Shown in pieces: positions 1-64,000 of a DNA stretch of 64,000 nucleotides. Position 1 is the stretch's first letter. Every line of letters starts with the position of its first letter. Position numbers and translations under genes: made by a program. The stretch comes from Octopus bimaculoides (lineage: Eukaryota). Location of the stretch: NCBI RefSeq assembly GCF_001194135.2, contig NC_068983.1:101527064-101591063 (forward strand). The letters run 5' to 3'. The notes under the pieces were generated by a model. The model was not told the origin of the DNA. It saw only the letters and a program-made list of their open reading frames with translations, and ran no database searches.

Positions 1-225
1 ATAAGGATGATCACCAAGCACAACAAATCATTAAAACACCTTTGACAATTACTTGTGTAGTTAGTTGGGTTTCAGCTAATTTTACATGCTGAACAAAATA
101 CCAACTAGATCTTTTTAGATAGCACAAACTCTAGTGACTCAGCCAATAACTGAGACAATAGACCATGAACAGATATGGAAGTTTGCAAGTTCAGTTCATT
201 GCTAAATCATCAACTTAACTTGTAT

Positions 226-593
226 TACAGTTCTATATTTAAGAGATGAGGAATTATGTACATTATTTACATTTGACGGATATTTGTCCTCATCTTGTTT
301 GTTGTTAACACAATGTTTCAGCTGATATACCCTCCAGCCTTCATATGCCCATGGGCATATGGCATAGCGGTTAAGAGCACAGGCTACTAACTGCAAGATT
401 CTGAGTTCAATCCCAGGCAGTGACCTGAATAATAATAATAATAACATCGAAAAATATCTTAGGAATGAGAACCCAGGTTCGAAATTTCCCCAAGATACCT
501 GATGAAGGCTGGAGGGTATATCAACTGAAACATTGTGGTTAACAACAAACAAGATGAGAACAAATATCCGTCAAATGTAAAGAATGTAAATAA
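226..593 (+). mobile_element. tRNA-headed retroelement with Penelope-type hammerhead motif: inverted partial copy (226-344) plus forward copy (353-593), 11-bp TSD
   Basis: A-box TGGCATAGCGG and B-box GAGTTCAATCC; CTGATGA at 499-505 and GAAA at 527-530; direct repeat TTAACTTGTAT at 215-225 and 594-604. Confidence 0.75.
494..540 (+). ncRNA. Degenerate minimal type-I hammerhead ribozyme motif
   Basis: GATAC-CTGATGA-A-GGCTG-loop-CAACT-GAAA-CATT-GTGGT. The consensus from three copies is AACAC CTGATGA A GGCTG..CAGCC GAAA CGTT GTGTT. This copy has stem mismatches. Confidence 0.55.
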
Positions 594-863
594 TTAACTT
601 GTATACACAAGCATCATATAACTTATGAAATCTCACCGAATGACAAGTGTTTACCAAACAATAAAACTACATTAAACATCAATGTATAGTAAACACTCAT
701 CTACATCTATTTCTACTTGAACATTATCTGTCATTTCACTAAAAGAGGTGCAAATTTTGTATACAAATATTTGTTATCAGTAAAAGATTTTTTTAAATTA
801 GAAATATTAATAAAGTAACATAAAGGAATAGTTGAAACCTAACAGTTTTTGGGTTCTACACAC

Positions 864-923
864 CTGTGGGTAGGCCTGATATCCCAAGCATTGACAAAAC
901 TGGTCCGGCTGAATGGGCAAAAC
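864..923 (-). CDS. OPA1: OPA1 short hydrophobic exon (GFAHSAGPVLSMLGISGLPT, phase 1-1); the gene continues beyond the window start
   Basis: Long polypyrimidine tract ending gtccacag|GT TTT GCC...CCC ACA G|gtgtgt, 60 nt, open in the phase-1 frame. Confidence 0.65.
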
Positions 924-3900
924 CTGTGGACAGCAAACAATAGATAACAAACAAGTCAAATATAATTAACTGTATCCCTTTGAAACAGAACATTCTGGCA
1001 TTTTTTTTTTTTCAAAACAAAGACTTATCAATGGAGGATTTTGAAATTTAACAATAAATAATTAGTAAGGAAAAATTTAAGAGATATGTCTAATCTAATT
1101 CATAATTTAAATAAGTATATTAGAGAAAAGGAAAATGACAAAAAAGATTAAGGTGATAGGCTAAAATTTTTTTGTTTGAATTATTCCAATATTCAACACA
1201 ATTCTCATTCATTAGCCATTAAAATACAATTAAGAATTGCTCAATTCTTAGTAATGTATAATGAATGGAAATGTTTATACAAGATAATATGGTGACATTG
1301 AAACAAATGTAAAACTATTTAATGAGGGAAATGAGATAAATTGAAAGAAGCATGAATTGGAGACTAAGAGAAAGAGAAAACAGTAAAGGCATCATGAAAA
1401 TAAATTCCAAACTATAGTTCTCTCCACCCACAGAATTATCTTTTAAGGAAAGATATATATGGAAATCTTTCCATCCCTTCTGAATATATAGATCTCTTAT
1501 GAACTCACACCACATAAATTTAATCCTTTTGTTACCACATTTCTGTCAAAATACACTGCCCTAGTTTTAGTTCATTTTTAAAATGAGAAAGAAAATAATA
1601 GAATAGCTTTATCATTATTTTGCTAGTGTTTGGAATATTAATTGACTAGAAGGTTTTAATTTAGATCACTTTAAAACAAGAAGTTTGTATAAGAAAATTA
1701 GGTGTGGTTTCAGATGGGTAGGTATCAAAAAAGGCTAAGGAATCATTGGACATTTACAAGCAGTCTCTTTTTTACATTGGACTTGATGCCACATTTTAAG
1801 CAGTCTTGCTACTGATGGGACTCCAATAAGGAGGAGAGTTTCAACCCAGAATGCAAAGAGTGAGATCTGATACTGCAAGGTATTATGTTTGACACTAACA
1901 ATTCTACTAATCTGCTGCTCTGGACTGATGCCTTATTTATCAAACCCCAAAAGGATCAATGGTAAATGTTGACCGTTGACTTCAGTGGGATTTCAACTCA
2001 AAATACAGATGACTAGAACAAACACTACAAAGGCATTTTTTCTGATGTTCTGCCAACTCTGCCAATTTGCAGTTGCTAAAGATAAACTGATATCTAAAAG
2101 GAGAATGGAAATGGCAAGAGAAAATCTACTAGAAAACATTGGATATTAACAGAAGACTTTAGCACTCATTAAAAATCTAGAATTATATTCTAACTAGACT
2201 ACATCCATAATTCATAGAGTTCAAGTTAGAAATGAAAGAAGTAGAAAAAGAAAATGTCTTTGATAAGAGAAATCCATTTGTGAGTGATCCGTTCCAAAAA
2301 CAAAGAATGAAGGAACTGGTAATAGGTTATAACCTCAAGATAAATCATCACAGTATAGATGCAATTTAGAGGATAAAATGTATTTTAATGGAAATATTTT
2401 ATTTGGACAGTTCTCTTTAAGTATTTCCTATACTCTATCATAAAACAAAATTTCAATTGATGCACCTGGAGTCAAGTATCTGACAAAGTTCATACAAGAA
2501 CAAACAAGACTCAACATATTTAGGAACACTCCCAGTTCTCCGTCGTTTTGTTTCATATTTTGAACCAATATCAATTAGTAGATAATAAAAGCCACTTTAT
2601 TTTTGAAAATATACAGCTTTCAAATCATTTGACAATTATTGATGCTGATCAAAAGCTGTCACAAATTTGTTTCATAAGGAATAATAGTAATCGTATCATA
2701 GACACAAGGACTTGTATATACAACAACAACAACAAAAAAAAGAAAAAAACATTCATATAAGACACAAACAAAACTAAAAACATCCACCTTGAACTCTTAA
2801 AATTTGTAATACATAGAATAAAGCTATCCTTTTAAAAATGGGAGGGTGATAACTTATAGTTTGATATATTAAGAAGAAAAACAAATTAAGATGATTTTGA
2901 AAATAGTCAATAAATTAGTTCCTCTCAATGCAAAACCACTGAGTCTACTAACCAAACAAATTAATGGCAAAAATTTAGGGAAATTATGTTTTATCAGAGC
3001 AATAGAATTAATGGAAGTTGAAAAACAAATATCTGAAAGGGAAAATGCACATTATTTACAGTGTTGGAGTAAAAGCCGTGAAGTGTTAGAGAAAAGCTGC
3101 TAGAAGCCTGAACCATACTAACAGAGAAATGTTACTAAAAGATTGCTAAGGCAATTATAACAAGTGTCTAAATGGACTAAAAAAACTAAAAGCAAAAGAA
3201 AGATTCAAGTTGAAAAAAATTTGGAAATTTAACTGTTAACTTAACATCAAATACTTTGGATGTTTCCAATTTGGAGAGTCATTGAAATTACATTTAGTAC
3301 TTTGAAGAATACAAACTATAAGCCAACTAATGGCTCTACAACAAAAGAGCTGGATTTTATTGTAGAAGTTGAAGAGTAGTGTAATGACTCACAGTCTTTA
3401 ATGAAACTTTCATCTCTCCAGAATGTATTTAACTAAATAAGTTCCGATGGCAATACAGGAGCAAATATTAAAAGTCTGGAGCAAGTTTGGCATGAGTTAT
3501 TGAGCTATCATCTCTTCATTTGACGACTTCATTCAGTTCAGTCAAGTTGGCTCAACTTAGTTCACTTTTCTAGTATTACAAAAAGAATCTATTTGTGCAA
3601 AAAAATCTATGATTAAAGCATACCACTCTATATTAATAAAACTTAGATTCTTACCTTTAATTTGAAATATCTATGAATGCATTGGCAATTATAAACACTG
3701 AAATGTTCTTCTAACCTAAGAGGTAAGCCATAAGTTACAGAACTAATAAATCTATAAGATGAGGAAAAAACTGCAGAAACTACAAATGCAAATCCACATG
3801 CAATGGAACCACAAAAACACAGATGAGCAAATGTTTGATAAAATACTTATTACAAAGAAATCATCACTTACTCTGTATGTATGTGTGTGTGTGTATTATA

Positions 3901-6019
3901 TTGCTTAGTGTTCCAGTATTAAAAGTATCATTTAAACAAAATATCTAATGCGGGATGAAAAATATGGTTGAGAACAAAAACAATTAAAAATTTAATATTA
4001 CACAAAAGAAAAGAAGATTGTTCAGAACATTTTCTAGAACTGAAAAACTTACAAACTGAAGAAACAGTCAGAATCACTCACCCCTTGTCTCCCATTCACT
4101 ACATCCATGCCTCAAACCTACCCAACCACTACAGTCATCACCTACTCTTCCTTACCTTCCTTCCAACATACTTACCATTCAACATTGCTCTTCATTTGTT
4201 ATATTCAACCCATTACTCATGCCCCATCTCTAATTATTCTTAACTCTCCCCATATACTCTTGCAAACTTTACTCACCCACACTCTCTGTTCTTCTGTCTC
4301 CACTCATTTCTTCTCACCTCACATCTTGAGGATCCACTCTGACCTCCACATCACTATTATTTTCTCTCTCTTTCCAGCTCCACCCGTTACTCCCACCCTC
4401 TCTTCTATAAAGTGAATAGACATGTTGCTCCTGTACAACAAGAAACCTATTCTGTACTTTCATATTTTAACCACTCATCTCCTAGCATAAAACCACTTTC
4501 TTCTCCCGTAGCCCCAATCAGTTAAAGGAAATATTAGTCTTGCAAGCCACATGGTGACCTCACTAGTACTGATGCTACAAAAAGCACTTAGTACACTATA
4601 TAAAGATGTTAATGTTAAGAAAGGTATCCAGCCAAAGAAACCATGCCAAAGCAGACACAGGTACACGATAGTCCTTGGACTCATTGGATCCATCCAACCC
4701 ATGTCAGCATGGATGTTGGACATAGAAAAAGATGATGATGAGATGATGATGAATCAAATACATAACTAACTGACAGCAAGAATTTACAGTAAATAGTTAT
4801 AAAATCTTATTTATCAATAAAATATTCGGGTTTTTGTCAGATATGCAAAAACAAAACATCAACAAATCAATTCTAGGAACAAGGATATTCAATGTATACA
4901 GTGAATTGAAGAGGAAAATTTCAAGTTATTTTAGGAGACTAAACTAAGCATGTAGGAAAATAAAAGCAAAGGGAATTAGAATAACTAAGAATGCAGCAGC
5001 CAAGCAGGCAAACAGTTGCTCTAGCATCCATGCTCAAAACAGCCAAGTAGGACAGACATTGTACAACATTACTCACTTAAAAATAGTTAGAACTGAAAAC
5101 TTTACCAATTGTAAATAAGAATTTCTTTAGATTAGGCACAAGACCCAATTTTTTGTGAGGGAGGAGTATAGTCGATTGAATCGACCCCAAAATATTACTG
5201 GTACTTATTTTATCAACCCAAAAGGAATGAAAGGTAAAGTTGACCCAGGGCAAAATTTGAACTCAGAACAGGGAGATACCAAACTAGTTACCGTAAAGCA
5301 TCCAGCCTGGTGTCTACTGTCTCAGCTGTCTCCAACATTTTTCTTTTTTACTGGAAAATATTAATTAATCAAAATAACTGATAAATCTTAAAATATCATA
5401 AATATACATTGCAATGAATATATATCTATCAGGAGAATACCGTCATTTTCAAAAAAAATCCTCATATTTTAAAATATCCCAAGTTCACTTGAGAAGTTCA
5501 AAGTCCAATTGAAATGTTTTACACTTCCTATAAAGAATTTATGTAGATTGTTTTTGAAATACTAAAATATATTACTGTTAGTTGCTTTCACTAATAACAG
5601 ATACCAAACTTATGAGATTTGAGGCATTTATCAATTGTAGAACATGAAAATAGCAATCACTTCGTAGATTTAGTCTTAATCATTAGCAGTGATAGAAATC
5701 AGAGATTATTTACTCTCTTACTAATTTCAGTCATCCAGCTGTCACCATGATAAGGCTTAAACAATTTCATACAGCATTTAAGAATCCAAGATGACCACCC
5801 ATCCAAGCTAGACTCAACACTGTTTAACTTCAGGGACCAGACAGATTTCATGTTTTCAGTATAATAAAGTCATACATATAGTTTATACCGATTTATTAAT
5901 GTTTGAAATCTTTAATGGAGGTTTTCTTTATTTATAAAGTTGGTGTTCAATCTTTATTTGTTGGGAAATTTCTATCAAGGTTTACTTGTCCTTGATAAAC
6001 CTTCTTGAGACCTTTTTAA

Positions 6020-6237
6020 CCCTTTAGCATTTAAACCAACCATATCCAGCCCAAATATTTTACCTGTTCTATGCTCAAACTGGTCTGATCATACCACTCA
6101 CACCTACCCTAAAATGTCATTCTACAAATAAACAATCACATCAAAATCTCAAAGCTAGAAGATAATGCATGATTAATTCAAAACAATGTATATAAATAAG
6201 CATTACATTTGATAAAAATCATCTGAATGCTAAAGGG
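6020..6237. mobile_element. piggyBac-like MITE, second family
   Basis: TTAA|CCCTTTAGCATT...AATGCTAAAGGG. Homologous to copies at 34594, 35020 and 62230-62379. Confidence 0.75.
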
Positions 6238-6826
6238 CGAAACATAAATCCAAGAAACTATTGTCTTTCAAAATAAATCTTATCACTTAGTTTCTTACAA
6301 TCCTCCCCAATACAGAATTATATTCTTTTACTAATTTCAGTCATTGGATTGTGGCCATGTAAAGGTACCCCTTCCTAAAATGTAGTTAATTACAATACAA
6401 GTAAATATTTTATCAATTTTGGAAGAGTCAAAGCAAAGTACACCTGATAAGGATTTGAACTTCTCAAGTGGTTAATGAGTTTTTACATATTTTCCAACGT
6501 TTTCTTTCTTTTTTATAACTAAATAACGATGTCATGCACATTTGAGAATTTTAAAATACAGAGAATTTAATTTATGATGAAAATGAGAACTCCACTGACA
6601 GATCAATTTTTCTTTAAGCAAGTAGTAGCAAGCTGTACAAATGGCTGAGCCTAATTTTGCCAATACTGTGAGAAAACAGCCAAGAGAAGTTTAATTTCTT
6701 CTGAGATAAAAATGAGAAATCCTTTCAAGACTAAAGTAGCTGATTGTGATCAACACCGAAAAATCCAACTGGGCTATTTTAAGCATTCTAGACTTTTAAA
6801 ATAAGGACTTAAAAACAACGATCTAC

Positions 6827-7312
6827 CCAATATATCATTTGGTACTGGATAGTTGGGAGGCCCTTTAGCTTCCATACTGGCCATTTCCCTATTAATTTTC
6901 TCCTCCTCCTCTTGCATATCAGTAGAGATCAGATCAATACTAGTTGTAGCATCAACTTCCAAATCATTTACAGTGCTATCACTGATAGAAATAGGATCAA
7001 GCTCTGAGATCATTTCATTGTCTCCAAGAACCTCCCTAGCTTCAGCTTCAGCACATATATCTAACATTTCTTTGCGCTCAGAAATTTCATTAATATTTTC
7101 AGCAAGAATATCTACAGATTCTTTTGGACTGATATTCTCAAGAGTATCGGTAGCTGTCAGGTCTTCAGTACCTAGGACTTGCTTCTCTTCAATTCCCAGA
7201 AAATCTTTAAATGATTTATTTCCATTTCCTAGGAAGTCTTTGATTTTTTTTTCACCAGTTCCAAAGTAGTCTTTGATACTACCAATATCAATGGCAAATG
7301 TATCAGGCATGT
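6827..7312 (-). CDS. OPA1: OPA1 large acidic exon (162 codons, phase 1-1)
   Basis: cttttgcag|AC ATG CCT...ATA TTG G|gtagat, 486 nt, inside the 214-aa ORF 6774-7418. The acceptor phase matches the upstream exon; the donor position is less certain. Confidence 0.75.
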
Positions 7313-7643
7313 CTGCAAAAGAACAATTTTGATTGAAGTTAATAAACAACAAGAAATAAGAACAAAGTGTCAAATGTACAGTAAATATTCTTGCTTTTAA
7401 AACATTAGATATTGACATCTAATTACCACAGTAAAGTATGACAACAATTATAGTTTTTATATAAATTATTATACTTTCCTATTTTTAATTAGAAGATACA
7501 ATATTTGTGAAATCAAATCAAATTCAAAAGGCTTAGTTTATTTATTTTTATTTTATTTAGTTTGCAACGCTAACTTGACTACAAACTTAGAATTTTACAG
7601 TCTAAAGTAAAAGATGTCAAAGTGAACATGAAAAGTACTATAC

Positions 7644-7737
7644 CTGGAGTTGAACGATCAAAAGACGTTTGGTCCATTTCCTCAAACATGATTTCAGCAG
7701 ATGGTAAATTTTTAAGGTTGTCCTCATTCAAAAATTC
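7644..7737 (-). CDS. OPA1: OPA1 coding exon 4 (EFLNEDNLKNLPSAEIMFEEMDQTSFDRSTP)
   Basis: gttatag|GAA...CCA G|gtatag, 94 nt, phase 0-1. Open in the frame required by its neighbours. Confidence 0.8.
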
Positions 7738-9083
7738 CTATAACAACAGCAACAGAATTAGTTAAATCCAAACCCAGATAAAGATATATTTTCCAGCATA
7801 TAAGTTGGATTTTTCACATGAAAACTTACAACTACACAAAAAAAGAAAAAGACAGGTCCATTTACACAAGACAATTGTGAAATACAGCAAGATTTAGAAA
7901 GATAGTGTCAATATTTGAATGCTTACACTACAAATTTTCACTATGTATGACATTGTCTTGTATGCTTGAAAATACACTAATAAAAAACAAAAATAATTTA
8001 ACATTTCACTGTTTGCACTTAATTTTTACTGGAGAGAAAATAATGTCAATATGTTTGTCAGAAATTGTTACCAACACTGTCAATAATTAAAAAAAAGCCA
8101 ATGACAACATGGTTTTCTTGGTTTGATCATTAAAGGTACCCACAGAAAAGAAAGAATGGAGAAAACATAGGCAGAAATGGTGAGTTTGATCTCAGAATGC
8201 TGAGCTTCAGACATGATAACACAGAATTAAGATAAATTGTAATAAGTTGTACAGCACACCTGTTCAAACCATGACAAAAAAATATTTTAAGAAAGAGGTT
8301 TGAGTAATCATCATTATCATCAACATCATTTAATGTCTTGCCTTTACATGCTTGTATGAGTCATAGGAAATTTGTTTAGGCAGATTTAAAGTCAGATGCC
8401 CTTCCTGTTGCCAACCCTTACTCGTTTCCAAGCAAGGTAATATTTCCCATGTTCAGACATGTTCCTAGAGAATATGTTGCTTGTATGACAGTGATGCTCA
8501 TTTACAACCATCATGTAATGTCCAGATAAGGGAACATAGACAAAAAAAAATATACACACACACACACACAACAGATATCTTTCAATTTCTGTCAATGAAA
8601 TCCACTCAAAGTCTTTGGTCTGCTCAAAGATAAAGTAGAATACACTTGCTCAAGGTGCCACTCAGATTGACTGAAACTGAAACCACAAGGTTGGGAAGCA
8701 AACTTCTTAATCACACAGCCATGCCAAATATTTTTTGTCAATGAATGAATGGCTGAGTGTCTAAAATTAAATTACAGAACAGTAAATTAATCTCAGTATT
8801 TTGAGCGGGCTACCCCAACAATGCTGATGCTCTGAAGTCTTGATAAAAAGACCAATATTGTTTCTGAGTTTTTAGTGAGCTTTGGGGGGGAGGGGGCTCC
8901 TAACTGTATAGCATTGCTACCTTTTAGTAATATTATGGTTTCACATAATTCTGTCTGTTGCTAATTTGGAAAAGTCAGATTCTTAGAAAGTTATAATTTT
9001 TTTTTTAAACATACATGTAATGTGATTTCATTTTTTTAAATGTGTGAATAACAAGTATGAAACCAATTAAGCTTTCAACTTAC

Positions 9084-9224
9084 CAACTCAGGCAGTTTAA
9101 TCTGAGAGGTTTGCTCTCGAAATGAAGCAGTTAATTCTTTCATCTTGTCAATATGTTCCTGTTTTGGCAAATAATCATGTAGCCAACTAGTATCTGGAAG
9201 CTGATCTTTGAATTCTTCATATTT
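9084..9224 (-). CDS. OPA1: OPA1 coding exon 3 (KYEEFKDQLPDTSWLHDYLPKQEHIDKMKELTASFREQTSQIKLPEL)
   Basis: tttcag|AAA...TTG|gtaagt, 141 nt, phase 0-0. Resembles OPA1 [21 protein letters not shown]. Confidence 0.9.
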
Positions 9225-9841
9225 CTGAAAGGAAAAAAAAAAAGATTAAAAAAGCAAAACAGATTACACATACCATCATGATTGTCATCATTGTCTTTCA
9301 TGCTAGCATGGGTTGGACAGTTTAATAGGAACCAATGAGCCAAAAGATTGTGTTGAGCTCCAATATCTTCTTTGGCATAGTTTCTACAGTTAGATGCCCT
9401 TCCTAATGTCAAACACTTTACAGAGTGTACAGTATAGAGAGTTTTATAGAGCTGTACATTATATTAGAGGTTTAATATGACATTTTTATTTAAATCAATA
9501 ACTTCTGTTTCAACAACATGACAGAGGAACTAAAACAGGCATAGGCAGCCGTTTTGAAGATGCAGGCTGCATGAGACATGGCTCATCATCAGGCAAGTCA
9601 CACTACTAAATAATCTATGGTAATTTTTCATTAGTATGCCATTCAGAAAGTCCCATAGAGTGCAGTTTTCCCATGACTGAAATTAAAGGTAGAAAGACCT
9701 AGAGTTGCTGATAATGACTGCAATCTTTAGTTTTCCTGAAGCTATAGTAGGAAACCCTTACCCAAGCTGGTAGTGGGACTAAACCTGAAACTACTTGGTT
9801 GTGAAGCAAACTTCTTAACCATATAACTGTGCCTATGCTTA

Positions 9842-9907
<66 letters not shown>

Positions 9908-11076
9908 CATACATACATATCATTTTATGCCAGATTTCTATGCCTGGGACTGCTTCTAGCCCTACAATGCAAACTTGATGTTTTAAAAAAATCTATATCA
10001 AAACCTATCAAAATTTCAATTTATGTTAAAAAAAAAACTTAACAACAAAGTGTTTTTACTAAATTTTTCATTCTTTAAAAATGAAGGCAGAGTAATTCAA
10101 CAGAAATATGGTAACAAAAGGGTTAATCAACTTAAGCATAAAATGGTATGAAATAAACTGAAATAGTTCAGCCTGAATGGAATAGTTAATGATCTCAGTA
10201 AGAACTAGTGATAAAAATCTGGATTGGTGAGTGAGAAGTGAAAATGACTTCATTCTTTGTAGCAGAAACTTCAGTTTGTTCACAAATTAGTTAATTATGG
10301 GAATGTGAAACATCATTAAATCATTATGGCAATTCAGTAGCTTAGTTTTGAGGCTTCTGTCTTAAGCTCAATACACAGATTTTAAGTACACCATATCTAT
10401 TAAAGGAACTACAATCTAAAACATTTACGTACAGTTTTCTTTGTCACGGATGGTTATAAAAACTTAAATATTCTTTCAGATTGTAAAAACAAAAGTGAAG
10501 TCTTTCCATAATCCAAAGGGTAGGCAATTTGTCTTTAGTAAATTGAGACATGTGAAATCATGTATTTTGCCTAAAATCACAACAAAATGACCATATTCAT
10601 CATCATCACTTAACATCCATTTTCCATGCTGGCATGGGTTGGATGATTTGACAGGAGCTGGCCCGCTGAAGAACTGCCTGGGTTCCATGTCTGTTCTGGC
10701 ATGGTTTCTATGACTGGATGCCCTTCCTAATGCCAACCACTTCACAGAGTGTACTGAGTGCATTTACGCAGCACTGGTATGGGCGCTTTTACATGACACT
10801 GGCATCGGTGCTTTTTACATAGCATCAGTGCCATGGGCCCGCAAGATTAGGGATTGCTCAACTGAAAAGGGATGTGGGGGGCATGCCTGTATGCAAAGAC
10901 AACCACAATTTTAATTTGCTTGACATGTCTTCACAAGCACAGCAAACTGCCGGAAGTCTCTAAACCATTATTCCAGCATCTTAAGCATTTAGCAGCTGGT
11001 CGCATATGCACAAGTTGATCATTTATTCTTTTAAAAGAGAAAAAGAACAAAAAAAAGCATTTTCATGCAAACTTAC

Positions 11077-11425
11077 TTTTGAGATAGTATAGCCTCCACC
11101 AATTGTTCCACCAACAAGTATATACCGCACTTTCAAAAGACGGCCTGCAATTCTAATAATGATGCCTATCTGTCGAGAACTTGAAACAGCAACTGGTTTA
11201 GACACTCGAAGAAGAGGTTTGAAAACCATCTGCTGAGAGTACAAATTTCCATGAAGGCTACGAGACAAAATAGGATGGCAAACGATTCTGAGTGATCCCA
11301 GTAATCTGATGGAATGAAGAGGCTTTACATATGCAGGTTTCATAGTGGCATGTGCAACAGTTGAAAAGCATTTTTTATTTGTAATACTATTGACAGCCTT
11401 ACGAACACATCTTTCACACCATGGG
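11077..11425 (-). CDS. OPA1: OPA1 coding exon 2 (presequence and N-terminal transmembrane anchor)
   Basis: ttttgtag|C...TCA AAA|gtaagt, 349 nt. Encodes ...IIRIAGRLLKVRYILVGGTIGGGYTISK, matching OPA1 [22 protein letters not shown]. Confidence 0.93.
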
Positions 11426-11637
11426 CTACAAAATAGAAATAGTGACATTTAGAGCAATATTTAAAAAATATGAATTGATAGAATATTACATGCAAATTTC
11501 TTTAAACAAGATGGAAGACAATTTATCGTTATACTTAGTGAACATTCATTTTATATCAACTTTTGAAACACAGCAGTCCATTAAGATATCTGCCTCATAG
11601 AAGCAGCTTCTTTAATAGCTAACAACAACTGGTTTAA

Positions 11638-11857
11638 CCCTTTTGTTACCAAGCTGGCTGAGGCTGGCTCTGGCTCTGAGTACAAATGTCTTGTTTTCAT
11701 AAGTTTTGAATTAAAATGTTCCACCAAACCTTAGTCACAGTTTATGTTCCTAACACTAGCTGAATGATAACTAAGTTATTTTACTAAATTCATTCTTATA
11801 TTTAAAATAATTGAAAGAAACACAGAGAATCTCAAAATAGATACAATAACGAAAGGG
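11638..11857. mobile_element. piggyBac-like MITE
   Basis: TTAA|CCCTTTTGTTA...TAACGAAAGGG|TTAA. Confidence 0.8.
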
Positions 11858-11910
11858 TTAATTAAACCCATTAAAAATGTTAAAATCTGTTCACATCTAA
11901 AATTCTAAAC

Positions 11911-12213
11911 CAGTGTTTGTCAACCAGGGTCCATATAAGATTTTTGGAGTTCCATGCAAACAAAATAGTAAATTGGGGATCCACAATATTTTAAGAGTCC
12001 ATGAAAAAATTTTGCTTTAAATGTATTTATCACAAGAAACAGGTTTCTTGCTCTAATGTTTTACATAGTTCAACCAATACAAGTTGATGTGTACAAAGTG
12101 AAAGAGGAATTTTGAAGTAAGTATCGATAAAACTAGTTTTTAAACATCAAATGACTACAGAATGTAACTGCAATGAAAGGGGTCCATAGACAAAGAATGG
12201 TTGAGAACCACTC
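11911..12213. mobile_element. hAT (Charlie-like) MITE
   Basis: Imperfect TIRs CAGTGTTTGTCAACC / GGTTGAGAACCACTC; 8-bp TSD TTCTAAAC at 11903-11910 and 12214-12221. Confidence 0.8.
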
Positions 12214-13399
12214 TTCTAAACATATAAAGAAATTATTATTCATTCTTTTTTTTTTTTTGTCAAATCTGAAAAGCTAAATAACAGTGAAATGTTTGAAATT
12301 CTTAGACATTACTCTGTATTTAATTCCCAAAAATAACCAATAATATGATGTCAATCAACTCAGACTAAACATGAAGATACCATTAGACTTTGATGCAAAG
12401 GCTACAAAGAACAAACATTGATAAATTAATGACAGGAGTAGCAAAGAGGATAAGGATATCCAGCCTGTAATATAAATGCCTGTTCTTAATAAATCAATTG
12501 TTGAACTTGGATAAGTTTTCCCAAGCCCAGTAATCTGTTTATTTTCTCCCTTCTTTGTTAGACATTAGGGTTTATGTAATTAATAATTGTTTCTTGGGCA
12601 TTTTGTTACTGCCAATCTACTCCACAGTAGAGGCTTAAAAAGATTTACTCTTAGGGTTGTAAATGATCTAACTGACAATTAACAAATGACGTTCACTTGG
12701 TATCTCAATTTACAGCCAAAAGAAAAACTAACAAAAAAACCCACTAAACATGATCAGCTCAAGTTTAATAAAGCTTATATGAAAGGGTACAAAATAATAA
12801 CCTATAAGCACTCTACTCAGACCTGTTTAGATATAGATTCAGTTAGTTATAGAAAAAGACTTTTAGTCATGATTTTGAAGCATAAATAACAGGGTTCAAG
12901 CTGTGTCCAAGAATAAATCTACATGAATTTGACTACATTATTATTACTATTGAATATTAATTCACCTAACAGTAAGCAGTATAAAAGTTGTGCACATGTG
13001 TAAGACAACAATTTTTTACTGGTGAAAGTCATCTTGACTTCCTGTTATGATGTAAATAATTTACAAAGATGATTAGAATGTTGCAAGAAAGAAGCACAAG
13101 ATGGATTTTAGGCCTAAGAGTAGACCAAGAACAAGATGTTAAATAATAACAATAGTCTCAGTTAGTCATGCTTTAGAATCTAGAGGGAAAGTGTAATTAT
13201 GACTACTTCTAATAGGACCCTATGGAGTAGGTGCCTGTAGAATCTACCCTCGCAACCTTTCCAGGAATAGTGAGAGAAGATGAATGGATGAACAAATTGT
13301 CATATACGACTGAAGATTCAATATAGTCTATTTAACTTTTGCATCCTGACTTGTCAAACTACAGACCTTCTTGTCTTCACAACTACTTATTACTGACTA

Positions 13400-14480
13400 C
13401 CTAGTCACATAACTTGTTCTGCATGTGTGTCAAAGTATGAAAAGCCATTTATTCATAACATCGATTTCATAGTTCTACTATAATGCTATATAACATCAGT
13501 ATCTTCATATTTCCCTGAAATGTTATGGTTTAACAACCCCAGGTAGATTGAGTACCTCAAGGAACTCTTTTACTACCGGCTTGAGGCTGTTGTCTTGTCA
13601 CACATCACCATAAATATGAGTACTTTTGAAATCAGGAGAGGCTGATTTGTTTCAAGTGATTTCAGCATAAGTCAAGGTTCCAGTCCCATTCCTTGTGATA
13701 GGGACAGTGTTGTTTCCAATTTGCATCACAAAATTCACAATTTCCAAGTTGGAACAAGGTACTCCATTAATACAGAAAGATTTTGTAGCCTGTTAGTAAG
13801 TAAAACTGTAGGATAACTGAACAATATTCAGGTAAGAAATAATTCAAATTTTTTCCTTGGTTAGGAAAATACAGGTAATATAGAATCATTTTTGTAAGGA
13901 AAGCAGTTACTTTTCTGAAGTTAAGAACAGATATTACTGTCAAGGAATTTTTGGGTATTATACGGCACCAAAATTTTTACTACTCCATTCTGAGAGAAAA
14001 TTATACATAACACTTATTTTATGGCTGAGCTCTTCCAATTAGAAATATGAATAACCTCTAGCCACTTGAAATGGAATTCATGATGATAAGCAGCAATCTG
14101 ATACCATTAACATGGGTATCATCCATGTGTACAAGACTACAGGAATCTAATAAAGTCTACTCTTTTGAAGAAATTTATAACTGTTACACATTTATGACAT
14201 CGATGTATGCAGTCCTCTACAGCATGTGAATAGCCATGCCACATTGCTTCAAACTTTCATATACCTCTAATGCTACAATGAACAGTTATAAATTATATGC
14301 CTTGTGGATACTTTGAGCAGAGCAATAAGACTGAAATCGGAAAGAACATCATTTTCTAGAGTTTGTGTTTGATCCACTAATATTGTCTCTCAGCACTGGA
14401 GCAGTTACTCTAGATATTGTCATTCTGGAAATGATTTTTGCCTAATATCAGATCTTCACACATTCTGAAGGTAGGCTATG
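13400..14480 (-). mobile_element. Decayed Gypsy-like LTR retrotransposon integrase
   Basis: Broken minus-strand translation includes WHGYSHAVEDCIHRCHKC (zinc knuckle), VHMD, FKWLEVIHI and IIFSQNG, resembling integrase core motifs. Contains many stops and frameshifts. Confidence 0.6.
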
Positions 14481-14896
14481 AAGATTTAATAGAACACTTT
14501 CTATCTAGAATATGAAATTATCCTAAACATTATCTGAACTAGTATACTGTGGTTGCACTTTAAAATGTAACTGAGAGAATGTTAATGTGAAAAATAGTGT
14601 GTCCTTTGACATGTGTAATATCTTAATCAAATGCTGTCGGCTGTATGATTTACAAAGATATAAGTTTTGGGAGTTCTTTTTATGTGGTTTAAAGATTAAT
14701 TAGTCTATGATCAGATCTAAGCAAGAATTTTCTGCCAAGGAGCAATTTATGATCCATACTCTTAAGAAAGTTTCCATCTCAATATTTGGATAATTAGTGT
14801 TTAATCTCTTTGACATATACAGTCCTGAATAAAATTCCTAATAAGACTACCCACTACCATCAGTTGTTAATGTAACTTCTTTACTGGTATCAATAT

Positions 14897-14899
<3 letters not shown>

Positions 14900-14969
<70 letters not shown>

Positions 14970-14982
14970 CGCGCGTACACAC
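14900..14982. repeat. (GT)n microsatellite
   Basis: Visible dinucleotide tract. Confidence 0.95.
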
Positions 14983-15119
14983 ACTTTCAAGAATACTTCA
15001 AAAATTATAGAACTTCTTTTCTGAAATTCAACATTTTTCTTGCACAAATTTGAATATCAACTATAAAAGTTTACCAATCCTAAAAACTGACTCCAACTAT
15101 TTCTTATTAGAATGTGAAA

Positions 15120-15420
15120 AAAGCTCCTGTCTTCCTGGGTCTCCCTCTTCTACACATTCCTTATACAGCTGTACACATCTTTCCACATCACATGCCCATA
15201 ACAACAGACTCTTCTCTTACACACTACATCTGATTCCTTTTATGCCCAGTTTTTCTCTCAACATGTTTGTACTCCATCATTCATGGACATTGACATTGCA
15301 CATCCAGCAGAGCCTGCTTGTCTCATTTCTTTGTATTCTTCACATGTCCCGCTATCATGTAGTATTGCCGTTCATGCACAAGAATCCTAGTTTACCTTTC
15401 ACTCTGAGAAACTTCTTGTT
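15120..15420 (-). mobile_element. RTE-clade LINE RT C-terminal fragment
   Basis: Reverse complement includes TTGAGAGAAAAACTGGGCATAAAAGGAATCAGATG...AGACCCAGGAAGAC, homologous to 15880-16240. Confidence 0.6.
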
Positions 15421-15879
15421 AAAAACAGAAGTAACAGCATTATGGACTTTCTCCAGCCTGTTCTTACTCTGGCTACTATACTTTCAGGTCACTTTCTCCT
15501 ATAGCTCATAAGGTCGCCTAAGTAACAAAAACTATCAACTACTTCTAGAGAAACTTATCATTTGAGGAAGTCTATTTTTGCGCGCATTTAGTGTTTATTG
15601 TTCCTGCACATCTGCCACTTACAAAGTCTGCTTACTCTATCAACCTGTGATTCCACTGTATAAGATTCCTATCAATTCCACTTCAACAGATCAAGCAAAA
15701 TCATTTACCTGATGGAAGTTTTTGCTAAGTTGACTTTAACTAAATTAAATTTTGATTCCAGGTTTGTTTCAGAGAACTATTACTTCCATTGAGAACAGAA
15801 GTTTTCTCTCACAGAATGAAACGAGATTGTATGAACAGCAATGCTACAGGATAGTGAGACATGGGCTCTGAATAAAGAG

Positions 15880-16240
15880 ATAGTGAGACATGGGCTCTGA
15901 ATAAAGAGAACATGTGTAAACCAGAAAGAAACAAAGCTAGAAAGCTCCATTGGATGTGCAGTTAGTGCACATAACAAGGTACAAATGTGTTGAGAGAAAA
16001 ATTGGGCATAAGAGGAATCAGATGAGGTGTGCAAGAGAGATGACTGCACTGGTATAGACATGTAATGCACATGGATGAGAACAACTGTATAAAGAAGTGC
16101 CACTCACTTGTGGAAGTGAGAGACCCAGGAAGATATGGGACTAAATAGTGAAAGCTGATTTCAGGACTTCAAATTGCACTGAAGAAATGATAAAAGACTA
16201 AGATGACTGATGATATGCAGTGCTCAAGAGAACCTGCCCA
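15880..16240 (+). mobile_element. RTE-clade LINE RT C-terminal fragment
   Basis: Degenerate LREKLGIRGIRCGVQERRLRWYGHVMRM...RPRKTW-like coding remnant. Confidence 0.6.
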
Positions 16241-17029
16241 TCTCAGTGGAACTAAGATTCTGGAAGTATATTATCAATATACACAATTGAGCCCCTCACG
16301 CAGTTTCCTTGTCAAACCTGCTCCTCCACCTTTCATTTCTCTATCACTGGTCTTAGCATCACTTGTCTGACTGCAATATTCTGCTGCTGTAATTAAATGA
16401 GAGCAGAACTCCATATCTTATTTTTTCAGTGATACTATTTAACTTTCATACAACATAGAACCACTTGACATCCATCCTTTATTGCTCCTATTACCATACA
16501 TCTCTCCACAATCCTCTCCACTGAACTACTTCCTTTTGATTTGCCTGTATCACCGTACATCTCTCATTGTCCCCAAGTACTATGTCCTCTCTACACACAC
16601 TTGCAACCTCCCCAACTATATGTCATCTCTCTTTCTTTCATCCTTCTCCTGTCTACTGATGCTCTTTACCTTTCTGTACAGCCAGTCAGCACCTACTTCC
16701 TCAAATCTCCTCCACCTTTCTCTACATTCAACTCTATACCTTTCTTAATCTCTAGTCATCATCTACTTGCCATCAAACTCATATTTATCATTGAACACCA
16801 CACCTGTCTCAACCCTTTTATTCTTTTACATGTTTCAATCATTAGACTGTGCCCATGCTGAGGTACGACTGCATTGAAGAATTTTAGTCAAATTCACCAA
16901 CTCCAGTACTTTTAATTTTTACTTATTCTATTGGTCTCTTTTAGAGAACCACTAAGTTATGGGAACCTAAACAAATCAACAGTATTATATTTGACAGAGT
17001 AATCTGAATACTAAAGGGTTAATTGAAGT

Positions 17030-18950
17030 TGTTACTGCTTAACTTGTTTACTTCTTATACTGCCTTTAATATTCTATGAATTTACATAATCAAGAGTTAC
17101 TCGTCTCTTCTGTTCTATATTGAGTACATTCACATCAAGAGTCTTCACTGTGAACACCAATGATTTCAACAAGAAAGTCCATAGTCTTTATTTTAATTCA
17201 TCCAATCTGGTTATTCCGAACAGTTTACACTAGCTAATCTGCTCTGTATTTTAAATCATGGACTGACCCATTTTCTCTCCAAATACACCACTTTGATCTT
17301 CCAAACTTAGCCTCTGTTCTGGTGTCTCCATTGCCTGATCATTGGTTTCCTCAATGCATATTACTTCACATCAAAATATTGCCTAATATCTTCAGCTCCT
17401 CTAAAGAACAGAATCAGTAAATTGATCAGGCCTCTAATATATCAACTACTCACTAATGGCAGAAAATATGTTATTTCTGACTCTGCAACTGAATGAGTGA
17501 CAGAAACTTTCTCCGAACTTAAGAAATCAATATCAAAGCCCATACTCCAGCCTCTTCAAAACAGCTTACATGGATGCTGTAGTGCAGCTGTATATTAAAA
17601 AAATACATCCTACAGTCATCATCACCATCATTCATCTGTTTTCCATGCTGGCATGGAATGGACAGTTTGACTAGAGCTGGAAAGCAGGCGAACTGCACCA
17701 GGTTCCAGTCTGATTTGGTTCGGTTTCTATGGTTAGATTCCTTTCCTAACACCAACAACTTTATAGAGAATGCACCAGCATGGGTGATAGCAGCTGTGCT
17801 CTTGCAGGCCAATCCTCTTCAGGAGGAGAAGCAGCGATAACAATTCTGCTGACCAGCCGTTACAAGCTGCAAGTTTTGATCTGCAAATGAAATGCTTAAC
17901 ATATGACATTGAAGAAGAAACAAGATGCTGATGTGTAGTATATCATTTTTTTAAATTCCTCCTTAACTGTAGCTATGTTGGTATTTACCTCAAAGAATAT
18001 CATTTAAATATTCTGCTTCACCTGAAATGAAAGGGTTCTGTAAACAAGTATAATTCCAACTGGGTCCTATTTTTGCAGGTATTTAACAAACATAATACCC
18101 CTATTCAAAAAGAGAAAATTCTCTGATGCTATGAGCAACTAACCTATAACATTCAATCTTTCTCCAGTTTCTTGCAGTACATATCCACTAGAAAATTTCT
18201 CTCAAATCATACTAATGCACTCTTGTCCTTAAGACTTTTAGATTCATTCTTGAGCCAGTACTAACAGTATACAAATTAGAAATCTTCTTAAGTTATTTAT
18301 TGGTAACATTGCACATGCAAGCATTTGGGACTAAATCCAAGAAAATGTCAATACTCCTCAACCACATTCCTACTCCTGAGTGGTATTCTTCATTTGTCTT
18401 TACTTTCCTGCAATTGCTGCTTGTAAACTACTTAAGTCCGCCAATTTTATTTCCCCCTCATCACTGCTAAATATTTCAGTCTCCCAAACACTGACTCAAC
18501 AGTTCATTAACTCTGTCTCACAAAGAGTTTTTTGACGTTCGTTCTGCATTTTGGTTGATCGAAAATCTATATCAGCCCGTGTGTTTCATCCAACTACTAA
18601 CTTATATCCTGAAAGTAATTGCATTTGGACAGCCTTGTGCTATGCACATAAGATTCCAAGGCCGGATCCTAATGAAGACCACTTGATTAATTGTTAGAGA
18701 GTCAATAAACCAACACGTTTTAATCACCAGCACACAGATGCATCCCTTCTTCCATCTACCTCCTGCATTTCTATAGTGGTCCTCTGTATTACCTAGCAGC
18801 ATGTTTTCTCGATCCAAACCAATCTAACTTCACTCGTAACATCATACACTATCTCTCTCTCATCTCCTACATCCCACACTAAACATTTTTCCCAATCCTT
18901 CTTGCCATCGAGAAGTTCAATCCTCTGGAACTCCTACCCCACCCAGGCGT
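17030..18950 (-). mobile_element. Old LINE remnant (endonuclease/RT-like), interrupted by an RTE 3' fragment at about 17615-17790
   Basis: Purine-rich, coding-like minus strand with many stops. The clade is not securely identified. Confidence 0.3.
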
Positions 18951-20519
18951 CGTTATACAGATATTCAAGCAGAACATCAACTGCATCAGTCTCACTAGTC
19001 TCAGTGAACCTGTTAGGTAAAATGGAGACAGCTGATTCTCCGATTAACTTATAAAATATTTTTTAGTGTGCTGACATCCATCGAACAAGGACGGCATCGT
19101 ATTCTCAAATAAACCACAAAATAAAAATAAAAATAGTAATAAAAAATTGGATAAATATAGGTTTTTAGATATCTACTTAGACTGGATGTCACAAACTTGA
19201 TTAAACCATACTGGTTTAACCAAAACCAGTATGGAGCAAGGAATGAAAATTAATTTGAAGTAATCAAAGGGAAATGGTCCCATTGAAATAAAATACTACA
19301 GAGCCGCATGAAGCATGCAAAAAAAAAAAAAAATTTTTTAATCAATGTAGATTGCTAACGCCAAAAGTGAAGATGTATTAATCTTTTCAAATGAGCTAAG
19401 ACACTCTTAGGAATGATTAAGAATGTAGATATGAAAAAGGGGGGAAAAATTCAAATATCTGAAACGTTTCAATTTTTATGACAAGATATTTTGCTTATCT
19501 GAAATTGGGGTGTAGTCAGTATATCTCTCCTCAAGTAAAGTGGAGAAAGAAAATCATTTGAAATCATACGGAGAAAAAAATGACATAACAATAAATAACA
19601 GTAACCAGGAATTACGCTTAGCCCCACTAATTCGCAAACATTGAAGATAACAAGAATTAGAAAATTCTGCAACATATCATTATTCGAATCTTAATTTCGT
19701 AATTGTTTGAGAAAGGCATGACCATCAAACAGTTCCGGAGTCAATGTGATATAAATTGTTGTTGTCTATTTCATATCTCGTAGCAGTAGAGAACTTTAGG
19801 ACGATATGATAAATCATTGTCTATTTCATATCTCAGAACAGCTGACAACGTTTAAGACAAATACACAGCATATTACGTTTTCTTTTAATTTGAAAAAAAA
19901 AAAGACTGAATGAAGTAAATGTATATGTTAAACTGAAAGTATGTCTGCTGCAGACACGAAAAATCCAGATTTCATAGTTACCATGCGATGAGTTGTAATG
20001 ATGTGTTGAATGAAATGTAAACTCATGTCATACACTTCACTAATGTGCAAACCCCACCCCTAAAAAGTCAATAAATAAATTTCAGTTTAATTCGTTTAGG
20101 CTAAATATAGATAGCATTGGTGAAATCTTGGGAGTCACGGTCAGAGATGCATAATATACTTCATAATTGTTCGAGTGACAAGCAAATGTATTATAACAGT
20201 TAATGAAATTAAATCCCTCTCTTTTACATTAAAGAATAATAATAGTCAAGAATGAATAAAATAATCTGAATTAGAATGGATTTTGAAAGTACATTCTGTA
20301 TGCTTTCCTTTTCGAAGAAAGCGTTTGACCTTTCCAAAGACATTAAAGGTTGATATAAAAATAACGTACTTACAAACCTTACAGATTTAAATGCATTATA
20401 TGGAAAGTAGTGTTTTATTAGTTACCAGCTAAGCAATGCAGATTTGAGATTGTATAAAAATTAAAGATTAGTCTAAAAAAAAATCAGAGATTTACAGAAA
20501 AGGCTATAAATACACTCAC

Positions 20520-20548
20520 CCGAAATGGCCTCGCAACAAATGCATCAT
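20520..20548 (-). CDS. OPA1: OPA1 coding exon 1 (MMHLLRGHFG; start of the mitochondrial presequence)
   Basis: Minus strand reads ATG ATG CAT TTG TTG CGA GGC CAT TTC GG|gtgagt. The phase-2 end matches the phase-2 acceptor at 11425, and human OPA1 also has a short phase-2 first coding exon. Assignment rests on phase, donor quality and position, not strong homology. Confidence 0.75.
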
Positions 20549-20549
20549 T

Positions 20550-21070
20550 GTAAAATTTGCACTATATCATGGATAACAAATAAAAAGTCAAGAAAAAACA
20601 ACTATCGAACAAAAAGTAATCGCATCAGAACCAAAGCAATGACAGAGGGGACACAGCAGTCGAGGATAGAATAGAAGCAGACGTCCCTTTTGGAAAACAC
20701 TTTATCTGACGGTACTCATGGCCGAAACACCACAACGGCATTCATACAGAGCTATACATATACCGATAAATTAAAACTACCCTTCGTAAGCTAATTCAAA
20801 GCTCAGTATCAATTATTAAAAGAATAGTAAGAATTTTTTTTTTTAAATCTTATATTAGGCTTTTAATAAAACAAAAACAATAATATATTTCTCTATCAGA
20901 ATAATTTAAATTATATTATTTTTATGCATTGTAAAACTCTAAAATAGTTTTGATCTAAGTTTTGTTGCAGTAGAAAATTTTTTACTTCCTTCAGTTATTT
21001 AAATAATTATTTTGGCGCTTTTAAAAATACATTTCGAGCGCGGTACACCTTACACCTGTAGTAGTAAGTA
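20550..21070. promoter_or_regulatory. Probable shared bidirectional promoter and 5' UTRs of OPA1 and GTF2H2
   Basis: The genes diverge here and CpG dinucleotides are retained locally (e.g. TTTCGAGCGCGG near 21035). A strong plus-strand donor GTA|gtaagt at 21063/21064 could end a non-coding GTF2H2 first exon spliced to 23810. Confidence 0.5.
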
Positions 21071-23832
21071 TATGTGGCTAAGAATAATGTTATTAGTCCA
21101 TGCTGGTTATCGGCACGAGAAGTAAAGATGCATCCAGGACAATAATAACGAAGTAATTAACTAAAATTTTCTAATCTTTATTTTCTCACTAAAATAATGG
21201 CAATATACATTATACAAAATTTACATTATTATTATCTTCGAGTTTATAAGTATAAATTACAAGAGATAAAACAAAAACTATTACACTGAGTTGTCACTCA
21301 CGCAAACAACACTACAAGCATAAAACTTGGAAAATGACTGTAAAAGTTCTATTTATTTTTAATTTATGATAGTCTGTTGTTGTCGTTTACTGTAATTTCT
21401 CCAGAGATTCAATGCAAGCTATATGATCCAATTTTAATTTTCTCTAGAGATTTAATGCAGGCTATATAATCCAATTTTATTCTATATTCCTTTTCGGATA
21501 CGAATGATTGTGCCTTTAATCTGTCGTCGAAAAATCATTCAAAAGTGTTCCCTCTTTTTACAAAATTAGTTTTGTCCATAGAAAAAGCCACCTCTAATCC
21601 TGATTTCTTCGATTATTTAAAACTTTCGTGTTAAAGTCTAGTTTTAATTTATAATACAGTATAATTGTAAACTGAATGAAAAAATATTTTGAAATAAGTG
21701 ATTGCGTTAACAAAAGACAAAAATCAGTAAAATAAAATACATTCCATGTGTCATAACCCTCTAAGAAATGAAAAAATTTGTAGAAAGGTTATTAATGAAG
21801 TTGGAAAATGTCAAGTCTTCTACCCAGAAGATTCCTTAACTTTACTCTTTTCCAACACACTTTTCCTCGTTCCAGCAAAAAAAAAAAATCTCTGCTCGTT
21901 AAAAACTCTTCATTCAAAGTTTGGTGCTGGTAAACTGCCATATCATTATATCATCTGTGCATTATTTATGAATTTGCAGAACCTGATGACTAGAAATATA
22001 TAATTTGATTTTTAAATGAACAAAGATCTAGAGTTGGTGGGCAACTCCAGTTTCTGTAATATTTAACAAATATGAGGAAATTGTTTCCTCCTGAATATAG
22101 CGCTAGACTCTAGCAGGTAGTTGTCTCCCGTTTTTGCCAAAATGAGGAAAATAATTAGATTTTTGATAATCACTAGATTTAATATGTTAACACTGACTTT
22201 TCTTTTCTTTCTCCCCCCCCCCCTTGCTCATGACTTCACAAATTAATCCCAGTGATTTATTTTTTAAAGAGAAATGGAATTAAATATCTTGCCCTGAAAC
22301 AACAAACACCTGCAGCAAGATGTAATTGCATTACTTGTGAGTTGGATAAATGAGTGGAGAGGGACGTAATTGAAGGATTAATGTTGCAGTCTTGTTTCAA
22401 CATCTTCAGTATGCACAAAAACTTGCAGCATCTTGTTGAATCATTTATTTGGCAATATTGCTAATAATGTTCTACATCCAACTAATTTTTAGTGATCCAC
22501 TCCACCTGGTTATAGATTAAGTATGATGTAGAGAAGCGTGGCTCATTGCTATAAGCAATAGAGTCTAATATAATTGATGTTTTATTGTAGTACTGAGCCC
22601 AAATCCTGCTATAAATTGGTGTGGGAACACAATTTCAGAATGATGTATAAGTCCAAAAGCTTAACTGATGGAAGTCTTGAAACTTAGCTACTCACTTCTT
22701 TATCTTTGCCAATTAGATATAACAAACTTCATGTCCAAGTTTAACACCAACACCTGACCGTACCTTTAACAATGACCACTCTATTGTAGGTTTTCAAGCC
22801 AGATCTTTATTCTGAAGGTGATTTCTTCCTGGCACTCTCAAAGACTGAAAAAAAAGATCATGAGTGTTGCCTTTCTCCTCTAAGTAAGCAACTAAAAAGA
22901 AATTTATAATTGTTTACCTTTGAAGAAGAGTGTGAGTCATTTATTTTCCTAGGGAAGAAAGCTCTGATAGTCAAATAAGATTAAGGTTGCTGACAGGTTA
23001 TTTAAAGAGCTGAAGGAGTGAAATTGAGAAATACATGAGGTGGGGGATTTTAAAATAAAATTTTTTTATCAAACTAAAAATAGCAGGGGTGGTGATAGTG
23101 TGTTGATGTATTGTGCTTATTTACCTACCTACCTACCTACCTTCTCTCTACAATACTTCATCCTGTTACCTTATCTGTATCTTTTTGCCGTTGTGTGAGG
23201 AATATATTTACATACCGGTCAAATTTTTGGCCTCCTTATCTCCTCATTTCCTACCATGACAATTCTTCTCTCCACTTTTCAATTTTGACTTAGTTCCTTT
23301 CTTCAGATGAAAGACCAAAATTAAGAAATATTATATTACAATCCTCGTATAGGAAGCTTGCTTCCCAGCTACATGGTTTCGGGTTCAGTCCCACCACGTG
23401 GCATCTTGGGCAAGTGTCTTCTGCTATAGCCCCAGACTGACCGAAGCTTTGTGATTGAATTTGGTTGGCGGAAGTTACTGCCGTGTGTGTATGTGTCTGT
23501 GTATGTGCTTGTGCCTCTTCCAAAGAGAGAGAGAGGGACTCTTCCAAAGATTGTATTGACTGATTTTTACCTGACACAATTTGTCACCAGTTTTCTTGGA
23601 TTTTCAGATTTACTCTATATTCATTTTATATTAAAGAAGAAATATTTTATTGTTGAATCTAGAATCTTTTTAAACTAATGATTAAAATTTTTGTTGCTAA
23701 GTAGTTGCTCAAATTTTGGTAGCTTACCACTGATTGAAACACTTGGCTAAATTTGTATATTGTACATTTGAATGTGTTTATGCTTATACTTCCAATTTAA
23801 TTTCTGAAGGTAGTCGGGGAAAATTACACAAC

Positions 23833-23888
23833 ATGGCTGATGACGACGAGAACCTTTACCGTTGGGAAACGGCATATGAACGTACATG
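23833..23888 (+). CDS. GTF2H2: GTF2H2 coding exon 1 (MADDDENLYRWETAYERTW)
   Basis: Acceptor ctgaag|G at 23810, ATG at 23833, donor TG|gttagt. Matches p44 RWEGGYERTW. Confidence 0.95.
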
Positions 23889-24770
23889 GTTAGTACAGAA
23901 TTTTTTGTTATGAGATTGCCTAATAGCCATAATATTTGATAAGTATTAATTCTAAATTTCATAGAGGAACAAGTTCTTTTAAAAAATCTTCAAAAACATC
24001 TTGTTCTCGTATCTCCAATATTAATGATTAATGAATTCAGTCTAAATGCAAGAAATATTTAAATGATTTTAAGGAATCACTGGTCAGTTTTACTTATGGA
24101 GCATAAGTAAAATGAGAGTACAGCAGTGAAACTAATAGACTATAATTGATAGGCAACTTGCTTGGAAAATTTTCATGAGCAAAAGTCTTTGCCTAAAAGT
24201 TAAACAATAAGCTGATCTTACTTGCAGAGAAGCAATTAAATAATTTGCCGAAAGAACAAAAAACATGAAATATTTTGAATAATGAGATTGTATCAAAAGG
24301 AATCAAAAGAGTACGTGTGAAATGGTATGCCTGCTCCTGCCTTTACTTGACAAAGAAATATGCATGAAAGTGCTTTTGAGTATTTGATTAGCAATCTGAT
24401 AGATTCCATTCAATAAGTGCAATACAAGTGCCAGTAGTACACTTCAAATGACAGATAATGAATGGAACGATTCTGAACATGTAGACAAAATGGCTGTGTC
24501 TGGAATATATTTCATTCTTTAGATATCTACATTAAATGTAAAACTAAGACAGCAAGCTGGCAGAATTGTTAGCATGTCAGACTAAAGGCTTAGTTGCATT
24601 TTTTCCATCTTCACATTCTGAGCTCAAATTCTGCCATGGTTGACTTTGTCTTTCATCCCTTCATCCCTTTCAGGGTTGGTAAAATAAGCACCACTTAAGC
24701 ACTGGGGTTGATGTATCCCTGGACTTGTTGGCCTTGTGCCACAATTTGAAACCTTTGTTAAATGTAGGAC

Positions 24771-25334
24771 GGCGATCTTACGATACCAGTACCAAAGCAC
24801 CCATGCATGTTTATTTACTTCACATTGGCCTTTTTCCGTAAAAAGTGTACATACATACATAACCTCTCTCTCTCACACTAACAAAAGAACTTCACCACAC
24901 TTTCTGTCTCGCATACTCACTATAAAAAGGAAATAAGGTAATTTTTCAGATTAACACCCACACAATCTTTGCTACGGTGTTAAGGTTTTAGGGTTTGGGT
25001 TAAGGAATTCCGTCCCTAACCGTAACCCTAACCCTAAAACCCTAACCCTGACCCTAACACCCCAGTGAAGATCGTGCGATTGTTAATCTGAAAAATTACG
25101 GAAATAAAAATAACTTGTTATCTATCTCTCTTTCTTTCTTTCTCTCTCACACATACACACACCAGCGCCAACTTCAAAAGAAATCGTGCTCTCTTTATCT
25201 CTTTCACTTTTAGGGCGTTGTTTCCCTCTTTCCCTCCAACACTTTTTACGGAAAAGGCCAATCTTTGGTAAAGATCGCCGAAGACACTTTTTACAGAAAA
25301 GGCCGATCTTTGGTACTGGTATCGTAAGATCGCC
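24771..25334. mobile_element. Merlin-like MITE with 27-bp perfect TIRs, 8-bp TSD and inverted telomere-like core
   Basis: TIR GGCGATCTTACGATACCAGTACCAAAG at 24771-24797 and inverted at 25308-25334; TSD TGTAGGAC at 24763-24770 and 25335-25342. The GGCGA terminus fits the Merlin GGNRM pattern. Confidence 0.8.
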
Positions 25335-25552
25335 TGTAGGACTAACCAGATCCAGTTAGTGCTTGGGTAAAGACTATGATTTGTCAAAAAAATGGCTTTA
25401 TGACCACCTTCTGCTGTATGTAGATGGCTGTTATGTCCTACTTCAAAATATATTTCTTGGAAACTAGAAGTAAACAGAAAATGATAATTTCATAAAGAAA
25501 CTAAAATTTTAATTTAATGAACCAAGCTACAAACAGACTTTATAATTTACAG

Positions 25553-25667
25553 GGAGGCTATAAAAGAAGATGAAGCAGGTTCATTACAAGCTAGTGTTAA
25601 TGAGATTACTCAGAAAACGAAGCGTCGGCGCTTATTGGAGCGTATTAGTAATGTTCGTCTTGGTATG
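25553..25667 (+). CDS. GTF2H2: GTF2H2 coding exon 2 (EAIKEDEAGSLQASVNEITQKTKRRRLLERISNVRLGM)
   Basis: ttacag|G...ATG|gtaagt, 115 nt. Matches p44 EILKEDESGSL...VRLGM. Confidence 0.95.
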
Positions 25668-27196
25668 GTAAGTCAGCTTGAAATTTTCAATATCATTTGA
25701 AATAAATTTTCGTTTATTAATAACTTATTGATATCAATAATTCTAGGATAGTGGCCTAGAAGAGTCACTACAAAACTGGAGAAATACTATGGAGTATTTA
25801 GTTACAATTCTTTACATTCTGTGTTCAAATCTTACTGGGGGTGACTTTGTTTTTTATTCCTTTGTGGGTTGATAAATAAGTCAAATATTGTAATTTAGAT
25901 TGACTCTACTCTATAACTTTGTACTAATTATTGATGGATTCAGTCTTATAGATTAGTAATTTAACAGCTGAAATGATGCAAAACTATTTAAACTAGGTCT
26001 CAGTATGATAACTTTTAAACTGAATTATACGACACTGATTAATAGGGTTATTAATATGAATGTTACAAATGGAGACATTTTAAATATTTTACAAGTCGTT
26101 GAAGCCTCTATGTAATCATTCGATCAGCGAGAAATAGTAAAATCTCCTCAGCTCATATCTACCATCTTAAGAAGAGGAAGAACACATTGGAAAATGTGGT
26201 CATGGATATATAAAATGATGGAATGGTCACAGCATGAACATCTTTGATCAGACGTCTGCTCCATCAGGGCTGACCCGAAGCTAAAATAACAGTTACATCA
26301 GTTATCTCCCTTCAGTAGTTCCATTTTTTTTTTTTTTTCTGTTTTAATCTGGAAATATTTTTGATTACCTTAATATTGATTTCTTTTTTAATATACTATT
26401 AAGTATTCTGAAATTGTGTGATTACCCGTATTAAATACATGACAGTGTGTATCTTAATAATCGTAGCAACCCATCAGTACTTTAGTGAGGGTTAGCTCTA
26501 AATTATTTGCTAAGTAGCAGAAAGGATGAAGTGGTGTACTAAAAGATTTGCAGTATTTAATTTAACACTTTACAATCTAATTTCAAACTGTACGAGGATT
26601 ATCTTATTATTCATCTTCCATGGGGTGATAAATCTTTAATCTTCTACTAATTTATACTGCAGCCATGCTGGGGCACCACATTGAGGAATTTAGTCACACT
26701 AATCAACTCCAGTACTTATTTTCTTTCAAAGCCTAGTATTTACACAGTGGAACTGAACCCAGGACCATGTGGTTAGGAAGCAAACTTCTTACCTCACAGC
26801 CACACCTGTGCTTATATATAATGTATAATGTTTTAAAAAAGTAGATTCTATGGATTAAGTCTGAGAAGGAAGACCTTTTTGCAGGGTTTCCCAGGCTGAT
26901 GGGAAGAAGAAAATGCTCAAACTGAAGATTTGGTCCAAATATTTGCTAAATCCGTCGCCTAAAAAGAGTATAAGTATTCCAGTGGACTTCCACATGAGTT
27001 CTGTCTATTCCAGTTTCATTTACAAAGCTTAGATCAGCCAGAGGCTTTGGTAGTGGACATTCACCCAAGATGCTATGTAGTGTGATAAAACCCAGAATCG
27101 CATGACTGTGGAATCAACTTCTTAACTATAGTATCATGTCCATTCTCATTATGTTTAATCAGCTCTAAATCTGAGGCATTGGCCTAAAATTAGAAA

Positions 27197-27625
27197 TTCA
27201 TCATCATCATCATTTAACATCTGTTCATGCTGGCATGGGTTGGATGGTTTGACCAGAGCTGGGTAGCCACACCAGACTCCAGTCTGATTTGGCATTGTTT
27301 CTATGGTTGGATGTCCAACCACTTTACAGAATGTGCTGGGTGCTTTTACATTGTACTGCATGGGTGCTTTTATGTGCCCCGCACAGGCACTTTTATGTGA
27401 CATTGCATGGGTGTTTTTATATAGCACCGCTTGGGCGCTTTTCACATGGCACCACACAGGCACTTTTATGTAACACCATCATGAGTGCTTTTCACCACCT
27501 TAGAAACATGTCTTAACACTTCTGCTTCGTAGTACAGGTCTTCTTGAGTACAGCAAGGCATCAGGCATCTCGGTCCTTTGTCATCTCGCCTGGAAGGTTC
27601 AGCATCCGGAGGTCATTCTTCAGTG
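27197..27625 (-). mobile_element. RTE LINE 3' end (last RT codons, 3' UTR, (ATG)n tail)
   Basis: Reverse complement reads KNDLRMLNLPGEMTKDRDA-like codons, then a UTR ending TTAAATGATGATGATGATG. Confidence 0.75.
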
Positions 27626-28226
27626 CTTAATAAACTATTATTATTAATCTGGATAGTACAGGTGTTGTATAATATTTATTTTGATACACCCTCAGTTTAA
27701 ACTTGGGGTCTTCATTTACCTTAACATGTTGAGTACATTATATGAAAGGGATTACATTTTTCAGTTATTGTTTGTATTTAAATCCTAGCAGGATAAATTC
27801 CAATATAAAATAGATGAGCTTTACACTGACTTCAAAAGTCTTTGAAATAATTTTCCCTAAATATCACAGCAACTTGTCATCATTACGCCTGCACCTCAAA
27901 GCCTTAATTCAGTGAACCTATAATCAAAGGTGTTCCAATCATAGCCATTCCATATTTTTTAAAGCACATATCCAATATGGCTTTCCTCTTTTTTAAGATC
28001 GTGGAGAGCGATTTGCTGGAGATTTGGTTACTCTTTCCAGCAGGTCAACCAACTGGTTAGAGGTTCCCTCATATTGTCTTCTTAAGTAAGATATGCAGCT
28101 GACTGCTGACATTGGTGGCTCCAATATCTTTACAGGCTAAATGAAAAGTACTTCAGTGCTTCTGAAGGTTAACTTATATTCTACAAGTTGATAAGAATTC
28201 AATATTAGTAGAATTGAACAAGGTAA

Positions 28227-28640
28227 TGAGCTGGCAGAATCATTAGCACACTAGGCAAAATGCTTAGCAGCATTTCATCTGTCTTTACATTCTGAGTTCA
28301 AATTCTGCCAAGGTCGACTTTGTCTTTCATCATTTCTAGGTTGATAAAATAAGTATCAATTGAGCACTAGGGTCGAAGTAATTGACTTACACCTCTTCCA
28401 GACTTGCTGGCCTTGTGCCAAAATTTGAAACCAATATTAGTAGGATGGTGGATTAACAGAATCATTAGAGCTTTGGGCAAAGTATCTGTGATATTTAGCT
28501 ATGGCTCTTTACATTCTGAGTTCAAATCCCAATAACTTCAAGTTCGCCTTTCATCTATCTGCAGATAAAATAAAGTGTTAAGTGTTATGTTGATCTGACT
28601 ACATCCCTTCCCAATAACTTGCTGGCCATATTAGAAATCA
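28227..28640 (+). mobile_element. Two tandem copies of a second tRNA-derived SINE family (Meta-domain-like centre)
   Basis: GAGCTGGCAGAATC...GAGTTCAAATTC...GGTCGACTTTGTCTTTCATC...GATAAAATAAGTA. The central motif resembles MetaSINE-type domains; the family name is not verified. Confidence 0.75.
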
Positions 28641-29340
28641 AAATTAGAATTGATAGGTAATTAATGTTCAAACAACAGAAGGGAAAAGAAAATGAGGAAG
28701 AAATAAAACTTTCTGGTTATATTGCATCTTCATAAAATAAAATAAACTTGCTAATTATTAAGTAATGAAGTATTATTATTCCTACTGTTGCAAGTATTGA
28801 ATTTTTAAGTTTTATAAAACAATACATTTCTAAAAATTTAGCAGTGAAAGAAAAATGCATTTTCTTTTTAGCTACTGATTTCTTTTAATAGTGTAGGTGT
28901 TAATGTCGGAAAGGTTGATGTTTAACCTTAAGTCAGCCTGACACTTGATCTAGCTGACCTACAATTAAAGGCCTTCTAGATAAGACCATCCTGTCTTTCT
29001 TTTTTTTTTATAGACACAGTGCAGTGCATATCTTAGTTGCCATGTGTACATGATTTGTAGGCTAAGTACAGCTTATCTCTGCTTGTTATAAAAGACAACT
29101 AAAATGGGTGGCAGAAAAGTGAACATTAAAATGATGAGGATGATGACAGGTATATTGTGGATTACATTATCCACTGTGTCCTTTTTTTTTTAAAGATATT
29201 AGTGTGTTGTATGAAGGAAATTGGGCTGCAGTTTTAGCATGTCTGGTGACAATATAGAGGATTGTTCTTTGGAAAATTAACCCATTGGTAACATGCTCAT
29301 TTTCAAATTAAACATCTGTTTTTAAAAGAATATTTTTTCA

Positions 29341-29720
29341 GGCATGGCTGTGTGGTAAAAAGCTTGCTTCCCAACTGCATGGTTCTGGGTTCAATCCTAT
29401 TGCATGTCACCTTGGGCAAGTGTCATCTACTATAGTCTTGGGCCAACCAAAGCCTTGGCCTTGTGAGTAGATTTGGTGGATAGAAACTGAAAGAAGCCTG
29501 TAGTATATATATATGTGTGTGTGTGTGTCTGTGTTTACAACCAGAGCTAATGTGTTTACATCCCTGTAACTTAACAGTTCAGCATAAGAGACCAATAGAA
29601 TAAGTATCAGGCTTCAAAAAAATAAGTACTGTGGTTTGATACATTCAACTAAAAGTTCTTCAGGGCAGTGCCTCAGCATGGTTGCAGTCTAATGACTGAA
29701 ATGAGTAAAAAATAAAAGAT

Positions 29721-29722
<2 letters not shown>
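29341..29722 (+). mobile_element. tRNA-derived CORE-type SINE (full length)
   Basis: Head GGCATGGCTGTGTGGTAA..GGTTCAATCC, CORE-like CACCTTGGGCAAGTG, central (TA)n(TG)n tract, tail ending AATAAAAGATAA. Confidence 0.85.
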
Positions 29723-29766
<44 letters not shown>

Positions 29767-29768
29767 AG

Positions 29769-29855
29769 ATGCGTCATTTGTTTCTGATTATTGATATGTC
29801 TGAAGCCATGGTGGATCCTGATTTAAAACCCAACAGATTAGCAGCTACTGTCAAA
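29769..29855 (+). CDS. GTF2H2: GTF2H2 coding exon 3 (MRHLFLIIDMSEAMVDPDLKPNRLAATVK)
   Basis: (T)42gcag|ATG...AAA|gtatgt, 87 nt. Start of the vWA domain. Confidence 0.95.
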
Positions 29856-30405
29856 GTATGTTTTATTATTATTCTTTTTCTACATTCTTTAATCAAAACT
29901 AAAAATCTAAATTTAAACTGCTAAAATTGTTATTAACTCTGTCTATATTAAGTTTTTAGTTCCATTTGTTTTACTTTTCCAAAGTTGAATACCACTTCTT
30001 CAGTTATCTTATTTGCTTTTAAATCTTCTCAGACTACTGTCACCATTTTCCTACAGAACATTTGAGCTCAAGCCAGCAAGATATTTTTTGTGTCACTCAA
30101 TCTGCTCAACATAGATATTTCTCTAGAAACTCCTTTTGTTAATATGATCTCATATTTCAAATCTTTAAACATCTTTAAAAAACTTATTTTTAAAATCATA
30201 GATGTGACTTGAATGTTGATCATATTTTGAAATTTGACCCTAACTGTGCTTATCCAAGTATCTTAGCCCCTGGGTTACAGTTTTAAATTTCTAATTGACT
30301 ACATTGTTACTCCATGCAACAGGTCTGCTCAAGCAATGACAATCATACAATCTGATATGTCGCATGAATTTCTTATTTCTAATAAGTAATTATTTCCGTG
30401 GTCTC

Positions 30406-31260
30406 TTTACACTTAAGTTGTCTCTTAGCTAATCATTATGCATCCACTAGGTCATACTTCACTCATTCCTACTCCATCAGTGTTCATTTTATGCATTCAT
30501 AGGCTTTCTTCCACTGATATATCAGCTCTCTTACACAGTCATCATACGTTTTTCAAATTACATATAAAAATATTTCTTGATTTCAGTTGAGTCAAAAAGA
30601 AGTCCCCTCCTACTTCTCTCTCTATATTTACCACACTACTCCTGAAACTGATTGATTGACTATCAGCTAACATTTCTCCTGTTGTCAGCCAATCTGTTTT
30701 GGCCACCAACACTATGAACTAATCATTTACTCAATCCTTGCTCCCTAAAGCAGTGTTACCAGAGTTTCCCTCCCCACCAATGCAGTTCCTGCTGGCATTG
30801 ACCTAAGGTATTCAAATTGAATATAACCTGTTTTGATCTCACCAGTCACAGAGGACTTGTGAAGATTGTGGGCATAGATCCTGCATTGGTGGGGAGGGAA
30901 ACTCTGGTAACACTGCTTTAGGGAGCAAGGATTGAGTAAATGATTAGTTCATGGTGTTGGTGGCCGAAACAGATTGGCTGACAACAGGAGAAATGTTAGC
31001 TGATAGTCAATCAATCAGTTTCAGGAGTAGTGTGGTAAATATAGAGAAAGAAGTAGGAGGGGACTTCTTTTTGACTCAACTGAAATCAAGAAATATTTTT
31101 ATATGTAATTTGGAAAACGTATGATGACTGTGTAAGAGAGCTGATATATCAGTGGAAGAAAGCCTATGAATGCATAAAATGAACACTGATGGAGTAGGAA
31201 TGAGTGAAGTATGACCTAGTGGATGCATAATGATTAGCTAGGAGACAACTTAAGTGTAAA
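30406..31260. repeat. Long inverted repeat: two 380-bp arms (30406-30785 and 30881-31260) with a 95-bp spacer
   Basis: Manual comparison gives 5 substitutions and no indels across 380 bp. Confidence 0.95.
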
Positions 31261-31772
31261 GCCATGAAAATAAAGAAACAAAAAGATTTAAGTCTATTGT
31301 TAATCTGGAGGCCAAGCCTCAGGGAAATACCATTGCATAGACAGTCATGAGTGGTGACACTGCATTGAACCAGCCTCTGCTGTGAGGCTTAGAGGCTGAG
31401 TGGAAGAATGCCAGATGGTGCTGGTTAAGTGAGCACATTAACTCATCTGAGCTCAACCAAGTTGTTTACTGTCTACTCCAGTAATATTGAATTTTTATGA
31501 ATGAATGAATGAATGAATACTTTTGTCAAAGCCATCTTTCTGTTTAAATCTTTTAACCTGAAAAATCACTCTTACCTGTTTTGTACTTTTGAAACACTAA
31601 TTAATTTTTTAGATTCAAGTTACCTTATAAAACATCCTATAAATACCAATTCTGAATTGATTTTTCAATACTGAGGATTGTAATTGTTGCTTTGTTATTT
31701 TGTATACATTTATTGATTAATTTATATAACTGTTCTCTGTTCATAAAATAAGTAATTATTTCTTTTCTACAG

Positions 31773-31878
31773 CTTGCTGAAAATTTCATTGAAGAATACT
31801 TTGATCAAAACCCTATTAGTCAGCTTGGTATTATTGTAACACGAAAGAAAAGAGCTGAAAAAGTTACTGAACTTGGTG
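31773..31878 (+). CDS. GTF2H2: GTF2H2 coding exon 4 ([35 protein letters not shown])
   Basis: ctacag|CTT...GGT G|gtttgt, 106 nt. Contains the conserved [10 protein letters not shown]. Confidence 0.95.
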
Positions 31879-31914
31879 GTTTGTTGATGAGCCTTTATTT
31901 CTAATTTTGATCTG

Positions 31915-32168
31915 TTTTACTTAGAATAGACGGATAAGTGTCCATCTTGATTGTTGTTCATCAGTTGTTCTGGTGGAATTTTGAGCTCAACCCTTTATTT
32001 GACTAATGGGGTACACTGTTCTCATTCCTAGATATGTTGATTTTATTTTTCAAGTCCCTCCCTGCGATTGAACTTAGTATCCGAAGGTTAGTAGCCCACA
32101 CTCTTATCTACTATGCTATGTGCCTGTGAGCAATTATAGAGTGACTTTTAGGGCTTGTAAACCTAGTG
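31915..32168 (-). mobile_element. Second locus of the tRNA-headed hammerhead-motif element, left (inverted) arm
   Basis: Reverse complement shows the tRNA-like head, AGGAATGAGAAC, CTGATGA (31958-31964) with stem II/GAAA deleted, and the family tail ACAACAATCAAGATGGACAC. Confidence 0.7.
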
Positions 32169-32398
32169 TTTTATCTTTTCTTAATACTGGTTGCCATATT
32201 ACATTCATATTTGCACTAGGTCTGCTTAGGAAGTTATTGTGTCCTAGCATATGTGCATCTTATTTTAATTTTTGTATTTTCCAGAGATGTTCTCTATCAA
32301 TTATTTTAACTTCATCCTACAGCAGGAAGTGGTCTCCATTTTACCATACACTAGTAGAGATACCCGACCTTGCTTGGGATTAAAATGGCATAGTTTTT

Positions 32399-32710
32399 TT
32401 TTATTTTAGTTGTTTTAGTCATGTGACTGTGGCCATGCTAAAGCACTGCCTTTGATTGAAAAAGATTGACCACAGGGATTTATTCTTTGTAAGCCTAGTA
32501 CTTATTCTCTTAGTGTCTTTTGCCGAACCGCTAAGTTATGGAAACATAAACACAGCGACGTCGGTTGTCAAGCAATGGTGTGAGTACAAACACACACGCA
32601 CACACACACACACACACACAAACAAACAAATATACACATATATACAACAGTCTTCTTTCAGTTTCCCTGTATGAAATCCACTCACAAGGCTTTGGTTGAC
32701 CTGAGGCTAT
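32399..32710 (-). mobile_element. CORE-type SINE lacking the tRNA head
   Basis: Tail, microsatellite and part of the body match the family. Confidence 0.8.
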
Positions 32711-32714
32711 AATA

Positions 32715-32752
<38 letters not shown>

Positions 32753-33151
32753 CTCACCAGCCCTCAGTCAAACCGTCCAACCCATGCCAGCATGGAAAGC
32801 AGACGTTAAACGATGATGATGATGATATATATACGGTTTGACTGAGGACAGGCAAGCCAGAAGGCTGCACCAGGCTCCAATCAGATCTGGCAAAAGTTTC
32901 CACAGCTGGATGCCCTTCCTAACTCCAGCCACTCCGAGAGTGTAGTGGATGCTTTTATGTGACACCGGCACGGGTGCCAGTCAGGCGATTCTGGTAGCGA
33001 CCACGCTCAAAAAGTAATGTGCCACCGACACGGGAGCCAATCTGTGGCCCTGGCAACTATCACAATCAGATGTGCTTCTAACGTTCTACTGGTATGAGTG
33101 CCAATCAGACAGTACTGTCATCGGCCACGTCAGTGATTTTGATTTTGATTT

Positions 33152-33868
33152 CACTTGGTTTATAAGCCCTAAAAGTCACTCTATAATTGCTACTCACTCT
33201 CGGATACTAAGTTCAATCACAGGCAGGGACTTGAAAAATAATGTCAACTGAAAAATCACATCAGCAGCATACCTTAGGAATGAGAACAGTGTACCCCATT
33301 AGTCAAATAAAGGGTTGGGTTCGAAATTCCACCAGAACACCTCTTTTACTTGTTTCAGTCATTTAACTGCGGCCATGCTGGAGCACCACCTTTAATCGAG
33401 CAAATCGACCCCAGGACTTATTCTTTGGATGCCTAGTACTTATTCTATCGGTCTGTTTTTGCCGAACCGCTAAGTTACGGGGACGTAAACACACCAGCAT
33501 CGGTTGTCAAGCAATGTTGGGGGGGACAAACACAAACACACAGACATACACACACACATATATATATATATATACATATATATATACGACAGGCTTCTTT
33601 CAGTTTCCGTCTACCAAATCCACTCACAAGGCTTTGGTCGGCCCGAGGCTATAGTAGAAGACACTTGCCCAAGGTGCCACGCAGTGGGACTGAACCCGGA
33701 ACCATGTGGTTGGTAAGCAAGCTACTTCCCACACAGCCACTCCTACGCCTATTGAAGGCTGGAGCGTACATCAGCCAGAACGTTGTGATAACAACAAACA
33801 AGATGAAGACACTTATCCATCCATTGTAAATAATGTACATGATTCCTCATCTCAAAAATACAGAATAA
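33152..33868 (+). mobile_element. Second locus, right arm, interrupted by a CORE-type SINE at 33343-33752
   Basis: Shares an approximately 40-bp leader and body with the left arm. Resumes as TGAAGGCTGGAGCGTACATCAGCCAGAACGTTGTG after the insertion. Confidence 0.7.
33343..33752 (-). mobile_element. tRNA-derived CORE-type SINE (young, CpG-rich copy)
   Basis: Same family as 29341-29722; closely similar to 61828-62225. Confidence 0.88.
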
Positions 33869-33966
33869 TGTTGAGCTGTTTTGTTTGAGACAGGATAGTT
33901 TTGTAATTATAACCTCAGTAATGTCATTAATTATTGCAAACCATTTTTTATGTTGACTTTTATGTA

Positions 33967-34154
33967 CATGATGGGCCAAGAGTCACACACCAAGATTAAT
34001 ATATGTTGCACATTTCAAAAGCAACACTTCATATTTAATTATGATGAATACACACATACTTATACATGATGAACTAAATGAATACTAATAATAATAATGA
34101 CGTAGTATAAATAAAGTGTCAAATGTTTTGGTATGTGACTTTTGGCCCACCCTG
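33967..34154. mobile_element. Tc1/mariner-like MITE
   Basis: TA|CATGATGGGCCAAGAGTCAC...GTGACTTTTGGCCCACCCTG|TA. Confidence 0.65.
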
Positions 34155-34593
34155 TATATGAATTGGCATAAATAATTCTATAGCTAAACTCTCTATTACT
34201 GAAATGGTGAGATGGCACATTTTCAACTTGCTTAATATAGAGAATTGATAAAATATGCATTGCCTTAAGGCACAGGAAAATTCTCTGATGACTATAGTGA
34301 ATTTTTAAATTAATTGTCAGTAATCAAGCAACATCATTTTTTAACTAATTAACATTTTACACTAATTTACCTCTATTGATCATGATGGATTCTGAATATT
34401 AAAATATTTACATGAATTGGTTGAAAATCCTCATATTGAGTAACCTTTTTTGTCATTTTGTTATTTTTCTTAATATGTAATGTAAGAATTGTCCTCATTT
34501 CCATGTACATTGACTATAATAAAAAGATTTGTAAATTAAGTTGTAAATAACTAAATCTTTTTAATATATTCATATAGAGCTAATAAACTTTAA

Positions 34594-34776
34594 CCATTTA
34601 GTATTTAAAATAGCTTATACCTAGCCCAAATATTCTACCTGTTTTATGTTCAAACCTACCCTATTAAGTCATTCTAAAAGTAAATAATCACATCATCAAA
34701 ATCTTAAAGCTACAAGATAATGCATGGTTAATTCAAAACAATAAATATTTGACAGAATAATCTGAATGCTAAAGGG
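34594..34776. mobile_element. piggyBac-like MITE, second family (internally deleted)
   Basis: TTAA|CCATTTAG...GAATGCTAAAGGG; similar to 6020-6237. Confidence 0.7.
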
Positions 34777-34839
34777 TTTAAGCTTTGTGACATTTTCATT
34801 TAATGTGTTCATTTTTATTTGATTTGTTCTGACACTCAG

Positions 34840-34945
34840 GTAACCCAAGACGTCATGTTGCAGCACTGGTTGCTGTTAGTAAAAATCCATGTCAAGGAGA
34901 ACCTTCTCTACAGAACTCGATTGAAATGGCAGCACAAACACTAAA
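34840..34945 (+). CDS. GTF2H2: GTF2H2 coding exon 5 (NPRRHVAALVAVSKNPCQGEPSLQNSIEMAAQTLK)
   Basis: actcag|GT AAC...CTA AA|gtaaat, 106 nt. Contains the conserved GEPSLxNS. Confidence 0.95.
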
Positions 34946-35019
34946 GTAAATCTAAAATATTTTAATGATTGATATTTAAGATAGTGTTCACAATTATCAA
35001 GAGAGTAAATTTCTTTTAA

Positions 35020-35236
35020 CCATTTAGCATTTAAACCTGTCATGTCCAGCCCAAATAAGCATTCTACCTGCTTTATGTTCAAACAGGCCACTCTGGCCTC
35101 TCACATCTACCTTACTATGTCATTCTAAAAATAAACAATTGCATCCTTAAAATCTCAGAGCTGTGAGATAATGCATGGTTGATTTAAAACAACCTGAATA
35201 AGCATGACCTCTGACAGTAATCTAAATGCTGAAGGG
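35020..35236. mobile_element. piggyBac-like MITE, second family
   Basis: TTAA|CCATTTAGCATT...AATGCTGAAGGG|TTAA. Confidence 0.75.
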
Positions 35237-36794
35237 TTAAATATAAATTGGTGATCATATTTACACTAATTTTTACCTACTCATTTACATTACATGGATA
35301 TAAGCTTGTATTGTTTTGAATATGTATTCTACACAAGTAATCAATTCTGAATTGTGATATTTGTTTTCAATGCTTATGGTAGGATTTGAACTTGTAACTT
35401 AACCTAACAATTCAGTGGCAGTTACCTATACTTGTAAAAGGTATTATACTATTTGGTTCAGTTAGTCTAATTGAAAATACTTAAAAGGCACTCTTTATAT
35501 CCAACTTAACATGGATATTTTTTAGAATGCTCAATACTGCTGTATTCACCATAAGAGGACCTCATATGGACGCAATGGTGTGTAAGTTGATTATAGATAT
35601 CGGTTTCAAATTTTGGGAGAGGGAGTACTCAACTGACACTTATTTTATTGACCCTGAAAGGATGAAAGGCAAAGCTGACCCCAGTAGCATTTGAACTCAG
35701 AACATAAAGACAGACGAAATGCTGCTAAGCATTTTACTGGTGTTCTAACAGTACTGCTAGCTTGCCACCTTAAGTTGGATATAAATGTTGCCTTTTGGTA
35801 TAAATATTGCTTCTGTTGTTAATAATTATTTTTCAGAAATAGTTAAGTTATTATTAATATATTTAATACATTGGCTATTAAAAAGCTAATAGGAGAATAT
35901 ATGGTGAGAAAAAAGCAGCATCACTCAGTGATTTATATTATTTTAATTATTCCATGCATAAGAGATAACTCTGTGCACGTTTTGATCTTAGACCTTCTCA
36001 ATAAAGCTTAATTTTCACTGTTACGAGAGAATCATTTGTTGGTGCAAAAAATTAGGGTATTTTAGAAAATAAATTTGTTCCTTTTATATCTGTTTTTCTA
36101 CAAGAAGACCTGCCCACCACAACAAAATTAAGACCCTAAAACCAATGTGTCACATAAAAAGCATTGGTGTGGGTGCTGGTACCACATAAAAAGCACCCAA
36201 TACACTCTGTAAAGTGGTCAGTGTTAGGAAGGGCATCAAGTCATAGAGACCAAGCCAAAACAGACTATGAAACTTGGTGTGGCCCCTGGCCTTGCCAGTT
36301 CCTGTCATGCCATCTAACCCTTGCCAGCATGGAAAACGGACATTAAATGTTGATGATGATGAAGGTATTGTTTTATAGCTGGATACCCTTCTTGTTGCTA
36401 ACCCTTATTTGCTTTTCAGGTAAAGGATCTCCTTTACGTTGAAAGCATGAAGCAAGTAGACAATTTGTTAGTTGACAGGAGAAATGGCCACTACACTGCT
36501 CATAGCTCATGACTTTCATAGGGTATAAATGTAACACACACACACATGATGTGCTTCTTTCAGTTTCCATCTATGAAATTCACTCACAAGGCTTTAATTG
36601 GCTCAGAGCTGTAGTAACAGAGATTTGCTCAAGGTGCTGTGCAAAGTTAATCAGAGATGCCATTTTCATTTCACATATGAATGATTGAATTTAGCTGCTT
36701 TAAACAAGCAGAGCCACTCAAACAGTCCATACTAACATCCTATTAAGCCAACACTTTTCATATTAGTATCACAAAGCACTTCTTTTTTTTCTTT

Positions 36795-37156
36795 TTTCTT
36801 TTTAACTCTTTCACTTATTTCAGTCATTGTGGCCATACTAGGTCACTGCCTTGAAGGGTTTAGTCAAATTGACCCCAGTGCTTCATTTCTTTTACTTTTT
36901 AAATCTGGTGCCTATTCTATCAGTTCCATTTGCTGAACCACTAAGTTACAAGTATATAAACAAGCCAACACTGGTTGTCAAGTGGTAGAGGGTGGGGCCA
37001 AACACACACACACACATGATGAGATTCTGCACAGTTTCCATCTACCAAATTTACTCCCTAGATATTGGTCAGCATGAGGCTATTGTAAAAGAGACTTGCT
37101 CAAGGTGCCATGCAATGGGACTGAACCTGAAGCCATGTGACTACAAAGTGAGCTCC
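36795..37156 (-). mobile_element. CORE-type SINE (older copy)
   Basis: Matches the family. Other partial copies at about 8540-8730, 9740-9840, 23355-23520, 26620-26810, 41640-41800, 46770-46950 and 51420-51600. Confidence 0.75.
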
Positions 37157-37277
37157 TTAACCATATAACCATGCCTCTAAAATCTTTTTAAAATAATGAT
37201 CTATTGAAGTTGTTTTTTTATATGCAAATAATTATTTTACATTTTCATTTTCTTAAAATTTTAATATGTAACTAATA

Positions 37278-37333
<56 letters not shown>

Positions 37334-37334
<1 letters not shown>

Positions 37335-37362
37335 TAGTATTATAACCCGATTTCATTCGGGT
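37334..37362 (-). mobile_element. Helitron-like 3' terminus
   Basis: Minus strand: hairpin ACCCGA-ATGAAA-TCGGGT, then 7 nt and CTAG|T. A similar terminus lies at 32351-32380. Confidence 0.45.
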
Positions 37363-37748
37363 CTACTCGGGCCACATTTTAAAGATGAGGAATTTTGCCC
37401 TAGAGGCCACGCCTTTCAATTGAGCAAACTCAATGTTGCCATGCAAACTCCCCGCCACTTTTAACATAGATGTGCAAATTTTCAGGTCAGTCTGACCACA
37501 TTTACTAAGACTTTTGCCTGCACAACTGCTTGTGAGACAACGTCCGCCCTTTTCACAAATATATAGTAGGGAGCCTGGTGTAGCCATCCGGTTGCACCAG
37601 TCCTCAGTCAAATCGTCCAACCCATGCTAGCATGGAAAGTGGACGTTAAACGATTATGATGATGATATATGCATAAAACTTGTTTGTGTTTTTATGGCTT
37701 ACTAAAGTTAGGAAGTAGTTAATATTTCTTCTTATTTTTCTTTTTCAG

Positions 37749-37839
37749 ACAGATGCCTAGTCATGCCAGTAGAGAAATTCTTATTATTTTTGGTAGTTTA
37801 ACCACATGTGATCCTGGAGACATTCTTAATACAATAAAA
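37749..37839 (+). CDS. GTF2H2: GTF2H2 coding exon 6 ([30 protein letters not shown])
   Basis: tttcag|A...AAA|gtatgt, 91 nt. Contains the conserved SLTTCDP. Confidence 0.95.
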
Positions 37840-38635
37840 GTATGTTCTTATTCATTTTACTTTTAGTAAAATTTTAATTCTGTAATACTTTGGTAGAATG
37901 TAATCCTGTCTCTCATCACCCCTCTTTAACCATCCCTAATTCTCCTTACAACCTCTACTTACCCACACTGTTCTCTCCTCAGAATCACTTTGATATAGTG
38001 ATTAATTTATTGGTCATTATGTTGAGCAAATGTACTAGGTTCAATTTCAGGCAAGATTTACTTTGCTCATTTATTCTTTGTATGTAAAATTTGACAGTTT
38101 AAACATACACTTGCTGTATTGGCTCAGTCATACTGTTTGTGAAGGATTCTGGTTACAAATAGAAAAATGACGAGAATGTTTACAAAATAGGACCATTCTC
38201 TACTGAATTATCTTACTGCATTGAATTATTTAAATTTAAGAAATCAATTTGGTAAAGAAAATATTGCCAATTTTTCTCTTGTTTTGGATTTTTTTTTTTT
38301 TTTCTCAATCAAATTTTGAACCTTTCAATTCAAATAATGTTTGTTAGTTCCAACTTAACTCTGGAACTTTGTGTATCTGTAAAATTGTAGCACCTATAAG
38401 AGTATTTGATGGAAGCTAAGTCCTGACATTTTATAATAAATACATTAAGAAGCTTCCAACAAATATTATAGCATTTATAGGAAATTGGGAAATAATCTAA
38501 TTAAAATGATGTGTAAATAAAATGAAAAAAGTTGAGGTTAATTGTTGAATGAGTTTAAATATTTTAGAATAAGAATTATTCTTAGAAGGATAAAAAAATG
38601 TTTATTTCTAAATTTTCTGTTGATATTTATTGCAG

Positions 38636-38723
38636 ACAGTTAAAGAAAGTTCTATCAGGTGTTCTGTGATTGGATTATCAGCTGAAGTGAGAGTTTGCAG
38701 AAGGCTTACTGCAGAAACAAAAG
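38636..38723 (+). CDS. GTF2H2: GTF2H2 coding exon 7 (TVKESSIRCSVIGLSAEVRVCRRLTAETK)
   Basis: ttgcag|ACA...AAA G|gtaaat, 88 nt. Contains the conserved SVIGLSAEVRVC. Confidence 0.95.
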
Positions 38724-39147
38724 GTAAATCTTGCCAGAAAAAGATAAGCTGAAGATACAACTTGGCTAAAAAAATATAGTTTATTTAGCAATGGTTGATA
38801 CAAATATTTATATAATTACTGGAATTTATCATCCATTTTATACATCTCATACATTTCATACATGGCTGAAAATTAAAATAAAATTATAATCATGATACAT
38901 TTACCTGCTGGTAGTTCTATTTTTCATGAAAAACTTTGCATTATTACTATCTTTTATAAATTACAACATACATTAGCAAGATAGTAGTATTTCTAAGCTG
39001 GAAAAGCCATCCTAAAAACTATATACATGATAGTAAAACGACACAATTTATCATCAACTTAAATGAAAAAAAAAAGGATCAACAGTTCTGTCTCTGTCTC
39101 TTTTAACTATCTCAAAGTTCATGTGACACAAATATTTTTCCATTTAG

Positions 39148-39224
39148 GAGACTATCGAATTATCCTGGATGAATCTCATTTTAAGGACTTATTAAATGGA
39201 CATGTTATACCTCCTCCTGCATCA
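39148..39224 (+). CDS. GTF2H2: GTF2H2 coding exon 8 ([25 protein letters not shown])
   Basis: catttag|GA...TCA|gtaagt, 77 nt. Contains the conserved ILDESH..PPPA. Confidence 0.95.
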
Positions 39225-39574
39225 GTAAGTAATCAAGACATTCATGTACAACTTTTATGTTCCTATTTCATAGAGACACAATGATTCCCTTCTATTATAT
39301 ATATTCATTTAGATTTAGTTATAAATTGTGGCATTTACTAATGTTCTATTACTTTTTGATTATTTAGTGGGATTTAAAATGCATCAAGCTATTTTTCCAT
39401 ATTTTTAACCATCACTTTCTTCAATGATTTAATATCACTACAGTCTATGCTTAATATTACAGTAGTATATTGTTTTTTTGTTTTTTTAGTGGATCTTTAT
39501 CCATCAGGAAAAAGAAAATATTGTAGGGAATATAATATAATTACCTAAGAAAGTATTTGATTGTATATCGATTT

Positions 39575-39782
39575 CAATTTTTGGCACAAGGTCAACAATT
39601 TTGGGGTAGGGGATAAGTTGATTACATTGACTCCAGTGCTCAAATGGTACTTGTTTTATCGACTCTGAAATGATTAAAGGCAAAATCAACCTCAGTGAAA
39701 TTTGAACTCAGAACATGAAGATAGATGAAATACTGCTAAGCATTTTGCCCAGCATGCTAACGATTCTGCCAGCTTGTTGCCT
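39575..39782 (-). mobile_element. Second SINE family copy
   Basis: Matches the family. Others at about 5145-5340(-), 24552-24753(+), 35605-35772(-), 45148-45345(+) and 56090-56272(-). Confidence 0.8.
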
Positions 39783-40053
39783 TTATTTGATTGTATATTA
39801 ATTACTAAATAATAAACTAGGTATAGGCAACCTTTTTCTGAGAATCAGGCTACAAGAAACATGGTTCATCATCAGGCAGGCTAGACTACTAAAAAATTTT
39901 TAATTAATTTTTCATTTAGGCAAGCCATTCAGAAATCCCACCAGTTGCAGTTTGCTCATGAATATAAACAATGAACATTTATGTTTTTTCAAAAGATTAC
40001 CATGCCATATATTTCCTTTCATCCTCTGATCTTTTGTGTTTATATTTTTTCAG

Positions 40054-40084
40054 GGAAACACTGAATCCTCTCTCATCAGAATGG
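40054..40084 (+). CDS. GTF2H2: GTF2H2 coding exon 9 (GNTESSLIRMG)
   Basis: tttcag|GGA...ATG G|gtaaaa, 31 nt. Contains the conserved SLIRMGFP. Confidence 0.92.
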
Positions 40085-41000
40085 GTAAAACGTTTTATAC
40101 TTTTTCTCCTTTTTTTGTTGATTCCTCTCAAATTTTAACCCTCTGCCTCCATGCATCATATATGATACACATTTTTCAACCACTAGAGTAACTTCCGGTT
40201 TATAAAATGAAAGTTTTATATTACTCAGAACATATGAGACAAAAGCTAATTAAAAGTCTGGAAACAAGCATAGACGGTTAGGGCAAACCTATGAGAATGC
40301 CTTGGACAGACAAAGGGTTGATAAGATTTCTCTTTTTTTTTCATTACAACCCTAAGAATTTTGGTTCAAAATTCTAATTTAGGTCTACCTGTATTCATTG
40401 TGTAAGTTGATCTAGTCTGTGATCAATCAGGTGCACATGATATGTATTATTACTGTATTTGAGATCCTTATTCTCAAGTTTGCCAAGTATTCATAGTAAA
40501 CTTTCAACTTGCTGCCAAATGATAGATATATCTTGTAAATGTGTATTCCCTTTTTATAATAATATTTTCTATACCAAGTAAACAGGAAACTTAACTAAAA
40601 TGTGGATGTATTGAAGTATTGTTATTGCAACACTCACTATAACAGTTGTTTGTCATGGTAGTTCTGCTTTATGTGGTGTATGATTTTTGCTATGCCTGTT
40701 TTTTTTCTTTTAAACTATTTCCTCATATTGGTTATGTTTCTGACACAATGTTTTGAGTGATATTCTCTCTAATACTCTCCAGCTGATTTTCCTGATGAGT
40801 CAGCAATTGAACCTGGAACCCTTATTTTACCACCTGCGTTTAAACACTAACTTACCTATTATCCCAGATAATATGAAGACTTTTTTTCTCACAAAGCTAA
40901 TAGCTGTACATGATTACATAAACAGTTATTTATATATTGTAAACAGTAAACACAATTTTATATCATTAAGATTGTACAGTTACATTGTATTATTCTATAG

Positions 41001-41064
41001 GTTTCCCACATCATCAACAGTCTATGGACAAAGATAAAGAAGACAGACCGTCAATGTGTATGTG
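41001..41064 (+). CDS. GTF2H2: GTF2H2 coding exon 10 (FPHHQQSMDKDKEDRPSMCMC)
   Basis: ctatag|GT TTC CCA...ATG TG|gtaagt, 64 nt. Phases fit both neighbouring exons. Confidence 0.92.
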
Positions 41065-42376
41065 GTAAGTAAACAGTGTATTTAGCTTGTTTGTTTCAGT
41101 ATACCTTAAGTTTACATTTCTATTCACTATTTACAACACTTCTTAATCTTGAGTTATCAAGAGAGCTTTTATACTATTGCTCTACCTGCTGGAAGTAGCC
41201 AGGTCTTCACATCAGGCTCTGTGGTCTTAAAAGAATGACAGCATGTTGGATAATGTAGTCCTAAGTATTATCTCTGGCAAAAATCAATGGGGGTCATAGC
41301 TAAAACACCTTTGGTTATAGATCTGTTCAATTAAACAACTTGACCTTATCCAAATGCTGATATCTATTCTTCACATTATCGTTCTTCTCCAGCATTGTTT
41401 TACAATAAATTTACTGTTAGAATTTCTTGAAAAATTGTGCTGTAACAATACATATTCTCATGACATAAAATATAAAGTAAACTTACCATGAAGAGACATA
41501 ACTTATACAAAACCAAGTGCTATAAGGGTTTTCTTTTGGGGTTTTTTTCAGTACACGGGCTCTGTTCATTCCTCTCTGATATATACACGGACACACAGAT
41601 ACACGTACATGTATGCATGCATACTTACATAGATACAGCTGCAGGCATGGCTATCTATTTAAAAAGTTTTCTACACAGCCATGTGGTTTCATGTTCAGTT
41701 CCATTGTGTGACACCTTGGTTATGTTTTACTATAGCACCCAGTTGACTAAAGATTTGTGAGCGGATTTGGTAGACAGAAACTGAAAGAATCCTTTATACA
41801 TATAATGTAATGGGGTGTCAGTCTGATGTTGGAAGAACAGTGAAAACTCAGGATATGTTTCAGTATTATTAGATCTCATCATTAAAATATAGCCTTCTCC
41901 AGATTCTTTCTCCTCATTATGAAAATAATTTTAATTTAGATATTTTGACCCACACTATTAATTATGTTAGCATGGACATTACCATTTTGTTTTCCCAAAG
42001 AACAGATCCCTACATATTTTTATGTAGCCCTTATTTCAAGTTACCACCCAGTTCAGGGTTTATTTACAATAAAGTTGTGTGTCTCAAGTCATTTTATGTT
42101 GAGTACAAGATTATGCGTTTCACTTTTGTTAAGTGGGCTCTTATCAAAACATGCTCAGGGCTGTCACCATTCTGTCAAGGACAAAGTCACTCCTTGTAGC
42201 ATTGCTCACTTTCTTGTTTTAATTAATTTACGCACAATTTATAATTTCAGAAGTTACCTTCTCATTATTGTGCTACACATATAAAGCCAGTGGGGCTTCA
42301 ACAAGTTTTTATACCCCCTCTTCAACTTCATTCTTGGGTTATCTATGTGTATTTTATATGAACATACATGTACATC

Positions 42377-42720
42377 ATCATCGTTTAATGTCTGTTTTCC
42401 ATACTCGCATGAGTTGGACAGCTTGCTAGGAACTGGTATGGTTAGGGTCTGCATCAAGTTCCATAGTCTGTTTTGGCTTGGTTTCTATGGCTGGATGCCC
42501 TTCCTAATGCCAACCACTCTACAGAGTGTACTGAGTGCTTTTTACATGGCACCAGCACCTACACCCACACTTTTTATGTGGCACCTTGGTTTTAGGAGCT
42601 CAATTCTGTTGTGGACAGGTCTTCTCAAGTACAGCAGTGTGCCACATACTTTAGTTCTCTGTCATCTTCATGAGGTTCAACGTTTTGAGATCAGCCTTCA
42701 AAATTTTGTCCCATGTCTTC
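42377..42720 (-). mobile_element. RTE LINE 3' end
   Basis: Same family. Others at about 4530-4748(+), 9280-9430(-), 10598-10945(-), 32835-33140(-), 36130-36362(+), 43260-43445(+) and 48575-48950(-). Confidence 0.75.
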
Positions 42721-44211
42721 TTGGGTACACAAGCATAAATTAGATAGTGGATCCATTTTAATAACTGAGAGACCCCCACTCTGTTGAAATTCTTGCTACA
42801 CTCATGTACTCAGTATATTTATATAAATTTTACTATTTAATGCAAGGTTTTAATGATAAGACAACCCAGAGATGATGATGATGATGAGTGCACTGCTTGA
42901 GTTTATATGAGGGTAGGGTATACCACTATTTAGGAAGTTGCAGGAATTAGAAGCAGTAGTAATAACAGTGGAAAGAAGTACCACTAGACATTAGGTCAAG
43001 AATTATATAGTGTTGTTAATTAAGAGCTTGCTTAATATGTGGGGAGCTTGTTTGGGGATACCAGTTAGAATGTGTTTAAGGATACTGGTTAGAATGTGTG
43101 TTGAAACCCATTCCAGATATGTAAACAACATTTACCAACTACACAAAGTGTGTTCTTACAAACTCGAGTTAATTCTTTTCATTTGTCTTAATCTCAGTAG
43201 TGCTGATGGCAGTACCATGTCCATTATTTTTACAACTTAATTTGCGAACAAATCCACGTTTTTGCTGGTGCCACATGAAAAGCACTTGGTCCACTCTGTA
43301 AGGTGGCTTGGCATTAGGAAGGGCATCCAGCCAAAAAAATCATGCCAAGACAGACAGTGAAGCCTGGTGTATTCTTCTAGTTAGCCAGCTCCTGTCAGAC
43401 CATCCAACCCATGCCAGCATGGAAAACAGACGTTAAATGATGATGTCTTAGTCACATCTTTGACCTGATAGTGTTATCTCACAAAACTTTCTAGACATAA
43501 AATCTATTAGTCCTTCTCTACAGACTTTAATAGTTTCATAGCCATCAACTTTTAAATACATTTGTTTTCTTTCTTTAATTATATTTTTGGTATGATTTTG
43601 TCTGAGAAACAAAGAGAGTACCAATGACACCTTTCCAAGGTCTCCAAGAGTGAACCAAAGATATGACCTGAAAGCTTACAACAGTCTATGCTCTTCTTAA
43701 ATCAGCCAAGAGCCAGTTAGTGGTGTTAAATTGAGCAACAAATTTATTCCTGAATTACTGCTTGTCGTCATTGAATTGCTATATTGCTCTTAAGAATTAA
43801 ATTTCAAGAATCAGCTGAAAAAGTAGGTTAACAAGTGAGATAGAAAACACAAACATTACAATTTTAATTCTTTACTGCATATGGTATAATACTACGAGTA
43901 CATTAAATAATTTTCTGTATGAATTCTGTTGTTGTGCCCATGTCAGCCCTGATTCAGCAGATACATGATCAAAGTCATTCCAATTATTTTCATTACTCCT
44001 GACATTTTTATTGATTTATTTTTCAGGCATAATGTATCTAGAAGTATTACTCTAATGAGTTCTTTCTTTAAGGTGCTAGGATGTAATCTGTGGGAGATAT
44101 GGCTTCTTTTGGAACTGGTTAAATGACTGTGTAAATAGATTTGATATTGGCTTGACATAGATTTGATTGTTGATATATGTGAATTATTTGATATTTCTTT
44201 TCTTCCTTTAG

Positions 44212-44315
44212 CCACCTTGATGATAAAACATCTCAAAACTTCAGTAGTGGTGGTTATTTTTGTCCACAGTGCAGAAGTAAATATTGTGAACTTCCTGTTG
44301 AATGCAAAGCTTGTG
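44212..44315 (+). CDS. GTF2H2: GTF2H2 coding exon 11 ([34 protein letters not shown]; C4 zinc finger)
   Basis: ctttag|C...TGT G|gtcagt, 104 nt. Contains the conserved [19 protein letters not shown]. Confidence 0.95.
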
Positions 44316-44745
44316 GTCAGTATAATTTAGATTTTTACCAAAAACTGGGACAAAATTGTGAAATTTTCTCTCAGAATTCTGAATCAAATTAAATACTAAT
44401 TAACAATGCACGTATTCCTATTATTGTCCTGACATCCCAAGTTAAAATTCTATCTGAGATGAATGATTTTCTTTTTGATCATGAAATTCAAGAAATTTTA
44501 AAATCCAAGTAATTTTCTGAAAAACAGAAAAAAATGTTAATAGTTGTGATGATGATGTTCTTCATATAATTTGAATTTTTTGTTTCTTTCAAAGTGCCAA
44601 GTGAAAACTTAATTCAGACCAAATGAAAATTGATACTCATTAGTTTTTTTACAATGGCATATTACAATCATAATCATTTGTTTCTTTAATGTAATTAGGA
44701 TATCACCATATATTAAGATATTCTTTTTAACATATATATTTTCAG

Positions 44746-44854
44746 CTTTAACTTTAGTGTCAGCCCCTCATTTGGCTCGTTCATACCATCACTTATTTCC
44801 ACTTGCTAATTTTAAGGAAGTAGTAGCAACAGAAGCTGTCAGTGATAAACCTCA
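44746..44854 (+). CDS. GTF2H2: GTF2H2 coding exon 12 ([35 protein letters not shown])
   Basis: tttcag|CT TTA...CCT CA|gtaagt, 109 nt. Contains the invariant [18 protein letters not shown]. Confidence 0.95.
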
Positions 44855-47397
44855 GTAAGTTTATTATTATCATAATTATTATCTCTTTATCACAGGTTTT
44901 GTTGAAGTTCCTGGAGTCTTGCATGCATAGCGGGCTTACTACCTACAGTCTACGGTACCATGCTATTTGTTCTTTTCAGCAATTTAATACTTTCCTGATT
45001 ATTCTGGCTGTGCCAAGGAGGCAAGCCTTTTGTGACAGTTCTACTGGGCACTCTATTCTAATTTCCTTTATATTCCTCTTGATGCCTTCTAATACTGTTC
45101 CCAAGGACCCAACAATAATTGGCACTGTTATTATTATTATCATTAAGGCAGCCAGCTGGCAGAATCATTAGCATGCTGGGTGAAATACTTAGCTGCATTT
45201 CATCCATCTTCACATTCTGAGTTCAAATTCTGCTGGGGTCAGCTTCGCCCCTCATCCTTTTGGGGCTGATAAAATGTATTGGGGTCAATTTAATCAGCTT
45301 CCCCTTCCCCTCAAGGCTGCTGGCCTTGTGCCAAAATTTGAACCGTTATTATTATCATTGGCTCTAAAGTGTACATGTTTGTTCTTTTGCTCTGAAGCTA
45401 CACTATATTTATAGCATTAACAAATGAAATTCTCTTTGGAGTATTTGCTAAAAAGGATTATATTGCTCTGACAAAAGCTTACTATCAAAATGATAGTTTA
45501 TTTTTATAGATCTTTTCATATTTAAGTGCACGACTTGTTCACTTTCAATATGGCCACCAATTGTAAATACACAATAGGACAAAACCTTGCAACTGCTAAC
45601 AAGGAAAACACACAAACAACAAAATACATGAATGAAAAAAGGAAGTAAAAAAAGGGAACATATAAATGAACAATTAATTGATAAAGATATTTTAAATAGT
45701 CTAAAAAGGAAATTTGAAGACAGTTCTGACATTTGACTTTAAATTGGCCATACAGTATCTGTGTTAAAGCTAATCTTGTCTTCAATGAGAAACAGAACAA
45801 ACGAATGCTTTAGACTTAAGACTGTTCCAAAGAAGAATACTTGAAAAAATTTTGTATGATTAAACATTGTTTCTTTGTTACATGATTTTTTCCAACAGAG
45901 ATTGTGCTTTAGAAAAGATAGCACTGGACTAAATCTACCCTGATGACAGAAATTACAATTTCGGAAGAAATCTTCTCAACTGAAAATGAAAACAATTTGC
46001 TGCACTTTGAAAACCAAAGACTCATCCAAAATGCAGGCTGAAATTGTTGGACATGCTTCCACCCATACATTTGTGTCTCAATACAGGGGACTAAAAAATA
46101 CAAGAGTGATGATGAGAGACACTGGAATTGATGTATATATGTGGTTGACCATCACTTTATATTGCAGTTTAGGCAAGAAGTTTAAAGAGAGTTAAAAAGA
46201 GGCAACATGTGGTCAGTGCAGTGTCAAAATGGATTTGTAAGTTCTAATGACTGCCTATGACCACACAGCCTTACCAGGACTGGCTAGTTGAGGGTGTCAA
46301 GACAAGACATGAGATTGACGATAAAGAGCACAAGGCTTAGCTGCTATATTTGCTGTAGTAAAAATCACTTCAAAGCGTTTTGCCCTGAAGAATTTGAAAG
46401 ACTGGACAAGAAAAGAAAGTAATAGACCTGCCAGGGGAACAGCAAGGGCATTAAATACATTTCCAGAGTGTCATCAATCAAAATTCTGGGAATGGCAAAA
46501 GAAATTTTTTTATGCCAAATTTTCAAAACAAGCCAACAAATAGCTGCATGAAGTACCACTTCATCATGTGAAGAAGAAAAAGTAATGGTTACTGAGAGAA
46601 AGTTAATAACTGTTGAAGAAAGCATTGAAGTGGGAAAAAAATATAAGAGGAAATCTTGAAAAGAAAAGGAAAGTCAACATGAAACAACTGTTACAAAACA
46701 ACAATGCTGACCCTTCTCTGGAAATAACATGGAAGATGGAGAGGAGAGTATGATGTATAAACAAGGAGAGAGAAACACAAACGCATATATCTTCAACAAG
46801 CTTCTTTTCAGTTTCCATTCACCAAATTCATTTACAAAGCTTTGATTGGCATAGGGATATAATTGGAGACATTTGCTCTTGGTGTCATGCAGTGAAATTG
46901 AACCTGAAACCATCTGGTTGCAAAGTGAACTTCTTAACCTCACAGCCATGTTCATGGATTAAAATACAGAAAGTTATCTAAATTTCACTATTCACTAACA
47001 TTTTTTGCACCATATAGAATAGTAATCTCCCTGTGTATAGTCTGACATCCACATACCTTAACATGTAAATATCACTTCATAAAGGTACCTCTATGTGGTT
47101 ACTCTAGTCTGCTCAATATAATTTCCTTTTAAAAGTCTCTCTTATTATGTCTATCAATATCCTTGTTATTGTTGGGAGTTTTTGCTTCTACTCCTATTGT
47201 TGGTATAGATTGGATCATTTCTAAAGGATTTCATCTTTATTTTTACTCACTATCATTTCTCAGCTTTTCTGTAAGTTTTAGTTGTTTCATATCCATTGCC
47301 AGCTACTTGCTTTCCTCTTTATATAAAGTACTCTTTGGGAATATTTAAGATTTAAAATTCATTTATAACTTTCCATTTGCTTTAATGTTTGTTTCAG

Positions 47398-47437
47398 ATT
47401 TTGCTATGGTTGTCAGATTTCTTTGAAAGAAAAAAAT
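47398..47437 (+). CDS. GTF2H2: GTF2H2 coding exon 13 (FCYGCQISLKEKN)
   Basis: tttcag|A...AAT|gtgagt, 40 nt. Matches p44 FCYGCQ. Confidence 0.93.
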
Positions 47438-47739
47438 GTGAGTAAACCTGCTTAAATATTTTCCTGTTCTTTTCTCTATTCCATGCTTGCACTCACTTAT
47501 ACTTTTTATCATTAACCTCTTATTAAGAAGCACTGTGTCACTGTTTTTTTCTTCCACTATTACAACAGCTTCTTTTCATAACTTGCTAATTCTCTGTCAT
47601 TATCTACTAAACACGTTTGCCTCTCCTCTTATCAGTTTCATTTGATCTTACCTTCCAAATCCTTCACAAACACTTTACTCAATTATTCTGTCCCCTTTTT
47701 AGCTTATGTTTTCTTGCCACCCGCTAATATAAAAAGAAT

Positions 47740-48072
47740 AAAGACACCCATCCCTGGTCATGAATGACTATGGGGTTGCACCTAGAATGTTACCCACCAA
47801 GGTACAAGTCTAGGCAAGGTTGTTTATGAAAGACCAACAGTCACCCATGCATACCAGCCTCCGCTCACTACACCTCTGATGTTATCCAAGGGAAAAGCAA
47901 AGGTTGATGCAGCTTCGCATCAGTAATGTCGCAACTCATTTCTACAGCTGAGTGAACTGGAGCAATGTGAAATAAAGTATCTTGCTCAAGAACACAACAC
48001 ACAGCCTGTCCAAGAATCGAACTCACTACCTCATGATTATGAGCCCAACACTCGAACCACTGAGCCATACAC
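47740..48072 (-). mobile_element. Third tRNA-derived SINE family
   Basis: Reverse complement shows head TGGCTCAGTGGTTCGAG..GAGTTCGATTC and CTTGAGCAAGATACTTTATTTCAC. A partial copy lies at about 60240-60435. Confidence 0.7.
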
Positions 48073-49449
48073 ATTCAACCACTAATATACACCAATTGAA
48101 ATTGAATAGACAGGCTTAAAGAAGTTTACTACCCTTCCCTCTGAAACTAACAAATTATAAAAAGCATTATTACCATACACTTATTCTACTGATGCTCATT
48201 TTATTATTTTACAGAATAAGTCCCCTATCACTAACATCTAAATTATTCCTAAAAATTTAATAACACTGTTAGAATGTTCATATGTACATACTAGAGCAGT
48301 TACATATATATTCTCTTACACTTGTGTATGATAACGTAACATACCTCACTCATCGAGCAATTGTGTTAAGACTCTGTTTGGAAACATATAAGTCTAATTA
48401 CCTCAGTTTGCCTGGGTGACAAGAAATTCCATTCCGACTTTACAGTTGAGTGGTTAACAGTGGTGGGGGTTACATTCAAGCTATAATCCATCAGTATAAA
48501 AATGTTTCAAATGTAAAACTTCACAGGAAAACTATTCCATTCAAGCTAGCTGAAGAAAATGAATAGATATATGATCATCTCTTAATGTCCATTTTCCATG
48601 CTGGCATGGGTTGGATGGTCTGACCAGAGCTGCACCAGGTTCCAGTCTGATTTGGCTTGGTTTCTATGGTTGGCTGCCTTTCCTAACACCAACCACTTTA
48701 CATTGTATAATGGGTGCTTTTAATGTGGTAGTGACATGAGTGCTTTTACGTGGTACCAGCACAAGTACTTTTTACAAGGCACTGGCACAGGACTCTTGCA
48801 GGCTAATCCTCTTCATCAGTGGGAGCAGCTTTAACACTTTTACTATGAAGGATGGGTCTTCTCAAGTACAGCAAGGTGCCAGATATCTCAGTCCTTTATC
48901 ATTTCCTCCAAAAGGTTCAGTGTCATGAGATCACCCTTCAGTACTTCCATGCTGGTATTTCTGTCATTTATGTCTCCCCTGACCATCTTCTGTCACATTG
49001 TGTTGAGTGAACAAACATATCATTGAGTAGCAAAGACTTTTTAATATTACTAGGTACAAGCAATCTTACTAGTACTAATGCCATGATAAAATACTCCCAG
49101 TACACTCTGTAAAGTGGTTGGTAAATGAGCAGAAACAGTATCATCTTGAGAGGATCCTTTAGTTTTGTTGGTGATCTGACAAACTTTTTAGTATTGGTGC
49201 CATAAGAAAATGCACTCTATAAAATGGTTTCAACAGGAAACCATAGAAATCAAGCCAAAAATGAAATGTATTTGGACAACACAGTCTTTTGCCTCTTGTA
49301 CAAGAGCATTAACTTGGAACTAGCTTGGACCATAATGATCCCTCCAGTCCATGCCAGCATGAATAGAGGATGTAAAGTGAGATGAAGGATGGTGTGTGTG
49401 TGATTTATGTACACTGTATGATTTACATTATTTTTTGTACCTTTTTTAG

Positions 49450-49587
49450 ATATATATTTGTACCAAATGTGACCAGAACTTTTGTATAGATTGTGACTTG
49501 TTTGCTCATGAAACCTTACACTGTTGTCCTGGCTGTTCCTCATCACGTTCAACCCAACAGATAGGATTAATGGAATCTTTCACATAA
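49450..49587 (+). CDS. GTF2H2: GTF2H2 last coding exon ([29 protein letters not shown]...ESFT*; RING-like C-terminal domain)
   Basis: ttttag|ATA...TAA, 138 nt. Matches FCVDCDVFVHDSLHCCPGC. The spliced CDS totals 1212 nt (403 aa plus stop). Confidence 0.95.
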
Positions 49588-49617
49588 TCTATTTCATTGC
49601 AAACATCCATATCAGTG

Positions 49618-49623
49618 AATAAA
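49618..49623 (+). terminator. Candidate GTF2H2 polyadenylation signal AATAAA
   Basis: First AATAAA after the stop codon, 30 nt downstream. Actual use is unknown. Confidence 0.4.
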
Positions 49624-51436
49624 CTGTGAAATCTATTTTTATAATAGTCTCTTCTTGTTATTGTTTTCCATTCTTGCAAGTATTGAAATTTTGGTGGAGC
49701 AATCCAAACCATGTTAAATGATTGTAAAAACAGATCATTCATCATTTCATACATAAAGGAAGAGAAATATATTCAGTTTCATGTTGCCTCTGTGTGTAAG
49801 AGGGGATTGTTGAACTACTTTTGCACAGCAGTCCCATAATGTTGGCTAGATGATGTATCTTTTCCTTTTAATTATTTCAGCCATACTGAGACACTACTAT
49901 GAAAGATTTTAGTTAAGCAAATTGACTCCAGCACTTTTTTCCTATTTTTTTCTTTTTAGAGAAGTTTTGGTACTATCAGTCTCTTTCACTGAATCACTAA
50001 GTTACATGGATGTAAACAAACCAACACCAGTTGTCAAGTGATGGGGAGGGTGACAAACACACACACATATAAAATATAATTAAGATTTGTTTGAGTTAGG
50101 TACTTAAATTAAGGCACCTTGCTAGATCAATCTAATTTACACTACATTTATGAAAAATCTTAATATTTCTCTTATATCTTATCAAAATTTTAAGTGTAAC
50201 TTCTAGCCTTCATCTATATATTTAATTATATTTTGCTTAACATTATAAATATGCCAAGTTACAATGTGCTCCTTTCCTTATTCTCTGAACTTATCTTCCA
50301 CCCCTAATTTCTAATACATATTCCTTTAGTTTTTCATTACCTTCCCCTTTAAAATGACAATCAAAATAAGTATCATTAGTTCTTATCCTTCTTTCTTCCA
50401 ATTATCACCCCTTCCCCATCAGGCATTCCCCTTTTTTACCACCCCAAGCCTTACCTTTTGTTGTAGAAAAGCTGGATATAATGTTCCAGTACTTAGATAG
50501 TCTAGTAGGTTGTCATGATATTAATTAATTTATCACCTTTGTCTAGAATACAGCTACAACTCCTAAAAGATTTAATTTTGGATGATTGAAGACTACATTC
50601 CCCCTATTGTCTTCAAAGTGTAGGTAACTAGGTCACTACTCTCAATTATTCCTCCCCACCCCCATAACTTCTACTAACCACTAAATTCTAGTAGCTTTGA
50701 CACTACGTAGACTATTTTCTAAACTCATTCTGCCAAAGATATACCAGCAGAATCAATGTAAATATTTGAGCTCTGCTGGTGATACAAATATGTTAAAACA
50801 GTTGGTTTGCCCTTTGTATTTGAAGTCCGTGTAGTCATCTGTTGAAAATGGTTTCTCTTCAATGATGTAATGTTTTCATTAATCAATTAAAGGAGTCACT
50901 TGAAACAGCTGTAATGAACTGACACCTGTACATCTTTGTTTCTCATTTATATATATATATAATATGTTAGAGGACAAAGGACAACAAGAACCAAGGCAGG
51001 ACAGGTATCTCAAGTCATTTAGAATATTTAATTAGGGTAAGGTGAATTTGAAATATTACAGCTGTTTCTGGCATATCCCAAGTGATAGGCTAGCATGTCC
51101 ATACACTGGGTATTCCATTATCAGAGACAAGCCCAGTATGTATGAAAGATCTAGACAGGGAAATTCACAGTTTATAAGCAATAAAATAGTAGATAGAAGA
51201 ATAAAGAATAAAACAGTAGATAGAAGAATGCAGACAGGAGAATAAAGTTTACAACTCATCTTCTTACAGAGGGTATGTAGGTTGGTCCATACTTCCGTGA
51301 AGGTATAGGCTGTTAGGTATAAATAATTCCAGGTAGACCCAAGCTGTAAGTTCATGTTGAAAGAATAAAGTTAAGTGGTTAGCTAATATGAAAATGGTCC
51401 ATGTGGGTATATAGAGTGAGATAGACAGATATGGGT

Positions 51437-51469
<33 letters not shown>

Positions 51470-54400
51470 GCATATGCACAAGGCATTAGTCAACCCAGAG
51501 CTATAGTAGAAGATTATTTGCCCAAGGTACCATGCAGTGGAACTGAACCTGAAATTACGTGGTTGCAAAACAAGCTTCATAATCACACACCCATGTTTGT
51601 GCTTGTATCAAGAATTTTTAATAATGGTTTTCTTTTGAGTAAACTCTTATCCAGTTTTTATTAAGGAAAGATATACAGTGCATTAAGCTGATCTTAACAT
51701 CTCACTGGTACTTTTATTGACTACAGAGATGAAAGTGAAGCAGATCCCAGCAAATAAGAATGTAGAATTATAAAGCACCAAACTAGATGCTTTAACAGAA
51801 GCAATTCAGACAATGACACTATTAAAAAGTATCTTAATGACCAACCATTTGGAACATTTGATATTGGGAAAATTCTTGCAAACATTCAATTTAATAAATC
51901 AATATCACCAGAAAATATTTGATTCATTAGAGACCTGGAATAGTATTTACCATTTGTGCTGAGACATTCTTTTTTTAAAAATGATGTAATGATGGTGACC
52001 AAAATGTACTGAAATATGACATGTGCACATATATCATACAGACACGCATATCAACTATATAGCAGAAAAAAACATTAAAGCACCATATAAATAATATAAT
52101 AGCATACATATATAAAAAAATGGAAGAAATTACAGATTAATAACAACTCTACTGTTAATGTAGGTAATACATATTTAATCAATATACTTGTTTAGTCTGG
52201 TAGCCACATTTTCTTCCATTTTATAGTGAGCAGTGAGTGATTGGCAAAACTTTAAGCTATTACATACAGTTTGCTCTTCACTCAAGACAAAATCTCAACT
52301 ATAGTTGCCATGAATTGAGATATACATCCTCCTACTAAATATATACTTGTTCACCTTGGGAAAATTTCTTAATCTTGGTATGTAAACAGTTATTAATTTC
52401 AGTTTCACTTTAATGAGTATTTGTAATTCATAGACTTTCTTTGTGAGATTTGTTCTTTTCATAATGGGCATATTAATTTCCATATGGAAGTGTCCCCATA
52501 TGCAAGTAATGTCAAATTTTGAAAGTTCAAAGTGTTTATTACTTTCACCATAGATCTCTTGGTTTACTTCTACTCCAATCCAACATTTTATTCTATTTTA
52601 GTTTTATAACTTACTACCTTATCATTAACTGATGATACAACCATTGCCATTGTATCAATATGGCCTTCATGCATAAATAACTCTGTCTCATCCTCGAAAG
52701 GATTCAACTGAATTTTCTCAGTATATATAAAGATAAGAAATGTTTTTCCTGACAAACTGATCTTTTCATTTCAAATTATCTTGATAAGAAACAAATTTCA
52801 GAGTTCAACAAACAGGCTTCCTCATGTAGCATTGTGATGTAACTACTAGCAAACAAAATCCCAGTCTATTGCTATTAAAAAGAATTCCAAGAGAAGATTT
52901 ACTCTAAAACTTTTTTACTTCAAAATGTTCCGATGAAATTTCCTCTTAGGAATTTAGGTGTTCCTTGAATATTCTTCCTTTAAATCTCAGCTGTTTGTGG
53001 ACAATAAATAACAACCATGAACTTTTTTTACTACCATAACAAAACACTCTCTGGACATAACAAGAGCTAAACTCCTCTAGTTACAAATGCAATGTCTCAA
53101 AATCTCTAACACACTTTTATAATAATCAGACATCTGTAAAATTGCTAAAACTGTATTCCAAAGATTAGGCTTCACTCCAGAATTGCAAACTACCAAACCA
53201 AAACGGTTTGCTTTTACATGTGATTTCCCATGGTAACCCTTGCATTTATTTATTAGGCTTGTAAGGGATCTTTTATCCTTATCCCACACAACTCTGATGG
53301 TGTAAAACCAGGGTGTTACTTATTTGTCAACAGGGAAAATAACAACATCACTGCTTGTAGCTCAGGGATTTTTGTAGAAGCATAAATATAAACAAATACA
53401 GACATATGAGCTTGCACTCACACATACCTACATACATACAACAGGCTTCCTTCAGCTACCATGTACCAAATCCACACAAGCATTTGGTGAACTTTCCCAC
53501 TAAATAATTCTGCCAAGGGTTCTAGAATATTTAAGTGAATATTATAAAACCTGAGATATTGAACTCCCAAAGAGAACAGCCTCAGGTACTACAGAACTTT
53601 GTTGGTCAGTTTTGTCACAGGGTGAGCAATTTTCAAATAAATAACTAAAATATTTTATGTGATGAAGATTTGTAATTATCATATTCATTATCTCATATGT
53701 GCTGTTTTATTCAAATAATTGTTGCATATATGTAAATGCAAATATTTCCATAAAAAATATGGTAACTTACAGAAATGTTAATTTGGTCATTCTGACATTC
53801 ACATGCAGCCTGCCTAATATTGTGTACTGCCAATGACATGTTAATGACTAAGACCCACAAGAATGTTGACCTAGTAAATTGGTAAAACCTGTGTCTATAC
53901 TAACTTAAATGGTGACCATGACAAACCATTTACAAATGCTAACTTGAATGAGTTTCACTCAACAAGCCAATGACTACAGAAGTAATTTTCTCATCAATAC
54001 CAACACTTATTATAATACTGCATCTGATGTGTTTCCATATAACCACAGTAAATAATGGCATTTCACTGCTATTTCTACCCAGTTCTCAATAACCCTTTTT
54101 CTTGTGCATTGGTAGAAAATATTTTTATAACCTATCAAATTGGCATTTTCCACTACATATTCCAGTCATTTGTTTCATCAATGCTATACTGTGAGCTTAT
54201 ATAAAAAAATTCCTTGTAATGTCTTCTTCAATTAGGTGACTTCTTCACATTCCAACTGCACAAACATCTGTATTTTTCTCAATATCTCCTTAGACTTCTA
54301 TAGACATTACATAAACTTTCACATTCTTATAATTTCTCTGATTTAAAATAACAAACATTGAATATGGACAGTTTGTCATTTTGATGTCGTTTGTTTCTCG

Positions 54401-56734
54401 TGTACACCTTTCCCTTTTGTATTTTGCATTTTAAATAATTTTGAATTTGTTTATGTTTTAAATTCTTACTTTATGCACACATACATACTTTGTCTCGTGA
54501 ACATAAATACCTTTCTTTGTGAGGATTTAACTTGTCTTCTCTATCTCTGTTTGTATACTATTTTTTATACACTTCTACCAGCACACTACATTTCATTATG
54601 TTGACAGTAGTTTTTGCTCTGCAATGTCTTGCTCACCTCATGATGATAAATACATAAAACAAAAGGCATTGTTATGTTCAACTTTCTGCAGAATGCCTCA
54701 TTTTGGGCTTAAAATCCCACATGTGGCTGGTGAACAATTTATGTGCTTATGTGTTTTCTTGGTGTCTTATTCCCTGCTGCAATATACACACCATTCATTA
54801 TGCACATATATCACACTCTGTTCTGTTGCTTTGCAATGGATTTCACAATCCATTTTTGACATAAATGTTTCTATTTTCTAAGAGTACTTGAATTATTCTG
54901 CATGTTTGTTTGGACTTATGCACTCTTACAACAAACATGCATGCATTCTGTTACACACATGTACAGTACTGTTGTTTCTACATATATTTCAACCCTAAAC
55001 TATAATTCCTGCACATTTCACATTCATTTTGCTAGCACATCCATCATGTCTTTTTTCAGCTTGTATTTGTTTTCATGTTCTACCTGCTAATTTTTTTTTT
55101 ATGTAACACACACATACACGCACGCACAAACACACACACACACACCTTTGTTCTGTTTGTTTTATAACAAACTCATCGCAAGAAGATGCCTGAAGCAAGG
55201 TTCCTGCTAAATTCTGAAACATCTCACTCAGATCCCCAGTTTAGAACCATGGTCCAACTGCATTGCCATAGAAAATAAATGTCAGCTACAAGGAATTAAC
55301 TGTCCTACCAGAAGTGGCATTAATGCCTATGTGAACATGATTCAGCCTATCAGATCAACTGCCTTATAATTAAATAGTAGAAAACTATTTAATAAATCTT
55401 CTACTAATTAAATTAGTCTTCTATTAATTAAATTTTATGAATTTTCCCACCAAACAGTTTCTGCCAAAGGTTCTAGAAATTTTCACTATATGTCAAAAAA
55501 GCTAGGATACAGGACTCACAAAGATAACAGCCTCAAGTGTCACATGCAACTCTGTCAGTCCTTGATGGATACTTATCTTTATGATAAATTCATAGCTGAA
55601 CTCATTGCTGACTTTCACTTACTATGTCTTTGCACTTAGCTTGCACAGCGCTCACAAGCCATTCATTTACATATAGTTTCCTTAGTGTGGCACAATTCAA
55701 ATCAATGAAGGCCAGGTATATTGGTTTGCTCTAAGCTAAGTACTTGTGGTACCTTTTCTGGAAAATAAAACTGAACCACAATTCATCAAGTCTAACTCTA
55801 TTCTTAATCAATTGTGCTATAATTCCTTCTCTCTATTGCAAATCCTTTATCCTTGTAGCCTTTACAATGTTACTGCTATGCTAGTCATTGAGTAGGACAC
55901 CCTGTATTACTTGATTAAGAATTCAGATGTCTATCATGTATCCTACTTCACCAGATATTTCGAGTATCAAAGCTACTATCACTGCTGGGTGTGTACATGT
56001 GTGTGTGTGTGCATGCACATGGATGTGTGTGTGTGTATGTGTGTTTGCATGTGTGTTTTTTGTATGTGACACATTCTACCAGGATCGGAAGTATGAAAGT
56101 GTTTAGTTTTAAAAAATTAATTAAATAATCTGTATATCTAATTGGATAGATCTGAAATGGCTGAAAGGCAAAGTCGACCTCGGCGAAATTTGAACTCAAA
56201 ACATAAAGATAGACAAAATACCACTAAGTATTTCGCCTGGTGCCCTAACATTTCTGCCAGGTCACCACCTTAGTATGTAAATATTCATTTTAGAAATATA
56301 TTCTTTATTCTTATTGCTTAAGCATTACTTTTTACTTCCTTACATTAAATTTCGTAACATTTTACCTCATAACTGTTTTTCTACTAATTTTTTGTTCAAT
56401 GTGACTTACAATTCTGAATTCCACATGCATTTTTCTATCATTTAAGCATAAGAAAAGTAAACTTTTAATTTAAAATTAAAAAGTTTATGTTAATTGAAGA
56501 TGAATATCTGCCTTACTACCCACTTGAGGTCTGACATATTTTGATATAACTTTTTTTTCTACTGAACCAAATCTCAAACTATTTATGTCAAAGTGTAGCT
56601 GAGGAGGTGTCTTCTTTAAAACTATTAACAGTTTGCAATTTAGTTGAGAACTGAATTAGTGGTGAATCTTGGAAGCTGCTGCAATTGATGAAATGGTGGA
56701 CTTAAAAATATATTCAACCACTACCATGGTTAAA

Positions 56735-56775
<41 letters not shown>

Positions 56776-57039
56776 AGTCATCTTAGACACCATAAGTCAG
56801 CGAAAGATTCACTCATATATCTATCAGTAGAGTGGGTATATTATCTGAAAAATATAGTACTAAATATCCATCATGGCTGATCATACCATTCAGTATGGAA
56901 GGGATTCCCTTCTATATAGGCTAACTCTAATGAGCGTAGAGTTATATAATTGGATTGTTACCTAACACTCCATTGTATTCTTTATGCAAAATCAATTGGT
57001 AAGATCAGTCATGAAGGATATTTAATATTATTCTTTTTG

Positions 57040-57075
57040 GATAATATATATATATACACATATATAATACATACA

Positions 57076-57110
<35 letters not shown>

Positions 57111-57177
57111 TATACTATACATTTAATATATATCTATACTATACATACTATATAAATATATATATATATACTATCCA

Positions 57178-57240
<63 letters not shown>

Positions 57241-57297
57241 CATACATACTATATGGTGTGTGTGTGTGTGTATGTATGTATATATNNNNNNNNNNNN

Positions 57298-57325
<28 letters not shown>
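57040..57325. repeat. Compound (TA)n/(CA)n/(GA)n/(TG)n microsatellite cluster containing an assembly gap (N at 57286-57297)
   Basis: Visible tracts and 12 Ns. Confidence 0.95.
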
Positions 57326-57328
<3 letters not shown>

Positions 57329-58019
57329 AAGGTTTGAAAATGCAATTTTAAAGATGTTTATTCACTTGACCAGTTTCACTTTTTTTAGAAAAAGATTGTC
57401 AAAAGTAAAATGTAAAGCTTTGTATAAGCTTTGTTGTGTCAAGTATTGGTTGTCACAAAAGTATTAAAATACATATATACATTCTTTGATAATAATAAGA
57501 AAATGTTAAAAATAGTTTACAAGAAAGTATTCAACAAAAAGTATTAGGAGTTCAATAAAAATCATGTTTGTTTGGTAGTATATATATACACAGGAGATAT
57601 ATTTAAGAATTTACAAAATATTGGAGAGGAATAACTGACCTGTCTGTCTGACATTTTCTGTCTTGTGTGTAGCTAAGGAATGTTTGCTATTTTAAGGGAC
57701 AGTGTGGGAGGCTGGATGGGGTGGGGGGAAGGAAATACACACACACACACCATCCTGCCAAATATAAAACACACACAGACCCATATGCACACACCACAAT
57801 AAACTCTGGGACCAATCAAAAATAGCCCATACACACAAACACAAACACAGGTATATACATACACACACATACAGACATGCACAGAGACACACACACTCAC
57901 ACCATTCTGATCTCAAAGACCACTGTCCCAAAAACCACTGACAGACTAGCCCAGAAACAAAAAAAACCTTTTAATTCCACATTGCTCTTCCTTCCCCCAC
58001 CCCAACCAACCTCCCACAC

Positions 58020-58375
58020 TGTATGAATATTTGATGTGGTTTTAGAGTCAAGTTTTGACTGCTATATCTAGCATGATGGTATCTTTTAGATACCCTTAAT
58101 TATAACTTCAATAATAATTATTACCTATGAGGTTTTTATTCCCATGTTAGCCACTTGATATGATTGGTATTTTAAATAATGATCTTATCCTTATTTATAT
58201 ATATTTCACTGCGTGGCACCTTGGGCAAGTGTCTTCTACTGTAGCCTCAGGCCGACCAAAGCCTTGTGAGTGGATTTGATAGATGGTGGTGTATGAATAT
58301 TTGATGTGGTTTTAGAGTCAAGTTTTTACTGCTATATCTAGCATGATGGTATCTTTTAGATACCCTTAATTATAA
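58020..58375 (+). repeat. 86-bp direct duplication (58020-58105 and 58290-58375)
   Basis: The two copies differ at one position and bracket a SINE fragment. Confidence 0.9.
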
Positions 58376-59064
58376 TTTTATATAAATATATTCACACACA
58401 CTATACGTACATACATACATATATATATATATATACACACACACATACTCATGAGAATTTGTTTATATACACACATGCACATATACACTAATACATACAT
58501 GTATACTTTGGCTGGATAATTTTTATTGCTGGTCTGGATCAAATGTTTTTACTACTGGCTGCTCTTCCTATCTCTAACTCCTTGACTGGTGAAGCAGGAA
58601 TGCAATGCCTCTTTTATGAGCCCTGGAAACTGGTGCAAGCAGACTTATGTACCTTACTCAGAGACATATCAAGCTGAATCTATGATGAGTGTATCAAAGG
58701 AGTGGAGCAACATATGTTCACAAAACAGGATATCACAGTAATGGTTTAATATCTTCAATATATTTGTAAGTAAAGCTCTAACATTTATAAATAGGATCTG
58801 TTGGCTATGATTAGTGGGTGGAGCAAGCGTTCTCTGTGCCTGGGTGTAAAGACAGGCATGAGGATATTTTGTTCTCATATATCTTTTACTTGAGGTTCCC
58901 CACCTTAATTAACTGGTATGATAAGCAAGAGGAAATAACTTCATGCTCTTTCAATGAGAAATTTAATTAGAATGATTTTGCCTATTGACTGATGATAATT
59001 TCATAGTAAGCCATGTCCTCTTATAATTCTTTATTAAAGTTCACAAATATTTCTTTCTACTATA

Positions 59065-59478
59065 GGCACAAAGTCTGGAATTTTGGGAGAGCGGGCTAGT
59101 TGATTACATCAATCCCAGGACTCAACTTGTACTTATTTTATTGACCCTGAAAGGATGAAAGGCAAAGTTGATGGAATTTGAACTTAGAACATAAAAACCA
59201 GAAGAAATTCCACTAAACATTTTGTCCTGTGGGCTAACAATTCTGCTAGCCTGCTGCCTTAAAGTTACCAAGTATTGGTTTCAAATTTTAGCAGAAGGTC
59301 AACAATTTCTGTTGAGTGGTTAAGTTGATTATATCAGCCTCAGTGCTCCACTGGTACTCATTTTATCAACTTTGAAAGAATGAATTCAGTGGAATATGAA
59401 CTCAGAACATGAAGATGGACAAAATGCCACTAAGTATTTTACCCAGCATGCTAACAATTCTGCAATCCTGCTGCTTTA
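59065..59478 (-). mobile_element. Two tandem copies of the second SINE family
   Basis: Reverse complement matches 28227-28438. Confidence 0.75.
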
Positions 59479-59822
59479 AAGTTTCCAAATATCAATAAGT
59501 CTATTTGCCTTGGAGAGATGTGAATTCCAATGTTTCAGGCAGTAACCTTCTTTAGAAGGAAAAATGTCCAAAATATAAGAACTTACATATCCCCTCTGCA
59601 TCAAAGCTTATTCATTTACTAATTTTTGCTAATATAAACCAACACTGATTTCCTTGATCTTTGGTTTTTATTTGCCATTTACATCTATGCTTTGTCATAC
59701 TAAAATGTTTAGTAAGGACAAAAATTGGTTCAGTTATTATTCATGATTCATTAAAAAAAAACCAGTTAAAGTCTGTCTTGAGCCTACAAGCCCATCAGAG
59801 CTTATCCTAATTTCCTTATCAT

Positions 59823-60210
59823 ATAGGCATAAGCATGGCTGTGTGGTAAAAAGTTTGCTTCCTAACCACATGATTTTGTGTTCAGTCCCACTGTGTGGCA
59901 CCTTGGGCAAGTGTCTTCTACTATAGCCCCAAGCTGACCAAAGCGTTGTGAGTGGATTTGGTAGATTGAAACTGAAACAAGTCTGATGTATGTGTGTGTG
60001 TGCATTTGTCCCTCATCACTGCTTGACAACTGGTGTTGGTGTGTTTACATTCCCATAAATTAGTGGTTTGGCAAACGAAACTGATAGAATAAGTACCAGG
60101 TTTTAAAAAAAGTACTGGGGTCGATTCATTCGACTAAAAATTCTTCAAGGCAGTACTCCAGCTTGGCTGCAGTCTAACGACTGAAACAAGGAAAAGATAA
60201 AAGATAAAAG
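59823..60210 (+). mobile_element. tRNA-derived CORE-type SINE
   Basis: Same family, full length. Further copies lie at about 60565-61165. Confidence 0.85.
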
Positions 60211-61827
60211 TTTAAACAAATGGGAGCACAAGATTTCGCATTGGACAGAACTCCAGTCCTTCACTAGGTTAACCCTTCTCACCAATCAACAATTGCTGGT
60301 AATCCATTTGAGTGAGCTGATGTAATATGAAATGAAGTGTGTTGCTCAAGAACACAATGCACTACCTGGATCAAGAATTGAACCACCAACTCAGCAATCA
60401 TGAGCTGAACACTCAAACCACTACACTATGCCCACTGGTGTAGCTAAGGGGGGTGGCAGTAGGGGAGGTCCACCCAGGGTAACACTTTTAAAGGGGCACC
60501 ACTTTTGGAGCTGTTATATAATTATATAAATTGCTCAGCTAGGACATATAAATTATTTTGAACTTTGATATGTATATATCTGTGTGTGTGTCTTTGTGTT
60601 TGTGTTTGTCCCGCCTACCACCACTTGACAACCAGTGTGGGTGTGTTTACATCCCGTAACTTAGCGGTTCATTTGTTCAACTAAAATTCTTTAAGGCAAT
60701 GCTCCAGCATGGCCACAGTCTAATGACTGAAACAAGTAAAAGATAAAAGATAGACACTGACACATCTGAGTGGTTAAGAAGTTCACTTCATGACCCTGTG
60801 GTTTCAGGTTCAGTCTTACTGCATAGTACCCTGGGCAAGTGGTTTCTACTATAGCCTTGGGTAGACTAATGCTTTGAGCATGAATTTGTGAGAAAGTAAC
60901 TCTGTGGAGCTTGTCGTATGTTTGTGTGTGTGCATATGTGTATGTGTGTTTGCGTGTGTGTTTTTATGTATGTGCCTTTATGTTTGTTGCCCCACCATTT
61001 GACAACTGGTATCAGTTTGTTTACATCCCATAACATACCAGTACAGTAAAAAAGCTATATTGAATACATACCAGACTTGGAAAAAAAAATAAGTACTGGA
61101 ATTGATTTGATCAACTAAGCCCTTCAACACAGTGCTCCAGCATGGTCACAGTCCCGTGAGTGAAACAAATAAAAGAATACTGTCTGAGATTAATATTTCA
61201 TAATTCTAAAATAACTTATTTCCTTTCCCTTAACTGTGCAGTGGTCCATTGTTTGGTCCCTGCTCTTCGATTGATTACAAGTAGCTGCACATTACCAAAG
61301 TTTCATTGTTATTATTACCATTATCATTATTGTCACCATTACTCCAATCATATAATTTACATTGTGCACATTAGCTTTAGTTCAGTTATTATATATCGTA
61401 TTGATTCCTGTCAATAAATAAAACTTGATGTTTTATTGAATTATTAATTAATGTTTTGCTGTGAAATGCCAATATTTTATTGACTAAATGTTTTCGTGTA
61501 ACTCACTCAGACGACAATGTTACATAATGAGAAATAATTAAAATAAATATATGAAATCAATGAAACAGTGTACAGACATGCTATATTGATTCTCGAATGA
61601 ATAATTCCTTTGTTGTGTTTTTAAGATTTATCCCTTAAGTACTTTTACTTAATTCATTGACCTGAGACAGAAAGAGAAAGAGAGAGAGGATGAAGGCAAA
61701 ATCAGACTTAGTCTCAATGGTTTTATGAAGTACAAATTTACCTTGATGTTATTAAGCGTGTAAATCCATCACTGTCACTTCCATGATCTTAAATGTGCAT
61801 TAACCCTTTAACAACCAATCTATCACT

Positions 61828-62225
61828 TACTCTTTTACTCTTTTACTTGTTTCATTCATTCGACTGCAGCCATGCTGGAGCACCGCTTTTAGTCAAGCAA
61901 ATCGACCCCGGGACTTATTCTTTGTAAGCCTAGTACTTATTCTATTGGTCTCTTTTGCCGAACCACTAAGTGACGGAGACATAAACACACCAGCATCGGT
62001 TGTCAAGCAATGCTAGGAGGACAAACACAGACACACACACATATATATATCCATATATACTACGGGCTTCTTTCAGTTTCCGTCTACCAAATCCACTCAC
62101 AAGGCTCTGGTCGGACCGAGGCTATAGTAGAAGACACTTTCCCAAGATACCATGCAGTGGGACTGAACCCGGAAACATGTGGTTGGTAAGCAAGCTACTT
62201 ACCACACAGCCACTCCTGCACCTAT
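61828..62225 (-). mobile_element. tRNA-derived CORE-type SINE (young copy)
   Basis: Same family, full length. Confidence 0.88.
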
Positions 62226-64000
62226 TGTTTTCAATTAATCATACATTATCACATGACTTCAAAATCTGAATGATGTGAGGGTATATTTTTAGAATGACAT
62301 GGTAAAGTAGGTGTGAGAATTACAACATAAAACAGGTAGAATATTTGGGCCAGATATGGACAGTTTAACTGCTAAAGGGTTAAACAAAATAAAACCACAA
62401 AAACATACATATATGACCCAAAAAGGCAAAAAAAAACAAAATTGACTCATTTGCAGACGGCATTATCATTACCATCTCCATCCACTTACCTTTTAGAGTT
62501 GACTTCTATGTAAGCTCCAGTTTCTCCCCATAGACAGTTGGGAACCAGGAGATGGGGTGGGGTTGCTTCCTCTGTCGCTAATGCTGATTGGAACTTACAT
62601 CAAGTTATAATAGTAGTGCCAATATGTATACAACTGTAAGATTATTTATTTATGCACAATACAGTGTAAATTAGAAGAACTGAAATAAATTATAAAACTA
62701 CACTGTGAGTTAAACACATTCATTCTCAGCTACCAATGTATGGAAAAAAGAGTGAGAGAATCTTCTGATGGATTGTTTCATGGTTTGTTGACTGTTCCTT
62801 GGTGAAGATGTGCCTACTTTCCTTCTGCAATCAATAGCACAGATCAGCTGCTTATGAAGCAGTCATAAATTAGGCTAGCACTAGTGGATAGCCCAACCTG
62901 CATATTTGCACTCTCAGTATTTACAACCCAGCATATATCAGAAAAACTGAAATAAATCCAAATATTATAAAGCCATACTGTGGGTTAAGAATGTAAACAC
63001 ATTTTTTTGATGTGGAAAAAATTAATTTCAGTTCAAACTGAAAAAAATGTATGGAGTTTTTATTTATAATTTGTTGATGTCTGTGTTGTAAATGTCATAT
63101 GTGTAATGAGCGGGACCAAGATTGTTCTCAACAGCTGCATTTAGCAGCAGCATTCCTATCTATCAGGTAGTTACAAGAAGGCCTTTTCAAACTGTAAAGT
63201 CATTAACATTTGTCACTAAGTGGTGTTCATCATTTCTATCAACTTAATTGTATTCCCATATCAATAATTAACCACCTGTAACTCAAGATTCTTCTTTGTC
63301 TGGCCACTACATTCATTTGTTTAACAATGAAATCTGTCTGCTGCTTTCATTGGTGATGTTCTGAAAGATTCCATTATGTTTATCATTCATTGATATTAGG
63401 GTTACATACATTGTTTAGTCCTAGGCCATCCCTATCTGAACCAATCTATGTTCCAGGCATAAGCAAAATGTATTTCTTTTCTTTCAGACACAATGTATCT
63501 AGGACTACACTACCCAATGTAGCCTTCCTTTGAATAATGTGGTAGGTAATTTTAGAGATATGCATGAAGATAGGGACTTAGAATATAGGGATTATGTTAT
63601 TTTTGTACTTGTTGTTTAGTCCAGATCTACCCTAGTTGAGCAACCCTATGATCAAAGTCATATCTTTTTTGTATATCAATGATTATATTGATCAATATGG
63701 CTTTCTTTTCATAAAACAATAGAATGTGATTTGATGGAATATGGCTGTTATTCTAGCAGGATGAACAACTGTGTTATGGCCTTTTGGTTGTAATTTTTAA
63801 TATTGGTATTGCTTTAATTTTTAAGTATCACATTTAAAATGCAAAATTCCTAGAGAGTGGGAGGAACAGAAAGTAAAAGACTAGGTTAACATAAGTGATG
63901 CAGGATGAGTGGCAGGCAATGGGTAAATGAATGCTTCATTCAGACACACAGTGAGAGAGATAGAATCATAGAGACAGAAGGGAGGAGGAAAGAGTGATAT

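What the first reader, a model, noticed from the sequence alone, without database searches (positions are those of the whole stretch)
30406..31260. Near-perfect 380-bp hairpin in GTF2H2 intron 3
Seen: the arms (30406-30785, 30881-31260) have only 5 substitutions, no indels and a 95-bp spacer. On the transcribed strand four mismatches are G-U wobbles and one is A-C. The arm does not match other repeats I recognised in this window, and I see no TSD. Known: long dsRNA of this kind is a prime substrate for ADAR hyper-editing and Dicer, and such palindromes are unstable in DNA. Inference: a recent fold-back duplication that may yield endogenous siRNAs, act as an editing hub, or shorten the effective intron. 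The wobble bias is too small a sample to show selection.
Basis: partly seen in the sequence, partly recalled or inferred. Interest (0 to 1): 0.7.

Follow-up and report, generated by a model that had tools for sequence, protein, structure and literature searches.

The report
Young fold-back duplication in octopus intron
In the California two-spot octopus, about 375 bases of an intron of the TFIIH gene GTF2H2 were copied backwards next to themselves roughly 6 million years ago, making a real but probably neutral 381-bp hairpin of a known kind.

Summary
Arms 30405-30785 and 30881-31261 are 381 nt each, with 5 transition mismatches, no indels and a 95-nt spacer. On the sense strand the mismatches are 4 G·U and 1 C·A.

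The window is Octopus bimaculoides. The hairpin sits in the middle of GTF2H2 intron 3 (29856-31772, + strand).

O. vulgaris and O. sinensis carry the left arm and spacer as ordinary single-copy intron sequence and lack only the right arm. Where they read GATC-CT-CTTTCAGAC-AAAG-CCATG, O. bimaculoides reads GATC-CT-[375 nt reverse complement of the left arm]-AAAG-CCATG. That is one templated inverted insertion, with a 9-nt loss and 2-nt and 4-nt junction microhomologies. This is the signature of a fold-back or template-switch replication or repair error, not of a transposon: there is no TSD and no whole-element empty site.

Arm divergence (K=0.013) against species divergence (K≈0.075, about 34 My) dates it to about 6 My ago.

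Function was not testable here. The pre-mRNA must form a 381-bp dsRNA. Published work makes ADAR hyper-editing the likely fate in octopus and endo-siRNA production unlikely, because molluscs lack a dedicated siRNA pathway.

It is a clean, datable example of a known mutation class. Interest is low to moderate.

The parts
29769..29855 (+). GTF2H2 coding exon 3 (…MRHLFLIIDMSEAMVDPDLKPNRLAATVK)
   Evidence: tblastn with the O. bimaculoides protein P0121. An AG acceptor precedes 29769 and the GTATGT donor starts at 29856.
29856..31772 (+). GTF2H2 intron 3 (1917 nt, GT..AG), which hosts the hairpin. The hairpin lies 549 nt from the 5' splice site and 511 nt from the 3' splice site.
   Evidence: The orthologous intron is about 1.74 kb in O. 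vulgaris and O. sinensis and about 0.63 kb in Argonauta.
30405..30785 (+). Left arm: ancestral intron sequence that served as the template for the copy
   Evidence: It aligns colinearly with its flanks to O. vulgaris L001 ~17229-17570 and O. sinensis L004 ~18545-18883 at 88-90% identity.
30786..30880 (+). 95-nt spacer (loop): ancestral intron sequence
   Evidence: 93.7% identical and colinear in O. vulgaris and O. sinensis.
30881..30882 (+). Junction 1 microhomology, CT. It is shared by the resident sequence (GATC-CT-CTTT in O. vulgaris) and by the reverse complement of the left-arm end (GGAA-CT-GCATT).
30883..31257 (+). Newly made segment: 375 nt, the reverse complement of 30409-30783. It is absent from O. 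vulgaris and O. sinensis, which have 9 nt here instead (CTTTCAGAC / CCTTCAGAC).
31258..31261 (+). Junction 2 microhomology, AAAG. It is shared by the resident flank (GAC-AAAG-CCATG in O. vulgaris) and by the reverse complement of the left-arm start (GTGT-AAAG-AGACC).
31773..31878 (+). GTF2H2 coding exon 4 ([36 protein letters not shown])

Best explanation
The hairpin is the product of one lineage-specific mutation in Octopus bimaculoides.

Origin. During replication or break repair, a growing + strand 3' end at ...GATCCT (30882) left its template. It re-annealed by 2 nt (CT:AG) about 95 nt upstream, either on its own strand (fold-back) or on the opposite template. It copied 375 nt of intron 3 backwards. 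It then returned to the original template through a 4-nt match (AAAG), skipping 9 nt. This created a perfect 381-bp inverted repeat with a 95-nt loop.

Age. The two arms have since picked up five independent transitions, at least two in the left arm and at least one in the right. That puts the event about 6 My ago (rough 95% range 2-14 My).

Consequence. The repeat is transcribed as part of the GTF2H2 pre-mRNA, so it must fold into a 381-bp dsRNA stem. This step is inferred, not shown. In octopus the most likely fate is ADAR hyper-editing, followed by removal and decay with the spliced intron. It is most likely selectively neutral.
For: Shown:
1. The window is O. bimaculoides, 100% identical over 45,755 bases to GCA_001194135.2.
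2. GTF2H2 is on the + strand, and the hairpin is central in intron 3.
3. O. vulgaris and O. sinensis come from two independent assemblies. Both have the left arm and spacer in place and an 11-nt CT-CTTTCAGAC (CT-CCTTCAGAC in O. sinensis) where the right arm sits.
4. The absent segment matches the right arm exactly, apart from the 2-nt and 4-nt overlaps.
5. Both O. bimaculoides arms share the 23-nt, 8-nt and 2-nt indels that separate them from O. vulgaris.
6. K2P distance between the arms is 0.0133. Each arm differs from O. vulgaris by 0.082, with 27 differences each.
7. Polarised mismatches fall on both arms: 30700 and 30713 are C>T in the left arm, and 31113 is A>G in the right arm.
8. The local clock looks sound. 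O. vulgaris-O. sinensis K = 0.007 scales to about 3 My, against the published 2.5 My. The 34 My split is from PMC10700109.
9. The stem folds at -735 kcal/mol with only the C·A position unpaired.

From the literature:
- Template switching makes perfect hairpins in a single event (PMC10710096).
- Octopus hyper-editing is extreme and tracks long near-perfect dsRNA (PMC5625713).
Against: - No reads or independent O. bimaculoides assembly could be examined, so the structure rests on one short-read-derived assembly (PMC9068888).
- The only further outgroup, Argonauta, has a short intron 3 that cannot be aligned. The direction of change (gain in O. bimaculoides rather than loss in the vulgaris/sinensis lineage) therefore rests on arm similarity and the exact coincidence of boundaries, not on outgroup parsimony.
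- A 2-nt microhomology at junction 1 is weak by itself, with a chance probability of about 0.1.
- A 375-nt copy is much longer than the short template-switch events of the kind in the papers found here, so the exact enzymology (replicative switch or break-primed fold-back synthesis) is undetermined.
- Transcription, editing and neutrality are all inferred.
Confidence: 0.82

Rival explanations
1. Assembly artefact: O. bimaculoides really has one arm, and the second was created by mis-threading or gap closure in the short-read assembly.
For: The contig-level sequence comes from the 2015 shotgun assembly, which was only re-scaffolded with Hi-C (PMC9068888). Inverted repeats are hard for de Bruijn assemblers. 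No independent reads could be checked: exact look-ups of right-arm ORFs found nothing.
Against: - The arms differ at 5 sites (1.3%), all transitions. The right arm keeps the ancestral base at two sites where the left arm is derived, and carries its own derived base elsewhere. A copy of the same reads would be identical.
- Two specific junctions (GATCCT|GCATTGG and GTGTAAAG|CCATG) would both have to be chimeric.
- The nearest N run is 26 kb away, at 57286-57297.
- Missed-adapter fold-back chimeras are an artefact of long-read libraries, and none were used here. That point is my own knowledge.
Confidence: 0.07
2. Ancient palindrome: both arms predate the O. bimaculoides / O. vulgaris split. They have been kept alike by arm-to-arm gene conversion, and the vulgaris/sinensis lineage deleted one arm.
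For: No alignable outgroup is available. Palindrome arms in other genomes are known to be homogenised by conversion (my own knowledge). Palindromes are prone to deletion.
Against: - The deletion would have had to remove exactly one arm, to within 2-4 nt at each end, and leave an unrelated 9-nt filler. Palindrome-stimulated deletions have no reason to do that.
- The microhomology pattern fits an insertion by copying.
- The arm-versus-species distances are symmetric, with 27 differences each, as expected for a recent copy.
Confidence: 0.05
3. Foldback transposon or MITE with long terminal inverted repeats, inserted into the intron.
For: The shape (long TIRs and a short loop) resembles foldback elements. 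The octopus genome is repeat-rich.
Against: - The orthologous 'empty' site is not empty: the left arm and spacer are resident sequence, colinear with both flanks in two other species.
- There is no TSD.
- No second copy exists in the 64-kb window or in about 130 kb of loci from three other octopods.
- The arms have no coding or tRNA-like content.
Confidence: 0.02
4. Functional small-RNA locus (hpRNA / endo-siRNA or a new miRNA source) maintained by selection. The origin would be the same, but with a regulatory role.
For: - The geometry resembles Drosophila hpRNA genes (my own knowledge).
- 4 of 5 mismatches keep pairing in the sense RNA.
- Intronic template-switch hairpins have seeded miRNAs in primates (PMC10710096).
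Against: - It is absent from O. vulgaris and O. sinensis.
- Wobble retention is not significant (P = 0.19).
- Arm divergence from O. vulgaris equals that of the surrounding intron, 0.082 against 0.075.
- The arms match nothing else in the available sequence, so no trans target is seen.
- Molluscs, including O. bimaculoides, show no siRNA-type Ago or Dicer and almost no Dicer-signature pairs (PMC12479628).
- There is no Rfam match inside the hairpin.
Confidence: 0.04

Closest known systems
Template-switch mutations (Ripley quasi-palindrome model; Löytynoja & Goldman four-point model; Mönttinen et al. 2023, PMC10710096)
   Same: A single event replaces a few bases with the reverse complement of adjacent sequence. 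This instantly makes a perfect hairpin in an intron that is already transcribed. Mismatches accumulate afterwards.
   Different: This copy is 375 nt with a 95-nt loop. The primate events discussed in that paper give miRNA-sized stems. No small-RNA product is shown here.
Fold-back inversions / inverted duplications by fold-back priming or MMBIR/FoSTeS (PMC2621351, PMC3907307, PMC7467729, PMC10622511, PMC11724301)
   Same: An inverted copy sits next to its source, separated by a short single-copy spacer. Both breakpoints show short microhomology, and a small deletion lies at the return point.
   Different: The copying ended after 375 nt and returned to the original template. The result is a small interstitial insertion rather than a dicentric or terminal kb-to-Mb duplication. 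It is germline and old, not somatic or pathological.
ADAR hyper-editing substrates in octopus (Porath et al. 2017, PMC5625713)
   Same: A long, nearly perfect intramolecular dsRNA within a transcription unit, in a species where 0.44% of sampled loci can form such structures.
   Different: Most such structures are attributed to pairs of inverted repeat-family copies or to palindromic transposons. This one is made from unique intron sequence by local duplication. Editing at this locus was not examined.
Drosophila hpRNA (endo-siRNA) genes
   Same: A stem of several hundred base pairs made by inverted duplication.
   Different: hpRNA arms derive from, and target, other genes, and they need Dicer-2/AGO2. 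Here the arms are the gene's own intron. The lineage lacks that pathway according to PMC12479628.

Membership tests
Template-switch / fold-back inverted duplication | The new segment is the exact reverse complement of nearby resident sequence | tested here: met
   30883-31257 is the reverse complement of 30409-30783, with 5 later substitutions.
Template-switch / fold-back inverted duplication | Related genomes keep the source sequence but lack the copy (pre-event state observable) | tested here: met
   [quoted passage not shown] Polarity by an outgroup could not be tested, because the Argonauta intron does not align.
Template-switch / fold-back inverted duplication | Microhomology at the switch points, and no target-site duplication | tested here: met
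   CT (2 nt) at junction 1 and AAAG (4 nt) at junction 2. No TSD.
Foldback transposon / MITE | The whole element is absent from an orthologous empty site and is flanked by a TSD | tested here: not met
   Only one arm is absent in the sister lineage, and there is no TSD.
Foldback transposon / MITE | Multiple dispersed copies in the genome | tested here: inconclusive
   None in the 64-kb window or in the three loci from other octopods. The whole O. bimaculoides genome could not be searched with these tools.
ADAR hyper-editing substrate | Long near-perfect intramolecular dsRNA in a transcribed region | tested here: met
   A 381-bp stem at -735 kcal/mol on the sense strand of a GTF2H2 intron. Transcription is inferred from the gene models.
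ADAR hyper-editing substrate | Clustered A-to-G changes in RNA reads | not testable with these tools
   No RNA-seq access.
hpRNA / endo-siRNA locus | 21-22-nt Dicer products, and siRNA-class Ago and Dicer in the organism | not testable with these tools
   No small-RNA data here. The literature reports no dedicated siRNA pathway in molluscs (PMC12479628).
Known structured RNA / miRNA family | Match to an Rfam covariance model | tested here: not met
   No hit inside 30405-31261 at E ≤ 1. No tRNA in the window.

The most novel reading that the evidence does not exclude
Fold-back copying of hundreds of bases of unique sequence may be a recurrent mutation in octopus genomes. If so, it would contribute materially to their unusually high load of long near-perfect dsRNA and hence to their extreme ADAR hyper-editing. 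This locus would then be a datable, junction-resolved example rather than a one-off.
Probability: 0.12. Interest if true: 0.55.

Novelty: new member of a known kind. Interest (0 to 1): 0.27.

Why it matters
The locus shows both the pre-event and post-event sequences, both junctions and a molecular date for a mid-sized (375-nt) fold-back copy. Events of this size fall between the tens-of-bp template switches studied in primates and the kb-to-Mb inverted duplications of human disease and yeast.

It also shows that long dsRNA in octopus pre-mRNA can arise from unique sequence, not only from pairs of repeats. It offers a natural test substrate for cephalopod ADAR: 381 bp, of known age, inside a ubiquitously needed gene.

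None of this changes current understanding. It is a tidy example, not a surprise.

Tried and rejected
1. Transposon reading. I searched the arm and spacer at low stringency against the window and all fetched loci. Only the two arms and their orthologues matched. I looked for a TSD and found none. Rejected.

2. Known RNA families and tRNA-derived SINEs. Rfam at E ≤ 1 gave nothing inside the hairpin, only two weak sub-threshold hits near 32546-32764. ARAGORN found no tRNA.

3. Outgroup polarity with Argonauta hians. Its intron 3 is about 630 nt and aligns only next to the exons, so it is uninformative.

4. Independent evidence for the right arm. I made exact look-ups of the two right-arm-specific ORFs (57 and 50 aa). 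Neither is on record. This is uninformative, because such ORFs are rarely called as genes.

5. Selection on pairing. 4 of 5 mismatches are wobbles, binomial P = 0.19. 5 of 5 are transitions, against a local 64% transition share, P ≈ 0.11. Neither is significant.

6. Other fresh fold-backs nearby. No other inverted repeat of 95% or more was found in the window or the three loci.

Full report
**Observation**

The inverted repeat is real. The repeat finder reports arms 30405-30785 and 30881-31261: 381 nt, 99% complementary, 95 nt apart. A base-by-base comparison finds 5 mismatches, all transitions, and no indels. Complementarity ends abruptly at the outer ends and at the spacer.

On the + strand the mismatches are four U·G and one C·A. 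The 857-nt unit folds as RNA into one continuous stem at -735 kcal/mol, against -213 ± 6 for shuffles (z = -85). Only the C·A position is unpaired. Otherwise the description is accurate.

**Where it is**

A database search with the joined pieces returned GTF2H2 of Octopus at E = 1e-238, with Ssl1, VWA_2 and C1_4 domains. [quoted passage not shown]

I fetched their loci. The window is 100% identical over 45,755 bases to O. bimaculoides GCA_001194135.2 chromosome CM046603.1.

With the O. bimaculoides protein P0121, coding exon 3 is 29769-29855 and exon 4 is 31773-31878. Intron 3 is 29856-31772 (GT..AG, 1917 nt). The hairpin takes up the middle 45% of the intron. It lies 549 nt from the donor and 511 nt from the acceptor. 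OPA1 lies upstream on the other strand and does not overlap.

**What the relatives show**

This is the decisive result. O. vulgaris (L001) and O. sinensis (L004) align to the window at about 92% identity. In both, the left flank, left arm and spacer align as one colinear block. The right arm finds only a reverse-strand match to that same block.

The multiple alignment makes the junction explicit:

| Species | Sequence at the junction |
|---|---|
| O. vulgaris | …GGGCATAGATC-CT-CTTTCAGAC-AAAG-CCATGAAAA… |
| O. sinensis | same, with CCTTCAGAC as the 9-nt filler |
| O. bimaculoides | …GGGCATAGATC-CT-[GCATTGG…AAGTGT, 375 nt]-AAAG-CCATGAAAA… |

- The 375 nt are the reverse complement of 30409-30783.
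- CT is shared with the reverse complement of the left-arm end (GGAA-CT-GCATT).
- AAAG is shared with the reverse complement of the left-arm start (GTGT-AAAG-AGACC).

The difference between the lineages is therefore one templated inverted insertion of 375 nt, a 9-nt loss, and 2-nt and 4-nt junction microhomologies. No target-site duplication is present.

Both O. bimaculoides arms share the 23-nt, 8-nt and 2-nt indels that distinguish them from O. vulgaris. The copy was therefore made well after the lineages had diverged.

**Not a transposon**

The 'empty site' in the sister lineage still contains one arm and the loop, colinear with both flanks. No other copy of the arm or spacer exists in the window or in the loci of the three other octopods. 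There is no Rfam or tRNA signal in the hairpin, and its ORFs are 57 aa or shorter. A genome-wide copy count could not be done with these tools.

**Age**

| Comparison | K2P distance |
|---|---|
| Left arm vs right arm | 0.0133 (5/381) |
| Each arm vs O. vulgaris | 0.082 (27 differences each) |
| Whole aligned region, O. bimaculoides vs O. vulgaris | 0.075 |
| O. vulgaris vs O. sinensis | 0.007 |

PMC10700109 cites a split of about 34 My for O. bimaculoides versus the vulgaris/sinensis clade, and 2.5 My for O. vulgaris versus O. sinensis. The local clock reproduces the second date (about 3 My). It places the duplication at about 6 My, with a Poisson range on 5 substitutions of roughly 2-14 My. 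This is a minimum age if the arms have exchanged sequence by gene conversion.

Polarising the mismatches with the sister lineage gives the following:
- 30700 (a CpG) and 30713 are C>T in the left arm.
- 31113 is A>G in the right arm.
- 31048 is probably G>A in the right arm, although the alignment there is ambiguous.
- 30425/31241 cannot be polarised.

Both arms have therefore evolved independently since the event.

**Artefact?**

The contig sequence comes from the 2015 shotgun assembly, which was later scaffolded with Hi-C (PMC9068888). I could not inspect reads, and exact look-ups of right-arm-specific ORFs returned nothing.

Against an artefact:
- The arms differ by 1.3%, with derived states on each.
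- Two specific junctions would both have to be chimeric.
- The nearest gap is 26 kb away.

I put the artefact reading at about 7%.

**Ancient palindrome plus loss?**

No outgroup aligns here, because Argonauta's intron 3 is about 630 nt. However, a deletion in the vulgaris/sinensis lineage would have had to remove exactly one arm to within 2-4 nt at each end. The microhomology pattern is what copying predicts. I put this reading at about 5%.

**Mechanism**

*Shown:* the before and after sequences, both junctions, and the age.

*Inferred:* a 3' end at 30882 annealed by CT:AG to 30784-30785, either on its own strand or on the opposite template. It was extended back to 30405/30409, then re-annealed by AAAG to the original template 9 nt downstream of where it had left. 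This is the template-switch or fold-back class described for quasi-palindromes, for primate hairpins (PMC10710096), and for MMBIR and fold-back inverted duplications (papers listed). Whether it was a replicative switch or break-primed synthesis cannot be told from the sequence.

**Consequences**

The sense transcript must contain a 381-bp near-perfect duplex. Porath et al. report that O. bimaculoides has one of the two highest hyper-editing rates among the animals they surveyed. They also report that hyper-editing tracks long, near-perfect dsRNA, which 0.44% of sampled octopus loci can form (PMC5625713). ADAR editing of this stem is therefore the most likely fate.

A mollusc-wide survey that included O. 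bimaculoides found no siRNA-class Ago or Dicer and almost no Dicer-signature read pairs (PMC12479628). Endo-siRNA production is therefore unlikely.

Nothing suggests selection:
- The structure is absent in the sister lineage.
- The arms diverge from O. vulgaris at the same rate as the surrounding intron.
- The 4:1 wobble excess has P = 0.19.

The 95-nt spacer and an apparent persistence of about 6 My argue that the DNA is tolerably stable.

**Verdict**

This is a genuine, young, lineage-specific fold-back duplication of unique intron sequence. It belongs to a known mutation class, and its origin is unusually cleanly resolved. Its RNA-level role is untested and probably nil beyond being an ADAR substrate.

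Noticed in passing
window 29340-29625 vs 32480-32717 and 33556-33744: Older inverted copies (72-85% complementary) of one repeat family lie in intron 2 and intron 4. They bracket exons 3 and 4 and the young hairpin. This geometry could pair across the two exons in the pre-mRNA.
   Followed up: no
window 31963-32095 vs 33189-33342: Another inverted pair (88-94% complementary, about 1.1-1.2 kb apart) lies inside intron 4. A matching 220-nt pair at 85% sits at the corresponding place in O. vulgaris (L001 18555-20082) and O. sinensis.
   Followed up: no
L001 45323-45672; L004 46275-46625; window about 58019-58488: An older palindromic element is shared by the three Octopus species downstream of GTF2H2. 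Its arms are about 175 nt and about 84% complementary, and the core 95-nt arms are 93% complementary with a 12-nt loop in O. vulgaris. Part of the O. bimaculoides sequence aligns in the opposite orientation.
   Followed up: partly
L001 16705-16929 (O. vulgaris intron 3); L004 about 18022-18246: The vulgaris/sinensis lineage has its own insertion of about 225 nt in intron 3, absent from O. bimaculoides. It is an inverted copy (79-80%) of a repeat about 1.6 kb upstream, at L001 14973-15134.
   Followed up: no
window 29721-29764: An uninterrupted T run of about 40 nt ends just upstream of the exon 3 acceptor.
   Followed up: no
window 29503-29534 and 32584-32637: (GT)n and (AC)n microsatellites lie in opposite orientation on either side of exons 3-4.
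   Followed up: no
window 57286-57297: The only assembly gap in the window is a run of 12 N.
   Followed up: no
window 13833-20548 (- strand): The 3' part of an OPA1 / dynamin-family gene lies head-to-head upstream of GTF2H2. This arrangement is conserved in O. vulgaris, O. sinensis and Argonauta.
   Followed up: no
P0001 (416 aa) and P0122 (447 aa) vs P0121 (403 aa): The O. vulgaris and O. sinensis X1 gene models carry N-terminal extensions that the O. bimaculoides, Argonauta and O. sinensis X2 models lack. These are probably annotation differences.
   Followed up: no
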